From NCBI GenBank assembly GCA_026004595.1, contig BPJL01000002.1, positions 1,431 through 65,430 of the forward strand: 64,000 nt of DNA, in the 5' to 3' direction. Numbering within the stretch: position 1 is the stretch's first letter; every line of letters begins with the position of its first letter. The translations under genes and the position numbers were made by a program. Below are positions 1-64,000 of the stretch, piece after piece. Below the pieces are notes generated by a model, which was given only the letters and a program-made list of their open reading frames with translations, was not told where the DNA came from and searched no databases. The stretch is from Patescibacteria group bacterium (GTDB lineage: Bacteria > Patescibacteriota > WWE3 > UBA101185 > UBA10185).

Positions 1-91
1 GGTTGTATTTAAGAAATGCCAAGTAGCTTCCGGCAAAAGCGAATAAGAGTACTATGAGGATCGGTATTAGCTTTTTAAGATCTGTGGGCAT
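1..91 (-). CDS. Partial hypothetical small membrane protein. N-terminal 30 aa MPTDLKKLIPILIVLLFAFAGSYLAFLKYN; continues beyond the window start
   Basis: ATG at 89-91 on the minus strand followed by a hydrophobic helix. Read by eye; not in the ORF track because it is truncated. Confidence 0.25.
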   Translation of the reverse strand, partial: MPTDLKKLIPILIVLLFAFAGSYLAFLKYN

Positions 92-206
92 TTTGTAGAA
101 TTATTATACACGAAGTTAGGGGTCGGTTTTTGGCTGGGGTTAGTAAAAGAACCGATTTATTGGTAAAATTTGTGGCGTAATTGTGAAGGAAGGTGAAGGA
201 AGCCGC

Positions 207-281
207 GGCCCCATCGTCTAGCGGTTAGGACAGTGGATTCTCATTCCACTAACCGGGGTTCGAGTCCCCGTGGGGTCACCA
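207..281 (+). tRNA. tRNA-Glu, anticodon CTC
   Basis: Cloverleaf by hand. Acceptor GGCCCCA/TGGGGTC (7 bp, one G-T). D-arm GTCT..GGAC. Anticodon stem GTGGA/TCCAC with loop TTCTCAT (anticodon CTC). T-arm GGGG-TTCGAGT-CCCC. Discriminator A, then encoded CCA. Confidence 0.85.
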
Positions 282-310
282 GCGAAAGTTCGCAAAAACC
301 GCCGCCAAAA

Positions 311-875
311 TCAATCCGCCCCCTCATCCTTATCCTCCCTATCCTGCCGCATTTTTTCCTCCAAATCTATTTCATATAATTCGCGTTCTAACATCCAGTT
401 AGTTGCCTCTTTTTTAGGTTTTAGTGTTGTGATGGTAGAAGATGTATCTTTGAGCCACTCTTTATAAGTGTTTTCTCTGTGTTTCTGTATTTTTTCAAGA
501 TCCTTTTCAAATTGTTCCCTGATTCTATCTTCTTCAAATTTTCTAAGAGTTTCCGGAGGATTGCGCCTCATATCCTCATTAACTGCCCAATTTATAATCT
601 CTTCGTTTGATGGCGGGGGTATCCCTATTTCGGGATAAAGTTTCAACGGCTTCTCTAAGCAGCCGCGCTCTTATGGGATTTACTCTCAAGTGATGTTCGG
701 CAAAATACTTGTCAAAATAAGGGTTTTCTCCTTCGGGGGGAACTCTGAAGTCATCGGTATTTTTTCCCTTTTTTTCCTCCCCGCTATCTTTGGTTTCTTC
801 GGGCGGCGTATTTTTCTTTTCTCCCTCGTTTTCAAAGTCAAACAAGTTGTCTTGCAGCCATTTTTCTTCTGTCAT
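311..875 (-). CDS. Hypothetical protein split into two overlapping frames (579-875 and 311-646), probably by a 1-nt homopolymer indel
   Basis: Two overlapping minus-strand ORFs with continuous charged/acidic composition. Overlap zone 579-646 contains a C5/G5 tract. No recognisable domain. Confidence 0.35.
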
Positions 876-876
876 G

Positions 877-1782
877 TTACTGCTCTGTTTTCTTCCCGCG
901 AGCTCTTTTGATAATTTTTATGACCAGCCACGCTACTGCAACAATTGGTAAGTACACCGCAATCCAAATTCCCGCGGTCCCAATTTTTTGAAGCGTGGTA
1001 AGCATTGACCTAACTGCTTGCTTGAATATGACTTCAGGTCTCCAGGATTTCTGGGGCGTGTAAGGAAGAGCAAGCTCATCAGTTGAAATGTAGATCGTTA
1101 ATTTGCTGGTCTTGGTTGTCCCGTCCATGTATAGAAGCTGGCCTTTGTAGGAGTCTATTTGGTTTTGAACTTGGTCAATGGCATTTTGGACATCTAGCAT
1201 TTCTCTCACTGTTGTCGCTTTATCAAGTATTGCCATCATTCTTGCTCTTTGAGCTTCTAAATCGCCCAACCTTCTTTCTATGTCAATGTACTCATCTGTC
1301 ACGTCCCGGCCGTCAACGTTTTCAGAAACAACTTTCACGGAAATGGCGCGAAGGTATTGAGACATCTCATCCACTTTTTCTGAAGGAACTCTAATTGTGA
1401 GGACTGCGTTTTCTCCATATTCTGATCTGCTTATGTTTGTATTTACCACGTACCCTGCCACTTGCAGAGTTTTCTGTTTTATGGTTTCAACAGTTTCTGT
1501 TACGTTTTTGACGAGAAGTGAAAAGTTAGACTCCACAACAACTTTTCTATCGGTAACATCGGGTTGAGGAGCCGCCTTTCGTGCCGCGGGGTAGGAGTTG
1601 GAGAGTCCCGCAAGAGGAGTTACTCCTCGGTAGGAATCCATTTCCGAGTATTGCACTGCCGAACCCCCCAAAAATGTTCTGGGAAGATAAGCGAAAATTT
1701 TGCTTAAAAGAAAAACCGCGATCAAAATATTAAAAGTGAGAAGCTTGTGGGTTTTTACCCACGTAAATATTTTATTTACCAT
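877..1782 (-). CDS. Membrane protein with N-terminal TM, coiled-coil middle and C-terminal TM (DUF4349-like architecture)
   Basis: 301-aa ORF. N-terminal helix ILIAVFLLSKIFAYL and C-terminal helix IWIAVYLPIVAVAWLVIKII followed by RARGKK. Coiled-coil segment RRLGDLEAQRARMMAILDKATTVREMLDVQNAIDQVQNQIDSYKG. Confidence 0.5.
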   Translation of the reverse strand: MVNKIFTWVKTHKLLTFNILIAVFLLSKIFAYLPRTFLGGSAVQYSEMDSYRGVTPLAGLSNSYPAARKAAPQPDVTDRKVVVESNFSLLVKNVTETVETIKQKTLQVAGYVVNTNISRSEYGENAVLTIRVPSEKVDEMSQYLRAISVKVVSENVDGRDVTDEYIDIERRLGDLEAQRARMMAILDKATTVREMLDVQNAIDQVQNQIDSYKGQLLYMDGTTKTSKLTIYISTDELALPYTPQKSWRPEVIFKQAVRSMLTTLQKIGTAGIWIAVYLPIVAVAWLVIKIIKRARGKKTEQ

Positions 1783-1861
1783 GCGCTAATCTTCTTATGG
1801 GGGTGCTTTAATGTCAAGTTACAGGGATATTTTTGATGTTTTCAGTTTGCGCAAAAATATT

Positions 1862-2335
1862 TTACTCGCCGAAGGCTATAGATTTTACTATGTTTTCAAT
1901 CTCGGTTTTGTATTCGGGCGAACCTGTTTTAGTTCCTATCATAAGAATGAACGGTTCATTTTTGTATGTTGAGTAGACAAATGTGTATGTAACATCTTGC
2001 CAGCTGAATCCCGAAAGTTTTATCGCAGGCTTTCCTCTGAATTCGATTGTTTCCGGTTCAGCTCCCGATGGGTATCCCTTAGCTGCAAAGTAGTCATCAT
2101 CCATTTTGTTTCTTTCGTTTTCAACGAAGCTTTCAAAAGTTGTATTTCTGTCCAACCTGCCCACCACCCCAATGGTTACCCCGGTGCTAGGTTCTTCTTC
2201 AGGGCACATAGAAAGAAGTATTCTATATTCGCTGTCTGTGGGTGTGGGTATTGAGCATTTATTAATGTAGCTGGTCGGGTACTCAAATCTGACTCCCGTT
2301 TCTTTGTCTACGGCTGATTTTAGAAACTCTGTCAC
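1862..2335 (-). CDS. Hypothetical protein (GTG start), shares an F-[EK]-YPT module with the upstream neighbour
   Basis: 157-aa ORF starting 1 nt after the TGA stop of the preceding gene. Confidence 0.4.
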   Translation of the reverse strand: MTEFLKSAVDKETGVRFEYPTSYINKCSIPTPTDSEYRILLSMCPEEEPSTGVTIGVVGRLDRNTTFESFVENERNKMDDDYFAAKGYPSGAEPETIEFRGKPAIKLSGFSWQDVTYTFVYSTYKNEPFILMIGTKTGSPEYKTEIENIVKSIAFGE

Positions 2336-2336
2336 C

Positions 2337-2960
2337 TCAAACCTTTGCGGTAAAAGATTTATTGTTTTTTATGATTTCGTTTGTGGTTATCTCGTATTGC
2401 TGTCTGTACCCTATGTCGCCTTTGTAGTATCTTGATATTTCAAAATACTTTCCTCCAAAATCAATGTAATAGTTTCGGTAGAACCCATCGCAGTAATCGA
2501 TGGTGTAGTTCAGCGAGTCGTATTCACCCATTTTTCCCGTACCTACATTTGAGTAAGTGGCGTTTTCAGGGCAGTTTAGTTTCATTGCTTCGAGCCGAGT
2601 TGAAGCAAATTGAGAAAGATCTCTCGTCTTGGTGGAGAAGACCGTTATTGTTACTTTGTATCCTTGTATAAATTCTGCGGTGCTGTTTTTAGAGTACAAT
2701 ACTTCAACTTTTCCTTCGCCTTTTTCAGAGTTGAATGATTCTGTCAGTGTGGTGTTGGTGGGGTACTTAAATGAGATTTGAAGGGTGGTGTTTGAGTACT
2801 CCTTGTCTTCTTCGGGGGCGGCAACGGGTGTTGTTACAATCGGTTCGGCGGGGGTATTGACCACAAACCTTCTGCGATCTTCTATCATATGTTTTCTTAT
2901 CTTAAGGCCAAAAATGCTTCCAGCTATCAAGATTGCCAGTATAACAATGCCTATAGACAC
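2337..2960 (-). CDS. Hypothetical membrane-anchored protein with N-terminal TM and N-x-T/S-rich ectodomain
   Basis: 207-aa ORF. N-terminal helix IGIVILAILIAGSIFGL. TGA stop. Confidence 0.45.
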   Translation of the reverse strand: MSIGIVILAILIAGSIFGLKIRKHMIEDRRRFVVNTPAEPIVTTPVAAPEEDKEYSNTTLQISFKYPTNTTLTESFNSEKGEGKVEVLYSKNSTAEFIQGYKVTITVFSTKTRDLSQFASTRLEAMKLNCPENATYSNVGTGKMGEYDSLNYTIDYCDGFYRNYYIDFGGKYFEISRYYKGDIGYRQQYEITTNEIIKNNKSFTAKV

Positions 2961-3097
2961 CTTCTTTATGAAATTCAGTTTGTGCTGAAAAAATTACTTT
3001 CTGTTTTTTCCTCTGGCGAGGAGCGCATCAAATTCTTGTGTTCCCACTTTTGTCATGATGAGTTAATGATACATTTCATTCATTGTCCTTGTAAATG

Positions 3098-3126
3098 TTG
3101 ACAAATGACTGAAATAAATATGTAAT
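3098..3126 (+). promoter_or_regulatory. Sigma-70-like promoter TTGACA-N17-TGTAAT upstream of the small basic ORF
   Basis: TTGACA at 3098-3103, TGTAAT at 3121-3126. Confidence 0.3.
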
Positions 3127-3224
3127 TAAAATACAAATGAATAGAAATAAATTTATTTCTGCCCAATAAAAAATTTTTCAGAGCACACTGTGGTGTGTGT
3201 TGTTTTTTTAGGAGGTGATTTTTA

Positions 3225-3323
3225 ATGCCAGTAAAGAAAAGAGCACGAAAGGTTGCAAAGAAAGTCGTTAAGAAAGCAAAGAAGACCGTTAAGAGACGAG
3301 CCAAGAGAAGAGCGAAGAAGTAA
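3225..3323 (+). CDS. Small, highly basic 32-aa protein MPVKKRARKVAKKVVKKAKKTVKRRAKRRAKK
   Basis: ATG 11 nt downstream of a GGAGGTG Shine-Dalgarno. 21 of 32 residues are K/R. Ends TAA. A hairpin plus T-run (3187-3210) sits in the leader. Below the ORF-track size cut-off. Confidence 0.4.
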   Translation: MPVKKRARKVAKKVVKKAKKTVKRRAKRRAKK

Positions 3324-3390
3324 TAAAAGTATCTTTTGGCAGAGAGCTTTTTAAAGCTAACTGCCCTCACTTAACGATAATTCTTTTGAA

Positions 3391-3423
3391 GGTGGCTTCA
3401 TCATTAGAGGCCACTTTCTTTTA
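3391..3423 (+). terminator. Putative rho-independent terminator after the small basic ORF
   Basis: Stem GTGGC/GCCAC with ~12-nt loop, followed by TTTCTTTT. Confidence 0.35.
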
Positions 3424-3433
3424 CGTAAAAAAA

Positions 3434-4034
3434 TCAGAGACCTAAAAGTTCGGAGTTTTTCTGCATCGCCGTGAGCGTTATTTTTACAAAGTCTTCTATG
3501 CCGATCCCAAGTTTTTCTTCGCATTGGTAAATTTGTTCTCTTTCGACTTGTCTGGCGAATTCTTTTTGCTTGAATTTTTTCAGCACGGAGTCAACCGAAA
3601 CATACGCCAGTTTTTTCTCAGGCATCACGAGAGCGACCGCCACTATAAAGCCTGTGAGTTCGTCACAGCATTCAAGTGTCCACTCAAGTTGAGTTTGGGG
3701 CTCCCGAAGTTTTGTAATTTTTGAGTTGTGGGATTTGAAAACGTTTAAAAGTTCGGGGATGAACATCGTAATTTTCCATCCACTCTAAAAGTTCAACCGT
3801 ATGTCTTGTTGGTTCATCTTTTGTTATTTCCCAGTCGGCGTCGTGAAGTATCCCTGCTGTTTCCCATTGTTCTTGCGTAAGTTCGGTTTTTAGAGTCCCG
3901 GATTCTTTGTAGTGTTCGTAGAATTCGGCGAGAACTTTTCCTACTGCGTAGCAGTGCCGCCTTAAGTTTTGATTTTTCATTTTTTCGTGAAGAAGGTTAA
4001 ACGCTTCACCCGTGTTTAATAATTTCTTGTCCAT
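3434..4034 (-). CDS. HD-domain phosphohydrolase, interrupted by one frameshift (ORFs 3684-4034 and 3434-3766)
   Basis: H..HD motif (HCYAVG...ILHDAD). The two ORFs overlap by 83 nt. Removing one G from the G4 run at 3755-3758 joins them into a ~200-aa protein. Confidence 0.55.
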
Positions 4035-4037
4035 AGG

Positions 4038-5552
4038 TTATTTGATCCCGTATATTTTTTTCGTTACCGAATCTAATTCGTGTTTAAGCTGGGGAAAAGG
4101 AACCCCCTCTCTTGCGGGGACATTTTCTAAAAACCAAAAAACTCTTTCAGAGTGTCCGTATCCTAAAGTCGGGGGCATTCCGTACTCAAGCATTTCTACA
4201 AAGTCAATATCCAAGAATTGAGCTTCGGTATCTCCGCTGTCTCTCAATGCTTGCTGTTCCTTAAACCTTTCGTATTGGTCAATGGGGTCGTTAAGCTCCG
4301 AAAATCCGTTCCCAAGCTCTCCTCCCGCGGCGATGGGATGAAACCTCATGGCTACTTCGGGATTGTTTGGATCAGATTTTGCCAGGGGCGACAAGAATTT
4401 TGGTTCATTTATCACAAAGGCAGGACCAGCGATGTCTTTTCTTGCAAGTTTCCAAAGGGCGTCAACGCCTCTTGAAAAATTCATGTGTTTATTTACTTCA
4501 ATGTGATTTTTTTCTAAAACTTTTTTGAGCTTTCCGAAATCATTATCAAAGATGTCAATGTCAAATCTTTTTTTCAGTATTTCTGAGTAGTCAATGATTT
4601 CCCACTCGTTTCCAAAGTCAACCTCAAATCCTTTCATGCTGAATTTTGTGGTTCCGTAAACTTTTGTTGTTACGTATCTGAAAAGGTCTTTGATAAATTT
4701 CATTCCGGCATTCCAGTCGGCGTACGCCCAATAAAATTCCATAGCAATATGTTCGGGAAGATGTTCGTCTGAAATCCCTTCGTTTCTGAAGCGGGGGCCT
4801 ATCTCGTAAACTTTTTCATATCCTCCGCCGATCAGGCGTTTAAGATAAAGCTCTTGGGATATCCTCAAGTAGAAATCTTGGTCTAGGACGTCCATGTGTG
4901 TGACAAAGGGGTTGGCGTCTGCTCCTCCGGGAGTTGTTTCCAAAACCGGAATGTTCATTTCAAGAAAACCGTGTTCTTTGAAGAAGTCTCGGTGGGCTTC
5001 CCAAAATTTGGACCTCCTGATAAATCTTTGGAAAACTTCGGGGTTAAGATTTGTGTCAATGTATCTGCGTCGCAGTCGCGTTTCTTTGTCTTTCAATCCG
5101 TCCCACGCGTCCGGAAGAGGCCTAAGGGATTTTGTGAGTATTCTGATTGAGGTAACTTCAACCGATATCTCTCCACTTTGAGTCTTGGTTAAAATGCCTT
5201 TTCCCTCGGCAAAATCTCCGTTGTCAAGAAGACCCAGATCGGCAAACCCTATTTCGCTGTTTTGGTAGTTGGGATTAAGAAGGGCGGCTTCCTTTATATA
5301 TAATTGTATTTTTCCGGTGGCGTCTTTGATATCTATAAAAGCTAATTTTCCATGTTTTCTGATTGAAATTATTCTTCCGGCGGCTGTTACCTCTTTTCCT
5401 TCAAGCTCTTCGTAATTTTCGTGAAAGGTAATGTTGGGATGCGACTTGTTTGATACGGCGGGGTATGGATCGATTCCAAGTTCTCTAAGTTTGTTGAGCT
5501 TGTCTATTCTTATTTGTCTTAATTCGGAGAGAGTCGCCATTAACCTATTCAA
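4038..5552 (-). CDS. lysS: Lysyl-tRNA synthetase, class II
   Basis: 504 aa. N-terminal OB-fold anticodon domain. Class II motifs (FRNEG, GGGYEKVYEIGP, ELGNGFSELNDP). Confidence 0.9.
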   Translation of the reverse strand: MNRLMATLSELRQIRIDKLNKLRELGIDPYPAVSNKSHPNITFHENYEELEGKEVTAAGRIISIRKHGKLAFIDIKDATGKIQLYIKEAALLNPNYQNSEIGFADLGLLDNGDFAEGKGILTKTQSGEISVEVTSIRILTKSLRPLPDAWDGLKDKETRLRRRYIDTNLNPEVFQRFIRRSKFWEAHRDFFKEHGFLEMNIPVLETTPGGADANPFVTHMDVLDQDFYLRISQELYLKRLIGGGYEKVYEIGPRFRNEGISDEHLPEHIAMEFYWAYADWNAGMKFIKDLFRYVTTKVYGTTKFSMKGFEVDFGNEWEIIDYSEILKKRFDIDIFDNDFGKLKKVLEKNHIEVNKHMNFSRGVDALWKLARKDIAGPAFVINEPKFLSPLAKSDPNNPEVAMRFHPIAAGGELGNGFSELNDPIDQYERFKEQQALRDSGDTEAQFLDIDFVEMLEYGMPPTLGYGHSERVFWFLENVPAREGVPFPQLKHELDSVTKKIYGIK

Positions 5553-5564
5553 TCAGAAATGGCT

Positions 5565-6035
5565 TTAATAATCAATCTTGAGAATGGTGTAAATGAGTTT
5601 TCCCATCGGGGCTTCAACCTCTATTTTATCTCCGACTCTTTTGCCGCAAAGCGCGGAGCCGAGAGGTGATTCGTGAGATATTTTATTTTCCAAGGGATTG
5701 GCTTCGGGGGCTCCAACGATGTGGTATTCAACTTCTTCGCTGTCCATTCTTACTCTTACTTTAGCGCCCACCCCAATGACTTCTTTTGAGCCGTTGTCCT
5801 CGGATATCACAGCGTTTTTGAGAAATTCCTCAAGCTCCGTGATTCTTCCTTCAATGTATGACTGCTCCTGCCTGGCCGCGTCATATTCGGAGTTTTCGGA
5901 TATGTCGCCCATCTCACGGGCTTCTTTTATTCGTCTGGCAACTTCAGGCCTTTTGACATTTACAAGTTCTGACAGCTCGGCCTTTAGTTTTTCCAAACCC
6001 TCTTTTGTTACATATATAGTGTCTTTTTTATTCAT
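5565..6035 (-). CDS. greA: Transcription elongation factor GreA
   Basis: N-terminal coiled coil plus C-terminal FKBP-like domain; aligns to E. coli GreA from MNKKDTIYVTKEGLEKLKAEL. The longest ORF extends to a GTG at 6071; the ATG at 6035 is preferred. Confidence 0.85.
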   Translation of the reverse strand: MNKKDTIYVTKEGLEKLKAELSELVNVKRPEVARRIKEAREMGDISENSEYDAARQEQSYIEGRITELEEFLKNAVISEDNGSKEVIGVGAKVRVRMDSEEVEYHIVGAPEANPLENKISHESPLGSALCGKRVGDKIEVEAPMGKLIYTILKIDY

Positions 6036-6109
6036 ATGTTTCGTGAAGCCTTCTAAAAAAAAGTTCCCCACCTAGTTTTTTGGGGGAGATAGCGCTTCGA
6101 ACGGAATAC

Positions 6110-6137
6110 ATTATACATAATTAGGTTGGGGTGTCAA
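6110..6137 (-). promoter_or_regulatory. Consensus sigma-70 promoter TTGACA-N16-TATAAT for the greA-lysS operon
   Basis: On the minus strand, TTGACA at 6137-6132 and TATAAT at 6115-6110; ~70 nt upstream of greA. Confidence 0.5.
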
Positions 6138-6209
6138 ATGGACAAGACTCTAGGTTATTGTTGTAGTTATGGGAAATAATGGCGGTTGAGGGGTGATATA
6201 ATGCAGGGA

Positions 6210-8018
6210 ATGTCATTTGATTTTATACCAAAAAAAGAGTGGAATTTTGGGCTTTTATATGATAGGTACGATAAAAAAGCCCTAGAAGAGGAGCTGGAGG
6301 ACATAAAGAAGCGAAATCTGGAGTTTGCGGCGAAATGGCGGGATAGAAAAGATTATTTAGAAAATCCGGAAATATTGAAGCAGGCGCTGGATGAACTTGA
6401 GCAGATAGAGGCTACTATAGGAACCTCTGGAAAGCCCGGTTATTATTATTGGCTTAAGTACCAGCTTGATCAGCAGAATACCGAAATCAAGGCGGAGCTT
6501 GGAAAAATTGAGGATTTGGGAACTTACTTGGAGAATGAGCTTGAGTTTTTTAGACAGAATATTTCAAGAATCCCTGTAGAGAAACAGCAGATGTTTTTAG
6601 ATTATCCGGGCTTGGCAGAGTATAGGCACATGTTGGAAAGAATGTTTATCGCGGCAAAGTACTTGCTAAGCGAGCCCGAGGAAAAGATATTGAATTTGGT
6701 ATCAAAGACTGCTCACGGAAACTGGGTGGAGATGATTTCTGATTTTCTATCCAGAGAAGAAAGAAAAGTATTAAATGAGGATGGCTCGGAATCGGTAAAG
6801 AATTTTTCTGAAATTTTAGACACTATAAATAGTATAAATAAAAAGGTTCGGGATTCGGCGGCAGAAGCTTTGAATGACATTTTTGCCAAGGTAGCGCCTG
6901 TGGCGGAGTATGAGCTAAATTCGGTTTTGCATAATAAAAAGGTATCGGATGAGTTGAGGGGATTTAAGAGGCCTGATGAGTCAAGGCATGTTTCGGATGA
7001 TATTGACAGCGAGGTTGTTGACAGTTTGATTGAGGCAGTCAGTTCAAGGTTTGACATTTCCCAAAGATATTACAAGCTAAAGGCCAAACTGCTGGGCGTG
7101 GAAAAACTCCAATATCATGAGAGAAACGTGGATTTTCAAAAACCGGATGTGAAGTATGATTTTGAGAAATCGGCGGGGTTGATTTCCAAAGTGTTCGCGG
7201 GGCTGGACGAGGAGTTTAGGGGGATTTTTGAGAATTTCTTGAAAGAGGGTAGGATTGATGTCCACCCTAAAAAAGGAAAAGACTCGGGGGCTTTTTGCGT
7301 GCACATGGAGAAAGACCTGCCGGTTTTTGTGATGTTGAATCATACAGGAAGACTTAACGATGTGACGACATTGGCTCATGAGATGGGGCATGCGATTAAT
7401 TTTGAGCTGATGAAGAAGAAGCAGAACGCTTTGAATTGCGGAACTTTTACCTGCACGGCTGAAGTTGCAAGCACTTTCATGGAGGATTTTGTTTTGGATG
7501 AATTGGAAAAGGATGTTGATGACGAGGGAAGATTGGCGATTTTGATGGAAAGATTAAATGGTGATATATCGTCAATTCAGAGGCAGGTTGCATGCTACAA
7601 CTTTGAGAAGGATCTTCATACTATATATAGGAGTGAGGGGTATTTGTCTTTGGAGAAGATCGGCGGGTTATTTTTAAAGCATATGGGGGCTTATTTGGGT
7701 GAAGCGGTTGAGCTTTCAAAGGGTGCCGAAAACTGGTGGGTTTATTGGAGCCACATCCGAAGCTATTTTTATGTTTATTCTTACGCGTCGGGTGTAATGA
7801 TCTCAAAAAGTCTGAAAAAAATGGTTGAGGACGATTCGGCTTTTGTGAAAAAGGTAAAGAGGTTTTTGGAATTGGGGACTTCTGTATCTCCCAGGGATGC
7901 TTTTGGTGAGCTGGGGGTGGACATTGGGGAAAAGAGTTTTTGGATGAAGGGGCTTGAAGAGTTGGATAGGATGTTGAGTGAAGCCGAGGGGTTGGCGGGG
8001 AGGTTGGGGAGGGGTTGA
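6210..8018 (+). CDS. pepF: Oligoendopeptidase F (M3B metallopeptidase)
   Basis: HEMGHAINFE zinc motif; ~600 aa with M3 family layout. Start taken at ATG 6210, 7 nt after the extended -10 TGATATAAT (6194-6202). The ORF track begins at 6186. Confidence 0.85.
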   Translation: MSFDFIPKKEWNFGLLYDRYDKKALEEELEDIKKRNLEFAAKWRDRKDYLENPEILKQALDELEQIEATIGTSGKPGYYYWLKYQLDQQNTEIKAELGKIEDLGTYLENELEFFRQNISRIPVEKQQMFLDYPGLAEYRHMLERMFIAAKYLLSEPEEKILNLVSKTAHGNWVEMISDFLSREERKVLNEDGSESVKNFSEILDTINSINKKVRDSAAEALNDIFAKVAPVAEYELNSVLHNKKVSDELRGFKRPDESRHVSDDIDSEVVDSLIEAVSSRFDISQRYYKLKAKLLGVEKLQYHERNVDFQKPDVKYDFEKSAGLISKVFAGLDEEFRGIFENFLKEGRIDVHPKKGKDSGAFCVHMEKDLPVFVMLNHTGRLNDVTTLAHEMGHAINFELMKKKQNALNCGTFTCTAEVASTFMEDFVLDELEKDVDDEGRLAILMERLNGDISSIQRQVACYNFEKDLHTIYRSEGYLSLEKIGGLFLKHMGAYLGEAVELSKGAENWWVYWSHIRSYFYVYSYASGVMISKSLKKMVEDDSAFVKKVKRFLELGTSVSPRDAFGELGVDIGEKSFWMKGLEELDRMLSEAEGLAGRLGRG

Positions 8019-8221
8019 GAATAGCTCACGCCGCACATTTTGTGAAGTATCCTATAGGAAAAAAAGCCACGACCTATAATTTATTTGACAATTAGATGAA
8101 TTATTAGTAAAAGGATATTAGGAATTTTGCCTATGCAGGCAAACTTCCCTGCCCCGATTGGCAGGCAAAATGCCACGAGAAAAATATACAGAAAATTGCA
8201 GAAAAATAGTTATGTGTTAAA

Positions 8222-8250
8222 AGCACGCTAGAGGCGTGTTTTTTTGTTGT
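8222..8250 (+). terminator. Rho-independent terminator hairpin CACGC-TAGAG-GCGTG followed by T7, in the pepF-giant gene spacer
   Basis: Perfect 5-bp stem followed by TTTTTTT. Confidence 0.35.
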
Positions 8251-8336
8251 AATTTTTTAGAGATTTTGGGATGGGGGGTAGCAAGAAGAGGGACAAGAAG
8301 TATTTGAAAATTTAATTAGTTAATTTTGAGAATGCA

Positions 8337-8468
8337 ATGAAATCTGCTGCGCAACATGGTCGCTTGCGGCAGACGGAGCAAGTAGCGAAACCGGTCTCTC
8401 TGTTGAGGTCGGTTTTTTTATCAGAAGAGTTCTGGCCAACTTTTCTGATGCACCGTAAAAAATTATGA
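8337..8468 (+). CDS. Candidate 43-aa upstream ORF. Its TGA stop overlaps the ATG of the giant surface-protein gene (ATGA)
   Basis: ATG 8337, in-frame stop at 8466-8468. Encodes MKSAAQHGRLRQTEQVAKPVSLLRSVFLSEEFWPTFLMHRKKL and contains a hairpin plus T-run. Speculative. Confidence 0.2.
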   Translation: MKSAAQHGRLRQTEQVAKPVSLLRSVFLSEEFWPTFLMHRKKL

Positions 8469-11400
8469 AGCTTAAAAAAACGATAACAAGAATAGCAAAG
8501 CTCAAAATAAAAAAAGATACGCGTAAGAGAATTTATCTGAACATCGCAATACTGTCGATGTTACTAAACAGTTTTTATCCGTTCCTTGCTTCCTATCAGT
8601 ATGTGTATGCCGAAGACGAGAAAGCGGTTGTTGAGGAAACTTCTTCAAGTGAAGAAGACTCTGACAGCGCAGAGGAATCCAGCGCGCCGGAGGAGACGGC
8701 TTCAGAAGAAGCTGACACGACTGAAGAGCCAGCTCCAGCAACAGAAGAGACCGATCCCGTAGACACGACCGAGTCTACCGGTGAAGTGTTAGGAATCTCA
8801 ACAGAAGACCAGAATGCTACCGAAGGTACCGATAGTGCCGTGGGAACCGAAGGTATTGCCGAGACACAGCCCGTTGCTGATGAAGCTCAATTGCCGGATA
8901 TTTTGCCGGATGGGGTGAGTGATTCTAGACCGGTTGGGAGTGAGCCCGCGTCTGAAATTATTCCTGTTACTGATACTACCAATCAGGATTTAGATCAACT
9001 TTCAGTTTATAGGCTGTCACATGTCGCTGATGGATTAGGGTCATGTCCGATGACAGGAGCTATTTGGACGACGGATAGCAATTGTACGGTAACTAATCAA
9101 AATATTTACTTTAGCAAATCAGAAGTTTACTTAAATGGCGGACCAGCTGGGAACGGAGGAGGCCCCGGCCTTCCTGACGGGAATTACTATGTAAGGGTTA
9201 CAGATCCAAGTGGTAAAGCTATTCTTGGTGAAAGCAATGAGCCCTCGGTTACTGTATCCGGGGGGGTTTTCGGAGAGTGCTATAAGCTTCAGAATGTAGT
9301 AGGCTATGATAGTACTAGTGGGTTTAAAGATACAACTAATCCAGGTGGTGAGTATAAAGTGTGGGTTAGCCCGGACAAAAATTTTAAGGATTGTTCTAAA
9401 ACCGATAATTTCAAAGTTTTGGAAAAAGGGTTCTGTGGCGACGGCAACGTGAACGCCCAAAACGAACAGTGCGACGACGGAAATAGAGATAATAATGACT
9501 ACTGCAGCAATACATGTCAATTTAACTCCGTTTGTATTCCAGATGTAAATATGCTCGTTAATGGAGATTTTGAAACTCCGGAAGTAACTAGTCATTATAA
9601 ATGGGATATATTCAATATGTATTCGCCAATGTTAGGTTGGAATGTGGTATGGAACGGAGGAAGTGCTAGTTATAGCGGACAAACAAGGCCTGAACCTGCA
9701 TACCTTGAATTACACAGAGATGTAAACGGGTGGAGTTCAGCATCTGGTAGTCAGTACGCTGAACTAGACACCGATTGGGACGGTCCTGGGAATCCGTTGA
9801 ATAACGAGCCTGCAACGGTAGGAATCTCTCAGGAAATTCCTTTAATAGACGGATATAAGTACAAAGTCAAATTTTCATATTCTCCAAGACCGGGGACAGA
9901 TGCTTCGAACAATGTCATGGATTTCGCCTGGGATGGGACAACAGTCGATACCTATTCCGGCGCTGGTGGAGGCAACACCTCTTGGACACCGAAATCTTAT
10001 GAGTTCGTTGCGGGCAAGACCGCTATTACAAATGTAGCTTTTGTCGAAAAAGGCACAGCGGATTCACTTGGGATGTTCTTGGATAATGTTAGCGTTACCT
10101 GTTTGGGGCCTGAAATAATACCTAAATGTGGCGACGGGTTGTTGAACCAGACGACGGAGGAATGTGATGGAACTTCTGGTGTCACATTAGGCAAGAACTT
10201 CTGTACATACAATTGTAAACTGGTACCAATTTACGATGGCGCCCACACGTGTTCTGAGGGGAAATATCCGGTTGCTTATAGCGGGCCTTTCACAATATCT
10301 AGTACCGATGGTGATGGGATAACCATTCCTGTGGTAGGCGGGAAAGAATATCTGTTTAAAGTATCCGGCACTTTTGTTCCAACCGGAGCTTCTGGTTACA
10401 TCTCTGACGCGGGGTATACATTGATAAACGGAGTACTTGCAAATCAGTATGGGATAAAGGGAACACCCCCTGATTTAGGTACCCACGCTTTACTTGGAAA
10501 TTTTGGGGAGGGTGTGGGTATAGTTGATTGGGGTAACTACAACAGCGAGCATATTTATACCAAAGCCTATACATTTGATAATAATGATAATAATTACGAT
10601 ATTAACTTCTTGATAGGTGATAGATACGATAATTGGTTTAATACAGCTTGGAACAACCAGGATGGAATGAAGGATAATTCCGGGAATCTTTCCTTAACGG
10701 TTTACGAATGTGCCACCCCTGTTTGTGGAAACGGACAGCGCGAGTTTGGGGAAGAGTGCGACGGAACCGATGGAATCAAATCAGGAGAAAACTTCTGTAC
10801 ACCCACCTGCAAACTGATACCCCTTTATGATGGGGAACACATGTGTGCGCCAGGAACTACACCGGTAAAAGTTGGCGATACCTATGTCATAGATTCTAAA
10901 GATAGTGATGGGGTTACAGTACCTCTAATTGGTGGCCAGGAATATCTTTTCAAGGTTTCGGGAACATATAAATTCGGTGCCCCCAATGATAATCGAGTTG
11001 CTGATGCAGCTTATGGCTCAGAGAACTCTTGGACTTCGGTAAGAACCGATCTTGGCATTTGGGGGAGCTCGCTTCGTGGGGTACTTTCACTGCTAGGGAA
11101 TTTGGGAATGGGTATTGGTGTAATAGAGTGGGATAACGACTCAATATTTGATCAAGACCACGCGTATGAAAAGGTATTTACTCCAGCGAGTGATATGTCA
11201 GCCCAATTTTTAATTAGTGATTGGTATAGTAACTGGTACGAAAATACATGCAAGAACCAAAGCTGTATGAGCGACAACAAGGGCTCTCTGAGTTTAGAGG
11301 TGTATGAGTGTCAGCCCTCTTCGAATGTTACCGTCTGTAAGTACGATAGTAAAAATAAACCGCTTACGGGATGGAACGTTTCTCTTAAAGGTGATTTGGT

Positions 11401-13552
11401 GGGTACGTTGAATGTATTGCCTAATGGTTCTGACTATAACTCAGCCGGGTTGCCAGTTGGTGATTATGTCTTGGAGGCGAGCGGTTACTATACGTACAGA
11501 CCCGGAACTGCTGGTGCGGAGTATACAGATGCCAACTACTCAAAGAGACACCCTAGTGATCCTGTCTACGGGGGACCTTACATACCTTGGGTCAATGTAA
11601 ATTCTTTCCCGTCCCCACACACAGGTTGGTTAGGTGTGATGGTTAACGGGGCTCCTACAAACTGGAGTGATTATTATGCATCAGATCACAAATATTTGCT
11701 TGGATTTGAGAATTATAGTGGCCCCTTCTCCTTTAAGATATTGGACGATGTCTATACTGACAATAGCGGAAGTATAACAGTTAATATATATAAAGGTTAC
11801 GCTGGGGTTACCGGAGAAGATGGTTGTGTAACATTTAAGGATGTCCCATTAGGTGACTATAGACTAGATGAAACACTCAAAGATGGTTGGGTGAATTTGA
11901 ATGAAACGAGAGGGAAACGGGTCAGTGTTGATGGACAAGAAGATCGTTTTACCCTCGTAAATGAAGATTTAAGTGATGTGGGTTTAGATATTTCAAAGAC
12001 GAATCTTAACTGGCCTGATCAACTGCAGAGTGGAGATATAGTAACGTACCAGATAACTATAAGAGCAGTAGGAGGCCCGCTATTCGATGTATTTGTTGTT
12101 GACCTCCCGCCTACAGGATTTGTGCCCGGTAACTTTCAGACATCTGCAAGTATAGAAGGACTTCCAACTTATGCCTCGCCCGGTAAATGGCACATTGGTG
12201 ATATGGAAGAAGGAGATGAAATAGTTCTTACATACGATGCTGTGGTGGGTTCAGATGTTGATCCGGGTGTCTATCCTGATCTAGCGTGGGCTTATGGGAG
12301 TAACATAATTGGAGGTAAAATAATCGCAAATTCAAAAGAGAGTGGTTTTGCTGTTAATAATGGGATTGTAAACGAAACTTTTGTTGGTACGCAAGTCGAG
12401 GTGGTCAGGGAAAATGAGTCGCCAAAAGTTAAAACCGAAGTAGACGAAAAGACCGTTGAAGAAGGAGTACTTGGTGCTTCTACCGCAAGACTCCCTGCCA
12501 CCGGTCAAAATGTAGTAATACTAATTTCTGTCTTAGCGCTTATGCTTACAGGTACTCTAATAATGGCTCTGTCAAGGAAAAAGAAAATTCTGAAGATACT
12601 TCCGATACTTTTTCTTGCAGCAGCTCTATATGGTGGAATGGATAGCGTATTAGCAGCCAATCTTTCTGTACGAATTGAGGATCCAAAGTCTCCTGTTAAC
12701 AGCCCGTTCCAGGTAACATTTGTTGTACTCAATGCCGATCCTAACGAGGGCGATTTGCACTATCAGTGTTGGATAGATGGTCCCACAAGCGGCTGGGAAA
12801 AGTTGGGTAGTGAAGGTACCTTGCCTAACGAAGGAGGTACAGATGTCTGTGATGTTACAGAATCTGTGTTGACAAGCGACGGTTTATACAGCATTAAAGT
12901 TGTTGTTGAAGGGGTTGAGTCTGCTACGGTATCAACAACATACGACAACACCCCACCCAGCAAACCCAAATACATCGAAGTTGACAGAAAATCCGCCTGC
13001 AAATACGAAATAGAATTCAAAACAGCCAACGACGGCCAAACATCATACGTTGAAGTGTACATGTCAGATGATAAAGAATTCACAGCAGGCTCCGGAAGCA
13101 GGATAAGAACCATAACGATAGGCCCCGACCAAAAATACAAGTTTACCGAAGAAGTTGCTGGAGATAAATGCGCCCACAGACAATACTTTGCCGTTCGCGC
13201 CTTTGATTCCGCAGGCAACGGGTCAAAGGTTGAAGCCGAAGAAGTGACAGACATTGAATACAAGACAATATATAAAGAAGGGACCGAAGAAGTAACCCAA
13301 GAAGCCTACGCCGGAGGAGCGGCTTCATCTATTGGCGCAGGAGCGGGTGAAGAAGGCGCCGAAGTAGTTACGTCAGAAGAAGAAATGCCTAGCGAAGAAG
13401 GAAGCATTTTGGGTGAGCAGGCCCAAGCGGAAACCGGAGCCGAAAAAGGATTCTTTGGCAAACTCATCTCAAGCCCCTGGACATGGATAATACTAATCTT
13501 GGCGCTCGGAATAATAACGATAAATGGAATCAGAAAGAGCAAGAAAGAATAA
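8465..13552 (+). CDS. Giant secreted cell-surface protein (1695 aa as read). Signal peptide, acidic S/T/E/D-rich linker, three CGDG/CGNG...ECDDGN cysteine-rich repeats (Myxococcus-type), two ~245-aa tandem modules, DUF11/CARDB-like region, and an LPATG sorting signal at residues ~1343-1376. An extra ~320-aa C-terminal module with its own hydrophobic leader and C-terminal TM may be a separate gene
   Basis: Single long ORF. Signal peptide MKLKK...YVYA. Repeated CxDGxxNxxxEQCDDGN motifs at ~9430, ~10130 and ~10730. LPATG at 12491-12505, then hydrophobic stretch and SRKKK. A 1-nt change in the A5/A4 tract at 12578-12587 would end the protein as ...SRKRKF*. Confidence 0.7.
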   Translation: MKLKKTITRIAKLKIKKDTRKRIYLNIAILSMLLNSFYPFLASYQYVYAEDEKAVVEETSSSEEDSDSAEESSAPEETASEEADTTEEPAPATEETDPVDTTESTGEVLGISTEDQNATEGTDSAVGTEGIAETQPVADEAQLPDILPDGVSDSRPVGSEPASEIIPVTDTTNQDLDQLSVYRLSHVADGLGSCPMTGAIWTTDSNCTVTNQNIYFSKSEVYLNGGPAGNGGGPGLPDGNYYVRVTDPSGKAILGESNEPSVTVSGGVFGECYKLQNVVGYDSTSGFKDTTNPGGEYKVWVSPDKNFKDCSKTDNFKVLEKGFCGDGNVNAQNEQCDDGNRDNNDYCSNTCQFNSVCIPDVNMLVNGDFETPEVTSHYKWDIFNMYSPMLGWNVVWNGGSASYSGQTRPEPAYLELHRDVNGWSSASGSQYAELDTDWDGPGNPLNNEPATVGISQEIPLIDGYKYKVKFSYSPRPGTDASNNVMDFAWDGTTVDTYSGAGGGNTSWTPKSYEFVAGKTAITNVAFVEKGTADSLGMFLDNVSVTCLGPEIIPKCGDGLLNQTTEECDGTSGVTLGKNFCTYNCKLVPIYDGAHTCSEGKYPVAYSGPFTISSTDGDGITIPVVGGKEYLFKVSGTFVPTGASGYISDAGYTLINGVLANQYGIKGTPPDLGTHALLGNFGEGVGIVDWGNYNSEHIYTKAYTFDNNDNNYDINFLIGDRYDNWFNTAWNNQDGMKDNSGNLSLTVYECATPVCGNGQREFGEECDGTDGIKSGENFCTPTCKLIPLYDGEHMCAPGTTPVKVGDTYVIDSKDSDGVTVPLIGGQEYLFKVSGTYKFGAPNDNRVADAAYGSENSWTSVRTDLGIWGSSLRGVLSLLGNLGMGIGVIEWDNDSIFDQDHAYEKVFTPASDMSAQFLISDWYSNWYENTCKNQSCMSDNKGSLSLEVYECQPSSNVTVCKYDSKNKPLTGWNVSLKGDLVGTLNVLPNGSDYNSAGLPVGDYVLEASGYYTYRPGTAGAEYTDANYSKRHPSDPVYGGPYIPWVNVNSFPSPHTGWLGVMVNGAPTNWSDYYASDHKYLLGFENYSGPFSFKILDDVYTDNSGSITVNIYKGYAGVTGEDGCVTFKDVPLGDYRLDETLKDGWVNLNETRGKRVSVDGQEDRFTLVNEDLSDVGLDISKTNLNWPDQLQSGDIVTYQITIRAVGGPLFDVFVVDLPPTGFVPGNFQTSASIEGLPTYASPGKWHIGDMEEGDEIVLTYDAVVGSDVDPGVYPDLAWAYGSNIIGGKIIANSKESGFAVNNGIVNETFVGTQVEVVRENESPKVKTEVDEKTVEEGVLGASTARLPATGQNVVILISVLALMLTGTLIMALSRKKKILKILPILFLAAALYGGMDSVLAANLSVRIEDPKSPVNSPFQVTFVVLNADPNEGDLHYQCWIDGPTSGWEKLGSEGTLPNEGGTDVCDVTESVLTSDGLYSIKVVVEGVESATVSTTYDNTPPSKPKYIEVDRKSACKYEIEFKTANDGQTSYVEVYMSDDKEFTAGSGSRIRTITIGPDQKYKFTEEVAGDKCAHRQYFAVRAFDSAGNGSKVEAEEVTDIEYKTIYKEGTEEVTQEAYAGGAASSIGAGAGEEGAEVVTSEEEMPSEEGSILGEQAQAETGAEKGFFGKLISSPWTWIILILALGIITINGIRKSKKE

Positions 13553-14207
13553 CAAAAAGAAGAAAACCCAAGCCCAACGAGGCCCAGTCCTTTACAGACT
13601 GGGTCTTGCTTTTGTTGCCCTATCTTTCGCGGCCCTGGTGATAATTCTTTATCCCGCAATCTCAAACGAACTTAAATACCGCTTTAACCCGCCCAAAGCC
13701 GACGCCGAAGTTTTCATTACTCCTAATTCGCACACTGAAAAGCATTACATAGTTGCCGCCGACCCCTATTTAAGCATTGTGATACCCAAAATCGGAGCCA
13801 ACGCTAAGATAATAAAAGATGTTAATCCTCAAGACAGCAAATCTTACCAAAAAGCCCTTACTCAAGGGGTAGCCCACGCCCTAGGCACGGCTCTTCCCGG
13901 CCAAACAGGAAACGTTTTTCTTTTTGCCCACTCTTCCGACAACATAATAAACGCAAACAGATATAATTCGGTGTTTTACCTTTTGAATAAAATGGAAAAA
14001 GGCGATAAAGTTTATCTCATTTTCAACCGCAGAAAATTCACCTATACGGTTACCGATACGAGAATTGTATCTGCCGAAGACGTTTCATATATGCAACCCC
14101 AATCAGAAACGCCAAAAGTTACCTTGATGACATGCTGGCCCGCGGGTACGACTCTAAAACGCTTAATCGTAGTGGCAGAAATATTACCAGAACAACCTAA
14201 ACTCTAA
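13524..14207 (+). CDS. srt: Sortase (transpeptidase), membrane-anchored
   Basis: N-terminal TM. Catalytic signatures LFAHSS (His), LMTCWP (TLxTC Cys) and KRLIV (Arg). Overlaps the end of the LPATG protein gene by 29 nt. Confidence 0.8.
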   Translation: MESERARKNNKKKKTQAQRGPVLYRLGLAFVALSFAALVIILYPAISNELKYRFNPPKADAEVFITPNSHTEKHYIVAADPYLSIVIPKIGANAKIIKDVNPQDSKSYQKALTQGVAHALGTALPGQTGNVFLFAHSSDNIINANRYNSVFYLLNKMEKGDKVYLIFNRRKFTYTVTDTRIVSAEDVSYMQPQSETPKVTLMTCWPAGTTLKRLIVVAEILPEQPKL

Positions 14208-14221
14208 AATCTAGACAAATA

Positions 14222-15535
14222 ATGTACTCAATATATAATCTGTCTATGCAATTAACAGATTTTGAATCTCCTCAAGCGCAATCAGGACAAGACCATGGTG
14301 AACCGACGGCTATAAGAGGGCGTCCTATAAGAATGCCTAAGACGGCGCAGACCCCGCAGATAAATGATTCGATCGGCAGTACATCTTCTGACGGTTTAAA
14401 TAATATGACTACATCTAAGAAAAAGAAAAAATTCGGCTTTTTCCTCTCCATATTTCTAGGTTTTATTATTGCAGCAGCCATAGGCGGAGTTTATTGGTAC
14501 ATAAAAAGTAATGAAGGCCCTCTAACCCCTGTCACCCCTGTTGGTAAAGGAGAAACAAAACCACAAGTGACACAAATAATGAACCCCCTGACTGGAAAAA
14601 TGTTTGCAGAAAATGCCGCAAACTGGGTTGATGATAGACCTTTTGGTGTAATGATGAATAACCATGTTGATGCCAGGCCGCAGTCAGGCCTGATCTACGC
14701 CGATATTGTGTATGAAGTGGTTGCAGAGGGCGGAATAACAAGATTTTTAACTTTCTACTACTCCAACACACCGGAAATAATAGGACCGGTGCGCAGCACT
14801 CGAGAATACTACCTTGTTTTGGTCAAAGAGCTAGGAGACGCGATGATAATGCATGACGGCTACTCGCCGCAGGCCTTATATGCCATAGACAACTGGCCTG
14901 TAAGAAGCCTTTTTAGGGGTGGAGCTACACTGCCTTCCGTTTGCGATGGGTGTGTTTGGAGAGATCAATCAAGAAATGTAGCTTACGAGCATACCGAATA
15001 CACAAACGGAGTAAAACTTAGAGAACTCGGAGATAGATTGGGTTGGCAAGGCAAAACCACAGTCAGGCCTTGGCTTTTCAAGGACGACCCAAACAAATAT
15101 GTCTCCGCACCCGAAGCTAAAGAAATCACCATAGATTACTGGTACCACGGAGATTACACAGGTCACTTTAAGTATGATCCGGTGTCAAACAAATATTTAA
15201 GATACACCGGAGTTGACGCCCAAGACCAACCAATTCCACACCTAGATCGGGAAACCCAAGAACAAGTTGCAGTTACCAACCTGATAGTTCAGTTTGCAGT
15301 AGAGTCAACCATTCCCGATGATGATAAAAGCCGCCTTAAGTACGAACTTCTAGGGAGCGGGAAGGCTATAGTGTTTGTGGATGGAAAAGTAATTGACGCT
15401 ACCTGGTCAAAAGCCGACAGAGATGATCGCACGATTTTCTACGATACTTCCGGTAAAGAGATAGAATTCAACAGAGGAAACTTTTGGATCGGCATTGTGC
15501 CTGACCGCAATGTTGATCAGGTAGTGTATAAGTAA
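14222..15535 (+). CDS. DUF3048-family membrane-anchored protein (YerB-like)
   Basis: N-terminal TM (FGFFLSIFLGFIIAAAIGGVYWYI). DUF3048-like core ADIVYEVVAEGGITRFLTFY. Confidence 0.65.
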   Translation: MYSIYNLSMQLTDFESPQAQSGQDHGEPTAIRGRPIRMPKTAQTPQINDSIGSTSSDGLNNMTTSKKKKKFGFFLSIFLGFIIAAAIGGVYWYIKSNEGPLTPVTPVGKGETKPQVTQIMNPLTGKMFAENAANWVDDRPFGVMMNNHVDARPQSGLIYADIVYEVVAEGGITRFLTFYYSNTPEIIGPVRSTREYYLVLVKELGDAMIMHDGYSPQALYAIDNWPVRSLFRGGATLPSVCDGCVWRDQSRNVAYEHTEYTNGVKLRELGDRLGWQGKTTVRPWLFKDDPNKYVSAPEAKEITIDYWYHGDYTGHFKYDPVSNKYLRYTGVDAQDQPIPHLDRETQEQVAVTNLIVQFAVESTIPDDDKSRLKYELLGSGKAIVFVDGKVIDATWSKADRDDRTIFYDTSGKEIEFNRGNFWIGIVPDRNVDQVVYK

Positions 15536-15637
15536 TGCTGCCCGGTTGGCCGGCCAAAGGCCTCTTTCTTTGCAGGAAGAGAGTAGTTTGTTAACGGGGC
15601 TGGAGACCCGGTTTTCTGCTCAGAAAAGGTCAAAAAT

Positions 15638-16234
15638 ATGTTAAAAAATATATTTGTGTCCGAAGTCAGGGTTAAAATCCTTAAGCTTCTTTTGCTTAAT
15701 CCCACTAAGTCGTTCCACGTTCGCGCCATTGTGCGGGCGGTAAAAGCTGAAATCAACGCTGTAAGAAGAGAGCTGGATAATCTTGTTTCCATAAATCTTC
15801 TTTCAAAAAGGCAGAGTTCAAACAAAATTTTCTATACCGTCAATGTCCTTCACCCGTATTTTCCTGATCTGGTTTCGCTTTTTGCCAAAGACGAAGGTGT
15901 GGGAGCCGAAATCATAAAGAGACAAAAAAAGCTCGGAAACATAAAATACGCTGTTTTATCACGCGCTTATCTTAGAGGCCGTCAATCCACGGCTTTAGAT
16001 GTTGATCTTTTTATAGTGGGGACGGTTGATGAATCGGAGCTTGATAAGTTGATTAAAGAAGCCGAGGCAACCACAGGACGCGAGATAAACTACACTGTAA
16101 TGGACGAAGAAGAATTTAATTACAGAAAAAGGACCTACGACCAATTTGTGATGAAAGTGCTTTCCCAAAGCCGCGCCATGCTGATAGGTGATGAAGAAGA
16201 ATTTTCATCAGTGATTGCCACCCTGCCGTCGTAA
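15638..16234 (+). CDS. Putative winged-helix DNA-binding protein with a C-terminal nucleotidyltransferase-like domain
   Basis: N-terminal wHTH-like segment (VRVKILKLLLLNPTKSFHVRAIVRAV); C-terminal region with LDVDLFIVG. No precise family assignment possible. Confidence 0.45.
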   Translation: MLKNIFVSEVRVKILKLLLLNPTKSFHVRAIVRAVKAEINAVRRELDNLVSINLLSKRQSSNKIFYTVNVLHPYFPDLVSLFAKDEGVGAEIIKRQKKLGNIKYAVLSRAYLRGRQSTALDVDLFIVGTVDESELDKLIKEAEATTGREINYTVMDEEEFNYRKRTYDQFVMKVLSQSRAMLIGDEEEFSSVIATLPS

Positions 16235-16252
16235 CAGATATAATCTCAAGGT

Positions 16253-17635
16253 ATGTTTAAGGATATTCGCATCCGTTTGGCATTAATTGGAACGCTTACT
16301 CTACTTTCATTGTTGATTGTGTTGCCCAAAATCCCTGTAAAAATGGATAACGCCTTCGCTCGGTTTGAGACAACCGTTGGGGGATACAATATCAGTTTAT
16401 TTAATGGCAAGTTCAAAAAGGATCTTAGCTCATTTAGAAAAGGTTTGGATTTAAGCGGTGGAATAAGAATAGTTCTTGAAGCAGATGTTTCAAAAATTGA
16501 ATCGGGCGACAAAGACGCCGCCCTTGAATCAGCAAAAGAAGTTATTTCACGTAGGGTTAATCTTTTGGGAGTTACCGAACCTTATGTAGCCACAACCAAA
16601 AGCGGAGACCAATACCGAATACTAGTTGAAATTCCCGGTCTGGATAATGTTACCGAAGCCGTCAAACTGATCGGCCAGACAGCCCAGTTAATCTTTATGG
16701 AAGTAAAGCCTGGTGTTGAATGGAGCCAAGACAAGATGTATGACTTTTATACCAACCTTGGTATGTGGCAGGATACAGAGGTAACCGGAGCTGACCTGAA
16801 AGGAGCAGATGTAGTAGTCAATCAGCAAACAAACATACAAAATCAAGGACCTCAAATCCGCCTAAAATTTACAAACGAAGGACGGGAAAAATTTTCGGAG
16901 CTGGCTAAAAGAAATGTGGGAAAACCTATCGGCCTGTTCTTAGATGACAGCCCGTATCCTTTATCTATGCCGATCGTGAGCGAAGACTTGGCCGGAGGCC
17001 TTACTGACGACCCCGTGATCAGCGGAAATTTTGATTTTGAAAGCGCTAAAAATTTGAGCATCCAAATCAGGGCGGGAGCTCTGCCCGTGCCTGTTAGAGT
17101 TTTGGAGCAGGAAACAATCGGCGCGACCTTGGGAACTGAATCGGTCCAAAAAAGTTTCTTTGCGGCGGGAGTCGGTCTTTTACTTGTCGTTGCATTCTTA
17201 ATTTTCAAATACGGAAAACTTGGTTTGTTTGCTGGAGGGGCTTTGTTTATTTATTCACTTCTTACGCTCGCCATATTTAAGATAGTTCCCGTCGTTTTAA
17301 CCCTCCCCGGTATTGCAGGTTTTATACTATCAATAGGAATGGCCACAGACGCCAACATACTTGTATTTGAAAGAGTAAAAGAAGAATTATTTTGGGGAAA
17401 GCCGAGCGATCTTGCTATTCATTTAGGTTTTGATAGAGCTTGGAATTCTATCAAAGACTCAAACATTTCTTCTCTCATCACTTCCTTTATTTTGTTCCAA
17501 TTTGGATCGGGCCCTGTAAAGGGGTTTGCCCTTACTCTGGCGATAGGAATTGCAGTGTCTCTGTTTACCTCAATATTTGTGGTGCGCACATTTATAGAAT
17601 GGTCACATGTGGGGAGGATAAAGAAAAATGGATAA
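16253..17635 (+). CDS. secD: Protein translocase subunit SecD
   Basis: 460 aa. Periplasmic domain plus C-terminal 6-TM block. Followed by secF with a 8-nt overlap. TATAAT at 16239-16244, 8 nt upstream of the ATG. Confidence 0.9.
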   Translation: MFKDIRIRLALIGTLTLLSLLIVLPKIPVKMDNAFARFETTVGGYNISLFNGKFKKDLSSFRKGLDLSGGIRIVLEADVSKIESGDKDAALESAKEVISRRVNLLGVTEPYVATTKSGDQYRILVEIPGLDNVTEAVKLIGQTAQLIFMEVKPGVEWSQDKMYDFYTNLGMWQDTEVTGADLKGADVVVNQQTNIQNQGPQIRLKFTNEGREKFSELAKRNVGKPIGLFLDDSPYPLSMPIVSEDLAGGLTDDPVISGNFDFESAKNLSIQIRAGALPVPVRVLEQETIGATLGTESVQKSFFAAGVGLLLVVAFLIFKYGKLGLFAGGALFIYSLLTLAIFKIVPVVLTLPGIAGFILSIGMATDANILVFERVKEELFWGKPSDLAIHLGFDRAWNSIKDSNISSLITSFILFQFGSGPVKGFALTLAIGIAVSLFTSIFVVRTFIEWSHVGRIKKNG

Positions 17636-18530
17636 ATTGATGAAATACAAAATTTGGTACCTTGTTTTCTCCGCTGCGGTTTTGCTCCCCGGCATCATTG
17701 CCCTTTTCATGTTTGGTCTTAACATGTCAATTGATTTTACGGGAGGGTCAGTTTTTAGATACCAATTTGAGTCTGATGTAAATACTGAAGAACTCGCAAA
17801 GATTTATTCTGAAAAAGGCATTGAGGTGGAGGCAGTCGTGCCCGAAAGCGGAACAAAATACAGCATCCGCACAAAGCCGGTGGAAGCCCAGAGAAATGAT
17901 GAAATAAAAGAGGCAGTAAGCGCAGTGTTTCCAAACGCGTCCCAGCTCTCTTTTGAAACGGTAGGGCCTTCAATTGGAGCTGAAACAACCCGAAGCGCTT
18001 TTATAGCTTTGGGGTGGGCGATGATAGGAATTACTTTATATATAGCTTTTGCATTTAGAAATGTTCCCAAGCCGTATTCAAGTTTTAGATTTGGAGTGAG
18101 CGCGGTGGTTTCCATGATTCATGACGCATTTGTATTGATAGGTCTTTTTGCAATTCTTGGGCACTTTTTCAAAGTAGAAGTTGACGGGTTATTTATTACA
18201 GCTGTTCTTACCGTTTTGGGATTTTCTGTGCATGACACCATAGTAGTTTTTGACAGGATAAGAGAAAATTTGGGAAAGCTTCCTAGGTCAATGAGTTTTG
18301 AAGATGTTGCCAACTACTCTTTGGCAGAAACTTTGAGCCGATCGGTGGCGACTTCTCTCACAGTCATTTTTACTTTAACGGCATTATATGTTTTAGGCGG
18401 GGAGACCATAAAAATGTTTGTGCTGGCAATGCTGGTGGGTATAATTTCCGGAACTTATTCCTCAATATTTACTGCCACTCCGGTGCTGGTACTCTGGGAA
18501 AACGCCGCCTCAAAGAAAAAATATAAATGA
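17628..18530 (+). CDS. secF: Protein translocase subunit SecF
   Basis: 300 aa; SecF-type TM topology immediately after secD. Confidence 0.9.
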   Translation: MDKLMKYKIWYLVFSAAVLLPGIIALFMFGLNMSIDFTGGSVFRYQFESDVNTEELAKIYSEKGIEVEAVVPESGTKYSIRTKPVEAQRNDEIKEAVSAVFPNASQLSFETVGPSIGAETTRSAFIALGWAMIGITLYIAFAFRNVPKPYSSFRFGVSAVVSMIHDAFVLIGLFAILGHFFKVEVDGLFITAVLTVLGFSVHDTIVVFDRIRENLGKLPRSMSFEDVANYSLAETLSRSVATSLTVIFTLTALYVLGGETIKMFVLAMLVGIISGTYSSIFTATPVLVLWENAASKKKYK

Positions 18531-20167
18531 AATGGAATATCCGCCGCGAATATAAAGAAGGTGACGACATAATATCCGCTATACTTGATATTCGGGGGAT
18601 AGCGGCCGATGGAACATTTCTAAACCCTCCCAACATTTCAGAAGCATTTAATCTTTTGCCGCAAGAATTAAGGGATTCTTTGCAAAAGGCGGTTGAGTTA
18701 GTTAACAGCGCTGTAAAAGAGGGAAAACGCATTCTTATACATGGAGACTACGACGCCGACGGGATATCAGCTACAGCCATTTTGTACAACGCCCTATCAA
18801 AAGAAATGGGATATAAAAATGTCTTCCATTTCATTCCTAATCGTTTTGACCATGGATACGGCTTGTCCGAAAAATCAATCTTGGCTTTTTTTAACAAGAT
18901 TGGAGCCGTGCTATCAGGCGACGAAAAGATTTTGATAATTACGGTTGACTGCGGAATAACGGCCGTTGATGAAATCAGAAAATTGAAGGATCATGGGCAC
19001 TCTGTTGTGCTCACCGACCACCACCAAAAAAGCCATAAACTGCCGCCTGCAGACGTGATTGTTTGGTACGATAAGGTTGTCGGTGCCTCTTTAGCGCTCT
19101 TGTTGGCAAAAGTCCTCGGTTCAAAAGATCCGCACATGATAGCTCTGGCTTCTTTGGCCACTGTTACCGATTTACAGCCCTTGCTTGGATTTAACCGTTC
19201 GCTTGTTAAACGTGGGCTTGAAATATTAAACTCAAATCCTCCCGTAGGAATTAAAAAATTACTGCAGGCGGCCGGAAAAGGAGCAGGTGAAATTACAACT
19301 TACGATCTTGGGTGGATAGTAGGTCCCCGCCTCAATTCGTCTGGGAGGATTCTTGACGCTACCGAGTCTCTCAATTTATTGCTTGAAGAGGATGAAGCGG
19401 CGGCTGAAAATCTTGCTGTTAAGCTTAATGACATAAACTTGCAAAGACAGGACAAGACAATTGAAATGTATGATCTTGCCGCGGGAGTTGACGAAAACGC
19501 CCTTCCGAAAATAATTTTCTCCGCCCGCCCCGATTACCACGAAGGAATAATAGGACTCGTTGCCGCCCGCCTTTCCCAGAAATATTTCAGGCCCTCTGTG
19601 GTTGTGGCTTTGTTTGACGATCATGGAAAAGGATCAGTCAGGTCAGTTCCGGGAGTTGACATAATTTCCTTCTTAAGAAACTTTGAGGATATGTTTGACA
19701 GCTTGGGAGGCCACCCGATGGCAGCAGGATTTACCATTAAAAAAGAACTTCTGCCGGAGCTGGAAAAGAAAGCTTTGGAACTCGCCTCATCTTACATTCC
19801 CGATGAAGCTTTGGTGCCTTATTTGGATGTTGACATTAAAATACCCATTGATTTGGTGTCGCTTGAGCTCTTAAACCGCCTTGATGCATTAAAACCATTT
19901 GGGCTTGGAAACGAAGAGCCCGTTTTTATGTCGGAAAAGGTCGGGATAACAGATGTGAGTAGAGTTGGGCGCGACTCCCAGCACCTTCTTTTCAAATTTT
20001 ATGATTCGGGTAAATACCATAAAGGTATTTTTTTCAACGCGGCTGACAAAGAAGCCTCCGGCCTAAGATTTGGAGACAAAGCCGACATTGTTTATACTCT
20101 GAAGAAAAATGAGTACAATGGAAATACGTTTGTAGATTTATTTATTAAGGATATAAGGAAAAGTTAG
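18527..20167 (+). CDS. recJ: Single-stranded-DNA-specific exonuclease RecJ (DHH/DHHA1)
   Basis: ILIHGDYDADGISATAIL DHH motif; ~546 aa. Confidence 0.85.
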   Translation: MKWNIRREYKEGDDIISAILDIRGIAADGTFLNPPNISEAFNLLPQELRDSLQKAVELVNSAVKEGKRILIHGDYDADGISATAILYNALSKEMGYKNVFHFIPNRFDHGYGLSEKSILAFFNKIGAVLSGDEKILIITVDCGITAVDEIRKLKDHGHSVVLTDHHQKSHKLPPADVIVWYDKVVGASLALLLAKVLGSKDPHMIALASLATVTDLQPLLGFNRSLVKRGLEILNSNPPVGIKKLLQAAGKGAGEITTYDLGWIVGPRLNSSGRILDATESLNLLLEEDEAAAENLAVKLNDINLQRQDKTIEMYDLAAGVDENALPKIIFSARPDYHEGIIGLVAARLSQKYFRPSVVVALFDDHGKGSVRSVPGVDIISFLRNFEDMFDSLGGHPMAAGFTIKKELLPELEKKALELASSYIPDEALVPYLDVDIKIPIDLVSLELLNRLDALKPFGLGNEEPVFMSEKVGITDVSRVGRDSQHLLFKFYDSGKYHKGIFFNAADKEASGLRFGDKADIVYTLKKNEYNGNTFVDLFIKDIRKS

Positions 20168-20168
20168 T

Positions 20169-21461
20169 ATGGAAAGAACATTGCTAAAAGATTTAGGAAA
20201 AAAGATCGGGGAGGATGTAAAAATTTTCGGTTTTATACACGCGATCCGCGACCAAGGGGGAATAAAGTTTCTTCAGTTAAGAGATTTTTCGGGGATCGTG
20301 CAGATTGTTGTCCTTAAATCCGAAAAAGAAGTTTTTGACGCTGTGAAAGATTTATCTTTAGAGTCGGTTTTGGAGATTCACGGCAGAGTTAAGGAGGAGA
20401 AACAGGCGCCCGGAGGGTTTGAGGTTCAAGCTATGGAGATGAAAATACTATCGCTTGCCGAACCCGAACTTCCCATTCCGATTGTTGAAGAAAAAGGAGC
20501 GGAAGAAACTGAATTAACAAAAAGACTTGATTGGAGATGGCTTGACTTGAGAAAAGTTTCAAAAAAGCACATATTTCCGGTTTGGACTGCTTTGGAAGAA
20601 GGTTTTAGAAAATATTTTTTGTCAAACGGTTTTGTTCAGATATACACGCCCTCTTTGATGAACACTGCGAGCGAAACGGGAGCTGATGTTTTTGAGGTAA
20701 AGTATTTTGAGCGCAAAGCATATCTTGCCCAATCGCCCCAATTCTATAAGCAAATGGCTATGTCGGCAGGAATGGAAAGAGTGTTTATGGTCGGACCTGT
20801 TTTCAGAGCGGAACCCTCTTTCACTACAAGACACCTGACCGAATTCACTGGCTGGGACTTTGAAGTTTCATATATCAACGATCATTTTGACGTAATGAGC
20901 ATGGAAGAAGATATGATAATTTCGGGTTTTAGAGAAGTTAGGGAGAGGACAGGAATTGAATTGGAAATCCCCTCAAAGCCATTTCCGAAAATAGGTTTAA
21001 GAGATGCGAAAAAAATATTGGCTGAAAAAGGAGTAAAAAGCGAAAAGCCTTTTGATTTGTCGCCGGAAGAAGAAAGAACTCTGTCCGAGATATTCAAAGA
21101 AAAAGAGGGATCGGATTTTGTTTTTCTTACGGATTACCCTGTTGAGGTCAGGCCCTTTTATCACATGAGGTATGAGGATGATCCCGACACTACAAAAAGT
21201 TTTGACCTTCTTTACAAAGGTGTTGAAATAACTACTGGGGCCCAAAGAGAGCATCGTCCCGAGATTTTGAAAAAGCAGGCTATTGAAAAGAGAATGGATC
21301 TTAAGACATTAGAGGGATACATCAACTTTTTTAGATACGGATGTCCTCCCCACGGAGGCGCGGGGATAGGCCCGGGAAGAATAATAATGAGAATGCTTGA
21401 CCTTCCTACCGTAAAAGAAGCAACTTTCCTGCCCAGAGACGTAAAAAGATTAACGCCATAA
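20169..21461 (+). CDS. aspS: Class II Asp/Asn-tRNA synthetase, archaeal-type compact form; probably non-discriminating AspRS
   Basis: 430 aa. N-terminal OB fold. Motif 2 FRAEPSFTTRHLTEFTGWDFE. Motif 3 GGAGIGPGR. AspRS versus AsnRS cannot be resolved by eye. Confidence 0.7.
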   Translation: MERTLLKDLGKKIGEDVKIFGFIHAIRDQGGIKFLQLRDFSGIVQIVVLKSEKEVFDAVKDLSLESVLEIHGRVKEEKQAPGGFEVQAMEMKILSLAEPELPIPIVEEKGAEETELTKRLDWRWLDLRKVSKKHIFPVWTALEEGFRKYFLSNGFVQIYTPSLMNTASETGADVFEVKYFERKAYLAQSPQFYKQMAMSAGMERVFMVGPVFRAEPSFTTRHLTEFTGWDFEVSYINDHFDVMSMEEDMIISGFREVRERTGIELEIPSKPFPKIGLRDAKKILAEKGVKSEKPFDLSPEEERTLSEIFKEKEGSDFVFLTDYPVEVRPFYHMRYEDDPDTTKSFDLLYKGVEITTGAQREHRPEILKKQAIEKRMDLKTLEGYINFFRYGCPPHGGAGIGPGRIIMRMLDLPTVKEATFLPRDVKRLTP

Positions 21462-21467
21462 AACAAA

Positions 21468-22466
21468 ATGACGATTTCAATCACCCGCAGAGCAATTGCG
21501 CATATCGTGAGATCTTTTGCCTATTTTCTGTGGACTATAGATTTTTGCGCCAGCTTCAAAACAATTTTCTATGTTTTATTTATGGTTTACGCAGGAATTC
21601 TTTTTGCGATCAGCCGGGCGGATCTGGGAGATGTAATGAATGGAGCTTTGATGTCCGTAAATTATATTCAGCCGGTTCAGACTTCTTACCAAAATATATA
21701 TCCCCTGAAGATTGGGGGGCAGGATCGGCCCAATATTTCTTCTATCGCTGCGGCCGTGTACGATAGGGGATCGGGAAAGATTTTATACAGCAAATCGCCT
21801 GACATAAGACTTGCTCCTGCATCAACAACCAAGTTGATGACAGCTCTTGTAGCTCTTGAACTTTATACTTCAGATGAGATTGTTACGGTTCCATACTTTT
21901 GCACTAATGTAGATTCCACCAAGGCCTGGCTTCCTGCAGAGGAAAAGTTCAAAGCCCAAGATCTTATAACCACTATGTTGATAGGTTCTGCCGGAGACGC
22001 CGCATGCGCTTTGGCTACATCCAAGGTTTCATATTCGGAGTTTGTGGGAAAGATGAATGAGAAGGCAAAAGAGCTTGGGATGAAAAATACTAATTTCGTA
22101 AATCCAATTGGGCTGGACGGATTCAAAGGTGTCCATTATTCTACCGTTTCGGACTTATACGCTTTGGCCTTGGTGTCTCTTTCTAATGATGTGGTGAAAA
22201 ATACGGTTTCAACAATAGAGTTCACTATAAAATCATTGTCCTCCGATTTCAGTTATAAAGTGACGAATACTAACAGGTTGTTATGGGAGATTCCCGGAAG
22301 CGTCGGTATAAAGACGGGAACCACTGTGGGCGCAGGTGAAGTATTAATGTACGAATGGAAAGACGACAAAAGGGACTTGGTGATAATAGTTATGGGAAGC
22401 GAGGACAGATTTAGAGACACAAAGATTTTGCTGGATTGGTCGTTGGAAAACTACGTTTGGGATTAA
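21468..22466 (+). CDS. dacA: D-alanyl-D-alanine carboxypeptidase (S11, PBP5/6-like)
   Basis: SxxK motif ASTTKLMTALVALE, SGD and KTG triads, N-terminal TM. Confidence 0.8.
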   Translation: MTISITRRAIAHIVRSFAYFLWTIDFCASFKTIFYVLFMVYAGILFAISRADLGDVMNGALMSVNYIQPVQTSYQNIYPLKIGGQDRPNISSIAAAVYDRGSGKILYSKSPDIRLAPASTTKLMTALVALELYTSDEIVTVPYFCTNVDSTKAWLPAEEKFKAQDLITTMLIGSAGDAACALATSKVSYSEFVGKMNEKAKELGMKNTNFVNPIGLDGFKGVHYSTVSDLYALALVSLSNDVVKNTVSTIEFTIKSLSSDFSYKVTNTNRLLWEIPGSVGIKTGTTVGAGEVLMYEWKDDKRDLVIIVMGSEDRFRDTKILLDWSLENYVWD

Positions 22467-22468
22467 CT

Positions 22469-23671
22469 TTATTGGGTTACGGGAGTCGCTGGAGCATTTT
22501 GAGGAGCGATCGGTTTTACATATTGGCCGCTTATCGCAGGAAGATATATTGTTATTTCTCCGCCCTGCGAACCGAGAGATTTGTATTTACCATCAAAAAC
22601 ATATATTGGTTGAAGATACAACTGCTTTTCATCCGGGTTTTCGTAGTATGCCAAGTATATATTGTCAACCAAAATCTCTGAAACTACAGGTGTATCTTGT
22701 TTGTCAAAAACGCTCGAACCTGCCGGAACTACGCTTGTAATGACTCCTTTTCCGTTTTTGACAGCATTCCATGCGGTTGAGACATCAATGATTGGGTACG
22801 AGGCGTTGGTTTTTGTTTCTATCTCCCTGTAGTAGGCGCTTATTTTGGGGTATGTAAGAACCAGAGTCTTTTCATTTTTGGGTGAAGTTACAAAAGTGTT
22901 AAGAAGACCGATTTTTGGGTCTGGTCCCAGCACAATGTAATCATTTAACTTTCTGTATAAATCAACACGGGCAAAAACAGTATCCCTTTGTGCATTTGTT
23001 TGGTAGAGCTTGGTGCCGCCTACGTATCCGTAGGTGACTTTTTGAACGCCCTCTTTGTATAATTCATCAATTCTGTCCAATTTTGAAAATAACGATACAG
23101 CGCTATTAATAACACCCTTGTCGTCAAGTTTACCTGTGTATAATCGGGCCGAGTTTCTTACTATGTCCGAGTCGGCGAATATTCTTCTGGTGTTTATATC
23201 AATTTCTAGATAACTGTTTGTGTCGGTTCTTCTCCATTTGTAAACTGTTCCTTTTAGATCCGAAATAAGATGTTGATTTTCATAGCCTATTAACTCCGCA
23301 TCTTTCATAGCATTGTCGCCGGCAAGATAGGAGAAAGCTCGGGGCTTAAACTTGTAAACGTTCATTTTATAGGGGATGCTGCCGGGAAGTCTGCCGTTTT
23401 TAGTGTTTAGTTTGTAAACTTGGTCACCTGTGACCTCCTTGGCCACAAACTCAAGTGGGTCTAAGTTTCCATAAATTGGGTTAGGGGGTTCTTTAGTTTG
23501 GTATATTATTTTTACTAAAGTTTTAAGCCCAGGTCCCCCGAAAAACATCCACCCGTAGTAAACACCAAGAACCAACATGCTGATTTTTATGAAACGTCTG
23601 AAGAGAATGGCAGTTTTGGTTAAATTCATCTCTAATATATTATAACAATATTTTGTGTGATAGAATCCCAA
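22469..23671 (-). CDS. Hypothetical membrane-anchored extracytoplasmic protein (start possibly at internal Met 23629)
   Basis: 400-aa ORF with a single N-terminal TM (LVLGVYYGWMFFGG); no recognisable family. Confidence 0.4.
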   Translation of the reverse strand: MGFYHTKYCYNILEMNLTKTAILFRRFIKISMLVLGVYYGWMFFGGPGLKTLVKIIYQTKEPPNPIYGNLDPLEFVAKEVTGDQVYKLNTKNGRLPGSIPYKMNVYKFKPRAFSYLAGDNAMKDAELIGYENQHLISDLKGTVYKWRRTDTNSYLEIDINTRRIFADSDIVRNSARLYTGKLDDKGVINSAVSLFSKLDRIDELYKEGVQKVTYGYVGGTKLYQTNAQRDTVFARVDLYRKLNDYIVLGPDPKIGLLNTFVTSPKNEKTLVLTYPKISAYYREIETKTNASYPIIDVSTAWNAVKNGKGVITSVVPAGSSVFDKQDTPVVSEILVDNIYLAYYENPDEKQLYLQPIYVFDGKYKSLGSQGGEITIYLPAISGQYVKPIAPQNAPATPVTQ

Positions 23672-23673
23672 GT

Positions 23674-25125
23674 ATGGAAGTAAGAACTAGAATGGCTCCC
23701 AGCCCGACCGGAGAATACCATGTTGGGCATATCCGCACCCTGATGTACAACTACGCTTTTGCCCGAAAAAACAACGGTAAATTCATATTGAGAATAGAAG
23801 ATACCGATCGTGAGAGATACGTTCCCGGCGCGGTAGAAAGAATTCAAGATGTTATAAAAATGATGGGTTTTGAATGGGACGAAGGTCCGGGAGTAGGAGG
23901 CGAGTACGGACCCTATGTGCAGTCTGAACGATTGGATATATATAAAAAGTATGCAGAGGAACTAATTGCGAAGGGCTATGCTTACTACTGTTTTTGCACA
24001 GAAGAAAGATTGGAGAAACTTAGGGAAAAACAGAAAGAGCATGGGGTCAGCAAGTACGATAGGCATTGTCTTAAATTAAAAAAAGATGAAATTGAAAAAA
24101 ATTTGAAAGCTAATGTTCCCCGTGTGATAAGAATGAAAGTACCCGACCATGAAGATGTATCTTTTGATGATTTGATACTTAGGAGAATCACTATAAATTC
24201 CGATGCTGTTGACGATCAGGTTCTGATCAAAGCAGACGGGTATCCTACATATCACATGGCTGTTGTTGTTGATGACCACCTTATGAAAATCACTCATGTT
24301 ATGCGTGGCAATGATTGGGTCCCCTCAACTCCCAAGCACATACTTCTATATAAATTCTTCGGATGGGAGCCCCCTAAATATGCCCATCTGCCGAACCTTA
24401 AAGAAGTGGGTGGAACGAAGAAGTTATCAAAAAGGTTTGGCTCGGTGTCTGTTTATGAGTTTTTGAGCGAGGGATACTTGCCTGAGGCGTTGAACAACTT
24501 TTTAATGTTTCTCGGGTGGAACCCCGGAACAGATAAAGAAATCTATACATTAGAAGAATTCATTAGAGACTTTTCAATTGAAAGAATCCAGCCGACCGAT
24601 CTTGTTGCATTTGACAGGCAGAAATTATTGTGGATGAACGGGCTGTATATCAGGAACACGGCAAACGCAGATTTGTGGAAGAAACTTAACGCATGGTCAG
24701 AGAAGTTTGATTTTTACTTGCATGGAAAAAACGCCGAAAAAGAGAAAGTGTTTGCAGTATTGGACTTAATAAAAGATAGAATGAAATTGCTTAGCGAGTA
24801 TAACAGCCTGGCGCATTACTTTTTTGAAGATCCGGAGATAGAAAAGGACGGGTTATATTCTTATGTTTCAGATGAAGAAAGAGGCAGGGAAATCCTTGAA
24901 GGTTTTAAGAATATTTATTCGGGTGTAAAAGATTGGAGCACGCCGGTTATAGATAAAATTTCCCATGATTTTATTTCTAAGAGAAACTACAAACCTAAAG
25001 AAGCATTTATGACTTTGAGAATAGCAATGACAGGAGAAACCGCCACTCCCCAGATTTTTGATATCTTGGGTATTTTAGGGAGAGAGACAGTGCTGAAAAG
25101 GCTAGGTTCAGCCCTTAATGTCTAG
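23674..25125 (+). CDS. gltX: Glutamyl-tRNA synthetase
   Basis: HIGH motif (PSPTGEYHVGH) and KMSKS (KLSKRFGS). Start set at MEVRTRMAPSPTG, 7 nt after the extended -10 TGATAGAAT (23658-23666). Confidence 0.9.
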   Translation: MEVRTRMAPSPTGEYHVGHIRTLMYNYAFARKNNGKFILRIEDTDRERYVPGAVERIQDVIKMMGFEWDEGPGVGGEYGPYVQSERLDIYKKYAEELIAKGYAYYCFCTEERLEKLREKQKEHGVSKYDRHCLKLKKDEIEKNLKANVPRVIRMKVPDHEDVSFDDLILRRITINSDAVDDQVLIKADGYPTYHMAVVVDDHLMKITHVMRGNDWVPSTPKHILLYKFFGWEPPKYAHLPNLKEVGGTKKLSKRFGSVSVYEFLSEGYLPEALNNFLMFLGWNPGTDKEIYTLEEFIRDFSIERIQPTDLVAFDRQKLLWMNGLYIRNTANADLWKKLNAWSEKFDFYLHGKNAEKEKVFAVLDLIKDRMKLLSEYNSLAHYFFEDPEIEKDGLYSYVSDEERGREILEGFKNIYSGVKDWSTPVIDKISHDFISKRNYKPKEAFMTLRIAMTGETATPQIFDILGILGRETVLKRLGSALNV

Positions 25126-25144
25126 TCAGCATAGAAAAGCTGTC

Positions 25145-25172
25145 TTGAATTAGACCTGTCCGCTGATAGAAT
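25145..25172 (+). promoter_or_regulatory. Sigma-70 promoter TTGAAT-N16-TGaTAGAAT upstream of recA
   Basis: TTGAAT at 25145-25150, extended -10 TGATAGAAT at 25164-25172. GGAGG RBS before the GTG start. Confidence 0.45.
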
Positions 25173-25229
25173 GAGTTTAGTAAATTATCATTGCCGAACT
25201 GCCCCGAGCAAATTTTTTGGAGGTAACCT

Positions 25230-26333
25230 GTGGTGAAAGAACATAAAGACAGCAAGCAAATAGATTCTGCCAAAAAGGGTAAGGATATTGCCTTGCAGAC
25301 AGCAATAGATCAGATTGAAAAAAATTACGGAAAAGGGTCAATTATGAGGTTGGGAGGAAGCGGCGGAGAGAGAGTTGTCCCGGTAATTCCCACCGGATCC
25401 ATTGCTTTAGATATAGCATTGGGTGTCGGCGGTGTTCCTAGAGGAAGAATAGTTGAAATTTATGGGCCAGAAGCTTCGGGAAAAACAACTTTGGTACAGC
25501 ACATAATCGCCGAAGCTCAAAAAATGGGCGGGACGGCTGCGCTTATAGACGCAGAACATGCTTTTGACCCCACATACGCTGAAAAAACCGGAGTAGATGT
25601 TGAGAATTTGTTAGTTTCACAGCCCGATACCGGTGAGCAGGCTTTGGAAATAGCCGAAACGCTAATAAGATCAAACGCGGTTGATGTAGTGGCAATCGAC
25701 TCCGTCGCCGCCTTGGTTCCGAGAGCCGAAATAGAAGGTGACATAGGTGATAGTTTTGTAGCTGTCCAGGCGAGGTTAATGAGCCAAGCATTAAGAAGAC
25801 TGACGGGAGCGATCAGTAGGTCAAATTGCACGATAATATTTACCAACCAGCTAAGGATGAAAATAGGCGTGATGTTTGGAAACCCCGAAACTACTCCCGG
25901 AGGAAAAGCCCTAAAATATTATGCCTCTGTAAGAATTGAGGTAAGAAAGGCAGAAGCTCTGAAAAGTGGGCAGGACATCAGCGGAATAAGAGTTCTCGCT
26001 AAAGTTGTTAAGAATAAAGTTGCCCCTCCATTCAGAAAAGCCGAGTTTGATATTTTATTTAATGAGGGAATAAGCAAAGAGGCTAACATTTTAGATGTTG
26101 GTGTGGATCTTGGAGTCATTAAAAAATTCGGAACTTGGTACGAGGCTGATGGCGAGAAGCTTGGGCAGGGAAAAGAAGCAGCAAGAATTTATCTTAAATC
26201 CAATCATAAGCTTAGGGACGAATTGGCTAAGAAAATAATGGATAAGGTGAAGCAGAGCAAGGAAATACCGCTTGAGCTGGGTACTGCTGGAGACGAGGTT
26301 GCTTTTTCAATGCCCGGAGAAGAAGCTGATTAA
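25230..26333 (+). CDS. recA: Recombinase RecA
   Basis: Walker [11 protein letters not shown]; RecA loops and overall length match. Confidence 0.92.
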
Positions 26334-26839
26334 TGCCGGAACTTGAAAAACTTGAAGAAAAAATATTGGCAAAGCTTTTGGATTTTCTGTCTTATTCTTC
26401 CCGAACCGAGAAGGAGGTAAGGGATAAAGCCAACTATTTTTTGAGAAAGTCGGATATACCTAAAAGCGCGGATCGCGAGGATTTGGTAGAAAGAATAATT
26501 TCACTTCTCAAAGAAGAGAATCTGGTTGATGACAAAATTTATGCCAAGAGGTATGTGGAAGGCTTGATTTTGTCCCCAAAAAATAAAAGCGTAAGGGAAG
26601 CAATGAGTTTTCTGCTCAAAAGGGGAGTATCTGAAGATATTGCAGAAAGCGTTCTTGAGGAATTTGGCGAACAACTGGAGTTAAAATCTCTCAAATCTCT
26701 GATTGAGAAGAAGTCAAGGACGTATGGAAGCTTAAGAAATCCAATCGCAAGGCAAAAACTTATCAGATACCTCATTTCTAAAGGTTTTAGCTACGAGGCC
26801 GCGCGGGCGGAGGTTGACAAAACAGCGTCATTAAAATAA
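26333..26839 (+). CDS. recX: RecA regulator RecX (putative)
   Basis: 168-aa helical-repeat protein immediately downstream of recA, overlapping its stop. Confidence 0.6.
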   Translation: MPELEKLEEKILAKLLDFLSYSSRTEKEVRDKANYFLRKSDIPKSADREDLVERIISLLKEENLVDDKIYAKRYVEGLILSPKNKSVREAMSFLLKRGVSEDIAESVLEEFGEQLELKSLKSLIEKKSRTYGSLRNPIARQKLIRYLISKGFSYEAARAEVDKTASLK

Positions 26840-26999
26840 AATCAAGCCATGGAATTTGCCGATTTTTTGCTTAAAAACACGATGAGAACGGGATTTTTGA
26901 CAACCCTTTTCCCACGATCTTAAGTATAGAAACGCACATAGTTGCGGCAATTCCTGAATGTAAAACATATGTTTGAACTATTTATGGAGGTATCTAAAT

Positions 27000-28580
27000 A
27001 TGGATCTAATTACGGTCATTTTAGCAGTGGTGGCTGGAGCAGCCGGTGTGCTCATTTCACGAGTTTTATTTAACTCCCAAAAACCAAAACAGGAAGAGAA
27101 GCCCTTAGCAGAAGTTGTTCCTGAAAAGGATCTTGAGGGAGAAGCTATTGTCATAGAGGCCAGATCTAAGGCCAAAGAAATAATTGTTGAAGCGAAGGAC
27201 GAGGCCTTAAGAATCAGATCTCAGGCTGAAGAAGAAGCCAGAAAAATAAAAGAAGCTTCGTTGGAGGAAGCCAGGAGGACAAAAGAAGGCACCCTTGAAC
27301 TGGAAAAGGCGCTCGCTATAAGAAAAACCGAGGTAGAGACAAAAGAAAAGGACATTGAACAAAAGGTGAAAACCCTTAGGGCTCTCAAGGAAACCCTTGA
27401 AAGAAAACAAGAAGAAATCGAGGGGTTGCATAAGAAAGCTCAAGATGAGCTTGAGCGTGTCTCCTCTTTAAGCAAAGAGGAAGCTCGAAACCTTTTGATG
27501 CAATCCATTGACAAAGAACTTGCTCAGGAAAAAGGAAAGAAAATCAGGGAAATTGAAGAAGAAATAAAACACACTTCGGAAAAAACAGCACAAGAAATTT
27601 TGGTTTCGGCGATGAGGTTTGGGGCGACAGACATTGTTGTTGAACATACCACTTCAAAGGTAAAACTTCCTGACGAGGAGGTAAAAGGAAGAATTATAGG
27701 GAAAGAAGGACGCAACATTAGAACTTTTGAAGAGTTAACTGGCGTGGATTTGGATCTTGATTCCTCTCAAGGAGAAATAATAATTTCGTCATTTGATCCC
27801 GTGAGAAGAGAAGTTGCCAGAATAGCTCTTGAGAAGCTTTTGGCCGACGGCAGAATTCAACCAGCAAAAATTGAGGAAATAGTGCAGAAAACTCAAGGTG
27901 ATGTTGAACACTTGATGTTCAAAGCGGGAGACGATCTGTGCCACAAGGTTGGGGCATACAATGTGCCTAGAGAACTTGTGCAAATACTTGGGCGCTTTAA
28001 GTACAGGTTTTCCTACGGTCAAAACATGATAGAGCATACTCTTGAGGAAACAAAGATTGGAATCGCTTTGGCTCATGAGCTGGGTATAAATGTAGATGTA
28101 GTGCGTTTGGGGTGTTTGTTCCATGATATCGGCAAGGTTGTAACCGAAGATGAAGGAACACATATTCAGCTAGGTGTTGATCTACTAAGAAAATTTAAGA
28201 TACCAGAAGAAGTAATTGCCTGCGTGGCAGAACATCATGAAGATAAGCCATTTAGTTCTATTGAATCCGCGGTTGTTAATTTGGCCGATCATATAAGCGG
28301 CGCAAGGCCGGGGGCAAGAAGCGAGGACTACCAATCTTACGCGACAAGATTAAAAGAGTTGGAGGAAGCGGCTATGTCATTTGATGGAGTTGAGAAAGCT
28401 TATGCGATTTCGGCAGGCCGCGAAGTGCGGGTTTTTGTTTCTCCGGAAAAAGTTGACGATTATTCCACAGCATTTTTAGCAAGAGAAATTGCTAAGAAAA
28501 TTGAACTCGAGCAATCCTACCCCGGTGTTGTGAAAGTAACAGTTATTAGGGAAACAAGGGTTTCGGAGACTGCAAAATAA
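27000..28580 (+). CDS. rny: Ribonuclease Y
   Basis: N-terminal TM, long coiled coil, KH domain (GRIIGKEGRNIRTFEELTGV) and HD domain (LFHDIGK). Start at ATG 27000, 8 nt after GGAGG. Confidence 0.88.
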   Translation: MDLITVILAVVAGAAGVLISRVLFNSQKPKQEEKPLAEVVPEKDLEGEAIVIEARSKAKEIIVEAKDEALRIRSQAEEEARKIKEASLEEARRTKEGTLELEKALAIRKTEVETKEKDIEQKVKTLRALKETLERKQEEIEGLHKKAQDELERVSSLSKEEARNLLMQSIDKELAQEKGKKIREIEEEIKHTSEKTAQEILVSAMRFGATDIVVEHTTSKVKLPDEEVKGRIIGKEGRNIRTFEELTGVDLDLDSSQGEIIISSFDPVRREVARIALEKLLADGRIQPAKIEEIVQKTQGDVEHLMFKAGDDLCHKVGAYNVPRELVQILGRFKYRFSYGQNMIEHTLEETKIGIALAHELGINVDVVRLGCLFHDIGKVVTEDEGTHIQLGVDLLRKFKIPEEVIACVAEHHEDKPFSSIESAVVNLADHISGARPGARSEDYQSYATRLKELEEAAMSFDGVEKAYAISAGREVRVFVSPEKVDDYSTAFLAREIAKKIELEQSYPGVVKVTVIRETRVSETAK

Positions 28581-28625
28581 TTAAAAATATTGTTAATTTT
28601 GCTCGCAATGGCGGGATAACACTAA

Positions 28626-28832
28626 ATGTTTTATTTAATAGCAGCGTTTCTAATATTGGTAGTTTTTGTTGTTACTGCAAGGATATTGAGTTCCTTAATA
28701 AAAGGATGTCTCATAGCTCTAGGTGTATTTATTATTGTCATTACGGCATTTTTGGTGTATAAATCATCAAGAGAGCCTGTTGAACTGTTTGGTATTTATA
28801 GACTGCATAATTTTGAAATTACCAAACTCTGA
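28626..28832 (+). CDS. Small 2-TM membrane protein
   Basis: 68-aa ORF between rny and ymdB, two hydrophobic helices. Confidence 0.3.
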   Translation: MFYLIAAFLILVVFVVTARILSSLIKGCLIALGVFIIVITAFLVYKSSREPVELFGIYRLHNFEITKL

Positions 28833-28854
28833 AAGATCTTATTAAGAAACATTT

Positions 28855-29634
28855 ATGAAAATTCTTTGTGTAGGCGAAATAGTAGCCGGTCCAGGGCGCA
28901 AGGCGGTAGAAGCCGCTCTCCCTGAAATAATAAAAGAGCACAAAGTTGATTTTGTCTTTTCCAATTGTGAAAACTTAGTGTCGGGAAGAGGTTTCACCGA
29001 AGAAAAAATACAAGATATGCAAAAAGTCGGAATTGATTTTTTTACCGGAGGCGACCACATCTTTTGGCAAAAGGAATCAGAGGATGCAATCGACCGTCTT
29101 CCTATTATTAGGCCCGCAAATTATCCAGAAGGGACGCCAGGGGTTGGCCACAAAATTGTCGACCTAGGCAAAAAGGGTGAAATACTGATGATTAACTTGA
29201 TGGGAAGAACCTCCTTTTCTACCTTGCATGCTTATCTTGAAGATCCATTTAGAACCGCTGATGCGATACTCAAATCTTATGAAGACAGGAAATTTTCCGC
29301 GATTATTGTTGATTTCCATGCTGAAGCCACAAGTGAAAAATACGCTCTTGCCCATTATTTAGATGGAAGGGTTGATATTTTTGTTGGTTCTCACACACAT
29401 GTTCCTACTTGCGATGAAATAATAATGCCCAAGGGCACTTTGTACATTACAGATGTGGGTATGACCGGATCAATAGACTCAGTTTTAGGAGTTGAAAGCA
29501 AAATAATAATAAACATGTTCATGACTGCAAGAAATCAGAGGTTCGATTGGGAAGAGCATGGAAGAAAAGCTTTTAGGAGTGTTTTGTTTGATACAGATAA
29601 TAAAGAAATAAAGAGAATAGATAGGTTAATTTAG
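28855..29634 (+). CDS. ymdB: YmdB-like metallophosphoesterase (2',3'-cyclic-nucleotide 2'-phosphodiesterase family)
   Basis: MKILCVGEIVAGPGRKAV... GDH/GNHE-type calcineurin-like motifs. Conserved position directly after rny, as in Bacillus. Confidence 0.8.
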   Translation: MKILCVGEIVAGPGRKAVEAALPEIIKEHKVDFVFSNCENLVSGRGFTEEKIQDMQKVGIDFFTGGDHIFWQKESEDAIDRLPIIRPANYPEGTPGVGHKIVDLGKKGEILMINLMGRTSFSTLHAYLEDPFRTADAILKSYEDRKFSAIIVDFHAEATSEKYALAHYLDGRVDIFVGSHTHVPTCDEIIMPKGTLYITDVGMTGSIDSVLGVESKIIINMFMTARNQRFDWEEHGRKAFRSVLFDTDNKEIKRIDRLI

Positions 29635-29677
29635 TTCGCCAACCAGGCAGACGACCTGAAAGGGGGTGTCTTATTAA

Positions 29678-29950
29678 ATGACAAAACAAGAATTACAAGC
29701 GAAAGTTGCTGATAAAGCGGGGATGACAAAAGTTGATGCAGCCAAGGCAGTAGATGCAGTGGCTGATATAATCACTCAAGTATTGAAGAGGGGCGAGAAA
29801 GTTACCTGGACCGGATTCGGAACATTCGAAGTCCGACCCAGAAGATCAAGAATGGGAAGAAATCCTCAAACGGGAGCTCCCCTTCACATTCCTGCAAGCA
29901 AGACTCCAGCTTTCAAGGCCGGTAAGGGCTTGAAGGATGCGGTAAAGTAA
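29678..29950 (+). CDS. hup: DNA-binding protein HU
   Basis: 90 aa; [24 protein letters not shown] arm motif. Confidence 0.88.
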
Positions 29951-29983
29951 CTTAAGTGGAAAGACTTTAGTTACGTCTAGAGA

Positions 29984-30016
29984 GCAGCCTCCTTTTCGGA
30001 GGCTGTTTTCTTTTGC
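29984..30016 (+). terminator. Rho-independent terminator after hup (AGCCTCC-TTTTC-GGAGGCT followed by TTTTCTTTTG)
   Basis: 7-bp perfect stem followed by a T-rich tract. Confidence 0.6.
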
Positions 30017-30179
30017 GTTTACAATGTTTTGTTTACAGAAGATAAAAGACAAGCATTGTTTTTAGTGGACGGTTTGAAGAAGTGGTGCTTTTTATTAATA
30101 CAGCATTTTAAGAAGAAATTTTTGACGAATCTATATTGTATTTAACGATCTCTGTATTTAGGTGCTAAAATATCCAAGT

Positions 30180-31106
30180 ATGACAAATGGAAAAGACTAC
30201 TACAAAATCCTAGGTATAGATAAAAATGCTTCGGAGGAAGATATAAAAAAGGCATACAGAAAACTTGCTAGGGAGCACCACCCTGATGTTGTATCTGAAA
30301 AAGATAAAGAAGCCGCAGAGAAGCGCTTTAAAGAGATAAACGAGGCTTATAGGGTGCTAAGCGATCCCGAGAAACGCAAGATGTATGATAAGTTCGGTAC
30401 AGCCGAACCAGGAAAAGGATTCGGAGGTTTTGGGGAAGGTTTCGGGAGGAGCGGCCAGTGGGGACCCTTTACTTATACCTATACTACAAACGGAGGAGCC
30501 GATTTCGGAGATTTTGACCCATTTGACATTTTTGAAAGTATGTTTGGTTTTCGCGGATTTGGGCAACGCACCCCCAAAAGAGGTAAGAACCTGTATTACC
30601 AAATGGATATAACCTTTAGAGAAGCTGTTTTCGGTGTTGAAAAGGACATAAATATTGAAAGCGGGAGAGTAAGAATAAAGATACCGGCGGGTGCGCGAGA
30701 TGGCTTGGAGCTTAAATTCGCTGGGAAAGGTATGCCGGGACCTGGCGGCGCCCCTGCTGGAGATTTGTTTTTAACACTTAGAGTTTCCTACCCTCAAGAA
30801 TTCAGGGTTTCGGGAGATGACGTGCTTGTTTTGGCTGATGTGGACATTGTTACCGCCGCTTTAGGCGGGGTAATTGAAGTACCTGTTGTTGATTTGAGCA
30901 GACCTGATGCTATAGGTAAGGCAAAGTTGAGAATCCCGGCGGGAACACAACATGGTACGAGGTTTGCCGTAAGGGGAAAAGGTATGCCAAGGTTGCATGG
31001 AAGGGGCCAGGGCGATGTTTTAGTGCAGGTAAATGTGGTTGTACCTAGGAGACTGAATAAGAAACAGAAGGATCTGCTGGAAGCCTTCGGGGCGGCTCGA
31101 GAATAA
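30180..31106 (+). CDS. DnaJ-domain co-chaperone lacking the Zn-finger (CbpA-like)
   Basis: J-domain with HPD (DYYKILGI...HHPDV), G/F-rich linker, C-terminal substrate-binding domains, no CxxCxGxG repeats. Start at ATG 30180, 8 nt after TGCTAAAAT (30163-30171). The track ORF begins at a GTG inside the -10. Confidence 0.75.
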   Translation: MTNGKDYYKILGIDKNASEEDIKKAYRKLAREHHPDVVSEKDKEAAEKRFKEINEAYRVLSDPEKRKMYDKFGTAEPGKGFGGFGEGFGRSGQWGPFTYTYTTNGGADFGDFDPFDIFESMFGFRGFGQRTPKRGKNLYYQMDITFREAVFGVEKDINIESGRVRIKIPAGARDGLELKFAGKGMPGPGGAPAGDLFLTLRVSYPQEFRVSGDDVLVLADVDIVTAALGGVIEVPVVDLSRPDAIGKAKLRIPAGTQHGTRFAVRGKGMPRLHGRGQGDVLVQVNVVVPRRLNKKQKDLLEAFGAARE

Positions 31107-31113
31107 GTTCATG

Positions 31114-31142
31114 TTGACCCCATTCTTGCATTGATGTATTAT
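31114..31142 (+). promoter_or_regulatory. Sigma-70 promoter TTGACC-N17-TATTAT in the nusA leader
   Basis: TTGACC at 31114-31119, TATTAT at 31137-31142. Confidence 0.4.
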
Positions 31143-31175
31143 CAAGCCGTATAAGAAGTAGCGGTAGGTTGATAA

Positions 31176-31196
31176 GTGGGTGTGTCCCACTTTTTT
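31176..31196 (+). terminator. Hairpin GTGGG-TGTGT-CCCAC plus T6, 20 nt before the nusA start; possible attenuator
   Basis: Perfect 5-bp stem plus TTTTTT, located between the promoter and the nusA ATG. Confidence 0.4.
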
Positions 31197-31216
31197 AATT
31201 AATTTAATTAAAAAAT

Positions 31217-32425
31217 ATGGCAATATCGGAATTTAATGCAGCAATAAATCAAGTAGCGGCCGAAAGAGGTATAGCGGTTGAGAGTGTGCTTGCTTCGGTC
31301 AGAACAGCTTTAGCTACGGCCTATAAAAAGGATAGAAAAGAGGCTGGTGAAGAAGTAGATTTGGACGAAATTGAAGTTGATTTGAATTCCGAAACCGGAG
31401 AAGTGAGAATTCTAAAGGACAAAAAAGATGTCACGCCGTCAGGTTTTGGCCGAATTGCAGCCCAAACCGCGAAGCAAGTCATACTTCAGAAAATCAGGGA
31501 AACCGAAAAAGAGGTTGTTACAAACGAGTTTAAATCTAAAATTGGCCAGGTCATGCTCGGGACCGTCTTTAGAATAGACAATGGTGTTGTAACTTTAGAT
31601 TTGGGTAAGACTCGAGCCCAGGGGGTAATGCCTCCGAACGAGCAGGTTCCTTTTGAAAATTACAGAATAAACCAAAGGTTAAAAGTTTTAGTAAAGGATA
31701 TAAAAGAAACGCCGAGAGGCACAGAAGTAATTGTAAGCAGGGCGGACCCTCAATTTGTGGTGAAGCTTTTTGAGCAAGAAGTTCCCGAAATTGCCTCGGG
31801 CGTAGTCACCGTTGAAGCGATTGCACGAGAAGCCGGATCGAGAACTAAAATGGCTGTTTCGTCCAGGGACGATAAAGTTGATCCCGTAGGAAGCTGTGTG
31901 GGGCAAAAGGGAGTTAGGGTACAGGCTATAATATCCGAACTATTCGGAGAAAAAATTGACATAATCCCTTATTACGATGTGACAGAAAAGTTTATTGCGG
32001 CAAGTCTGTCCCCCGCCAAAGTAGCTGAAGTAGAGTTGGATAAAGAGAACAAGAGAGCAATTGTAACGGTTCCCGAAGAACAGCAAAGTCTTGCTATCGG
32101 GAAAGAGGGACAGAATGCTCGTCTGGCCAACAAACTTACCAAATGGAAGATAGATATAAAAGGCGCTGCTGGTATTTTCTCTGCTGATTCCGGGGAGGCC
32201 TTGAAGATCGGAACCCAGGAGGAAAAGAAAGTTGTTGGTGTTTGGGATGAAGCTATAAAAAAGACCGAAGAAGAGAGAATTGAAAAAGATAGAAAACGTG
32301 AAGAAGAGGAAGCCGCCGCAAAAGCAGAGACCGATGAGGCCGAATCGGTAGAAGATTCCAACGCTTCTAGCATACAGGATACCCAAGATGTACAATCAGA
32401 AGAGTCAGCACTCCAGGAGCAATGA
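31217..32425 (+). CDS. nusA: Transcription termination/antitermination factor NusA
   Basis: N-terminal domain, S1 and two KH domains, acidic C-terminal tail. Confidence 0.92.
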   Translation: MAISEFNAAINQVAAERGIAVESVLASVRTALATAYKKDRKEAGEEVDLDEIEVDLNSETGEVRILKDKKDVTPSGFGRIAAQTAKQVILQKIRETEKEVVTNEFKSKIGQVMLGTVFRIDNGVVTLDLGKTRAQGVMPPNEQVPFENYRINQRLKVLVKDIKETPRGTEVIVSRADPQFVVKLFEQEVPEIASGVVTVEAIAREAGSRTKMAVSSRDDKVDPVGSCVGQKGVRVQAIISELFGEKIDIIPYYDVTEKFIAASLSPAKVAEVELDKENKRAIVTVPEEQQSLAIGKEGQNARLANKLTKWKIDIKGAAGIFSADSGEALKIGTQEEKKVVGVWDEAIKKTEEERIEKDRKREEEEAAAKAETDEAESVEDSNASSIQDTQDVQSEESALQEQ

Positions 32426-32468
32426 TGCTGTCTAATGTTAAAAGTAATTTTAATATGAGGTTTTTGTC

Positions 32469-33965
32469 ATGGTTGAAAATAAAGGTAAAAATACAACTGA
32501 AGAGAACTTGCGGGCACCCATTGTTACCGTTATGGGACACGTTGACCATGGTAAAACCAGCATTCTTGACGCTATCAGGCACAGCAATATAACAGCCAGT
32601 GAGTACGGCGGAATAACTCAACACATCGGAGCTTATCAAATCCAGTACAAAGACAAAAAGATAACCTTTATCGATACACCCGGACATGCCGCCTTCGCTC
32701 AAATGAGAGCCAGAGGAGGAAAAGTTGCCGACATTGTGGTGCTTGTGGTTGCGGCCGATGAGGGGGTGAAGCCTCAAACTAAGGAAGCAATCTCTCATGC
32801 TTTAGCTGCTAAAGTCCCGGTTGTGGTAGCGATAAACAAAATGGATACCGCGGGGGCCAACCCTCAGAAAGTAAAACAAGAATTATCCCAGGAAAATATT
32901 TTAGTTGAAGATTGGGGAGGGGAGTGCCTTAGTGTTGAGCTTTCGGCCAAAACAAAACAAAACATAGACAAACTTCTTGATGCCATTCTATGTGTGGCGG
33001 AAATGCAAGAGTTGAAAGCTGATCCAAAAGGCGAACTTGAGGCCATGATAATTGAATCAAAATTGGATAGGAGAAGGGGTGTGGTTGTTTCGTGCATTGT
33101 TAGAAATGGAACTTTGAGGGTTGGAGACAGGATTGTTTCAGGAGGGTACAAATGCAAAGTAAAGTCAATGGTTGATGATAAGGGAAAAAATATTCAGAGC
33201 GCTGGTCCCTCTACTCCGGTTGAAGTGTTGGGGTTTAAAGAAGTTCCCAGGGTGGGAGATTTGATAGTTTATGAGGGAAGTGAGTTGGCCGAACTGGCCG
33301 TACAAGACAATCAGCCGGAAATTATAGGAAAAGACGCCAAAAAGACTATCGCGGTTGTGCTCAAAGCCGATACCCAAGGTACTCTTGAGGCTGTGAAAAG
33401 TAGTTTGGCCGAGCTGATAACTTCATCGGTTGGGTCCACATACGCCATGAAGTTTTTGTATTGCGGCACAGGGGATATATCTGAATCCGATGTTATGCTA
33501 GCCCAAAGCGCAAAGGGGGGCGTGGTTTTAGGTTTTAACACACGTGTTCCCCCATCGGTAGCAGATTTGGCGGCTGATAACAAAGTTATGGTAAGAACAT
33601 ACAAGACGATTTACGAACTTGTTGATGACGCTAAAAATATCCTGGAAGGAACTGCAGTTGAGGAGGAGTCAAAGATAAAAGGTCGTGGGCAGATCATTAA
33701 ACTTTTCAAACTGCCTTCGGGGGATACGGTTGCTGGGACAAAGGTAATCGCGGGTGCTCTAAAAGCCGGTGGCAAGGTCTCGGTTTATAATAAGGACCCC
33801 GCCGATGTAACAGATGATGATATTCCTTTATATACCGGAACAATAAAATCATTACATAAGGGGCAGGATGAGGTGAAAGTGATAGGAAAGGATGTGGAAT
33901 GCGGTGTATTGCTGAAGCCCCAATTTGAAGGCCTGGAAGTTGGAATGTGGTTGGAAGCTCGATAA
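32469..33965 (+). CDS. infB: Translation initiation factor IF-2, short form that starts at the G domain
   Basis: GHVDHGKTS G1 motif at residue ~23; 498 aa; conserved nusA-infB order. Confidence 0.92.
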   Translation: MVENKGKNTTEENLRAPIVTVMGHVDHGKTSILDAIRHSNITASEYGGITQHIGAYQIQYKDKKITFIDTPGHAAFAQMRARGGKVADIVVLVVAADEGVKPQTKEAISHALAAKVPVVVAINKMDTAGANPQKVKQELSQENILVEDWGGECLSVELSAKTKQNIDKLLDAILCVAEMQELKADPKGELEAMIIESKLDRRRGVVVSCIVRNGTLRVGDRIVSGGYKCKVKSMVDDKGKNIQSAGPSTPVEVLGFKEVPRVGDLIVYEGSELAELAVQDNQPEIIGKDAKKTIAVVLKADTQGTLEAVKSSLAELITSSVGSTYAMKFLYCGTGDISESDVMLAQSAKGGVVLGFNTRVPPSVADLAADNKVMVRTYKTIYELVDDAKNILEGTAVEEESKIKGRGQIIKLFKLPSGDTVAGTKVIAGALKAGGKVSVYNKDPADVTDDDIPLYTGTIKSLHKGQDEVKVIGKDVECGVLLKPQFEGLEVGMWLEAR

Positions 33966-34038
33966 ATAAGCATCTACCCTCTTTGACTGAACTTAATGTT
34001 TGATGTAAAATCTCCTGTCACCTCGGAAAGAGGTATTT

Positions 34039-34677
34039 ATGGCAGATTTTGACCTTGAAACTAAAATCAAAGATGTTATAGCAGGCGCCCGAAAAGTGGC
34101 GATTGTGCCATCAATAATCGATGGCGCTGACTCTTTTGCCGCCGCAGTTGGTCTTTATAGGATGCTTTCAGCAAGAGGCAAAAACACAACCATTTTGTAC
34201 TCCGGAGCTGTCCCTGTTGGGTTTGAGAAGATAACCGAAGGTGTTACGATCAGCTCGTCAATGGGCAATAGAAGCTTGGTTGTTTCAATTGATTACTCCG
34301 GTACTTCAGCTTCAAAAGTGAACTACACAACCGAAAACGACACTTTGTTCTTTTATCTAAGCCCGATTGAACGTGATTTCGATCTGAACAAGGTAAAAGC
34401 CGAAATAACCGGACCTGATTATGACCTTTACATCACAATCGGTGTGCAGAGCCCCGAGGACACAGGCGTTCTGAGGGAACAGCTAGAAACAGAGATGTTG
34501 AAGTCAAAGGTGCTGAACTTGGACAATAGCTCCGAAAATACAAGATTTGGATCCTTGTATTTTGTTGATCCTTCAATGGAGAGTCTTTGCTTGCTGGTGT
34601 TGAATAAAGCTCCCAAGTGGGACTTGATTGTCAATACGCCCTCCCTTAAGGCTTTAGCAGCCGCAGTTTCTCACTAA
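34039..34677 (+). CDS. Hypothetical protein with a degenerate DHH-phosphoesterase-like N-terminal pattern (DGADSFAA in place of DGDALGS, no DHH triad)
   Basis: 212-aa ORF between infB and rpsO, where rbfA/truB/nrnA-type genes sit in Firmicutes. Weak pattern similarity only. Confidence 0.35.
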   Translation: MADFDLETKIKDVIAGARKVAIVPSIIDGADSFAAAVGLYRMLSARGKNTTILYSGAVPVGFEKITEGVTISSSMGNRSLVVSIDYSGTSASKVNYTTENDTLFFYLSPIERDFDLNKVKAEITGPDYDLYITIGVQSPEDTGVLREQLETEMLKSKVLNLDNSSENTRFGSLYFVDPSMESLCLLVLNKAPKWDLIVNTPSLKALAAAVSH

Positions 34678-34733
34678 AACACTAAGAAAAGCTTGATTTT
34701 TAAGGGTTTTTTTGATACCATTCATTGTTGGTT

Positions 34734-35003
34734 ATGGCCTTAAATAAAGAGAAAAAAGCTCAAATAATTAAGTCCAACAGGCTTCATGAAGCCGACACGG
34801 GATCTCCCGAAGTTCAGATAGCTCTTCTGAATGAGAGGATTGCCAAGCTGTCAGCTCACTTGAAGACCCATAAAAAGGACAACCATTCTAGAAGAGGGCT
34901 GCTTCAGATGGTTAACAAGAGGAGAAGGCTTCTCTCTTATCTTAAAAAGAAGGACGAAGAAAGATATACCCTCGCCTCTGAAAAATTAGAGCTTTCTAAG
35001 TAG
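34734..35003 (+). CDS. rpsO: 30S ribosomal protein S15
   Basis: [14 protein letters not shown]...[16 protein letters not shown]; 89 aa from ATG 34734. Confidence 0.9.
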
Positions 35004-35142
35004 TTTTTGGCCTTACTAAGTAATTAAGTTCTAAGCCCGGATTTAAATCGGATTAGGAGTTAATGTATTGCGCACATGTCTTTGTGCCTAATATTTTAAG
35101 TCTTAATCCCGCATTTATCTCCCGGCTTACAAACAGAAAAAA

Positions 35143-37263
35143 ATGAATAAAATTGTACGAAAAGAAACAAGTTTTGCCGGTAGAAAGCTTGTGCTTGAAA
35201 CCGGAGAGTTAGCGATGCAGTCAGATATGGCTGTAAAGGCTTCTTATGGAGACACCGTTGTTTTAGCTACGGTTGTTCACAGCGCGCCTCTTCCCGATGT
35301 TGATTTCTTTCCCCTAACGGTAAATTACGAGGAAAAGCTCTATGCAAGCGGAACAATAAAATCCTCACGCTTTGTCAAAAGGGATGGAAAAGCGACCGAT
35401 GAGGCAGTAATAAGTAAAAGGCTGATAGATCACGCTATAAGACCATTATTTCCTAAAGAATATATGGATGAAGTCCAGGTTGTCGTGACCATATTATCTC
35501 TTGACGTAGATGCCGATCCGGAGTTTACCTCCATGGTAGCGGTTTCGGCGGCCCTTTCTGCCAGTGAAATTCCTTGGGACGGTCCAATGGTTAGTGTAAG
35601 GGTGGGGAAAGTTAATGGAAATTACATTCTCAACCCGAGTAGTCTTGTTCTCCAGACTGAGTCAAAGTTGAATATGATGGTTTCTTTTGTCGGGGAACAA
35701 AAGAAGTTTCTTGCGGTAGAGGCGGAGGCCCACATTGTTCCCGAGGATGAAATATTCGGTGCTATTAACTATGCGCGCGATAATTCCGACGCTCTTTTTT
35801 CTTTCATAAAGGAATTTGCGAGGGAGGTTAATCCAGATTCCATAGTTTACCCCTACGAACCCAAAGTCTTGAGCCCCGAGCTTGTTTCCGACGTTTCGGC
35901 GATAGCCAAAGAAACCATAGAGAAGATAATAAGAATGGAATTTGACAAAACCGAGCTCAAGGAAAAAAGAGAGGAAATGCAAGGAAAAGTGTTCACGGAG
36001 CTTGAGGGAAAGTATAAAAAGGCCGATATGCTTTTGGCTCTTGAGGAATTAGAGAAGAAATCTATTCAGCATTTAATTCTGGAAGAGGGAAAGAGGCCTG
36101 ACGGGCGGGGCGTTAAGGATATTAGGGAAATAACTTGTCAGATCGGGCTTTTGCCCAGAACGCATGGTTCGGCTCTCTTTACAAGAGGTGTTACCCAAGC
36201 TCTAACTGTTTGTACTTTGGGGTCTCCTTCTATGGAGCTTCTTGTGCAGAACATGTATGGGGAGACCAACAAGAGATTTATGCATTACTACAACTTTCCT
36301 CCTTTTTCTACGGGTGAAACTGGGAAGATAGGAGCCCCGAAATCAAGAGAAATAGGTCACGGAATGTTGGCCGAAAAAGCTTTAAAGGCTGTTATTCCAA
36401 GTCAGACGGATTTTCCTTACACAATACTTTTAGTATCCGAAATACTTTCATCTAGCGGTTCTTCGTCAATGGCGGCGACATGCGGTTCAACCCTCGCCCT
36501 AATGGATGCCGGAGTCCCGATAAAAGATATGGTGGCGGGGATTGGTGTGGGAATAATCACTAACGATGATTTCAGTAATTATAAGATTATGACCGATCTA
36601 GCTTATCTCGAGGATGCATACGGATTTCTTGATTTCAAGATGACCGGTACTAGAAACGGTGTTACTGCTATACAGGCTGATATGAAAGTAAAAGGTATCC
36701 CCGTGGAAGTATTGAAGGACATTATTGATCAATCCAGAGAGGGAAGAATGAAAGTTCTAGACCAGATGGAAAAGACTATAAAAGAGCCGAAAGCTACTGT
36801 ATCACAATATGCTCCCAAAACAACCACGTTGAAGATAAATCCTGACAAGATAGGAATTGTAATTGGAAGCGGCGGAAAAACTATAAAGGAGATACAGGAC
36901 ACTACAGAAACTGAGATATTTATTGAGGAGGACGGTACGGTGATAATTTCGGCTGTTAATATGGATAATGTTCAGAAAGCCGCCAAGATTGTTGACGGCC
37001 TCACAAGAGATTTGCGAACAGGAGAAGTGTTTGAGGGTACAGTAAAAGACATCTTGGATTTTGGCGCTCTAGTGGAGATTCTTCCCGGAAGAGTTGGCCT
37101 GATGCATGTCAGCGAAATAACCAACGTTTATGTCAAAAGGGTTGAAGATTGGTACAAGCCCGGTGACAAGGTAAAAGTAAAGATAATAGGTTTGGGGCCC
37201 GAGGGAAAAATCAGTTTGTCTCACAAGGCTGTTGAAGAGAGACACGGTAGGTCAGAGGATTGA
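35143..37263 (+). CDS. pnp: Polyribonucleotide nucleotidyltransferase (PNPase)
   Basis: Two RNase PH domains, KH (GIVIGSGGKTIKEI) and S1 domains; 706 aa; rpsO-pnp synteny. Confidence 0.93.
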   Translation: MNKIVRKETSFAGRKLVLETGELAMQSDMAVKASYGDTVVLATVVHSAPLPDVDFFPLTVNYEEKLYASGTIKSSRFVKRDGKATDEAVISKRLIDHAIRPLFPKEYMDEVQVVVTILSLDVDADPEFTSMVAVSAALSASEIPWDGPMVSVRVGKVNGNYILNPSSLVLQTESKLNMMVSFVGEQKKFLAVEAEAHIVPEDEIFGAINYARDNSDALFSFIKEFAREVNPDSIVYPYEPKVLSPELVSDVSAIAKETIEKIIRMEFDKTELKEKREEMQGKVFTELEGKYKKADMLLALEELEKKSIQHLILEEGKRPDGRGVKDIREITCQIGLLPRTHGSALFTRGVTQALTVCTLGSPSMELLVQNMYGETNKRFMHYYNFPPFSTGETGKIGAPKSREIGHGMLAEKALKAVIPSQTDFPYTILLVSEILSSSGSSSMAATCGSTLALMDAGVPIKDMVAGIGVGIITNDDFSNYKIMTDLAYLEDAYGFLDFKMTGTRNGVTAIQADMKVKGIPVEVLKDIIDQSREGRMKVLDQMEKTIKEPKATVSQYAPKTTTLKINPDKIGIVIGSGGKTIKEIQDTTETEIFIEEDGTVIISAVNMDNVQKAAKIVDGLTRDLRTGEVFEGTVKDILDFGALVEILPGRVGLMHVSEITNVYVKRVEDWYKPGDKVKVKIIGLGPEGKISLSHKAVEERHGRSED

Positions 37264-37299
37264 CACCTTTTTGCCGCGAGAGCTGATATAATTTACTTG

Positions 37300-38217
37300 A
37301 TGCTGAAAACCTGCCCTCAGTGTGGAAGAAATCTAACAAAAGCTGATAACTACTTTTGCCATGTTTGTGGAGCAGTTACAGGTGGAGGTGCGGCAAGATC
37401 TAATAAACGTTACTATTTGGGTTCCAAAACTTCTTTAAAAGATGGTGTTTCTTTTAGTTTATCGCCTTGGGGGTTTTTGGCAGGTGTTTGTGTTTTTATT
37501 TTATTGGTGGGTTCAGCTATTCTCTCATCTCGCATAGCCAGCAAGGCCGCGGATAGGGGAAGTTTAGTTATTTCAAACATGTTTTCTTCAAATAATTCTC
37601 CTGCCCCCCAACAGGTAAGTAAAAATGAAAAATCTTCGGTTCCGGACAGCTTCTCGCTCGCTTCTGACATTGAGAACTTTGTTCCATTTCAGACGGATTT
37701 TGTAGTCGTATTTTATTCCCATTTAGATTTTTTGGACGCTCTTAAATTTTTTAAGGTAGAAAATACGTTTGATGTGGATTTTCTCAAAAATCTAAACCGC
37801 CCTCCCTATGTGATAATTCTAACCCCGCCGGCGGGGGAAAATGAGGAGTTGAGAACAGCATTGCTGCTGTTTCCTGTTGAGAAACCGGCCGAGGGTGATT
37901 ATTCCAGATATGTTGATAAGGAATTTTCAGAAACAATTTTAGATAAAGCTGTTGTTTTGGCGAATGATCCTGGTGTTGCTGAAGAAATTACCCAAGTATC
38001 CAAAGGACTCCACAAGGGAATAGGGCTTAATTCATACTATATGAATATAAGACGTAAAATTCCGGAAAATGTGAGGTCAAAGATTTTTGTCTTTTCTAAT
38101 ATTGGTGTAGGATATGTTAACCAGCTTGATACCGACAAGATGCCGGAATCAGTAAAAATGCTGGTTATAAATTATATGAAATCCGGCAGTTATTACGGAT
38201 TTGTAGAATATGAATGA
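37300..38217 (+). CDS. Hypothetical membrane protein with an N-terminal zinc ribbon (CPQCG...CHVCG) and one TM
   Basis: ATG 37300 lies 7 nt after TGATATAAT (37284-37292). Overlaps the downstream Lon-like ATPase gene by 8 nt. Confidence 0.5.
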   Translation: MLKTCPQCGRNLTKADNYFCHVCGAVTGGGAARSNKRYYLGSKTSLKDGVSFSLSPWGFLAGVCVFILLVGSAILSSRIASKAADRGSLVISNMFSSNNSPAPQQVSKNEKSSVPDSFSLASDIENFVPFQTDFVVVFYSHLDFLDALKFFKVENTFDVDFLKNLNRPPYVIILTPPAGENEELRTALLLFPVEKPAEGDYSRYVDKEFSETILDKAVVLANDPGVAEEITQVSKGLHKGIGLNSYYMNIRRKIPENVRSKIFVFSNIGVGYVNQLDTDKMPESVKMLVINYMKSGSYYGFVEYE

Positions 38218-39283
38218 CGCGGCAGATAAAAAAGATTTTTTGTTCGATGAGCTTCGAACTCTAACCCAGAAGGTTAACGAAACCGAGGGAATCCCCGAGA
38301 TTTTAGCCGACCGCTTGAAGCAGATGATTCAGAGGCTTGATAGGATGGCGAACCTTGGCCACTACGCCACGGAGTACGATACATTGGCGAGGTACATCGG
38401 GATAGTTACATCAATTCCTTGGGTAAAGAAAACAGAGGACAGGATGGATTTACAGATAACAAAGCAGATTCTGGATGAGCATCACTACGGTATGGAGTAT
38501 GTAAAAGAGAGAATATTGGAGTATATGTCCACATTGATTTTGTTAAAGAAGAGAGGCAAAGAGGTACTACAAAGGGCGCCCATTTTGCTTCTTGTAGGGT
38601 TGCAGGGAGTTGGAAAGACAACTCTTGCTATGTCAATTGCCGAGGCTCTCCAGAGGAAATTTGTACGAATAGCTATGGGAGGGATCGGTTCAACATTAGA
38701 GATAAGAGGCAGGAGCAAGGCATTCCCTGAGTCGGAACCTGGGCTAATTATAAAAGCACTCATAAACGCCGGGGTAAAGAATCCTGTGATACTTCTTGAT
38801 GAAATTGAAAAGGCCAGTGGAGAGGCCGGTCTGCAGTCAGACATTATGGCAGTTCTATTGGAGATACTTGACCCCGCTCAAAATGTTGCCTTCAGGGACC
38901 ACTATATTGATTTTCCTGTTGATTTATCCGAAGTGATGTTCATTTGTTCCGCGAATAATCTTGGTCCCATATCAACCGCCCTTTTAGATAGGATGGAGGT
39001 AATTAAAATGCCTTCTTACAGCGATGCGGAAAAAATGGTAATTGCGCGTGATTACATACTCCCAAAGGTTATAGAAAATTCGGGTCTCAAGCCTGAGGAG
39101 TTAATAATTGACCCCAACTTGTGGCCAGGAATAATTAGGCCGTTTGGTTATGATTCGGGCATAAGAAGCTTAACCAGAACTTTAGAGTCAATATGTAGAA
39201 AGGTGGCAAGGGAAATTGTGGAGGGCAAAGTTGATAAAGTTTACCTCACTGCCGATAACCTAAAACACTATCTCCCAAAATAG
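38210..39283 (+). CDS. Lon-like AAA+ ATPase module lacking both the Lon N-terminal substrate domain and the S16 protease domain
   Basis: Aligns to the Lon helical-linker plus AAA+ region: SIPWVKKTEDRMDLQITKQILDEHHYGMEYVKERILEY, Walker A GLQGVGKTTL, Walker B ILLDEIEK. Ends where the Lon protease domain would begin. Confidence 0.7.
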   Translation: MNDAADKKDFLFDELRTLTQKVNETEGIPEILADRLKQMIQRLDRMANLGHYATEYDTLARYIGIVTSIPWVKKTEDRMDLQITKQILDEHHYGMEYVKERILEYMSTLILLKKRGKEVLQRAPILLLVGLQGVGKTTLAMSIAEALQRKFVRIAMGGIGSTLEIRGRSKAFPESEPGLIIKALINAGVKNPVILLDEIEKASGEAGLQSDIMAVLLEILDPAQNVAFRDHYIDFPVDLSEVMFICSANNLGPISTALLDRMEVIKMPSYSDAEKMVIARDYILPKVIENSGLKPEELIIDPNLWPGIIRPFGYDSGIRSLTRTLESICRKVAREIVEGKVDKVYLTADNLKHYLPK

Positions 39284-39284
39284 T

Positions 39285-39914
39285 ATGAACAAAGAAGAAA
39301 TGATGAGCAAAGTAACAGCGGCTATAAAAGCCTGCACTAAGTGCCGCTTGAGAAGAGGCGCTCTGAACGCTGTTCCTGGTGAAGGAAATATAAATAGTGA
39401 AATAGCATTTGTGGGGGAGGCGCCTGGACGGGTTGAAGATGAGACAGGAAGACCTTTTGTGGGAAGGGCAGGGATGTTGCTCGAGCAGTCTCTAAAGGAA
39501 ATAGGTTATAGCAGAAAAGATGTGTGGATAGGAAATATAGTAAAACACCGACCGCCCGAAAATCGCGATCCTTTGCCGGACGAAATAGACTCTTGCGAAC
39601 AATTTCTTGCGTACCAGCTTAAAATTATTTCTCCTCTCTTGGTTGTAGCTTTAGGAAGGTTTGCTCTGAATTATTTTTATCCACAGGGTAGAATAACTCT
39701 CGATAGAGGTACCCTTATCCAGACAAAGAATTATAAAATTTTTCCCGTTTACCATCCCGCCGCGGCTTTGAGGAATCCTGAGATGATGAGAGGATTTAAG
39801 GAAGATTTTGCAAAAATCCCCGAGGTATTGCATTTGGTAAAAAGAGGAGCTGAAGGAAACACGACTCAATCCGAAGGTCAAACTGATGATGGACAACTTG
39901 GGCTGGGTTTGTAA
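39285..39914 (+). CDS. Uracil-DNA glycosylase, family 4
   Basis: CxxC...GEGN...AFVGEAPG...GRPFVGRAG motifs typical of family 4 UDG. Confidence 0.8.
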   Translation: MNKEEMMSKVTAAIKACTKCRLRRGALNAVPGEGNINSEIAFVGEAPGRVEDETGRPFVGRAGMLLEQSLKEIGYSRKDVWIGNIVKHRPPENRDPLPDEIDSCEQFLAYQLKIISPLLVVALGRFALNYFYPQGRITLDRGTLIQTKNYKIFPVYHPAAALRNPEMMRGFKEDFAKIPEVLHLVKRGAEGNTTQSEGQTDDGQLGLGL

Positions 39915-39923
39915 ACTTATTAT

Positions 39924-41648
39924 ATGGATCAACAATATGTAAATACAATTACACAGGAAGAAAAAGAAAGGGCGAAAAATACATTGAAAGTAATAACTTT
40001 AAGTGGAACTGAATCCGTAACCAAAAACTTAACGGTTTTTGAATATGGTGAAGATATTATATTGGTAGATTGCGGAGTGGGTTTTCCGGACAGCGATCTT
40101 TACGGTGTTGATGTTGTAATACCTGATTTTACTTACATTTTGGAAAATTCCCATAGGGTGAGAGGCCTTTTCATCACTCATGGTCATGAAGATCATTTCG
40201 GTGCCGTTCCTTACCTTTTAGAACATCTTGACGTTCAGATATTCACAAGCAAGCTGGTTCAGGGTTTTTTGAGGGAAAGACTAAGTGATAAGGGATTCAA
40301 ACATTTGTCGGAAAAAGCCCGCTACTCTTTGATTTCACCCGAAAGCGGTTCTGTTCAAGCGGGAGTTTTTAGAGTATCGGCGTTTGGCGTAAACCATTCT
40401 GTGCCTGATTCAATGGGGCTGGCAATTGAGACTCCGGAAGGGACGGTTTTGCATATGCCCGACTACAAAATTGATTGGACTCCTGTTTTGGATAAACCGA
40501 TTGATTTGAATGCTATTGCAGAGTTTGGCAAAAAAGGTGTGCTGTGTCTTCTTTCGGATTGTCTGAATGTTCTCACTGAAGGTTACTCCAAAAGTGAAAG
40601 TGTTCTCTCAAGCACCTTCACGGATCTTTTTGAGAGCAATCCGGGAAGGCAGATGTTTATAACAACAATCTCCTCAAATATTTCAAGGATGGATCAGATA
40701 ATGAATGCGGCTCTAAAGCATGGGAGGAAAGTTGTTTTGAGCGGGCGTTCAATAGAACAGAGTGTGAAGGTTGGAAGAAGCTTGGGTTTGTTAAAGTTTT
40801 CAGACGATCTCTTCGTACAGGAAAAGGAGGCAGCCAGATACCCACAGAACGAGCTTGTTTATATTATCGCGGGTTGCTACGGACAGCCCGAATCATCTTT
40901 AGGAAGATTGAGCAAGGGAGAACACAAAGACATCACACTGAATAAGAACGCTCTTGTAATATTTTCGGCCGACCCCAATCCGCCGGGTGTTGACATTGCT
41001 GTGGAAAGGGTAATGTCAGCATTTACTTTGGCGGGGGCAGAGGTCGTATATAGCAAAATTCAAGAAAACCTCCATGTTTCCGGGCACGGTACGAAAGGTG
41101 ATTTGATGACTATTGCATCAGTTGTTAAGCCCAAATACTTTATTCCGATAGGCGGGACAATCACCAGAATGAGGGCGTACACAAATATGTTGGGTGAGTT
41201 GGGTGTTCAAAACAACAGAGTGTTTGAGTGCTTAGAAGGTGATATCGTTGAATTTTCATCGGGTAAAGCTAAAAAGTCCGGAAGAATCCAGACAGTTCCT
41301 GTTTACATTGACACGGCTGATCCGGGTAGTACGATTAATCCGGTTGTAATAAAAGATAGAGATCAGCTTTCAACTGACGGTGTTTTTGTTGTGATAATTC
41401 CTTCAAGAGACGGTGTTTTGATGAAGGATAAGGTTGAAGTTATAACGCGGGGATTTATATATGTCAAAGCGTCCCAAGAGTTGATGGACAAATCAAGGAA
41501 GTTTGTAACCAAGACGCTTGAGAAAATGTCGGAAAAACCATCTGAATGGCCGGCTAAGAAGAAAAAAATTGAAAATGAAATTCAAGAATTTCTGTTCAAG
41601 GAAACAAGGAGTTCGCCTTTGGTAATAGTTCACGCCCTGAACGTCTAG
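39924..41648 (+). CDS. rnj: Ribonuclease J
   Basis: Metallo-beta-lactamase motif ITHGHEDHFGAVPYLL, beta-CASP and C-terminal domain; 574 aa. Confidence 0.88.
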   Translation: MDQQYVNTITQEEKERAKNTLKVITLSGTESVTKNLTVFEYGEDIILVDCGVGFPDSDLYGVDVVIPDFTYILENSHRVRGLFITHGHEDHFGAVPYLLEHLDVQIFTSKLVQGFLRERLSDKGFKHLSEKARYSLISPESGSVQAGVFRVSAFGVNHSVPDSMGLAIETPEGTVLHMPDYKIDWTPVLDKPIDLNAIAEFGKKGVLCLLSDCLNVLTEGYSKSESVLSSTFTDLFESNPGRQMFITTISSNISRMDQIMNAALKHGRKVVLSGRSIEQSVKVGRSLGLLKFSDDLFVQEKEAARYPQNELVYIIAGCYGQPESSLGRLSKGEHKDITLNKNALVIFSADPNPPGVDIAVERVMSAFTLAGAEVVYSKIQENLHVSGHGTKGDLMTIASVVKPKYFIPIGGTITRMRAYTNMLGELGVQNNRVFECLEGDIVEFSSGKAKKSGRIQTVPVYIDTADPGSTINPVVIKDRDQLSTDGVFVVIIPSRDGVLMKDKVEVITRGFIYVKASQELMDKSRKFVTKTLEKMSEKPSEWPAKKKKIENEIQEFLFKETRSSPLVIVHALNV

Positions 41649-41719
41649 TTTGCTTGATACAGGCCGTTGTTTTCTTTATCTCAAATTAAATTGGCTTTGC
41701 TAGTGATATAATTTAGCCA

Positions 41720-43957
41720 ATGCCGCGTGGGAGAAGAAGAAAATTTCGGATACATTTCAACGTAAGGCCTGAAACTATAAGGTCGGTATTAGCGCTTCTG
41801 TTGGTCAGCTTAGGCCTTTTAAGTTTAATAGCATTTTTTACCCCGTCTTATTCTTTCAATTCAAAGGTTGTGGGGTTTCTTACACGTTTGTTTGGCAAGC
41901 CCTCTATATTAGTGCCTTTTCTTCTTGTAATAGCGGGGTTACTGTTTATCCAAAGGCTCCAGCTTAAGATAAAAGAGCCTAGAATCGCCATCGGGCTTAT
42001 CTTAGCTTTGTTATCGTTGTCGGGGTTGTTTCACTTGTTTATAGAGAGTGATGAGGCTTTGGGGGCTGCAGAAAAAGGTTTGGGAGGAGGTTTCGTAGGC
42101 TACAAAATAAGCAATGTGCTGATTTCGAGCGTCAGTATTTATGGAGCGGTTGTAGTGCTTTTTCTTGCGGTTGTGGTGTCGGCTATTCTTCTATTTGATA
42201 TTTCCTTGGATCAAATCCTGGGCTTTGTTTCTGAAAAAGGAGCTCCTCTGAAGGATTTTATAAAGAGAACATGGCCGTTTAAAAAGGAGGCAGTTGAGGA
42301 ATTTGGTGAATTTGAAAGCGAGTACAAGGAGGGTGAAGAAGTTAGCGAGCCTGCCCCCGAGAAAGAAGTTGAGGAAGAAGAACCGGAATTTGAAGTCATA
42401 CCAACCCAGTATGAACCCCAAAAAGCTCCTGTTGTTCTCTCAGAGGATGTGACTTCTTCTATTGCTCCTGTGTCCCCGACAGGGTTTTTATCCGCTCCTC
42501 CGAACAAAATATGGGTTGAACCTCCTTTGGATTTGCTTAATGAGCCCGTTCCCGAAACCAGGGATTTAACAGAATCCAAAGCCAATGAAAAGAAAATTAT
42601 AGAAACTTTGAAATCTTTCGGAATTGAAGCTGAAATAGCAAGCACAAAAGTCGGTCCATCAGTTACACGATATGCTTTAAGACCCAAGTCCGTTACTAAA
42701 GTTTCGAAAATAGCTTCGTTACACGAAAACTTGGCATTAGCTCTAGCGTCTCCCACCGGTTCGGTGAGAGTTGAAGCTCCAATACCCGGTACTTCAGAGA
42801 TTGGAGTAGAAGTGCCGAATTCAAACAGAACCCTTGTTTACTTTAAGTCAATAATTACGTCAGAGGCTATGAAAGCCATGAAATCAAAACTGGCGATAGG
42901 TTTAGGGAAGGACGTTGCGGGTAAGACTTATGTCTACGATATTGCCAAAATGCCTCATTTGCTCATAGCCGGCTCAACAAACTCTGGAAAATCAATTTTC
43001 ATCCACAATATATTATTCTCCATTCTTTTCCGCGCATCTCCGCAGGAAGTTAAATTTGTGCTTGTTGATCCCAAGAGAAATGAACTGACTCACTATCAGG
43101 ATATTCCCCATCTCATAACTCCTGTTGTTGTGGATATGGACAGAGCTCATTCAGTATTTATGTGGGCGGTTAAGGAAATGGAAAGGCGGCTAAGATTGTT
43201 TGAGCAGGCCAAGGTAAGAAATATTGATTATTACAATGAAAACTCAGGTTTTCAGGCCCTTCCTTACATCGTGATAATTGTAGATGAGTTTGCGGAGGTT
43301 ATGCTTCAAAATACCAATGAGGTGGAAAAGGCGGTTGTACGTCTTGCGCAAATGGCAAGATCAACAGGTATTCATTTGGTTCTTGCGGTTCAGCGGCCCT
43401 CAATCAACATAATCACGGGTATCATCAAGGCCAATATACCGACTCGTGTGGCATTTAGCGTTTCTAGCCAGATCGATTCAAGGGTTATTATTGATCAGCC
43501 CGGCGCGGAGAAACTTCTGACAAAGGGAGATATGCTTTTTGTGCCGCCCGACGCCCAAAAGCCCATACGTTTACAGGGTGCTTACATAGATGAAAAAGAA
43601 ATAGCGCGTCTTGTTAATTATCTTAAGAGTCAGGGAATAGAGCCGGATTATTCAGAAGAAGTTTTGGCAAATGTCATGGAGAAGGATGGAAAGGTGGGTT
43701 CAAGCGCTTGGGGTGAGGGCGTGGACCCGTTGTTTGATGAGGCTGTGGAAATAGTAAGTTCAATGGGGAAGGCGTCGGCGTCACTGCTCCAAAGAAAGCT
43801 TTCTATAGGTTTTTCAAGGGCAGCAAGAATAATTGATGAAATGGAAGAGAAGGGGATAGTAGGACCGGCTGTTGGGGGAAGCAGGGCAAGAGAGCTTTTG
43901 ATAGGAGGAGGTGGGCACAGTGGATATGTAGATGAGATTGACGATCTAGTTTCTTAG
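41720..43957 (+). CDS. ftsK: DNA translocase FtsK/SpoIIIE
   Basis: N-terminal 4-TM block, P/E-rich linker, FtsK motor domain (GSTNSGKS Walker A, VIIVDEFAE Walker B), C-terminal gamma wHTH. ATG lies 7 nt after TGATATAAT (41704-41712). Confidence 0.9.
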   Translation: MPRGRRRKFRIHFNVRPETIRSVLALLLVSLGLLSLIAFFTPSYSFNSKVVGFLTRLFGKPSILVPFLLVIAGLLFIQRLQLKIKEPRIAIGLILALLSLSGLFHLFIESDEALGAAEKGLGGGFVGYKISNVLISSVSIYGAVVVLFLAVVVSAILLFDISLDQILGFVSEKGAPLKDFIKRTWPFKKEAVEEFGEFESEYKEGEEVSEPAPEKEVEEEEPEFEVIPTQYEPQKAPVVLSEDVTSSIAPVSPTGFLSAPPNKIWVEPPLDLLNEPVPETRDLTESKANEKKIIETLKSFGIEAEIASTKVGPSVTRYALRPKSVTKVSKIASLHENLALALASPTGSVRVEAPIPGTSEIGVEVPNSNRTLVYFKSIITSEAMKAMKSKLAIGLGKDVAGKTYVYDIAKMPHLLIAGSTNSGKSIFIHNILFSILFRASPQEVKFVLVDPKRNELTHYQDIPHLITPVVVDMDRAHSVFMWAVKEMERRLRLFEQAKVRNIDYYNENSGFQALPYIVIIVDEFAEVMLQNTNEVEKAVVRLAQMARSTGIHLVLAVQRPSINIITGIIKANIPTRVAFSVSSQIDSRVIIDQPGAEKLLTKGDMLFVPPDAQKPIRLQGAYIDEKEIARLVNYLKSQGIEPDYSEEVLANVMEKDGKVGSSAWGEGVDPLFDEAVEIVSSMGKASASLLQRKLSIGFSRAARIIDEMEEKGIVGPAVGGSRARELLIGGGGHSGYVDEIDDLVS

Positions 43958-43980
43958 CAATTTTGGTAGAATAGCAAGGT

Positions 43981-44256
43981 ATGGGAAGTAAAAAAAGATC
44001 CAAACAAAAAAGAATAGAAAGGCGCCTTGTGGAAATTGTACGCGCCCAGAATTCGGCTCAGGGTCATGCAGTAGGAATCACACAAAATTTGCAAAAAGAA
44101 AACGAAACTAAAATCTCTGATTCTAAGGGTATTTTTCATGAACTTCCGATGACAGAAATGAAGAAAGATATGATTAAGAACGCGGCCTATCTGGCTTTCG
44201 CCGTCGCTTTGATTTTAGTCATAGAAATATCGGGTTTGTATTATAAGTTGTTTTAG
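43981..44256 (+). CDS. Small hypothetical protein with a C-terminal TM
   Basis: 91-aa ORF; basic N-terminus; helix AAYLAFAVALILVIEISGLYY. Confidence 0.3.
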   Translation: MGSKKRSKQKRIERRLVEIVRAQNSAQGHAVGITQNLQKENETKISDSKGIFHELPMTEMKKDMIKNAAYLAFAVALILVIEISGLYYKLF

Positions 44257-45264
44257 TTAGGAGCGGATTTCAGCGTCTATAAATTCATCCAATCCTCCGT
44301 CGAGGATGTAGTCAGGGTCCGAAGATTCGACTCCGGTTCTCAGATCTTTTACTAGTTTATAGGGATGTAAAACGTAGTTTCTAATTTGATTCCCCCATCC
44401 GGGCATCTTATATTCTCCCTTTGCTTTCTTTTTTTCTTCCTCGATTTTTTCCTCTTCCATTTTGTACAGCTTTGATCTTAATATTTTCAGCGCTTTCTCT
44501 CTGTTTTTTCCTTGGAACCTTTCTTCTTGGCATTCAACAATAATTCCGGTGGGTTTGTGCTTAAGACGCACGGCAGTCGAAACCTTATTTACATTTTGTC
44601 CTCCGCTGCCGCCGGATCTGAAAAAATCCCATTCAAGATCTTCATCTTTTATCTCAATATCTCCCAAATCATCATTTATCAATGGAATGACCTCTACTAG
44701 GGCGAATGAAGTTTGGCGGAGGTTATCAGCATTGAAGGGGGATTGCCTTACCAATCGATGAACGCCTGATTCACGTTTTAAAAATCCATAGGCGTATGGA
44801 CCTGATATTTCCAGAGTTGCTGTCTTTATCCCCGCTTCCTCACCGGGGGTCATACTTACTTCATGCCATTCCCATCCGGTCTTTTCTGCGTATCTTTTAT
44901 ACATTCTCAAAAGCATGGCTGCCCAATCCATGGCTTCCGTTCCTCCCTGGCCGGCGTGTATTGTTACAATTGCGTCGTTTCGGTCGTGTTTATCCTTGAA
45001 AAAGGTTTTTAATTCAAGACGGTGTAGTTCTCGTTCAAAATTTTCTTTGTCCCCTTCCTCTGCCATAAGCTCAAGCATCTCATAATCTTCTATGTCTTTT
45101 TTTAACGCCGCCAGATCTTTTGCTACCCCGGTGCCTTCCTCCCAGTTTTTCCATGTAGATTCATCAACGACTCTTTCCTCAAGAGCTTTTATTTTGGCCC
45201 TTTTTTCTTCAATAAAAAGCCCTTCTTTAAGTTGTTTAAGCCGTTCTCTCAATGTTTCTTCCAT
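44257..45264 (-). CDS. prfB: Peptide chain release factor 2 (no programmed +1 frameshift)
   Basis: SPF tripeptide (QSPFNADN) and GGQ ([12 protein letters not shown]). Single uninterrupted 335-aa ORF. Confidence 0.88.
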
Positions 45265-45289
45265 AGCTATGAGATTATACCACCGGTTG

Positions 45290-47857
45290 TTACTCCAGAG
45301 CCTCTAGTCCTAAAAGAATTTGGTCGCCGGGGTTTATTTCTTTTCGAAGCATTTTAGTAGCAAGGTAGGTTTCAACCGTGTCTTCTATGAGACGAGCCAG
45401 CGGACGGGCGCCCCATTCAGGAGAAAAGCCCCTTTTGGCAAGTTCGTCAACAAGCTCCTGTTTGAATCTTATGTTGACTCCCTTTTCACTTGCCATTTCT
45501 TTGACTCTATCCAGCATAAGAGAAGTTATTTGCTTAACGTTTTCTTCAGATAGGGGGTTGAAAATTATGATTCCTGAAAATCTATTTAAAAACTCGGGAG
45601 CGAACCTCTCTCGTACTTCTGACATTGCCTTCTCTCTCATTTTCTCAAGAGTCCCATGTTCTGCAAAAACCTGCTGAATTGCCTTTGTTCCCACATTGCT
45701 TGTGGCAATTATTATTGTGTTCGTAAAATCTATTTTCATTCCTGTGTTGTCCGTTAGTTTTCCCTCATCTAAAACCTGCAGAAAGGTTAAGAGAATGTTA
45801 GGATGAGCTTTTTCTATTTCGTCCAGCAGAATTAGTGCGAATGGCTTACTCCTCACCATATTTGTCAGCAGTCCCTTTGTTTTGCCGTCGGGTGTTCCGA
45901 GCAGACGATTTATGCTGTCTACCTGTTGATACTCGCTCATATCTAGCCTGATCATATTATTTGTGTCTCCGAAGTAGTGCTTGGCCAAAGCTTTTGCAGT
46001 TTGAGTTTTTCCTATTCCGGTTGTTCCTACAAATAGAAAACTTGCGATGGGCTTGTTTTCGTCACGTATCCCCGCCCGCGCCCTTCTTAAGGCGGTAGAT
46101 ATTTGTCTGACAGCTTCGTCCTGGCCCACGATCATTTTTTTCATCGTTTCCTCAATAGAAAGGAGCTTTTGAGCCTCGTCTTGAGAAATAGTTTCAACGG
46201 GTATACGAGTCATTTCAGCAATCTCTGCGGCTATGTGGGTTGAAGCAAGAATGGGGGAATTTTCCACAACCCTCGCAGCTGTTCGGTTAAGTATGTCTAT
46301 TGCTTTGTCGGGCAGTACTCTTTCGTGCATTAGTTTTTCTGATAGTTCAACCGTTTTGACCAGGGCGGGGTAAGTTATGGTTATATTGTGTTTGGCTTCA
46401 AGTTTGTCGGCTTTTGTTTCAAGAATTTTTACTGTTACATCTTTCGGCAATTCATCAATTTCAACAATATGGAAAAGACGGGAGAAGGCTCCATTAGGTT
46501 CTATGTATTTTCTGAAATTTGAAATTGTTGTTGCCCCGATGAATTTTATTTTTCCTTCTGAAAGATGGGGTTCCAGTATGGTGTAAATTGTTGATGTTTC
46601 TGCATTAGAATCTCCTGCGCTGGCAACGACGTTATGAATTTCGTCAATGAATAGAATAATATCTCCTGATCCTTCAACCTCTTCCATCACCTTTCTTAGG
46701 TTCTGTGCTATCATCCCTGGAGTTGTAGCGCCGGAAATGAATCCCCCAATGTCCAGACCAACCAGCCTGTGGTTGCTTATGGATTTGTATTCGTTGCTCT
46801 CGATTATGGCTTGGGCGATACCTTCTATCAAAGTTGTTTTTCCGCTTCCGGGCTCTCCGACGATAAGCACATTTTCTTTCTGTCCGGATAGTATTTGGGC
46901 GATTGTTTTAATATCCTCATCTCTGCCTAGTATTTTTTTGTACTTGCCACGCAAAATTTCTTTTGTAAAGTCACGGGACATTGAGTCAAGAGTAGGCGTG
47001 ACCCTTCCAAGCATCCCTCTTCCTATGCCGCCGGTGAAAATCAATTGGTAATCGTCCTGCCAGAGAAAAAGTCTATTTCTCTCATTTCTTTTATCGTTTT
47101 CCCATTCAACGGCCCTCGCTACATATTTCATAGAACTGTTTAGCGATGCTAATATAATGTCAATTTTTGGGATGTTGTTAAGCACGGCAAGAAGAAGATG
47201 ATCCAGCTCAATATACTTTGACTTGAGTCTTAAAGCGTCAGAAAACATTGCCTGTCCCAAAGTTGATTGTTGTATTACAGGGGCTGATTTCAATTTTTCA
47301 AAAAGCAGATCCTTGTTTATTTCCGATCGGATAAGAATAAGTTTTGAAATGTCCTGTTCAAAAAGCCATTTAATTCCCTTGGTTTGATCTATAGTCAGCT
47401 TTTCCAAACCTTTTAGTACATTGTTTCTGCAACTTGCCTTGAAGTTTTCTTTTGTATTTTTTTGGACTCTAACTCTTGGTGTATCTCGGTTCCTAATAAG
47501 GTAAAGAAGATAAAATGCAATGAAATAAGCTACAGTATAATCCAAACCCTTGTATTTTAAAACAGCTACGGGAGCCGCAAACCACCCAATTATCGCTAGG
47601 GAAGATATTATGACAAGCAGAAGCATATATACCAGTCCGAAAGCTATCCAAAATATTCTTATGACAAATCCCGCAAGCCTTCCAACTATGGTGTAGTCGC
47701 CGAAAAGGGGAACAAAGAGAAGTTGAAGGTTCGTTGAAAACGAGATCTGGTAGTTCACAAGTATAATAAGATGTGAAAATACTTTTATTATTCTCCTTGG
47801 AGCTGATAAAAGCCACCAGAATATAAACTCGTGGGGCATCCTGGGCAGGGATTTCAT
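45290..47857 (-). CDS. Membrane-anchored Hsp100/Clp-family double-AAA+ ATPase. ClpB-like: no IGF/IGL ClpP-docking loop and no long M-domain
   Basis: N-terminal ~130 aa with 3-4 hydrophobic helices, then Clp-N-like repeats ([10 protein letters not shown]). D1 has [14 protein letters not shown] and ILFIDEIH. D2 has [19 protein letters not shown] and [11 protein letters not shown]. Starts 13 nt after the sipW stop. Confidence 0.8.
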
Positions 47858-47869
47858 AACATAAGGATA

Positions 47870-48301
47870 TCAGACTCGGACAACCTTTTGTATTGTGAGT
47901 TGATGAAAAACGATACCTATTCCAAAACCCGCGCACCAGTATAGGAGAGGCAGCCCCGAAGCTTTTATTATGTAATGTGTCGGAAGGGAAAAAACGGCCT
48001 TCCCGACAATCTCTTTTTGTACAATTGGGTATGGATCTTCGTTTTGATTGTTGTCGCCTTTGGTTATGAAAAGGTCGTTCCTAATCTCAACTATTCTATG
48101 CGTTATGTATGTATTGTTTTTTTTGAATGCCGCTATGTCGCCAATCTTTAACCTGCGGGCGGGTATCACGATTACTATGTCGCCTTTCCGTATATAGGGT
48201 TCCATAGAATCACTTTTAACGTACAGTGTTTTTATCCCACCTACATACGCCGCTAGAATAACCAGTGCTATTAAAATTAGTGTGTAATACCTGCCCGTCA
48301 T
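47870..48301 (-). CDS. sipW: Signal peptidase I of the archaeal/ER type (S26B, SipW-like)
   Basis: 143 aa. N-terminal TM. SDSMEP serine box and THR histidine box; short, without the bacterial LepB box architecture. Confidence 0.75.
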   Translation of the reverse strand: MTGRYYTLILIALVILAAYVGGIKTLYVKSDSMEPYIRKGDIVIVIPARRLKIGDIAAFKKNNTYITHRIVEIRNDLFITKGDNNQNEDPYPIVQKEIVGKAVFSLPTHYIIKASGLPLLYWCAGFGIGIVFHQLTIQKVVRV

Positions 48302-48328
48302 GTCTGATCAAATATTTTAATGTGCCAA

Positions 48329-48907
48329 TTACTGTTGTACTGATTCGAATTCAAAATCAAACATAGCCGATTTTCCCTGTTTTGTAGCGCTTAGGTTATC
48401 TACTGAGAACCTGAGCACCAAAGGTCTCGTCTGACCCGGGTTGATTTGCCCGACGCCTATTCCCTCGGTCTTCCATTTTATTATCGTTTTCTTGGCTAAG
48501 CTAAGTCCGATTTCTCCTGAGTCAAGAACGCCGTTGTTGTTTGCATCATTCCATTCAAATATCTCTACATAAATATCTGATCTTAAATCAGCTGGGTCGT
48601 TTGCTGTTTCGTAATAGGCTTTTGAGGTTACGGATATTTTTAATGATCCGTTGTTTATAAGTTTCAAGGGGTAATCAGCTGACCACGTTTGTCCGATATT
48701 AGAGAAAGAAGGGCCTGGTAACTCATCAACCAGATTTGTGGGCTCGGTGCCGAGAGGCAAATCTTTAAGAAATTTTAAGTCAGCACTGCCCACCGAAAAA
48801 GTAGAGCCGAGAACCTTTGCTTTGTCTGTAAATGCGGCTAAAGTTACACCCGTTATCAAAGATACCAGGGTTAAAATAACTAATGCGTAAATAATCTTTT
48901 GTTTCAA
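48329..48907 (-). CDS. TasA/CalY/camelysin-family secreted protein with a SipW-cognate signal peptide
   Basis: Signal peptide then LAAFTDKAKVLGSTFSVGSADL, matching the TasA N-terminal signature (AAFNDxxxxxxTFxxGTLDL). 192 aa. Immediately upstream of sipW. Confidence 0.65.
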   Translation of the reverse strand: MKQKIIYALVILTLVSLITGVTLAAFTDKAKVLGSTFSVGSADLKFLKDLPLGTEPTNLVDELPGPSFSNIGQTWSADYPLKLINNGSLKISVTSKAYYETANDPADLRSDIYVEIFEWNDANNNGVLDSGEIGLSLAKKTIIKWKTEGIGVGQINPGQTRPLVLRFSVDNLSATKQGKSAMFDFEFESVQQ

Positions 48908-48909
48908 TT

Positions 48910-49593
48910 TTATTCACCCCCTTTCAACAAATTTTGGGCACGCATGCTTGAGAAAGATTTGTCGCATACTATTAGGTGATCGATAAGGTTTATGCCGACA
49001 ATTTGGCAGGCTTCTTGAACTCTTTTAGTAATTTTCACATCTTCTGTGCTGGGGTTAGGCTCTCCAGACGGATGGTTATGGGCAAGAATGATAGATACGG
49101 CATTATCCATTATTGCCGTTCTTATAATTTCACGCGGGTGTATGAGGGTCTCGTTTATTGTGCCCGCGGACACCAAGCTTTTTTTGATAGTGATGTTTCT
49201 TGAATTTAGGGATATTAAATACAAGTGTTCAGTTTCTTTTCCAAAGAAATTGGGTTTGACGTATTCATAGGCGTCATTTGGTCCTGACACTTTTACACTT
49301 TGTCTTGGAGGGTTGTTATACCTATTGATAAGCTCTTTTATAGCCGAGAGTCTTGCGGCCTTAACCTTTCCAAGATATTTGTTTCTTATCAATTTTTGGA
49401 CAGGGGTATTTAAAAGGGTATAAAGAGATCCACTTTCCCTAATTATTTTTTGTGAGAGTTCCAGTACCGAGCTGCCTTTGCCGCCGCTTGATAGGATTAT
49501 GGCTGTAAGTTCGGCGTCAGACAGTATATCGGCACCTTTGTTAAGCAGTTTTTCTATTGGTCTGTCTTCTTCTGGAAGTAAAGACATTTTCAT
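48910..49593 (-). CDS. radC: RadC-like JAB/MPN domain protein
   Basis: HhH-like N-terminal part and JAMM motif ILAHNHPSGEPNPSTED; its stop overlaps the start of the TasA-like gene. Confidence 0.8.
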   Translation of the reverse strand: MKMSLLPEEDRPIEKLLNKGADILSDAELTAIILSSGGKGSSVLELSQKIIRESGSLYTLLNTPVQKLIRNKYLGKVKAARLSAIKELINRYNNPPRQSVKVSGPNDAYEYVKPNFFGKETEHLYLISLNSRNITIKKSLVSAGTINETLIHPREIIRTAIMDNAVSIILAHNHPSGEPNPSTEDVKITKRVQEACQIVGINLIDHLIVCDKSFSSMRAQNLLKGGE

Positions 49594-49655
49594 AAAGCAT
49601 AATCTAGGTTATTGCAATTTACATTACAATATGTTAAATTCTAATCCTACCAGCT

Positions 49656-49931
49656 ATGTCCGAAATTGGTGTTAAGATAAGGGAGATAAGAAATTCACAC
49701 CGCCTTTCGCAATACAGATTTGGAAAAAAATTGGGAATTTCAGGTAAAACTGTTTCCGCTTATGAAACGGGAAGAGCTATTCCGCCCGAGAAAATAATAA
49801 ACCTGATCTCCGAAGTTTTTTCGTGCCCGATCATCTATATGAACAAGCAGGAGAAATGCCGTTTGAAAGACCAAATAGTCACTATTAAAAGCTTTATAGA
49901 TAATTTGGAAAAAGTGTTGTTCGGTAGTTAA
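49656..49931 (+). CDS. XRE-family HTH transcriptional regulator
   Basis: IREIRNSHRLSQYRFGKKLGISGKTVSAYETG helix-turn-helix; 91 aa; divergent from radC. Confidence 0.7.
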   Translation: MSEIGVKIREIRNSHRLSQYRFGKKLGISGKTVSAYETGRAIPPEKIINLISEVFSCPIIYMNKQEKCRLKDQIVTIKSFIDNLEKVLFGS

Positions 49932-50353
49932 CGTTTTGAGTATTGAGGAGCTTTTCTTGCCTTGTGAAGATAAGGCTTCTTTCTTTCAACCATTCTCGAG
50001 TCTCTTGTGAGTAGCCCCTGTTTTCTAAGCATGGAAGAATATTCTTCATTCATTGATGCCAAGGCTACTGATATTCCATGAGCTACGGCTCCTAGCTGAG
50101 ATGATTTTCCCGAACCTGATACTTTTATTGTTGCCCTGAATTTCGCTTTTGGGTGGGACACCCCGATAATATGAAAGGGTTTTGTCCACACCACTTGTTC
50201 TTTTTCGGTAGGGAAGTAATCATTTATGTCCCTTCCATTGACGGTCATGTCGCCCTTCTCATCCCAAAGGAAAACTCTGGCAACGGCGGTCTTTCTCCTT
50301 CCGGTGCCTGTGTAAAATTTTTCTTTTATTTTGTCTTTTTTTTCTTCGTTCAT
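49928..50353 (-). CDS. rpsI: 30S ribosomal protein S9
   Basis: C-terminal RKKPYLHKARKAPQYSKR. Start set at MNEEKK (AGGAGG 9 nt upstream); the track ORF extends to 50461. Confidence 0.9.
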   Translation of the reverse strand: MNEEKKDKIKEKFYTGTGRRKTAVARVFLWDEKGDMTVNGRDINDYFPTEKEQVVWTKPFHIIGVSHPKAKFRATIKVSGSGKSSQLGAVAHGISVALASMNEEYSSMLRKQGLLTRDSRMVERKKPYLHKARKAPQYSKR

Positions 50354-50354
50354 T

Positions 50355-50780
50355 CTACTTTGCCGCCTCCTGGGCTTTGTGCGGATGCTCCGGACCAACA
50401 TATACATGGAGGTTTGACATCCTTTCTTTTCTAAGTTTATTTTTGGGAAGCATTCCTTCAACCGCCCTTATTAAAATTTGTCTCGGGTCTTTTTCAAAAA
50501 CCTTCTCCATTTTTTGGACCCTTAATCCTTTGGGGTACCCGGTATGATGTATGTAGGTTTTCTTTTTCATTTTGTTGCCAGTGAGCGCTATTTTTTCAAC
50601 GTTGGTTACCACAACAACTCCTCCTGTATTTTGGTTGGGGGAAAACATAGGGGTGTTTTTCCCGATGAGCACTTTTGCGATTTCGGACGCAAGCATACCC
50701 AAAACTTTGTTTGAGGCATCGAAAAAATACCACTTTCTATCATTTATTTTTTTAGCGCTTGTAGTCTTATTGTTTGTCAT
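50355..50780 (-). CDS. rplM: 50S ribosomal protein L13
   Basis: KWYFFDASNKVLGMLAS... L13 signature; rplM-rpsI pair. Confidence 0.9.
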   Translation of the reverse strand: MTNNKTTSAKKINDRKWYFFDASNKVLGMLASEIAKVLIGKNTPMFSPNQNTGGVVVVTNVEKIALTGNKMKKKTYIHHTGYPKGLRVQKMEKVFEKDPRQILIRAVEGMLPKNKLRKERMSNLHVYVGPEHPHKAQEAAK

Positions 50781-51255
50781 TTTGTGCTTTGTTCACCTTT
50801 CCCTTTTTGTCCTTTTTTTCGGCCGGTTTCTTTTCGCCCTTTTTATTTGCTTCTTTTATAGGAGCGTCTTTCGTTTCAGAAGGCAGAAGTTCTATTCTTG
50901 CCGTTTTTGCATTATCTCCGACTCTATTGCCCGTCTTTATTATTCTAGTGTATCCTCCCGGTCTTTTATGGAACCTTTCGGCGATTTCGCCGATAAGCTT
51001 TTTTACGGCGCTATCGTTCCCAAGTTCGCGTTTTAATGTTTTGACAGTATTAAACAAAACTACCTTGTCTTCGGATCTAAAGCTTTTCTTCGCCTTAGTT
51101 ATGATTTTCTCAACAAATGGCTTTACAAATTTCGCTTTCTCAAGAGTAGTGTTTACTCTTTCGTGCAGTATAAGCTCGGATGCCAGATTCTTTGCCAAGG
51201 ATTGTCTATGCTCGGCAGTTCTTCCCATTTTCTTTTTCTCTATGCGGTGTCTCAT
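50767..51255 (-). CDS. rplQ: 50S ribosomal protein L17 with a lysine-rich C-terminal extension
   Basis: MRHRIEKKKMGRTAEHRQSLAKNLASELILHERVNTTLEKAK. Confidence 0.9.
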   Translation of the reverse strand: MRHRIEKKKMGRTAEHRQSLAKNLASELILHERVNTTLEKAKFVKPFVEKIITKAKKSFRSEDKVVLFNTVKTLKRELGNDSAVKKLIGEIAERFHKRPGGYTRIIKTGNRVGDNAKTARIELLPSETKDAPIKEANKKGEKKPAEKKDKKGKVNKAQNDKQ

Positions 51256-51272
51256 ACGCTGGTTGGTTTAAA

Positions 51273-52196
51273 TTATCTAAGTCCCTCTTTCTTAAGAAGC
51301 TTTTTTATTTCTTCAAGAGATTTTTCGCCGAGATTTTTAATGTCGGCTATTTCTTCATCAGACTTCTTTGCCAATTGCTTTAGTGTATCCACCCCATGTT
51401 TTTTGAGTGCATTTATTGTCCTTGTTTGAAGAGGTAGTTCGTCTACGGCCACATCTTCCACATCTACAATGACGGGTTCTTCAGTTTCTAGCTGCTTTCC
51501 TTTAGCGCCTTCAATTTCCCATTTCTCAAACATTTCATAGTATCCTTTGAGAATCCCCGATGCTTTGATGATCGCCTCTTTTGGTGAAATACTTCCATCG
51601 GTTTCCACAGTAATCAAGAGCTTATCCAGATCTGTTTTGTCGCCAAACCTTGTGGGCTCAACAGAATATGTAACATTTATGACAGGAGAAAACAAGGCGT
51701 CGAGGACTATAACTCCAATTTTTGAGGTTTGTCTTTCTTCCATTGGCGAATATCCGGTTCCCGGTTCAACTACAAGCTCAATATTAATCTCGCTCTTTGA
51801 GTCGGCAAGGGTCGCTATGTGGAGATCCTTATTCATTACCTCAAGATCAGAGGGCATATCTATGTCCTTTGCCGTTACTTCTCCTGCGCCTTTCTTTTTT
51901 ATTGTTGCTACTACAGGATTATTTGTGTGAATCTTAAACCTAAGTTTTTTGATGTTAAGTGTAAGCTGAACAATGTCCTCTTTTATGCCAGGGAGGGTAG
52001 TAAATTGATGAGACGCTCCCGCTATTTTAATCTGGGTCACAGCGGCTCCTTCTATCTCTGTAAGCAGGACTCTTCTTAAAGCGTTTCCTAAAGTATGCCC
52101 GAAGCCTGTTGGAAGCGGTTCTACTGAATAAGTACTAAGCTTACCCCCCTCATTTATGGGGTTTATTTTTAAATTTTCTTTGATAGCTAATATCAT
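51273..52196 (-). CDS. rpoA: DNA-directed RNA polymerase subunit alpha
   Basis: Alpha-NTD and alpha-CTD; 307 aa; canonical position between rpsD and rplQ. Confidence 0.93.
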   Translation of the reverse strand: MILAIKENLKINPINEGGKLSTYSVEPLPTGFGHTLGNALRRVLLTEIEGAAVTQIKIAGASHQFTTLPGIKEDIVQLTLNIKKLRFKIHTNNPVVATIKKKGAGEVTAKDIDMPSDLEVMNKDLHIATLADSKSEINIELVVEPGTGYSPMEERQTSKIGVIVLDALFSPVINVTYSVEPTRFGDKTDLDKLLITVETDGSISPKEAIIKASGILKGYYEMFEKWEIEGAKGKQLETEEPVIVDVEDVAVDELPLQTRTINALKKHGVDTLKQLAKKSDEEIADIKNLGEKSLEEIKKLLKKEGLR

Positions 52197-52213
52197 TTTT
52201 CCTCCTATAAAAA

Positions 52214-52816
52214 TTACCTTGAATAGAACTCAATAATTGATTGCATATCTACTTTCTCTTGCGTATCTTCAGCATTTGGAAGCCTCAAATATTTTACATA
52301 TCTTTCTTTTGTGTTGGCTTCGAGCCATTCGGGAAGGACGAAACCTTCTCTAAGGTGTATCTTTTCAAAACTCACCGGTTTTATGATGTCGCCTATTTTC
52401 AAAATTCTGGAAGGGATGTTTTCTTTCTTACCATTTACCGTAAATAAACCTCTCCTTATAAACTGTCTGGCTTGAGCTCTTGACACAGCAAAACCACTTC
52501 TATAAACCATATTGTCAAGCCTGGATTCGAGAAGTCTTGTCAATATTTCTCCCGAAACACCTTTGGCTGACAGAGCTTTGTTCACGTAGTTTTTGAACTG
52601 CTTTTCCAGAAGCCCGTAAATTCTTTTGGCTTTTTGCTTCTCTCTAAGCTGTTTTCCGTACTCCGACATTGACTTTCTTCTTGTGCCGTGCATTCCCGGC
52701 GCTTGGGCCTTTTTGGTAATAGGGCATTTTTCCGACTCACATTTCGAGCCCTTGAGGTAAAGCTTGACCCCTTCTCTCCTACAGAGTCTACATTTTGCGT
52801 CAGTATATCTAGCCAT
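52214..52816 (-). CDS. rpsD: 30S ribosomal protein S4
   Basis: MARYTDAKCRLCRREG zinc-ribbon N-terminus plus S4 domain. Confidence 0.92.
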   Translation of the reverse strand: MARYTDAKCRLCRREGVKLYLKGSKCESEKCPITKKAQAPGMHGTRRKSMSEYGKQLREKQKAKRIYGLLEKQFKNYVNKALSAKGVSGEILTRLLESRLDNMVYRSGFAVSRAQARQFIRRGLFTVNGKKENIPSRILKIGDIIKPVSFEKIHLREGFVLPEWLEANTKERYVKYLRLPNAEDTQEKVDMQSIIEFYSR

Positions 52817-52818
52817 AA

Positions 52819-53211
52819 TTAAACTCTCCTTTTCTTTTTAGGCCTGCACCCATTGTGGGGGATAGGAGTAAGATCGGAAATGGATACTACGTTAAGACCC
52901 GAGGTTTTTAAGGCTTTTATTGATGAAATTCTGCCTAATCCCGGACCCTTTACAAAAACTGATACATCTCTTAAGCCTGCTTTTGAAGCTTGTGACCCGG
53001 CCATTTCAGCGGCCTTGGTTGCTGCATAGGGAGTGGATCTTCTTGATCCCTTAAAACCCGCGCTGCCCGAACTTGCTGAAAACAAAGTATTTCCATCGGA
53101 GTCGGTTACTGTGACTATGGTGTTGTTCATACCTGCAGTTATGTACACCTTTCCTGCAGTTGGTATTTTTCTTTCTTTATTTTTCTTTGCTTTTGAGCTT
53201 TTTTGAGCCAT
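52819..53211 (-). CDS. rpsK: 30S ribosomal protein S11
   Basis: IYITAGMNNTIVTVTDSDGNTL...TPIPHNGCRP. Confidence 0.92.
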   Translation of the reverse strand: MAQKSSKAKKNKERKIPTAGKVYITAGMNNTIVTVTDSDGNTLFSASSGSAGFKGSRRSTPYAATKAAEMAGSQASKAGLRDVSVFVKGPGLGRISSIKALKTSGLNVVSISDLTPIPHNGCRPKKKRRV

Positions 53212-53225
53212 ATTTTATTTACTGA

Positions 53226-53612
53226 TTATTTCTTGGCCAGTTTCTTTTTCTGACCGCCTACAGTCTTTCTTTTACCTTTTCTTGTTCTGGCATTGGTTCT
53301 TGTTCTTTGTCCCCTTACGGGAAGTCCTGACAGGTGCCTTAAGCCCCTGTAGGCCTTTATTTCCTGCAGTCGTCTTATGTTTTGATTTACCAATCTTTTA
53401 AGCTCCCCTTCAACTGGAATTTCCATAGCTGCAATTGCTGCGTTTATCTTTGCAATATCCTCATCTGTTAGGTTCTTGGCCCTAATATCGGGAGAGATTC
53501 CGGCCTTGTCCAAAATTTTTCTGGACATGGTTGAGCCTATTCCGTATATATACCTCAAAGAGGCCTCAATTCTTTTTTCTCCAGGTATGTCCACACCTTT
53601 TACTCTAGGCAT
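53226..53612 (-). CDS. rpsM: 30S ribosomal protein S13
   Basis: [26 protein letters not shown]. Confidence 0.92.
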
Positions 53613-53615
53613 AAT

Positions 53616-53732
53616 TTATCCCTGTCTTTGTTTATGTTTAGGGTTTCTTTTGCATATTACCCTAACCTTTTTATTTCTAATAATTACTTTGCAATCTTTA
53701 CAGATTGCCTTTACAGATGATCTTACCTTCAT
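53616..53732 (-). CDS. rpmJ: 50S ribosomal protein L36
   Basis: Hand-translated 38 aa [38 protein letters not shown]; C..C..C..H zinc ribbon; lies between infA and rpsM. Not in the ORF track. Confidence 0.85.
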
Positions 53733-53780
53733 AAATACCTTTCAAGCTTCTAATTTTCTGTTGCTTACAGCAACATCAGT

Positions 53781-53999
53781 TTATTTAAGCCTATAAATGA
53801 TCCTTCCTCTTGTAAGGTCGTGGGGAGAGAATTCTATTCTGACTCTGTCCCCAGGCAAAACCCTAATGTGGGCTTTCCTCATTTTACCCGAAACTACGGC
53901 TAAAGCTGTAGTTTCGTCGTCAAACTCAACCGTGAACATCCCTCCCATATGAGTTTCAGTTATTTTTCCGTCTTTTGTTACTACCTCTTTTGTACTCAT
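53781..53999 (-). CDS. infA: Translation initiation factor IF-1
   Basis: 72 aa, S1-like OB fold, [16 protein letters not shown]. Confidence 0.9.
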
Positions 54000-54063
54000 T
54001 TAGCTTTTAGTCTTAACGAACGCGCTTGATTGTAGCAGAAGCTTCAATATCGGTCAATAATAC

Positions 54064-54103
54064 AAAAAAGGCACATAAGAACGATGCAGAGTGCCGTTTT
54101 TTT
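54064..54103. terminator. Bidirectional terminator hairpin (A6-GGCAC...GTGCC-T7) between the divergent infA and serS genes
   Basis: Stem GGCAC (54070-74) / GTGCC (54091-95), flanked by AAAAAA upstream and TTTTTTT downstream. Confidence 0.45.
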
Positions 54104-54183
54104 GGCATTACATTGACTTTTGCGGTTGCGAAACTTATATTACCATTGTATATGTAAAAATCAATAAAAAGGGGTTTTTTGTA

Positions 54184-55455
54184 ATGCTAGACATTAATTT
54201 TATTAAAGCAAATGTGGATCTGGTCAAAAAAGCGGTGAGAGAGAAGGGCTTGGAAGGTACTGTATCGATTGATAAATTAATTGAAACCCACACTCGCTAC
54301 ATCGATGCTTTAAAGAGAGTAGAAACGCATAGAGCATTAAAAAACAAACTTTCTGAAGATATTTCAAAAGCTAACGCTTCGGAGAGGGAAAAGCTTATAA
54401 CCGAGGCGACTTCGGTTAAAGAGGAGTTGTCGAAATACGAAAAGGAACTGGACGAAATCAAGTTTGCGTTTGACAAGATGATGCTTTGGGTTCCCAATGT
54501 GCCCTCTGACGATGTTCCTATAGGTAAGGATGAAAACGATGACAAGGTCGTTAGAACTGTTGGATCTATCAGGGATTTTGGTTTCAGGCCCAAAGATCAT
54601 ATTGATCTAGGAGCAGCATTGGATGTTATAGATCTGGAAAGAGGTGCCAAAATAGCCGGATTTAGGGGATATTTCTTAAAGGGAGAGGCGGCGGAGCTTG
54701 AGCAAGCCCTCTTAAAATATGCCTGCGGCGTGATGAAGGAAGCGGGGTTCACTTTTATGTCGGTTCCTTGGATAGTAAAGCCCGAATTTTTTATCGGAAC
54801 AGGTTACTTCCCATGGGGAGAAGATGATCACTACAGGTTAGAAGAGGATAAGGCTTTAATAGGGACGGCGGAGGTATCCCTTACCTCATACTATGCTGGG
54901 GAGATTCTCGAGGAAGCTGATCTTCCTGTCAAGCTTTATGGATTGAGCCCATGCTTTAGAAAGGAAATAGGAGCCTATGGGAAGGATACCAAGGGTATTT
55001 TTCGACTACACCAATTCTATAAAGTTGAGCAGATGGTTCTTACGACTGCTAACGAAGAGATAACAAGAGAGTGGCACGAAAAAATGCTCGGTTATTCTGA
55101 AAAAGTCCTTGAGGGTCTTAATCTTCCCTATAGGGTTGTCTTGAAGTGTACTGGAGAGATTGGGGCTGGGCAGGTTAAAAAATATGATTTGGAAACATGG
55201 TTTCCTTCTCAGGAGAGATACCGAGAAACACACTCCGATTCTTATTTTAGAGATTTCCAATCTCGGAGGTTGAATATAAGGTATAGAGATTCCAACGGAG
55301 ATCTAAAGTATGTCTATACCCTGAACAATACTGTAGCAGCCTCGCCCCGTCTTCTGGCTGCTATTTTGGAGAATTACCAAAATGCAGATGGAAGTGTAAT
55401 TGTTCCTGAGGTTCTTAGACCCTACGTCGGTTTTGATAAAATCCTGCCCAAGTAG
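54184..55455 (+). CDS. serS: Seryl-tRNA synthetase
   Basis: N-terminal coiled-coil arm plus class II core (motif 2 FRKEIGAYGKDTKGIFRLHQF). Start at MLDINF; TTGACT-N17-TATATT promoter at ~54110-54138. Confidence 0.9.
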   Translation: MLDINFIKANVDLVKKAVREKGLEGTVSIDKLIETHTRYIDALKRVETHRALKNKLSEDISKANASEREKLITEATSVKEELSKYEKELDEIKFAFDKMMLWVPNVPSDDVPIGKDENDDKVVRTVGSIRDFGFRPKDHIDLGAALDVIDLERGAKIAGFRGYFLKGEAAELEQALLKYACGVMKEAGFTFMSVPWIVKPEFFIGTGYFPWGEDDHYRLEEDKALIGTAEVSLTSYYAGEILEEADLPVKLYGLSPCFRKEIGAYGKDTKGIFRLHQFYKVEQMVLTTANEEITREWHEKMLGYSEKVLEGLNLPYRVVLKCTGEIGAGQVKKYDLETWFPSQERYRETHSDSYFRDFQSRRLNIRYRDSNGDLKYVYTLNNTVAASPRLLAAILENYQNADGSVIVPEVLRPYVGFDKILPK

Positions 55456-55481
55456 AAAATAATTTGATAGTATGGCTTAAT

Positions 55482-56171
55482 ATGAATATCTTTGACGGGA
55501 TCCAGCTTCCTAAGATTATCTACGAGGCAGAATCAAAATATAACGGCAAAATTGAGGTATGGGAGGTCGGTAAAACCCGAAAAATAAAGGTTGAAAAGAT
55601 TGATCAGTCAATCTCTCACAAATCTTCCTCGGCAAACAGGTTGGTGTGGGGCAAGGTTGTAGAAATTTTGGAGGAAAATGCTCCCGATTTGCAGAAAGTT
55701 TTAATATTGGGTTTGGGTGGGGGTACGATGGCTCACATAATCTCAGAAAGATTTAATCATCCCGAAATTGTGAGTGTGGAAATTGATCCTGTTATGATAG
55801 ATATAGCGAGAAAATTTTTTGATTTAGATTCGATACCAAACCATAGGGTTATAGAGGCAGATGCTTTAAGAGTAACTATCGAACCCGAAGATTATGACCT
55901 CGAAGAAGAATATTTCAATGTTGTGATTGTTGATATATTTAATGGTGAGAAATATCCCGATTTGGGAAAGTCGGGAAACTTTATCGCTTCAGTTAAAAGG
56001 TTGGTGAGGCCGGGAGGCCTTTTAATTTTTAACCGAATTTATTTAGACCATCATCAAGATGATGTGAATATATTTATAGAATACCTTGGGGATTTTTTAC
56101 ATAATGTTACATGTCTGGTTGTTGCGGGGTATACAAATTCTGACAACGTTCTCATCTACGGGAAAGTTTGA
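55482..56171 (+). CDS. Spermidine-synthase-like / class I SAM-dependent methyltransferase-fold protein
   Basis: VLILGLGGGTMAHII...EIDPVMIDIARKFF...IVDIF pattern. ATG 55482 lies 8 nt after TGATAGTAT; the track ORF begins at TTG 55464. Confidence 0.55.
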   Translation: MNIFDGIQLPKIIYEAESKYNGKIEVWEVGKTRKIKVEKIDQSISHKSSSANRLVWGKVVEILEENAPDLQKVLILGLGGGTMAHIISERFNHPEIVSVEIDPVMIDIARKFFDLDSIPNHRVIEADALRVTIEPEDYDLEEEYFNVVIVDIFNGEKYPDLGKSGNFIASVKRLVRPGGLLIFNRIYLDHHQDDVNIFIEYLGDFLHNVTCLVVAGYTNSDNVLIYGKV

Positions 56172-56180
56172 TTTTTTGAC

Positions 56181-56983
56181 ATGACTATTTTTCAAGCTCT
56201 AATGATGGGTATTGTGCAGGGGCTGACAGAGTTTATCCCCGTTTCGTCTTCGGGGCATCTTGTAATTTTTCCAAAGCTTTTAGGATGGGAAGATAGCGGC
56301 TTGGCTTTTGATACTGTGCTTCATATGGGAACTCTACTTGCTCTTCTCGTCTATTTTTCCAGTGATTTGAAAGGGTTTTTCTGTGTCTTTTGTGAAAGAT
56401 TTGAAAAAAAGGATTTAAAAGTATTGAGAGTGAAACCCGTTTTCTTTTTTGGCTTATTCTTGCAACACTTCCTGCGGGTCTTGCAGGTTTACTTCTTGAA
56501 AATTTTATTGAAAGCAAATTTAGGAGCATTTTGAGTGTTGCTGTTTTTCTTTTGCTGGGGTCGGTTCTTATGTATTTTGCGGATAGAAAGGTGGGGGGCA
56601 AAAATCTAAGACCTAGTTTGAAGAATATTTTTACCGTCGGTCTATTTCAATGTCTAGCGCTCTTTCCCGGGGTTTCAAGATCGGGGGCGACGATTTCGGG
56701 GGGGCTTTTTGTTGGTTTTGATCGGGAGCTCGCCGCGAGAATTTCCTTTCTTTTGTCTATACCTGTGATAGCCGTTGCGGGTCTTTTCCAACTGCCGGTT
56801 GCGCTTTTACAATTTTCCGGAGAAGATTTGGGGGTGTTGGCGGCTGGGTTTTTTTCTAGTGCAGCCGCGGGCTACTTTTCTGTATACGTGCTTTTGAAAT
56901 TCTTAAAAAAGAATAGCCTTAGATCTTTCATTATTTATCGAGTTGTGCTCGGTGTCTTTCTAATTTTATTGCATTATTCTTAA
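56181..56983 (+). CDS. uppP: Undecaprenyl-diphosphatase UppP/BacA, split by a frameshift in the A7 tract at 56404-56410
   Basis: First part [14 protein letters not shown]; second part ...[13 protein letters not shown]. Adding one A to the A7 run restores a single continuous reading frame. Confidence 0.75.
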
Positions 56984-57023
56984 GAAAAACTGTACAGCTT
57001 TCGGTGCTATAATCAACTTCGAT

Positions 57024-59574
57024 ATGTTTAAGTTTTTCGGCGATCCTAACGAGAAACAACTGAATAGGATTAGACCCATTGTTGCGGAGATCAATTCCTT
57101 GGAGGATTCTGTCCAAAAACTTTCTCAAGAAAAGATGAGAGAGAGAGTATTGGAGTGGAAGGCACAGCTTAGAGGTCTTGATTATGAAGAGCAAGAAAAG
57201 CTGATGAGAAAAAATCCTTCCCGAGGCCTTTGCCTTTGTCCGTGAGGCATCGGTTAGAACATTGGAAAAGAGGCACTTTGATGTGCAGTTAATGGCAGGT
57301 GTCGTTTTTACACGAGGGAAAAATTTCGGAACAGAAAACTGGAGAAGGAAAAACTTTGACCGCGACCCTACCTCTTTTTCTAAACTCCTTGACTGGGCGC
57401 GGGGTTCATTTGGTAACTCCCAATGATTATCTTGCACGCCACGGTGCTGGTTGGATGGGACCTATTTATGACTACCTTGATATAAGTGTTGGAGTAATTA
57501 TGCAAGAGAGGGCGTTTGTGTATGATAGTACATTCAAAGGAACTGAGTTTGAAGATATTTATGCTATTCATTTGAAAGAGGTTTCAAGGCAGGAAGCTTA
57601 TAAATGCGATGTTGTTTACGGAACTAATCATGAATTTTGGGTTTGACTACCTTCGGGATAACATGGTGTACAACCTTGAAGCTATGGTGCAGACAAATCC
57701 AAATGGAGAGTTTGGGGTTCATAATTTTGCGATAGTTGATGAAGTTGACTCTATATTAATAGATGTTGCTAGAACCCCCCCTTATTATTTCTTCTGCTGA
57801 TGCTAAACCATCTTCACGGTATTATGATGCTGATCGCATTGTTAAAACTCTCGCCAAGGGTATTGACTACGAAGTTGAAGAAAAATTCAGAAACGTCACT
57901 TTAACAGATTTAGGAATAAGACGAGTTGAGAGGCTTTTGGGGGTTGAGAATCTATACGAACAGGATTTTGAAATGGTCCATTTGATAGAAGAGGCTCTCA
58001 CAGCTCATGCTTTATATGAAAAAGATAGAGATTATGTGGTGAAAGACGGAAAGGTAATTATAGTTGATCAATTCACAGGAAGACTTCTGCCAAACAACAG
58101 GTTTTCCCACGGATTACACCAGGCTATTGAGGCAAAAGAAGGTGTAGAGATTCAACAAGAATCCAAAACTTTAGCTGAAATTTCCTATCAAAATTATTTT
58201 AGAATGTACAAGAAACTGGCGGGCATGACAGGTACGGCAGCTACCGAAGCTGAAGAGTTTTACAAAATCTATAAGCTGGAGGTTGTAGTTATCCCAACCA
58301 ACAAGCCGAATATAAGAAAAGATCATAACGATGTGATTTACAAAACGGAAAGCGCGAAGTTTAAGGCTGTAGCTGATGATATTGCTGAGAGGCATGCTAG
58401 GGGCCAGCCAGTTCTTGTTGGAACAACTTCTGTGGAGAAAAGTGAACAATTGCACGCACTGTTGGTAAGAAGGAAGATACCCCACGAAGTATTAAATGCA
58501 AAAAACCACGAAAAGGAAGCTTTGATAATAGCTCAAGCAGGGAGAAAAGGTGCTGTGACAATTTCAACAAACATGGCTGGACGAGGGGTCGATATTGTTT
58601 TGGGTGGAGATCCTCCAGACGAAGAGCAGCAGAAAGAAGTGTTGGAAAAAGGCGGATTGTATGTTATAGGCACCGAACGCCACGAGTCGAGGAGAATAGA
58701 TAATCAGTTGAGAGGTCGGGCAGGAAGGCAGGGGGATCCTGGCGAAACCAGATTTTATGTCTCATTGCAGGACGATCTAATGAGAGTTTTCGGTGGCGAA
58801 CAGGTGAGCAGGCTGATGGATCGCTTTGGTATCGATGAGACTATTCCACTTGAGGCCGGACTTGTTACCAGATCAATTGAAAGTGCCCAGAAAAAAGTTG
58901 AAGGCTTTAACTTTGACAGAAGGAAAAATGTTGTGGAAATGGACGACGTTATTAACGTTCATCGCGAGGTTATTTACAAACTGAGAAGAAGAATTTTGGA
59001 ATTAGGAGCGGGGATCACGACCAATAAAGAATGGATAATTGGCAAATTATCTTCAATGTCAGTATTGAGCTCGGAGTTGTGGGAGCAAAAAGAAAGAGAA
59101 TTTGGGGAGGAAACTTGGTATAAGATCGTTTCGGATTGGAGCCTTAGGGTGATAGATAATTTCTGGATGGATCACCTGGTTGATATGGATCAAGTTCGGG
59201 AAGGAATAGGTTTAAGGGGCTATGCTCAGAGAGATCCAATGGTTGAATACAAAAAGGAAGGGCACGAGAGATTTGAAATTTTGTTGGCAAGAATTTATTC
59301 AACAATAGGTGAGCGCCTTGAAAAGGCAACGACAGATTCTGTAGTAAGAGTATCTCCTTCAGAGAGCCAGCTTTTGGCCAGAGCAAACTACCTTCACGGT
59401 GATTTTGAAAGCGGTGTCAGAGACGAGATGGGTCAGGCTTCTCCTCGTTTTGTTGATCCTTTGGGAAGAGTTGTTAAAGTTCAAGCTGTAACTTCCGGCA
59501 AAGAAAAAGTGGGAAGAAACGACCCGTGCCCATGTGGTAGCGGGAAGAAGTATAAGAATTGCCATGGAAGATAA
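57024..59574 (+). CDS. secA: Preprotein translocase ATPase SecA, interrupted by four +1 homopolymer frameshifts in its first ~760 nt
   Basis: Pieces at 57024, 57299, 57609 and 57763 align consecutively to SecA ([58 protein letters not shown]-terminal [14 protein letters not shown] zinc finger). Shifts lie in A6 (57209-14), T5 (57305-09), T4 (57635-38) and C7 (57775-81). TGCTATAAT sits 10 nt upstream of the ATG. Confidence 0.85.
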
Positions 59575-59586
59575 ATTATAGTGCTT

Positions 59587-61053
59587 TTACTGCTCACCTG
59601 CGGCCAAAGTATTATTGAGTGTAACTAATGCATTTAGTGCGTTCGGGTCGCCTGGATTTAGCTCAAGAGTTTTTTCCCACATTTCTTTTGCTGTGGCATA
59701 ATCCTTTTTATAGAAAGCTATTACCCCCAATTTGTAAGTTGCTCCATAGAGACGTGGGTTCATTTTGTATGATTCGTAAAGGTAGTACCACGCGTTGTCA
59801 TAGTCTCCTTTCTGAAGGTAAACGAATCCAAGGTTGTGTACCGCGTCGGCGAAGGATGGGTCAAGTGCTATTGATTTTTTGAAGTTTTCAATTGCCAGAT
59901 CGTACTTTCCTTCCTTTGCGTAAACGTCGCCGAGGTTGTTATACACTCCTAAAGCTGTAAGGAGAAACCTTTTGAGTGGCATGCCAAAGATTGCTGGTGT
60001 TTAGAAGGTCTTGGGTTCTTATAAGCTGTTCTGACTGTGTAGAACGTTAGAAGCAGGGGCAACTGCATAACGGGAGAAATATTTGATGCCGGTATATTTT
60101 TCCAAATATGGAATTAAAAAAGCCAAGATTAAGCAGGAATGCGGCCGTTGACATATACAGATATCTTTCAGCGATGAACCAAGCTATTGCAACCGGGCTG
60201 AATGAAGGCAAGGTCGCTATAAAAATTAGTAACAGCAATCCTGCTACATAACTCGCCTTTTTGTAAAGTTTTACGGCTGATATAATGATAGCCAAAGATA
60301 TCGCAATCATTGCTATGTAGGATACAATACTAATGTAACACACCTTCGTGGTACACAGTAAGGGGTATGGGCCACAGCAGAAGTTTCGCTATAGTGTAGA
60401 TTATGTAGGGGGAGCGGTTTAGGATCGGTTGTCGCAGTGTATATGGATCGTAGTAATAGTCTTGTCTGAGTGCTGTAACTCTTTCTTTAAAACCTCCAAA
60501 AATTTCTCTATAACCAAATATTGCAGCTATAATAAAGAATGGGATAAGCCAAAGTCCGCTTTTGAAATTAAACTTTTTTCCCAGGATAAGCTGGTCGAAT
60601 ACTAAAATTGAAAAAGGTACCGTCAAAACCCAAGCGTTCCTTAATAAGATTTACCATTAGCAAAAAAATCCCAATTTCTGCTGCGTAGTAAGATTTTTTA
60701 TTTGTTCTCTTAAACAAGGTGTGGAATATAAATATGTTGAGTGTGAAGAAAAGCAGATGGATTGTAATGAACTGCCGAAATCCAGCCCACTGCCTCGCTC
60801 GCCAAAGGATGTGAAGCAAACAACAGGCTTGCTATAAGTGCTTTTTCCTTTCCGAACACGGTGTATGTGAAGATGAATAGAGTGGACTACAGTAAGGAAA
60901 TGGAGAAAGACCGATACCAAATGAAAAGCACCGGGTTTTCATACCAAATAAAAGATGGGTAGTTGCTATTTGCATGTCGTACAATTTTAGGCTGCTAAAC
61001 ATTTTTTCCCACGTTTCCAATGTCAGGGTTGTATAAGATTCCTTTTTCATCAT
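59587..61053 (-). pseudogene. Polytopic membrane protein with a C-terminal TPR domain (O-antigen-ligase/GT-C-like architecture), fragmented across six or more frames
   Basis: TPR repeats in 59587-59982. Upstream hydrophobic ORF fragments at 60047-61053 in alternating frames. Confidence 0.35.
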
Positions 61054-61263
61054 CCATGTTCAAAAATTGGCCCCGCGCTAGATTTCCATATGCTAAAGCA
61101 ACGATCGCAAACAAGATGAAAAATGTCAGATAATTATTTTTGGTGATTTTGAAAAATGTCTCTTAGTGATGTAACTTCTTTATGAGAAGCGTTTTCCAAT
61201 ACCCAGATATTATATACAGATATTAAAAATTAATGGGAATAAAAAGGAATATTTACGAAATAG

Positions 61264-61810
61264 TTGAATCTTTTGTTACAATCTCTTTTGGTTGTCCTTA
61301 TTTTGTACATGACGATAGGATCTGTGGAGGTTGTTTGGGGAGCAAGCATGGAGCCAAATTTTAAGTCCGGTGAAAGAATTCTTGTGGATAAAATTACAAA
61401 GAGTTTTAAGGACTATCAAAGGGGCGAGGTGGTGGGTGTTAGTTCCGCCTACGGAAACATCAAGACACTATATAAAGAGAATTATCGGTTTGCCCGGTGA
61501 CATAATGAAGGTGTTTGAATGCAAAATTTATATCTATCGTGATGGAAAGCAATTCGTTCTTGATGAGGATTATCTAGAACCTCGAGATTGTACAGAAGGT
61601 GGCTCTCAATTTTTGGAGGAGGGGCGTTCCCTAAAGATTCCTGAAGGGCATTATGTGGTTATGGGTGACAACAGAAGTAACTCTTTGGACTCCAGATTTT
61701 TTGGATTGGTTGATAGGTCAGAGATAGTTGGGGAGGGTTGTATTCCGTTTCTGGCCTCCGAACAAAGCGGGATTTATAAATTAGATGTTGACAACAATTT
61801 GACTATATGA
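61264..61810 (+). CDS. lepB: Signal peptidase I (bacterial S26A, LepB), split by one frameshift at a GGG run (61434-61436)
   Basis: N-terminal TM. SMEPNF serine box, KRIIGLPGD lysine box, VMGDNRSNSLDSR box E. Removing one G gives ...RGEVVVLVPPTETSRHYIKRIIGLPGD. Confidence 0.7.
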
Positions 61811-62001
61811 TAGTTTTCGCCTTGTTTAAAAGCATTTCCAATATTTTTTGAAAATAGACTAAAATGGTCAGTTTTCTGTTGGAAAAGGCAATTTCCCTGT
61901 CAGGAAGAATATGGCCGCTTCTGCGGGAATAGCGGGTAAAATTCATAAAATGTCGTTTTTTGTAGTAAATTATCTTTGCGGCCATTTTAGGGGAAAACCT
62001 A

Positions 62002-64000
62002 ATGAGAGAAACTTTTTCTAAACGTAAAATAGCTCTAAATTTACCAAACTTAGCTGATATTCAATTAAATTCGTACAACTGGCTCAAAACTGAGGGACTA
62101 AAAGAGATACTTGAGGAATTGGGCACAGTAAGAGGATAGTTCGGGAAGGAGGGTGGGTGGTCACACTTTCTGATCCGCAGATTGACAAAGAGAATATATC
62201 CATTCAGGAAGCTAAAAGAACGGGAAGAACTTATGATGCTCCTTGGTATGGTGAAGGCAACGATAGAAGATCCCATAACAAAAAATAAGAAAACAGCCAA
62301 TATTTATATGGGCGATTTGCCTCTTATGACAGAGAGGGAACCTTTATTATAAGCGGTGTTGAGAGGACTATTGTTAATCAGCTCATAAGGGCGGAAGGTG
62401 TTCTCTTACGGGAGAGACCTCTCCAATTACAGGCCAGTTTCTTGCAGGAGCTAAGATACTGCCCAAAAGCGGAGTTTGGCTTGAGTTTGAAACCTCCAGA
62501 AACGGAGTTCTCAGCGTAAGGATAGATAGAAAAAGAAAAATCTCTGCGACGACCTTATTGAGAGTGTTCGGACTCGAAGAAGACGAAGATATAAGGAAGG
62601 CATTTGAGAGTGTTGAGACGAACCCCGAAATAAATTACACAAATGAAACCCTGGCAAAAGATCCTGCCGCAAGTTTCGAGGAGGCTTGTTTGGAAATATA
62701 TAGAAAAATGAGGCCCGGGGAGCCGCTCGTGCTGGAAAACGCCAAGGCGCTTGTGAATGCAATGTTTTTCAACAAGAGAAGGTTCAGTATGGGGCCATGT
62801 CGGAAGATTTAAGCTGAATAAATCTCTCGGATTGAATATCCCCAATGATCCTGACCACAGGCTTTTAACCTTGGAGGATTTAATAAAGATAGTTTCAAAA
62901 ATAATAGAGCTCAATAATGAGTCGGGGTGCCGGATGATGTGGACTTTTTGGGTAATAGAAGAGTCAAAAGTGTAGGTGAGTTGCTCCAGTGGCAAATGAG
63001 GATAGGTTTTTTGAGAATGGAGAAGAACATTAAAGAAAGGATGTCTCTTTCTCCGAGAGACATATTGCCCGATCCTTCTGTTTTGATTTCTCCCCGAGCT
63101 ATAGCAGCCGCTGTCCACAGCTTTTTTGCCACCGGGCAATTATCACAGCTTCACGATCAACAAAAATCCGCTAACCGCCCTTGACCATTTGCGAAGACTC
63201 TCGGTTTTGGGTCCGGGTGGTTTAACTAAGGAAAGGGCCAGCTTTTCAGTTAGAGATGTTCATTACAGTTCATTTGGTCGAGTTTGTCCAGTCAGAACGC
63301 CGGAAGGTCCAAATATCGGTCTTATAAATTATCTTGCCTCCTATGCAAAAGTTAATGAATATGGGTTTTTGGAAACCCCATATATAAAACTAGAGAAAAC
63401 TCCTAATGGTGAGGTCAGACTTACGGACCAAATTGTTTACCTTGCCGCTTACGACGAGGAAGATGTACATATTACCGACCAGTCTGTTAGCATAAATGGA
63501 AGAGGGAATAATAATCGACAAACAGGTTCCGTTAAGAAAGGCCGGTAACTTCTTTTTAGGGGATGTATCCTTGGCGCAATACATTGAGGTTGTTCCGAGA
63601 CAGGTTGTGGGTATTGCCGCCGGTCTTATACCTTTTTTGCAAAATAATGATATAGCGCGCGCTTTGATGGGAACTCAGCAAATGTCTCAAGCAGTTCCCC
63701 TGGTTAAGCCCGAGAAGCCTATTGTCGGAACAGGAATAGAGAAAGATATAGCTTACAATACCAACGCTCTCATCGTAGCAGAGGACGATGGATTTGTTGA
63801 ATTTGCTGATGCTACAAAAGTGGTGGTTAATTATGGCAAGGGCGGAAGAAATCAAAAGTTGAGTATAAGGCAGCGAAATTTGAACAAACAAACAGCGACA
63901 CTTGTTTTAATCAATATGTAGTTGTTGAAACAGGGCAAAAAGTCAAGAAGGGGCGATGTTCTTGTGGAAGGCCCCGCCGTCAATGAAGGTGAGCTCGCCA
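62002..64000 (+). CDS. rpoB: DNA-directed RNA polymerase subunit beta, N-terminal ~660 codons, runs off the window end; heavily frameshifted
   Basis: [28 protein letters not shown] at the N-terminus. Later pieces in shifting frames match rpoB ([69 protein letters not shown]). Confidence 0.8.

Follow-up and report, generated by a model that had tools for sequence, protein, structure and literature searches.

As shown in Table 1, a gene encoding a 357-amino-acid protein related to the AAA+ module of LonA lies in the middle of the 64-kb window (the whole stretch of DNA that was analysed). It is preceded by a gene for a zinc-ribbon, single-TM (ZnR-TM) protein and followed by a gene for a family-4 uracil-DNA glycosylase (UDG). 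The ZnR-TM gene starts with ATG at 37300, or alternatively with TTG at 37297. The original prediction was made from the letters and described the genes and their 8-nt overlap correctly: the ZnR-TM gene and the Lon-like gene share eight bases, ATGAATGA. The UDG gene starts one base past the TAG stop of the Lon-like gene. Translational coupling of the first two genes, which the same prediction proposed, was only partly upheld. The genes abut with the 8-nt overlap, and in most related loci the pair is joined by an overlap or a gap (−35 to +37 nt), but overlaps of 4–8 nt also connect unrelated genes in the window. Six of the 41 same-strand gene pairs overlap, including the unrelated pair SecF/RecJ, and the overlap was therefore given less weight as evidence of coupling. 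Scanning for promoters and terminators gave counts at background (16 vs 17.2 expected and 10 vs 9.1). A TGaTATAAT sequence at 37284–37292 was spotted by eye and was not called by the promoter scan.

Table 1. Positions of genes, domains and motifs at the Lon-like locus, numbered within the window.
Feature	Position	Strand	Basis
Gene, 305-aa ZnR-TM protein with fast-evolving C-terminal domain, WWE3-specific upstream neighbour	37300..38217	+	
Zinc ribbon CPQC-x11-CHVC, residues 5–23	37312..37368	+	C5, P6, C8, C20, C23 invariant in 32 family members
Single predicted TM helix, ~W57–S77	37468..37530	+	Hydrophobicity; one helix
8-nt overlap of ZnR-TM gene and Lon-like gene	38210..38217	+	
Gene, 357-aa LonA-type AAA+ ATPase lacking protease and N-domain (three-helix bundle, AAA+ alpha/beta domain, Lon lid)	38210..39283	+	ORF; Pfam, NCBIfam, PDB, AF2, Foldseek
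N-terminal three-helix bundle (residues ~3–68), equivalent to the C-terminal part of the LonA HI(CC)/NTD3H region	38216..38413	+	AF2 helices; alignment to Lon residues ~244–310; PMC6722904
Walker A GLQGVGKTT, K136 invariant; G[LIV]QG clade-specific vs canonical GPPG	38597..38623	+	Alignments
Pore loop 1, RGRSKAFPESEPG; canonical Lon RGHRRTY(V/I)GA(L/M)PG	38705..38743	+	Alignments
Walker B ILLDEIEK, D197 and E198 invariant; followed by pore loop 2 with clade-specific 2-residue insertion	38789..38812	+	Alignments
Sensor-1 N249 and arginine finger R261, both invariant	38954..38992	+	Alignments
Lon-type AAA+ lid (PF22667) with invariant sensor-2 R319 (39164–39166)	39074..39232	+	Pfam; family alignments
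Conserved C-terminal end ...NLK(Y/H)YLP(K/Q)-stop, where the S16 protease domain starts in LonA	39251..39283	+	Alignments
Family-4 UDG gene	39285..39914	+	Pfam/NCBIfam profile matches

Pfam searches of the 357-aa protein detected only AAA (PF00004, residues 126–265) and Lon_lid (PF22667, residues 289–341), both above cutoffs; neither Lon_C (PF05362) nor LON_substr_bdg matched. The curated equivalog TIGR00763, which describes the whole protein, was matched over model positions 254–570 of 795 with 340.3 bits (E = 3e-101), below the cutoff of 608.05 for the LonA family. Similarly, the E. coli-type model NF008053 was covered at positions 248–579 of 784 with 265.6 bits against a cutoff of 891. As the TIGR00763 match begins only at position 254, the N-terminal LON substrate-binding domain and the long helical domain of LonA are lacking. 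At the other end, the alignment to B. subtilis Lon (3M6A) stops at the final lid residues, which is the lid/protease boundary. PDB matches to LonA went down to E = 6e-77, and the top 50 Foldseek matches were LonA without exception, among them 6N2I, an isolated AAA+ fragment of the E. coli protein; together with Pfam, these matches identify a Lon-type AAA+ module with a Lon lid. The helices of the N-terminal bundle in the AF2 model are H3–24, H30–49 and H53–68. The expectation that the protein aligns to Lon only from the helical linker through the AAA+ domain, and ends at the point where the S16 protease domain would start, thus held at both ends. Judged from its sequence, the 357-aa protein is indeed a LonA-type AAA+ module that stands alone, with neither protease nor N-domain.

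The residues K136, D197/E198, N249, R261 and R319 were invariant in 129 WWE3-type and 114 Dojkabacteria-type sequences. They make up the residue set of the classical/HCLR clade of AAA+ proteins: Walker A Lys, Walker B Asp-Glu, sensor-1 Asn, arginine finger and sensor-2 Arg. The invariant arginine finger indicates catalysis across subunit interfaces, and hence an oligomer. Further signatures distinguish the clade, namely the GLQG Walker A, remodelled pore loops and conserved C-terminal ends, which are YLP(K/Q)-COOH in WWE3 and GxLS-COOH in Dojkabacteria. In pore loop 1, 96 of the 129 WWE3-type sequences have F, 18 have L and 7 have Y, followed by Pro, and the F-P is flanked by glutamates. In the 114 Dojkabacteria-type sequences the canonical position held S (37), Y (25), F (21) or E (12) and was thus aromatic in only 46; Y stood one residue earlier in 32. 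Q, E, H or S occurs in some of the more distant representatives. Because pore loop 1 is remodelled, threading activity of the canonical unfoldase kind is uncertain.

Lon_C and Lon_N profiles were built from 20 full-length Lons and used, with six-frame tblastn, to search the whole window. No Lon_C or Lon_N sequence was detected in any frame of the 64 kb (best HMM E-values 2 and 0.046), so that a protease domain was found neither in frame nor in a frameshifted segment downstream of the Lon-like gene. The sole marginal match (E about 0.03) fell within the ribosomal protein S13 gene and was dismissed as chance rather than a protease remnant. The same profiles matched 24 of 24 full-length loci used as positive controls, at ~1e-80 and ~1e-65. 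Neither domain was present in 55 short-form loci searched with up to 10 kb of flank per side, contig permitting, and protease genes were absent from eight Dojkabacteria contexts and from eight loci selected through the ZnR-TM partner. Altogether, no Lon_C-like sequence or peptidase gene was found within 5–10 kb at about 70 related loci in at least five different gene contexts. The S16 protease domain with its Ser-Lys dyad, which is part of LonA, is therefore missing from the protein, from the window and from these flanks, and the statement that no protease partner is adjacent applies well beyond this locus. Fusions of the Lon-like ATPase with ZnR-TM or a peptidase (Rosetta-stone proteins) were sought in distant relatives and none was found; the N- and C-terminal extensions of these relatives are low-complexity P/Q/S-rich tails, and one representative carries a VIT domain.

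These searches bear on the idea of a split, two-component Lon, in which the AAA+ ring would dock in trans on a peptidase encoded elsewhere (a stand-alone S16 Lon_C or another) and the system would remain an ATP-dependent protease. ClpXP and HslUV as a rule have their ATPase and peptidase encoded by different genes, ClpX working with ClpP and HslU with HslV, and in these HCLR-clade systems, as here, the ATPase polypeptide is separate from any peptidase. Their peptidase genes, however, are known and usually adjacent, whereas none lies next to the Lon-like gene or within the 5–10 kb covered. The conserved extreme C-termini of the two groups could be docking tails, but in WWE3 these residues line up with the final lid element of LonA, so that a docking role is not needed to explain their conservation. 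The F or Y kept in pore loop 1 of 103 of the 129 WWE3-type sequences is compatible with translocation, but the aromatic is often lost in Dojkabacteria-type proteins. On balance we regard a split Lon as unlikely, with perhaps one chance in four of being correct.

Loss of the protease domain could also have been the mark of a non-functional remnant, that is, a decaying lon pseudogene or an assembly or frameshift artefact. Sequence errors are present in this assembly, since the essential genes uppP, secA and probably rpoB are fragmented in the last ~8 kb of the window. The Lon-like gene, however, sits mid-window with a clean stop, and its architecture recurs across WWE3 (a candidate division) and Ca. 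Dojkabacteria, in over 200 protein clusters. The WWE3-type comprises more than 120 clusters (68–98% identity, 353–382 aa) and the Dojkabacteria-type more than 100 (340–456 aa), each with AAA and Lon_lid only. The same terminal alignment column was reached by 121 of 129 WWE3-type sequences, and two complete genomes (CP006914.1 and MEWB01000001.1) share length and stop position. The catalytic residues are invariant across the two classes, no Lon_C remains downstream in any frame, and the Lon-like protein is about 86% identical where its ZnR-TM neighbour is about 50% identical. Protease-less and protease-bearing Lons were separated by a bipartition in 60 of 60 bootstraps, and identity between WWE3 and Dojkabacteria proteins was 0.54, compared with 0.39–0.40 to full-length Lons. 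By these comparisons the short form is conserved and of single-clade origin, with the residues predicted for ATP binding and hydrolysis intact, including the trans-acting arginine finger. The remnant reading is already refuted, its chance of being right being vanishingly small; the decayed or assembly-truncated Lon considered in the original prediction is ruled out with it.

The 357-aa protein is homologous to LonA (endopeptidase La of E. coli, B. subtilis and Meiothermus taiwanensis; MEROPS S16) over its whole length, with 39–44% identity. Both have the three-helix bundle, the AAA+ alpha/beta domain, the Lon-type lid and the Walker A/B, sensor-1, arginine finger and sensor-2 residues. Unlike LonA, the short form has no N-terminal substrate-binding domain, no long coiled-coil helix and no part of the Ser-Lys protease domain; it also has GLQG in place of GPPG and two additional residues in pore loop 2, and reads SKAFPE(A/S)EPG in pore loop 1, where LonA has HRRTY(V/I)GA(L/M)PG. 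Its domain content is almost identical to that of 6N2I (C-terminal part of HI(CC), NB and H; Foldseek TM-score 0.65, target-normalised). However, 6N2I is a laboratory proteolytic fragment of a full protease, whereas the 357-aa protein is a natural, conserved product of an independent gene, with signatures of its own. The 6N2I fragment, E. coli Lon(235–584), binds ADP and crystallised as an open hexameric ring, and the HI(CC) plus AAA+ region of LonA is structurally related to ClpB (PMC6722904). ClpB/Hsp104 are protease-free AAA+ remodellers of the same clade, but ClpB differs in having an M-domain and a second AAA+ ring. The two Lon activities are also naturally uncoupled in LonC of Meiothermus taiwanensis, 'a Lon-like protease with no ATP-powered unfolding activity' for which a chaperone-like function was reported (PMC3391209; PMC13069640). 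LonC is the mirror image of the short form: a protease with a dead ATPase, against a seemingly live ATPase with no protease.

The upstream neighbour has the features first ascribed to it, a CxxC...CxxC zinc ribbon and one TM helix. Four cysteines in two CxxC knuckles (C5, C8, C20 and C23, kept in 32 homologues) point to a zinc ribbon; Zn_Ribbon_TF was matched by 15 and Zn_Ribbon_1 by 9 of the 32 (best E = 1.4e-5), while the protein in the window gave weak zinc-ribbon matches below gathering scores. K+R content is slightly higher N-terminal of the TM helix, consistent with a cytoplasmic zinc ribbon. Outside the invariant cysteines the family is 13–20% identical. A profile of the 32 partners matched nothing significant in PDB (best E = 0.078) and, besides zinc ribbons, no Pfam family, with a weak DUF3352 match in two members; AF2 of ten sequences gave pLDDT 45 and no usable model. 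An anti-sigma-factor identity was rejected by inspection, as the N-terminus is a ~25-aa ribbon that does not contain the HxxxCxxC ZAS motif and the adjacent genes include none for a sigma factor.

Membrane recruitment of an unfoldase, one of the functions first suggested for the pair, is weakly supported. The ZnR-TM gene was adjacent to the Lon-like gene in 45 of 58 informative loci, and reciprocally in 7 of 7 partner-selected loci. It was missing in the other 13, about a fifth of WWE3-type loci, and in all eight Dojkabacteria contexts examined, so that conservation of the pair extends through most WWE3 relatives only. As the shared block is syntenic and unrelated genes overlap as well, adjacency says little about interaction; the remodelling of pore loop 1 also leaves it uncertain whether the ATPase is an unfoldase in the canonical sense. 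Being absent in Dojkabacteria, fast-evolving and located within a rigidly syntenic housekeeping block, the ZnR-TM protein is at most a lineage-specific accessory. Its predicted short cytoplasmic N-terminus (zinc ribbon and linker, ~55 aa) is the only part able to reach the ATPase, through which the protein might serve as a membrane tether or adaptor, or be a client; this is the least certain step of our model. A tethered short form would resemble archaeal LonB in placing a Lon-type ATPase at the membrane, but LonB is anchored by TM helices within its own AAA+ domain and keeps its protease domain. The more specific proposal, that WWE3 and Dojkabacteria abandoned Lon proteolysis and kept the motor as a protease-free chaperone or remodeller, tethered in WWE3 through the cytoplasmic zinc ribbon of a fast-evolving surface-exposed protein, is put forward tentatively, with something under one chance in three.

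The surrounding genes, infB-rpsO-pnp-...-udg-rnj-ftsK, form a block that is syntenic as a whole and housekeeping in content. The family-4 UDG is the most persistent downstream neighbour, found within 1 kb in 49 of 61 loci, often with an intervening NUDIX gene, and its adjacency is kept despite a rearranged upstream context at locus L087. In one Dojkabacteria subclade the Lon-like gene follows folD-glyA-thyX-dcd. Such neighbours raise the question of whether the module acts on DNA or nucleoprotein complexes tied to uracil and thymidylate handling rather than in general proteostasis. The LonA lid domain binds DNA in some LonA proteins, and the depositors of 6N2I named E. coli Lon 'DNA-binding ATP-dependent protease La'. 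The UDG adjacency is, however, accounted for if a single syntenic block was inherited, the thyX-dcd context amounts to a single relocation event, and other contexts (yidC-jag-rplY, L088) lack genes of this kind. A nucleic-acid role is accordingly considered improbable. An anti-phage defence system was also rejected: PADLOC gave generic AAA similarity only for the Lon-like protein (best E = 9e-8, DolB) and no match for the ZnR-TM partner or UDG, and the context is a housekeeping one. A ClpB/ClpC-like gene is separately encoded in the window at 45290–47857.

Taken as a whole, the best explanation is a protease-free, ring-forming Lon-derived ATPase that acts as a remodeller or chaperone; we give this account, including its origin and retention, about an even chance. 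The N-terminal substrate-binding and S16 protease domains would have been lost in a common ancestor of WWE3 and Ca. Dojkabacteria, and the remaining LonA-derived ATPase would then have been retained under strong purifying selection. The invariant arginine finger and the precedent of 6N2I suggest that it forms a hexameric ring like that of Lon. As the hexamer normally owes its stability to the Lon protease ring, we only infer assembly for a protease-less form. ATP may be used to remodel or hold client proteins without degradation, by analogy with ClpB/Hsp104 or with proteolytically inactive Lon; in yeast, Rep et al. (Science, 1996) reportedly found that Lon (Pim1) can promote the assembly of mitochondrial membrane complexes even when its proteolytic activity is lost. 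Pore loop 1, being altered and more acidic, suggests that the client, or the grip on it, has changed.

Lon is the textbook AAA+ protease with motor and peptidase fused in one chain. To our knowledge, the case for a physiological role of the motor alone (chaperone, complex assembly, DNA binding) has until now relied largely on mutants engineered to be protease-dead. With the protease deleted and the ATPase under strong selection in two classes of ultra-small, reduced-genome bacteria (CPR/Patescibacteria), the short-form clade is a natural experiment on the Lon motor. If Lon proteolysis was indeed abandoned and the motor kept, the short form would be the first 'Lon ATPase only' machine to be both natural and long-lived, and would give direct evidence from evolution for a selectable function of the Lon motor independent of degradation. 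The clade also bears on how proteostasis is organised in CPR bacteria with genomes of about 0.8 Mb, and the 350-aa protein is a compact construct for biochemistry and cryo-EM. Our full-text literature search turned up no account of a Lon lacking its protease in CPR bacteria, and Lon is not discussed in the RAAC2 WWE3 genome paper. According to a recent review, both domains are present in all Lons (PMC9569914). In public records, members of the short-form family carry one of two labels, 'AAA family ATPase' or 'Lon protease'; the latter is a misnomer for the short form, as it has no protease domain.

The gene for the Lon-like ATPase overlaps that of the upstream zinc-ribbon single-TM protein (ZnR-TM partner) by 8 nt, ATGAATGA, and is followed by a family-4 uracil-DNA glycosylase (UDG) gene. 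Both had been predicted and were confirmed from the ORFs.

Features of the window discussed in the text
Feature	Position	Strand	Remarks
ZnR-TM partner gene	37300 (ATG)-38217	+	alternative TTG at 37297
Lon-like ATPase gene	38210-39283	+	357 aa
Family-4 UDG gene	39285-39914		start 1 base past the Lon-like stop
TGaTATAAT, extended -10-like	37284-37292		7 nt upstream of ATG 37300, inside the 36-nt gap after pnp
ClpB/ClpC-like double-ring Hsp100	45290-47857	-	855 aa
LexA-like S24 peptidase-domain protein	47870-48301	-	adjoins the Hsp100
1695-aa ORF with downstream sortase gene	8465-14207		sortase gene 13524-14207; 29-nt overlap
Regions of split essential genes	56181-59574, 63126-63921		several short ORFs in differing frames
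uppP/BacA, two pieces	56181-56534, 56531-56983
secA, four pieces	57024-57245, 57299-57646, 57609-57800, 57763-59574
Adjacent short ORFs, fragmented rpoB suggested	63126-63548, 63496-63921		rpoB Pfam matches in the first only

Pfam placed AAA at residues 126-265 and Lon_lid at residues 289-341 of the Lon-like ATPase, and neither Lon_C nor the Lon N-domain was matched in the protein. In NCBIfam the endopeptidase La model, 795 positions long, is matched by residues 15-342 over its positions 254-570, and the score of 340 bits falls short of the 608-bit cutoff. The phmmer alignment with B. subtilis Lon 3M6A (E = 6e-77) covers all ATPase motifs and stops at the final lid residues. These three comparisons bear out the original prediction of a Lon AAA+ module without protease and N-domain. 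In the AF2 model (pLDDT 70.5) three helices at the N-terminus precede an alpha/beta domain, and the lid is helical. All of its best 50 Foldseek hits among PDB structures belong to LonA, including 6N2I, the E. coli Lon(235-584) fragment, which has the same domain content. This fragment has ADP bound and forms an open hexameric ring in packing (PMC6722904).

Lon_C and Lon_N profiles built from 20 full-length Lons were run on the six-frame translation of the 64-kb window. No match was found in any frame, and the positive control, 24 of 24 full-length Lon loci, gave ∼1e-80 for Lon_C and ∼1e-65 for Lon_N. The sole marginal tblastn match for Lon domains falls within the ribosomal protein S13 gene and was rejected. 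Since the searches were negative and the controls positive, the window holds no in-frame or frameshifted Lon_C protease and the locus is not truncated by the assembly. No protease gene is adjacent to the Lon-like gene, as had been noticed, and none is linked to it within 5-10 kb in about 70 related loci, including the eight Dojkabacteria contexts examined. The main rival explanation is a split Lon with its peptidase encoded at a distant gene, which we consider unlikely.

Among the matches listed in a large-database search, at least 120 clusters were close relatives (68-98% identity), all of 353-382 aa with AAA and Lon_lid only; they stem from WWE3 (a candidate division) or from unclassified Patescibacteria. 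When species-representative genomes were scanned, 55 short-form loci (without protease and N-domain) were recovered, some of them in the complete genomes CP006914.1 (RAAC2_WWE3_1) and MEWB01000001.1. A profile of more distant short forms retrieved >100 additional clusters of 340-456 aa, many named Ca. Dojkabacteria. The Walker A lysine, Walker B Asp-Glu, sensor-1 Asn, arginine finger and sensor-2 Arg are invariant in 129 WWE3-type and 114 Dojkabacteria-type sequences, and 121 of the former share an end column in the alignment. The invariant residues, the common end and the complete genomes rule out the decayed Lon considered at first; decay or artefact is thus excluded as the explanation of the missing protease.

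In a neighbour-joining tree of 319 shared columns, 45 protease-less Lons were split from 33 protease-bearing ones in every one of 60 bootstrap replicates. Identity is 54% between WWE3 and Dojkabacteria proteins, versus 39-40% between either and canonical Lons, of which the nearest named are from Clostridiales, Mesoplasma, Marinamargulisbacteria and a yeast, all unrelated lineages. The sequences thus show a LonA-type AAA+ module that stands alone, has its catalytic apparatus complete and forms one conserved clade in two CPR classes. One ancient loss of both flanking domains, then long retention under purifying selection, is the simplest reading. No description of such a protein was found in full-text literature searches. 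A review states in its abstract that all Lons contain ATPase and protease domains (PMC9569914), and public records label the proteins 'Lon protease' or 'AAA family ATPase'. In one protease-less Lon AAA+ representative (P0182) a C-terminal VIT (vault inter-alpha-trypsin) domain replaces the protease domain. Many MAGs of the binchicken / SRP..._co series labelled 'Candidatus Saccharibacteria' (loci L013, L015, L016 and others) carry the WWE3-type syntenic block and Lon-like proteins at 63-78% identity, and are probably mislabelled WWE3-related genomes.

The Lon-like ATPases differ from the canonical Lons compared in Walker A (G[LIV]QG versus GPPG) and in pore loop 1, which reads G(R/K)SKAFPE(A/S)EPG in WWE3 versus GHRRTY(V/I)GA(L/M)PG. 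The pore loop 1 aromatic is mostly retained in WWE3 (Phe in 96, Tyr in 7 and Leu in 18 of 129), with a proline next to it and glutamates on its flanks. The canonical aromatic position is S37/Y25/F21/E12 in the Dojkabacteria type, with a Tyr one residue before it in 32 sequences, and Q, E, H or S in some distant representatives. Pore loop 2 carries a common 2-residue insertion. The acidic, remodelled pore loop points to an altered way of contacting substrates. WWE3 C-termini are conserved (...NLK(Y/H)YLP(K/Q)); those of the Dojkabacteria type (P0312-P0426) run ∼6 residues further and end in the tail ...P(E)(G/D)(I/M)G(T/V)LS-COOH, likewise conserved.

We infer from the invariant arginine finger and the 6N2I precedent that the ATPase would assemble into a ring. 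It would hydrolyse ATP and work as a chaperone or remodeller whose protein substrates are not degraded. Such a reading is in line with protease-dead yeast Lon, for which Rep et al. in 1996 reportedly described chaperone-like activity. It also agrees with the ClpB-like features of LonA (PMC6722904) and with LonC, which is reported to have chaperone-like activity (PMC13069640). The window encodes a ClpB/ClpC-like Hsp100, and therefore the organism has AAA+ chaperones other than the Lon-like ATPase.

The ZnR-TM partner has the zinc ribbon and the single hydrophobic helix predicted from sequence; the ribbon is N-terminal and reads CPxC-x11-(Y/F)FCxxC, and the C-terminal region comprises ∼220 aa. 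It matched no Pfam family except zinc ribbons and no sequence relative in the PDB, and its AF2 model was not usable. Across 32 homologues from the loci examined, P6 and all four cysteines do not vary, at an overall identity of 13-20%, and the Lon-like proteins of the same genomes are 57-88% identical; in the closest relatives the partner is ∼50% identical versus ∼86% for the ATPase. K+R is slightly higher ahead of the helix (3.5 versus 2.3 after it), a weak indication that the ribbon may be cytoplasmic and the C-terminal domain external. The TGaTATAAT element would imply a leaderless or nearly leaderless transcript from the ZnR gene; the consensus scan did not call it, as a -35 at 16-18 nt is lacking.

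A family HMM places the partner gene directly before that of the ATPase in 45 of 58 informative loci, with a gap of -35 to +37 nt in most of one set of related loci. Reciprocally, the ATPase gene comes next in 7/7 partner-selected metagenome loci with downstream sequence. Conservation of the pair held to this extent and failed at L002/L003, L028, L041, L055, other loci and all eight Dojkabacteria contexts, where the partner gene is absent. A strong functional reading of the adjacency is weakened by these absences, by synteny throughout the block infB-rpsO-pnp-[ZnR]-lonAAA-[nudix]-udg-rnj-ftsK, and by the overlaps in the window (6 of 41 same-strand neighbours, including the unrelated SecF/RecJ; median gap 17 nt). 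That the partner might serve in WWE3 as a membrane tether, adaptor or client of the ATPase is plausible. Such a role cannot be the clade's core function.

The UDG gene follows the Lon-like gene, often with NUDIX between, in WWE3 and some Dojkabacteria (L085, L087, L097), and in a Dojkabacteria subclade (L086, L098-L100) the Lon-like gene stands directly after folD-glyA-thyX-dcd. Dojkabacteria show at least four contexts (X, Lon-like gene): pnp-X-udg, VIT1-X-udg, thyX-dcd-unknown-X and yidC-jag-rplY-X. The persistent UDG/NUDIX neighbourhood suggests a nucleic-acid-linked role, a minor rival to the chaperone or remodeller; the recurring uracil/thymidylate theme may be inherited synteny alone. 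PADLOC gave generic AAA similarity at the locus, nothing more.

The gene content of the window is of the usual CPR housekeeping kind, with genes for aminoacyl-tRNA synthetases, SecDF, RecJ, RecA/RecX, RNase Y, NusA, IF-2, PNPase, RNase J, FtsK, ribosomal proteins, the Hsp100 and a DnaJ-like protein. The 1695-aa ORF has no Pfam match and may encode a giant surface protein anchored by sortase. The broken essential genes look like indel errors at this assembly end, or pseudogenisation.

What the first reader, a model, noticed from the sequence alone, without database searches (positions are those of the whole stretch)
45290..47857. Hsp100/Clp ATPase with an N-terminal multi-pass membrane domain and no ClpP-docking loop
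Class-1 Clp ATPases (ClpA/B/C) are normally soluble. This one begins with ~130 residues containing 3-4 hydrophobic helices, followed by Clp-N-like repeats and two AAA+ modules. The region after Walker B of D2 lacks the IGF/IGL tripeptide needed to bind ClpP, and the inter-domain linker is too short for a ClpB-type coiled-coil M-domain. It is therefore neither a canonical ClpB nor ClpC, but a membrane-tethered, probably protease-independent unfoldase.
Basis: seen in the sequence. Interest (0 to 1): 0.65.

Follow-up and report, generated by a model that had tools for sequence, protein, structure and literature searches.

The report
Membrane-anchored Clp-like ATPase lacking substrate-gripping loops
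This gene from a tiny uncultured bacterium (Patescibacteria) encodes a two-ring Clp/Hsp100 ATPase fused to a conserved small membrane protein; it cannot dock ClpP and has lost both tyrosines that relatives use to grip and thread proteins, so its database label "Clp protease ATP-binding subunit" is probably wrong.

Summary
Window 45290-47857 (-) is an intact 855-aa gene. It encodes an N-terminal membrane module, a Clp_N-fold domain, and two AAA+ modules. It has no M-domain and no ClpP-docking tripeptide. The start is not mis-called: the N-terminus is conserved from about residue 7 in 76 representative clusters, in 59 species genomes (all Patescibacteria, mostly WWE3) and in at least 120 full-length clusters.

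1. Both pore-loop tyrosines are missing family-wide (ClpB Y251 position 0/74, Y653 position 1/74), and the D2 loop is shortened or deleted. All D2 catalytic residues are 74/74. A classical threading unfoldase is therefore doubtful.
2. The membrane part is a conserved module, not just an anchor: an amphipathic helix, the motif F-x-P-L-F-G-D-Y-T-x-x-G-R...R (the best-conserved stretch of the protein), and a 2-TM hairpin. In other lineages the module is a separate ~110-aa gene directly upstream of a TM-anchored Clp-like ATPase (5 of 6 cases confirmed).
3. prfB lies directly downstream in 41/52 loci. In four distant loci the order is secA, this gene, prfB, ftsE, ftsX, M23.

Verdict: a distinctive and apparently undescribed Hsp100 variant. 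The architecture is solid; the mechanism is inferred.

The parts
45290..47857 (-). Whole gene, 855 aa: membrane module + Clp_N + D1 + D2
   Evidence: full-length AF2 pLDDT 87.2, pTM 0.78
47744..47836 (-). Residues 8-38: amphipathic, probably membrane-surface helix (consensus F..WW....P...)
   Evidence: AF2 helix 8-38; muH 0.52, <H> 0.15, mean 4.0 K/R across 74 members
47657..47722 (-). Residues 46-67: family signature motif [11 protein letters not shown]..GR.igf..R at the cytoplasm-membrane interface; P50 and R67 invariant
   Evidence: highest mean pairwise identity of any region (0.50)
47561..47656 (-). Residues 68-99: TM1 (in to out), ending in the conserved W92...P96
   Evidence: KD 2.29, muH 0.21; part of AF2 helix 57-103
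47495..47545 (-). Residues 105-121: TM2 (out to in), followed by a K/R-rich stretch; corresponds to the own N-terminal TM of the ATPase gene in split systems
47078..47452 (-). Residues 136-260: nine-helix Clp_N-fold domain, poorly conserved in sequence (0.18)
   Evidence: Foldseek: top 50 PDB hits are all Clp/Hsp100 N-domains; weak Pfam Clp_N hit; identity by region
46982..47077 (-). Residues 261-292: conserved linker W.(D/Q)DY.....GG.(G/N)RG(M/W)TGR.TP.LD; W266 near-invariant, G277 invariant
   Evidence: (identity 0.41)
46253..46981 (-). Residues 293-535: D1 AAA+ module. Walker A GEPGSGKT 334-341, Walker B D405-E406, R460 (= ClpB R331) kept, L461 replaces R332. No M-domain insertion.
46715..46732 (-). 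Residues 376-381 GATTPG: D1 pore-1 loop. T379 stands at the position of ClpB Y251 (KYR).
   Evidence: 0/74 aromatic
45293..46252 (-). Residues 536-855: D2 AAA+ module + D2-small. Walker A 611-618, Walker B D679-E680, sensor-1 N721, Arg finger R759, sensor-2 R818; all conserved 74/74.
45872..45898 (-). Residues 654-662 GTPDGKTKG: D2 pore-1 loop, 4 residues shorter than ClpB GAPPGYVGYEEGG. K659 stands at the position of Y653.
   Evidence: 1/74 aromatic; loop deleted in several members
45581..45697 (-). Residues 721-759: segment that carries the ClpP-docking IGL/IGF/VGF loop in ClpA/X/C. Here it has ClpB-like length and no hydrophobic-Gly-hydrophobic tripeptide.
44257..45264 (-). prfB (RF2), 25 nt downstream on the same strand; the most widely conserved neighbour of the fused family
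   Evidence: 41/52 loci
47870..48301 (-). SipW-like S24/S26 signal peptidase, 12 nt upstream on the same strand (WWE3-specific neighbour)
48329..48907 (-). 192-aa secreted protein with a SipW-dependent-type signal peptide (WWE3-specific neighbour)

Best explanation
The gene encodes a Patescibacteria-specific class-I Hsp100/Clp paralogue. It is built as a fusion of a conserved small membrane protein with a TM-anchored double-ring AAA+ ATPase.

Shown. The membrane part consists of an amphipathic helix, the interfacial motif F-x-P-L-F-G-D-Y-T-x-x-G-R...R and a TM helix. The N-terminus is conserved, and the fusion also exists as two adjacent genes in other lineages. A Clp_N fold follows, then a canonical D1-D2 body closest to ClpC. 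There is no M-domain and no ClpP-docking tripeptide. D2 has a complete catalytic set. D1 keeps Walker A/B and one of its two arginine fingers. Both pore-1-loop tyrosines are absent in essentially all members.

Inferred. The protein forms a hexamer held against the cytoplasmic face of the membrane by an N-in/C-in hairpin per subunit. D2 is the ATP-driven motor. The machine works without ClpP and without the DnaK coupling that needs an M-domain. The conserved interfacial motif and linker, rather than the pore loops, form the working end. ATP-driven ring movements are passed to the membrane module to remodel or release a membrane-associated client. This would be a Torsin-like, non-threading mode rather than ClpB-type processive unfolding.

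Its conserved place next to prfB, and in some lineages inside secA-X-prfB-ftsEX-M23, suggests a constitutive role related to the envelope or secretion.
For: Architecture and start.

Topology.

Clp_N fold.

Canonical ATPase body: target-normalised TM 0.80-0.86 and rmsd ~4 A to ClpC/ClpC1/ClpB/ClpA protomers over ~570 columns.

No M-domain or ClpP loop.

Motif census on 74 unique members. Y251 position 0/74 aromatic; Y653 position 1/74. D2 Walker A, Walker B, sensor-1, Arg finger and sensor-2 are all 74/74. D1 Walker A 74/74, Walker B Glu 67/74, R331 62/74, R332 0/74.

Functional meaning of these residues: PMC6593972 and PMC5319980.

The module is more than an anchor. Motif 46-67 has the highest conservation of any region (0.50, against 0.47 for D2 and 0.39 for D1). 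Stand-alone ~110-aa module genes lie immediately upstream (8-nt overlap to 13-nt gap, same strand) of TM-anchored Clp-like ATPases that also lack pore tyrosines, confirmed in 5 of 6 cases; the sixth contig is too short to tell.

Context: prfB downstream in 41/52 loci; secA-X-prfB-ftsE-ftsX-M23 in L058, L059, L060 and L072; clpP in 0/72 loci and absent from the window.

Precedent for a membrane-associated, Clp-related AAA+ without aromatic pore loops: Torsins (PMC5425593).
Against: No experiment exists, and the client is unknown. Loss of aromatic pore-loop residues makes threading unlikely but does not exclude it; other loop residues could still grip a special substrate. Topology rests on hydropathy, charge bias and AF2, not on a dedicated predictor or on data. 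Hexamer formation is assumed from homology. I could not scan whole genomes, so a distant clpP, or a canonical ClpB in the same organism, is not excluded. Conserved gene order next to prfB may reflect operon inheritance rather than function. The split-system members (P0052 and P0030 relatives) sit in other contexts.
Confidence: 0.5

Rival explanations
1. One reading: a membrane-tethered but otherwise classical Hsp100 unfoldase. It extracts or unfolds membrane or membrane-proximal proteins by threading them through the central pore without a protease partner, like Msp1 or a protease-less FtsH.
For: Canonical double-ring Hsp100 body with an intact D2 motor. Clp_N domain present. Membrane anchoring. 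No ClpP loop. Some AAA+ rings tolerate non-aromatic pore residues (own knowledge).
Against: The Y251 position is never aromatic (0/74) and the Y653 position is aromatic in 1/74. The D2 pore loop is 4 residues shorter in the WWE3 clade and deleted in P0019, P0025, P0029 and P0040. Y653 is essential for ClpB disaggregation (PMC6593972). A loop that is free to vary in length and sequence is not under the constraint expected of a substrate-gripping element.
Confidence: 0.25
2. An ATP-regulated scaffold or switch. The rings mainly bind and slowly hydrolyse ATP to control assembly or gating of a membrane complex formed by the small-protein module, doing little mechanical work on a client.
For: D1 has lost one of its two arginine fingers in all members (R332 to L/V), and Walker B Glu is substituted in 7/74. 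Pore loops are degenerate. The best-conserved elements are the membrane-interface motif and the linker. The module exists as a separate subunit.
Against: D2 keeps every catalytic and sensor residue in 74/74 members. Such conservation is typical of an active motor rather than a mere nucleotide sensor.
Confidence: 0.15
3. As annotated in databases: a ClpA/ClpC-type ATP-binding subunit of the Clp protease that docks ClpP in a non-canonical way.
For: Best sequence and structure matches are ClpC and ClpC1. Sources name it 'ATP-dependent Clp protease ATP-binding subunit', ClpA or ClpC.
Against: No [ILV]-G-[FL] tripeptide at the docking position in any member, and the segment has ClpB-like length. 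No clpP in 72 loci or in the window. No pore-loop tyrosines to feed a protease. Scores are below half of the ClpA cut-off.
Confidence: 0.04
4. Artefact: a mis-called start or a chimeric ORF, the true product being a soluble Clp ATPase that starts at an internal Met.
For: Internal Met codons exist at residues 78, 204, 243 and 282. No obvious Shine-Dalgarno sequence upstream. secA in the same window carries frameshifts, so the assembly is not flawless.
Against: The N-terminal region is conserved from residue ~7 in 76 clusters and 59 genomes, with invariant P50, R67 and P96. The intergenic gap to the upstream gene is 12 nt. An identical gene is called in an independent assembly. Split versions encode the module as a gene of its own.
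Confidence: 0.01

Closest known systems
ClpC / ClpC1 (Firmicutes, Actinobacteria)
   Same: Best sequence match (S. aureus ClpC 6em8, E 5e-133) and best structural match (target-normalised TM 0.80-0.86, 37-42% identity over D1-D2). Shares the Clp_N-fold N-domain and two AAA+ rings.
   Different: No M-domain: the ClpC 407-470 segment is deleted. No ClpP-docking loop: there is a gap at the ClpC 'FAGFGG' segment. No pore-loop tyrosines. An N-terminal membrane module is added.
ClpA
   Same: Class-I architecture without an M-domain; aligns in a single stretch 304-852.
   Different: ClpA has the IGL ClpP loop and the KYR/GYVG pore loops, and it is soluble. TIGR02639 scores 496 against a cut-off of 993.
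ClpB / Hsp104
   Same: No ClpP loop, and the same length for that segment. Highest NCBIfam score (TIGR03346, 551 bits).
   Different: ClpB is defined by the long coiled-coil M-domain that couples it to DnaK, and by essential pore tyrosines. Both are absent here. The score is far below the cut-off of 1232.
Torsins (eukaryotic ER/nuclear envelope AAA+)
   Same: Clp/Hsp100-related AAA+ without aromatic pore loops, membrane-associated through an N-terminal hydrophobic region, working with a separate membrane-anchored partner (PMC5425593). This is a resemblance in how it may work.
   Different: Torsins have a single AAA+ domain, lack their own arginine finger, and sit in the ER lumen. This protein has two rings, keeps the D2 arginine finger (74/74) and is bacterial. 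It is not a family member.
FtsH, Msp1/ATAD1, Bcs1 (membrane-anchored AAA+)
   Same: N-terminal TM anchoring of a hexameric AAA+ ring at the cytoplasmic or matrix face of a membrane.
   Different: Those have a single classic-clade AAA ring with aromatic pore loops, and FtsH has an M41 protease domain. Here there is a double Hsp100-type ring, no protease domain and no aromatic pore loops.

Membership tests
Class-I Clp/Hsp100 superfamily | Two tandem AAA+ modules (D1 classic-type, D2 AAA_2 type) with a ClpB_D2-small C-terminal subdomain | tested here: met
   Pfam AAA, AAA_lid_9, AAA_2, ClpB_D2-small; Foldseek target-normalised TM 0.80-0.86 to ClpC/ClpB/ClpA protomers
Class-I Clp/Hsp100 superfamily | Clp_N double-repeat N-terminal domain | tested here: met
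   Sub-threshold by Pfam (E 0.025). The AF2 model's top 50 PDB hits are all Clp N-domains. PF02861 is precomputed in some members.
Class-I Clp/Hsp100 superfamily | Conserved aromatic pore-1 loops (KYR in D1, GYVG in D2) | tested here: not met
   0/74 and 1/74 aromatic at the two positions; D2 loop shortened or deleted
ClpB/Hsp104 | Long coiled-coil M-domain inserted in the D1 small subdomain | tested here: not met
   No insertion in any of 27 aligned members; the ~120 ClpB M-domain columns are gaps; ClpC 407-470 deleted
ClpB/Hsp104 | NCBIfam TIGR03346 equivalog cut-off (1232.1 bits) | tested here: not met
   551.1 bits
ClpB/Hsp104 | No ClpP-docking tripeptide | tested here: met
ClpA | IGL ClpP-docking loop after D2 sensor-1 | tested here: not met
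   E. coli ClpA shows IGL in the alignment; no family member has a tripeptide at that position
ClpA | NCBIfam TIGR02639 cut-off (993.15 bits) | tested here: not met
   496 bits
ClpA | ClpS adaptor binding by the N-domain; clpS gene adjacent | tested here: not met
   No clpS-like gene among the neighbours: upstream is a signal peptidase, downstream is prfB. Binding itself is not testable here.
ClpC | Short M-domain (MecA/McsB docking) and VGF/AGF-type ClpP loop | tested here: not met
   Both segments are gaps in the alignment to S. aureus ClpC
ClpV/TssH | TIGR03345 cut-off (884.95 bits) and a type VI secretion gene context | tested here: not met
   466.4 bits; no T6SS genes in any neighbourhood examined
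Torsin | Single AAA+ domain, no intrinsic arginine finger, ER-luminal | tested here: not met
   Two AAA+ modules; D2 Arg finger 74/74; bacterial origin
FtsH | AAA module followed by an M41 zinc protease domain | tested here: not met
   No Peptidase_M41 hit
Proposed family: Patescibacteria membrane-module Clp-like ATPase | N-terminal module with F.PLFGD(Y)(T/S)..GR....F.R motif plus TM hairpin, fused or encoded immediately upstream | tested here: met

The most novel reading that the evidence does not exclude
Patescibacteria (CPR) possess a previously unrecognised two-component membrane machine. It consists of a small, highly conserved membrane subunit and a double-ring Hsp100 motor that has given up polypeptide threading. 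The motor acts through the membrane subunit, as a bacterial counterpart of the Torsin-cofactor principle. It would serve an essential envelope or secretion process linked to the secA-prfB-ftsEX cluster, for example clearing or remodelling membrane-embedded complexes in organisms with minimal proteostasis networks.
Probability: 0.25. Interest if true: 0.8.

Novelty: new variant of a known kind. Interest (0 to 1): 0.62.

Why it matters
Hsp100/Clp machines are textbook soluble, pore-loop-driven unfoldases. A large and well-conserved clade breaks that picture in three ways: it is integrated in the membrane through a dedicated conserved module, it cannot dock ClpP or couple to DnaK through an M-domain, and it has lost both gripping tyrosines while keeping a fully intact D2 motor.

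If the inference holds, it gives a bacterial and genetically simple model for non-threading, membrane-coupled AAA+ action. That mode is still unresolved for Torsins.

It also flags a systematic mis-annotation. Hundreds of Patescibacteria genes are labelled 'ATP-dependent Clp protease ATP-binding subunit / ClpA / ClpC', which distorts reconstructions of proteostasis in CPR genomes.

Finally, it assigns a partner to a family of ~110-aa 'hypothetical' membrane proteins.

Tried and rejected
Searches that led nowhere.
- The word-indexed protein search with the N-terminal 291 aa, and with the 25-sequence alignment A1, returned only one protein, P0001. The exhaustive HMMER search was needed instead.
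- A genome scan with A1 failed for lack of a conserved 7-10-column stretch. It worked with the 6-sequence alignment A2, which biases the species list toward WWE3-like members.
- Pfam and NCBIfam have no model for the membrane module or the stand-alone small proteins, even at E<=10.
- Foldseek against PDB found nothing for the membrane part.

Literature. Searches on Patescibacteria/CPR with ClpB/ClpP/transmembrane, on membrane-anchored Hsp100, and on the WWE3 RAAC2 genome paper found no description of this family. A search for a citable statement of the secA-prfB operon found none, so that point rests on my own knowledge of B. subtilis.

Explanations considered and rejected.
- Mis-called start: rejected because the N-terminus is conserved.
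- ClpV: no T6SS context, and the score is below cut-off.
- A functional link to the adjacent SipW/TasA-like pair: it is confined to WWE3 and absent in distant members, so it more likely reflects conserved gene order.
Full report
**1. What is there**

Window 45290-47857 (-) is an uninterrupted 855-aa ORF with an ATG start. It begins 12 nt after the stop of the upstream gene. The identical product is called in an independent Logan assembly and is in NCBI as 'hypothetical protein KatS3mg101_0233 [Patescibacteria group bacterium]'.

Pfam finds AAA (330-467), AAA_lid_9 (473-560), AAA_2 (602-761) and ClpB_D2-small (769-847). NCBIfam ranks ClpB, ClpA, ClpK, ClpV and ClpG models highest, but every score is below half of its curated cut-off: ClpB 551 against 1232, ClpA 496 against 993, ClpV 466 against 885. 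The best solved relatives are ClpC proteins. D1 (query 285-535) aligns to ClpC 158-407 and D2 (536-837) to ClpC 470-782. The ClpC M-domain is therefore absent, and the query has a gap at ClpC's 'FAGFGG' ClpP loop.

**2. The N-terminus is real**

The first 286 residues, searched exhaustively against 1.84 billion representatives, recover 76 clusters (27 at E<=1e-10). Twenty-six of them are full-length proteins of 780-880 aa whose match starts at their own residues ~6-13.

A pattern scan of one genome per species found 59 loci. All are Patescibacteria, mostly candidate division WWE3. The closest are 64-67% identical in this region and include the complete RAAC2_WWE3_1 genome. A full-length search lists at least 120 clusters at the 90% level with 46-88% identity and 99-100% coverage.

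P50, R67, P96 and G277 are invariant, and W266 is nearly invariant. A mis-called start is excluded.

**3. Anatomy of the N-terminal 292 residues**

AF2 with a 25-sequence alignment gives pLDDT 88.9 and pTM 0.76. It places helices at 8-38, 40-45, 57-103 and 105-123, followed by a nine-helix bundle at 136-260.

Across 74 members:
- Helix 8-38 is amphipathic (muH 0.52, <H> 0.15, 4.0 K/R).
- Segments 68-99 and 105-121 are uniformly hydrophobic (KD 2.3 and 2.1, low moment).
- The 5-residue loop between them is nearly uncharged (0.6 K/R).
- The flanks are basic (2.0 K/R in 57-67, 3.2 in 122-135).

This fits an N-in/C-in two-TM hairpin preceded by a surface helix, not 3-4 passes.

All top 50 Foldseek hits of the model in the PDB are Clp/Hsp100 N-domains: ClpC1, ClpC, ClpB, Hsp104 and HSP101, with probability ~1, target-normalised TM 0.5-0.57 and 130-140 aligned columns.

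**4. The membrane part is a module, not just an anchor**

The segment 46-67 has the consensus [11 protein letters not shown]..GR.igf..R. It has the highest mean pairwise identity of any region among 27 representatives: 0.50, against 0.47 for D2, 0.39 for D1, 0.18 for Clp_N, and 0.25 and 0.14 for the two TM helices. No Pfam or NCBIfam model matches it.

About twenty hits are stand-alone proteins of 110-150 aa that cover only query residues 10-100. I looked up six of them.
- In five (P0064, P0072, P0077, P0059, P0075), the gene lies immediately upstream of a Clp-like double-AAA+ gene on the same strand, with spacing from an 8-nt overlap to a 13-nt gap. That downstream gene itself begins with one or two TM helices.
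- In the sixth (P0067), the contig ends before the ATPase domains could be seen.

The downstream ATPases also lack pore tyrosines. Carriers include candidate division Kazan and Minisyncoccia. The window protein is therefore the fused form of a two-gene system.

**5. The ATPase**

I aligned the window protein with 26 representatives and with E. coli ClpA and ClpB taken from the annotated genome. I then extended the alignment to 74 unique members.

| Feature (E. coli ClpB numbering) | Family count |
|---|---|
| D2 Walker A Lys | 74/74 |
| D2 Walker B Glu | 74/74 |
| D2 sensor-1 Asn | 74/74 |
| D2 Arg finger (R756) | 74/74 |
| D2 sensor-2 (R815) | 74/74 |
| D1 Walker A Lys | 74/74 |
| D1 Walker B Glu | 67/74 |
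| D1 R331 | 62/74 |
| D1 R332 | 0/74 (Leu or Val instead) |
| D1 pore-loop Tyr (Y251) | 0/74 aromatic (Thr or Ser in 54) |
| D2 pore-loop Tyr (Y653) | 1/74 aromatic |

The D2 pore loop is four residues shorter in the WWE3 clade (GTPDGKTKG against GAPPGYVGYEEGG) and is deleted in several members. R331/R332 and R756 are the ClpB arginine fingers (PMC5319980). Y653 is essential for disaggregation and Y251 contributes to it, and both contact the threaded chain (PMC6593972).

No member has an M-domain insertion. The sensor-1 to Arg-finger segment is 38-40 aa, as in ClpB, with no [ILVMA]-G-[FLIM] at the ClpA IGL position.

The full-length AF2 model (pLDDT 87.2, pTM 0.78) superposes on ClpC, ClpC1, ClpB and ClpA protomers with target-normalised TM 0.80-0.86 and rmsd ~4 A.

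**6. Context**

In WWE3 the order is L13, S9, (HTH), RadC, a secreted 192-aa protein, (SipW-like peptidase), this gene, prfB, then further on FtsK, RNase J, UDG and a Lon-like AAA protein.

Across all loci with enough flank, prfB lies 0-1.5 kb downstream in 41 of 52. In four distant loci (L058, L059, L060, L072; 37-38% identity) the order is secA, this gene, prfB, ftsE, ftsX, M23 peptidase, all on one strand.

No clpP homologue occurs in any of 72 loci or in the 64-kb window. Split-system members and two other fused members sit in other contexts. The only universal partner is therefore the membrane module.

**7. Interpretation**

Shown: the architecture, its conservation, the absence of the M-domain, the ClpP loop and the pore tyrosines, an intact D2 catalytic set, and the existence of fused and split forms.

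Inferred: a hexamer at the cytoplasmic membrane face, D2 as the motor, independence from ClpP and DnaK, and action through the conserved interfacial motif and linker rather than by threading. This mode recalls Torsins. Torsins are Clp-related, lack aromatic pore loops, associate with membranes through an N-terminal hydrophobic region and work with membrane-anchored partners (PMC5425593).

It is not a Torsin: it has two rings and its own arginine finger. It also fails defining features of ClpA, ClpB, ClpC and ClpV.

'Unfoldase' is doubtful.

**8. Novelty and limits**

Databases label these genes 'ATP-dependent Clp protease ATP-binding subunit', 'ClpA', 'ClpC' or 'AAA family ATPase', and label the small partner 'hypothetical protein'. 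Eight literature searches found no description of the family.

I rate it a new variant of a known kind.

Limits:
- No whole-genome check for clpP or a canonical clpB.
- No dedicated topology predictor.
- No multimer modelling.
- No experiments.
- The species list is biased toward WWE3 by the search patterns.

Noticed in passing
window 57042-59574 (+): secA is broken over several reading frames. tblastn with an intact 854-aa CPR SecA hits 57042-57179 (frame 3), 57214-57321 (frame 1), 57236-57637 (frame 2), 57633-57779 (frame 3) and 57778-59571 (frame 1). That means at least three frameshifts in the 5' third, caused either by assembly indels or by a pseudogene.
   Followed up: partly
window 37297-39283 (+): A 357-aa protein (38210-39283) consists of a Lon-type AAA+ module plus Lon_lid. 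It is 42% identical to E. coli Lon residues 275-579 but has no Lon protease domain. It is preceded by an overlapping 306-aa ORF (37297-38217) with no Pfam hit. The AAA protein recurs near the Clp-like gene in about half of the WWE3-type loci and the 306-aa ORF in only a few. This may be a second protease-less AAA+ system in the same genome.
   Followed up: partly
window 47870-48907 (-): A 192-aa secreted protein has a SipW-dependent-type signal peptide (TIGR04088, 20 bits against a cut-off of 19; sequence ...TLAAFTDKA...). It lies directly next to a SipW-like S24/S26 signal peptidase. This looks like a TasA/camelysin-style fibre pair, conserved upstream of the Clp-like gene in WWE3: 45/58 loci for the secreted protein and 25/58 for the peptidase.
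   Followed up: partly
L079:882-3038 (+): In one split system, the TM-anchored Clp-like ATPase carries an extra N-terminal CxxC...CxxCxGxG element (CPDCHADG...CPTCSGSG) before its TM helices. It resembles a DnaJ/ClpX-type zinc finger.
   Followed up: no
window 8465-13552 (+): A 1695-aa ORF whose only Pfam hit is a weak SpaA/prealbumin-like domain. It is probably a giant surface protein of the kind reported in CPR genomes (PMC3812714).
   Followed up: no
window 44257-45264 (-): prfB (RF2) is a single continuous ORF. It lacks the programmed +1 frameshift site found in many bacteria: the N-terminal region aligns continuously across the position where E. coli RF2 shifts frame. This comparison is by eye from the translation and from my own knowledge of E. 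coli RF2.
   Followed up: no
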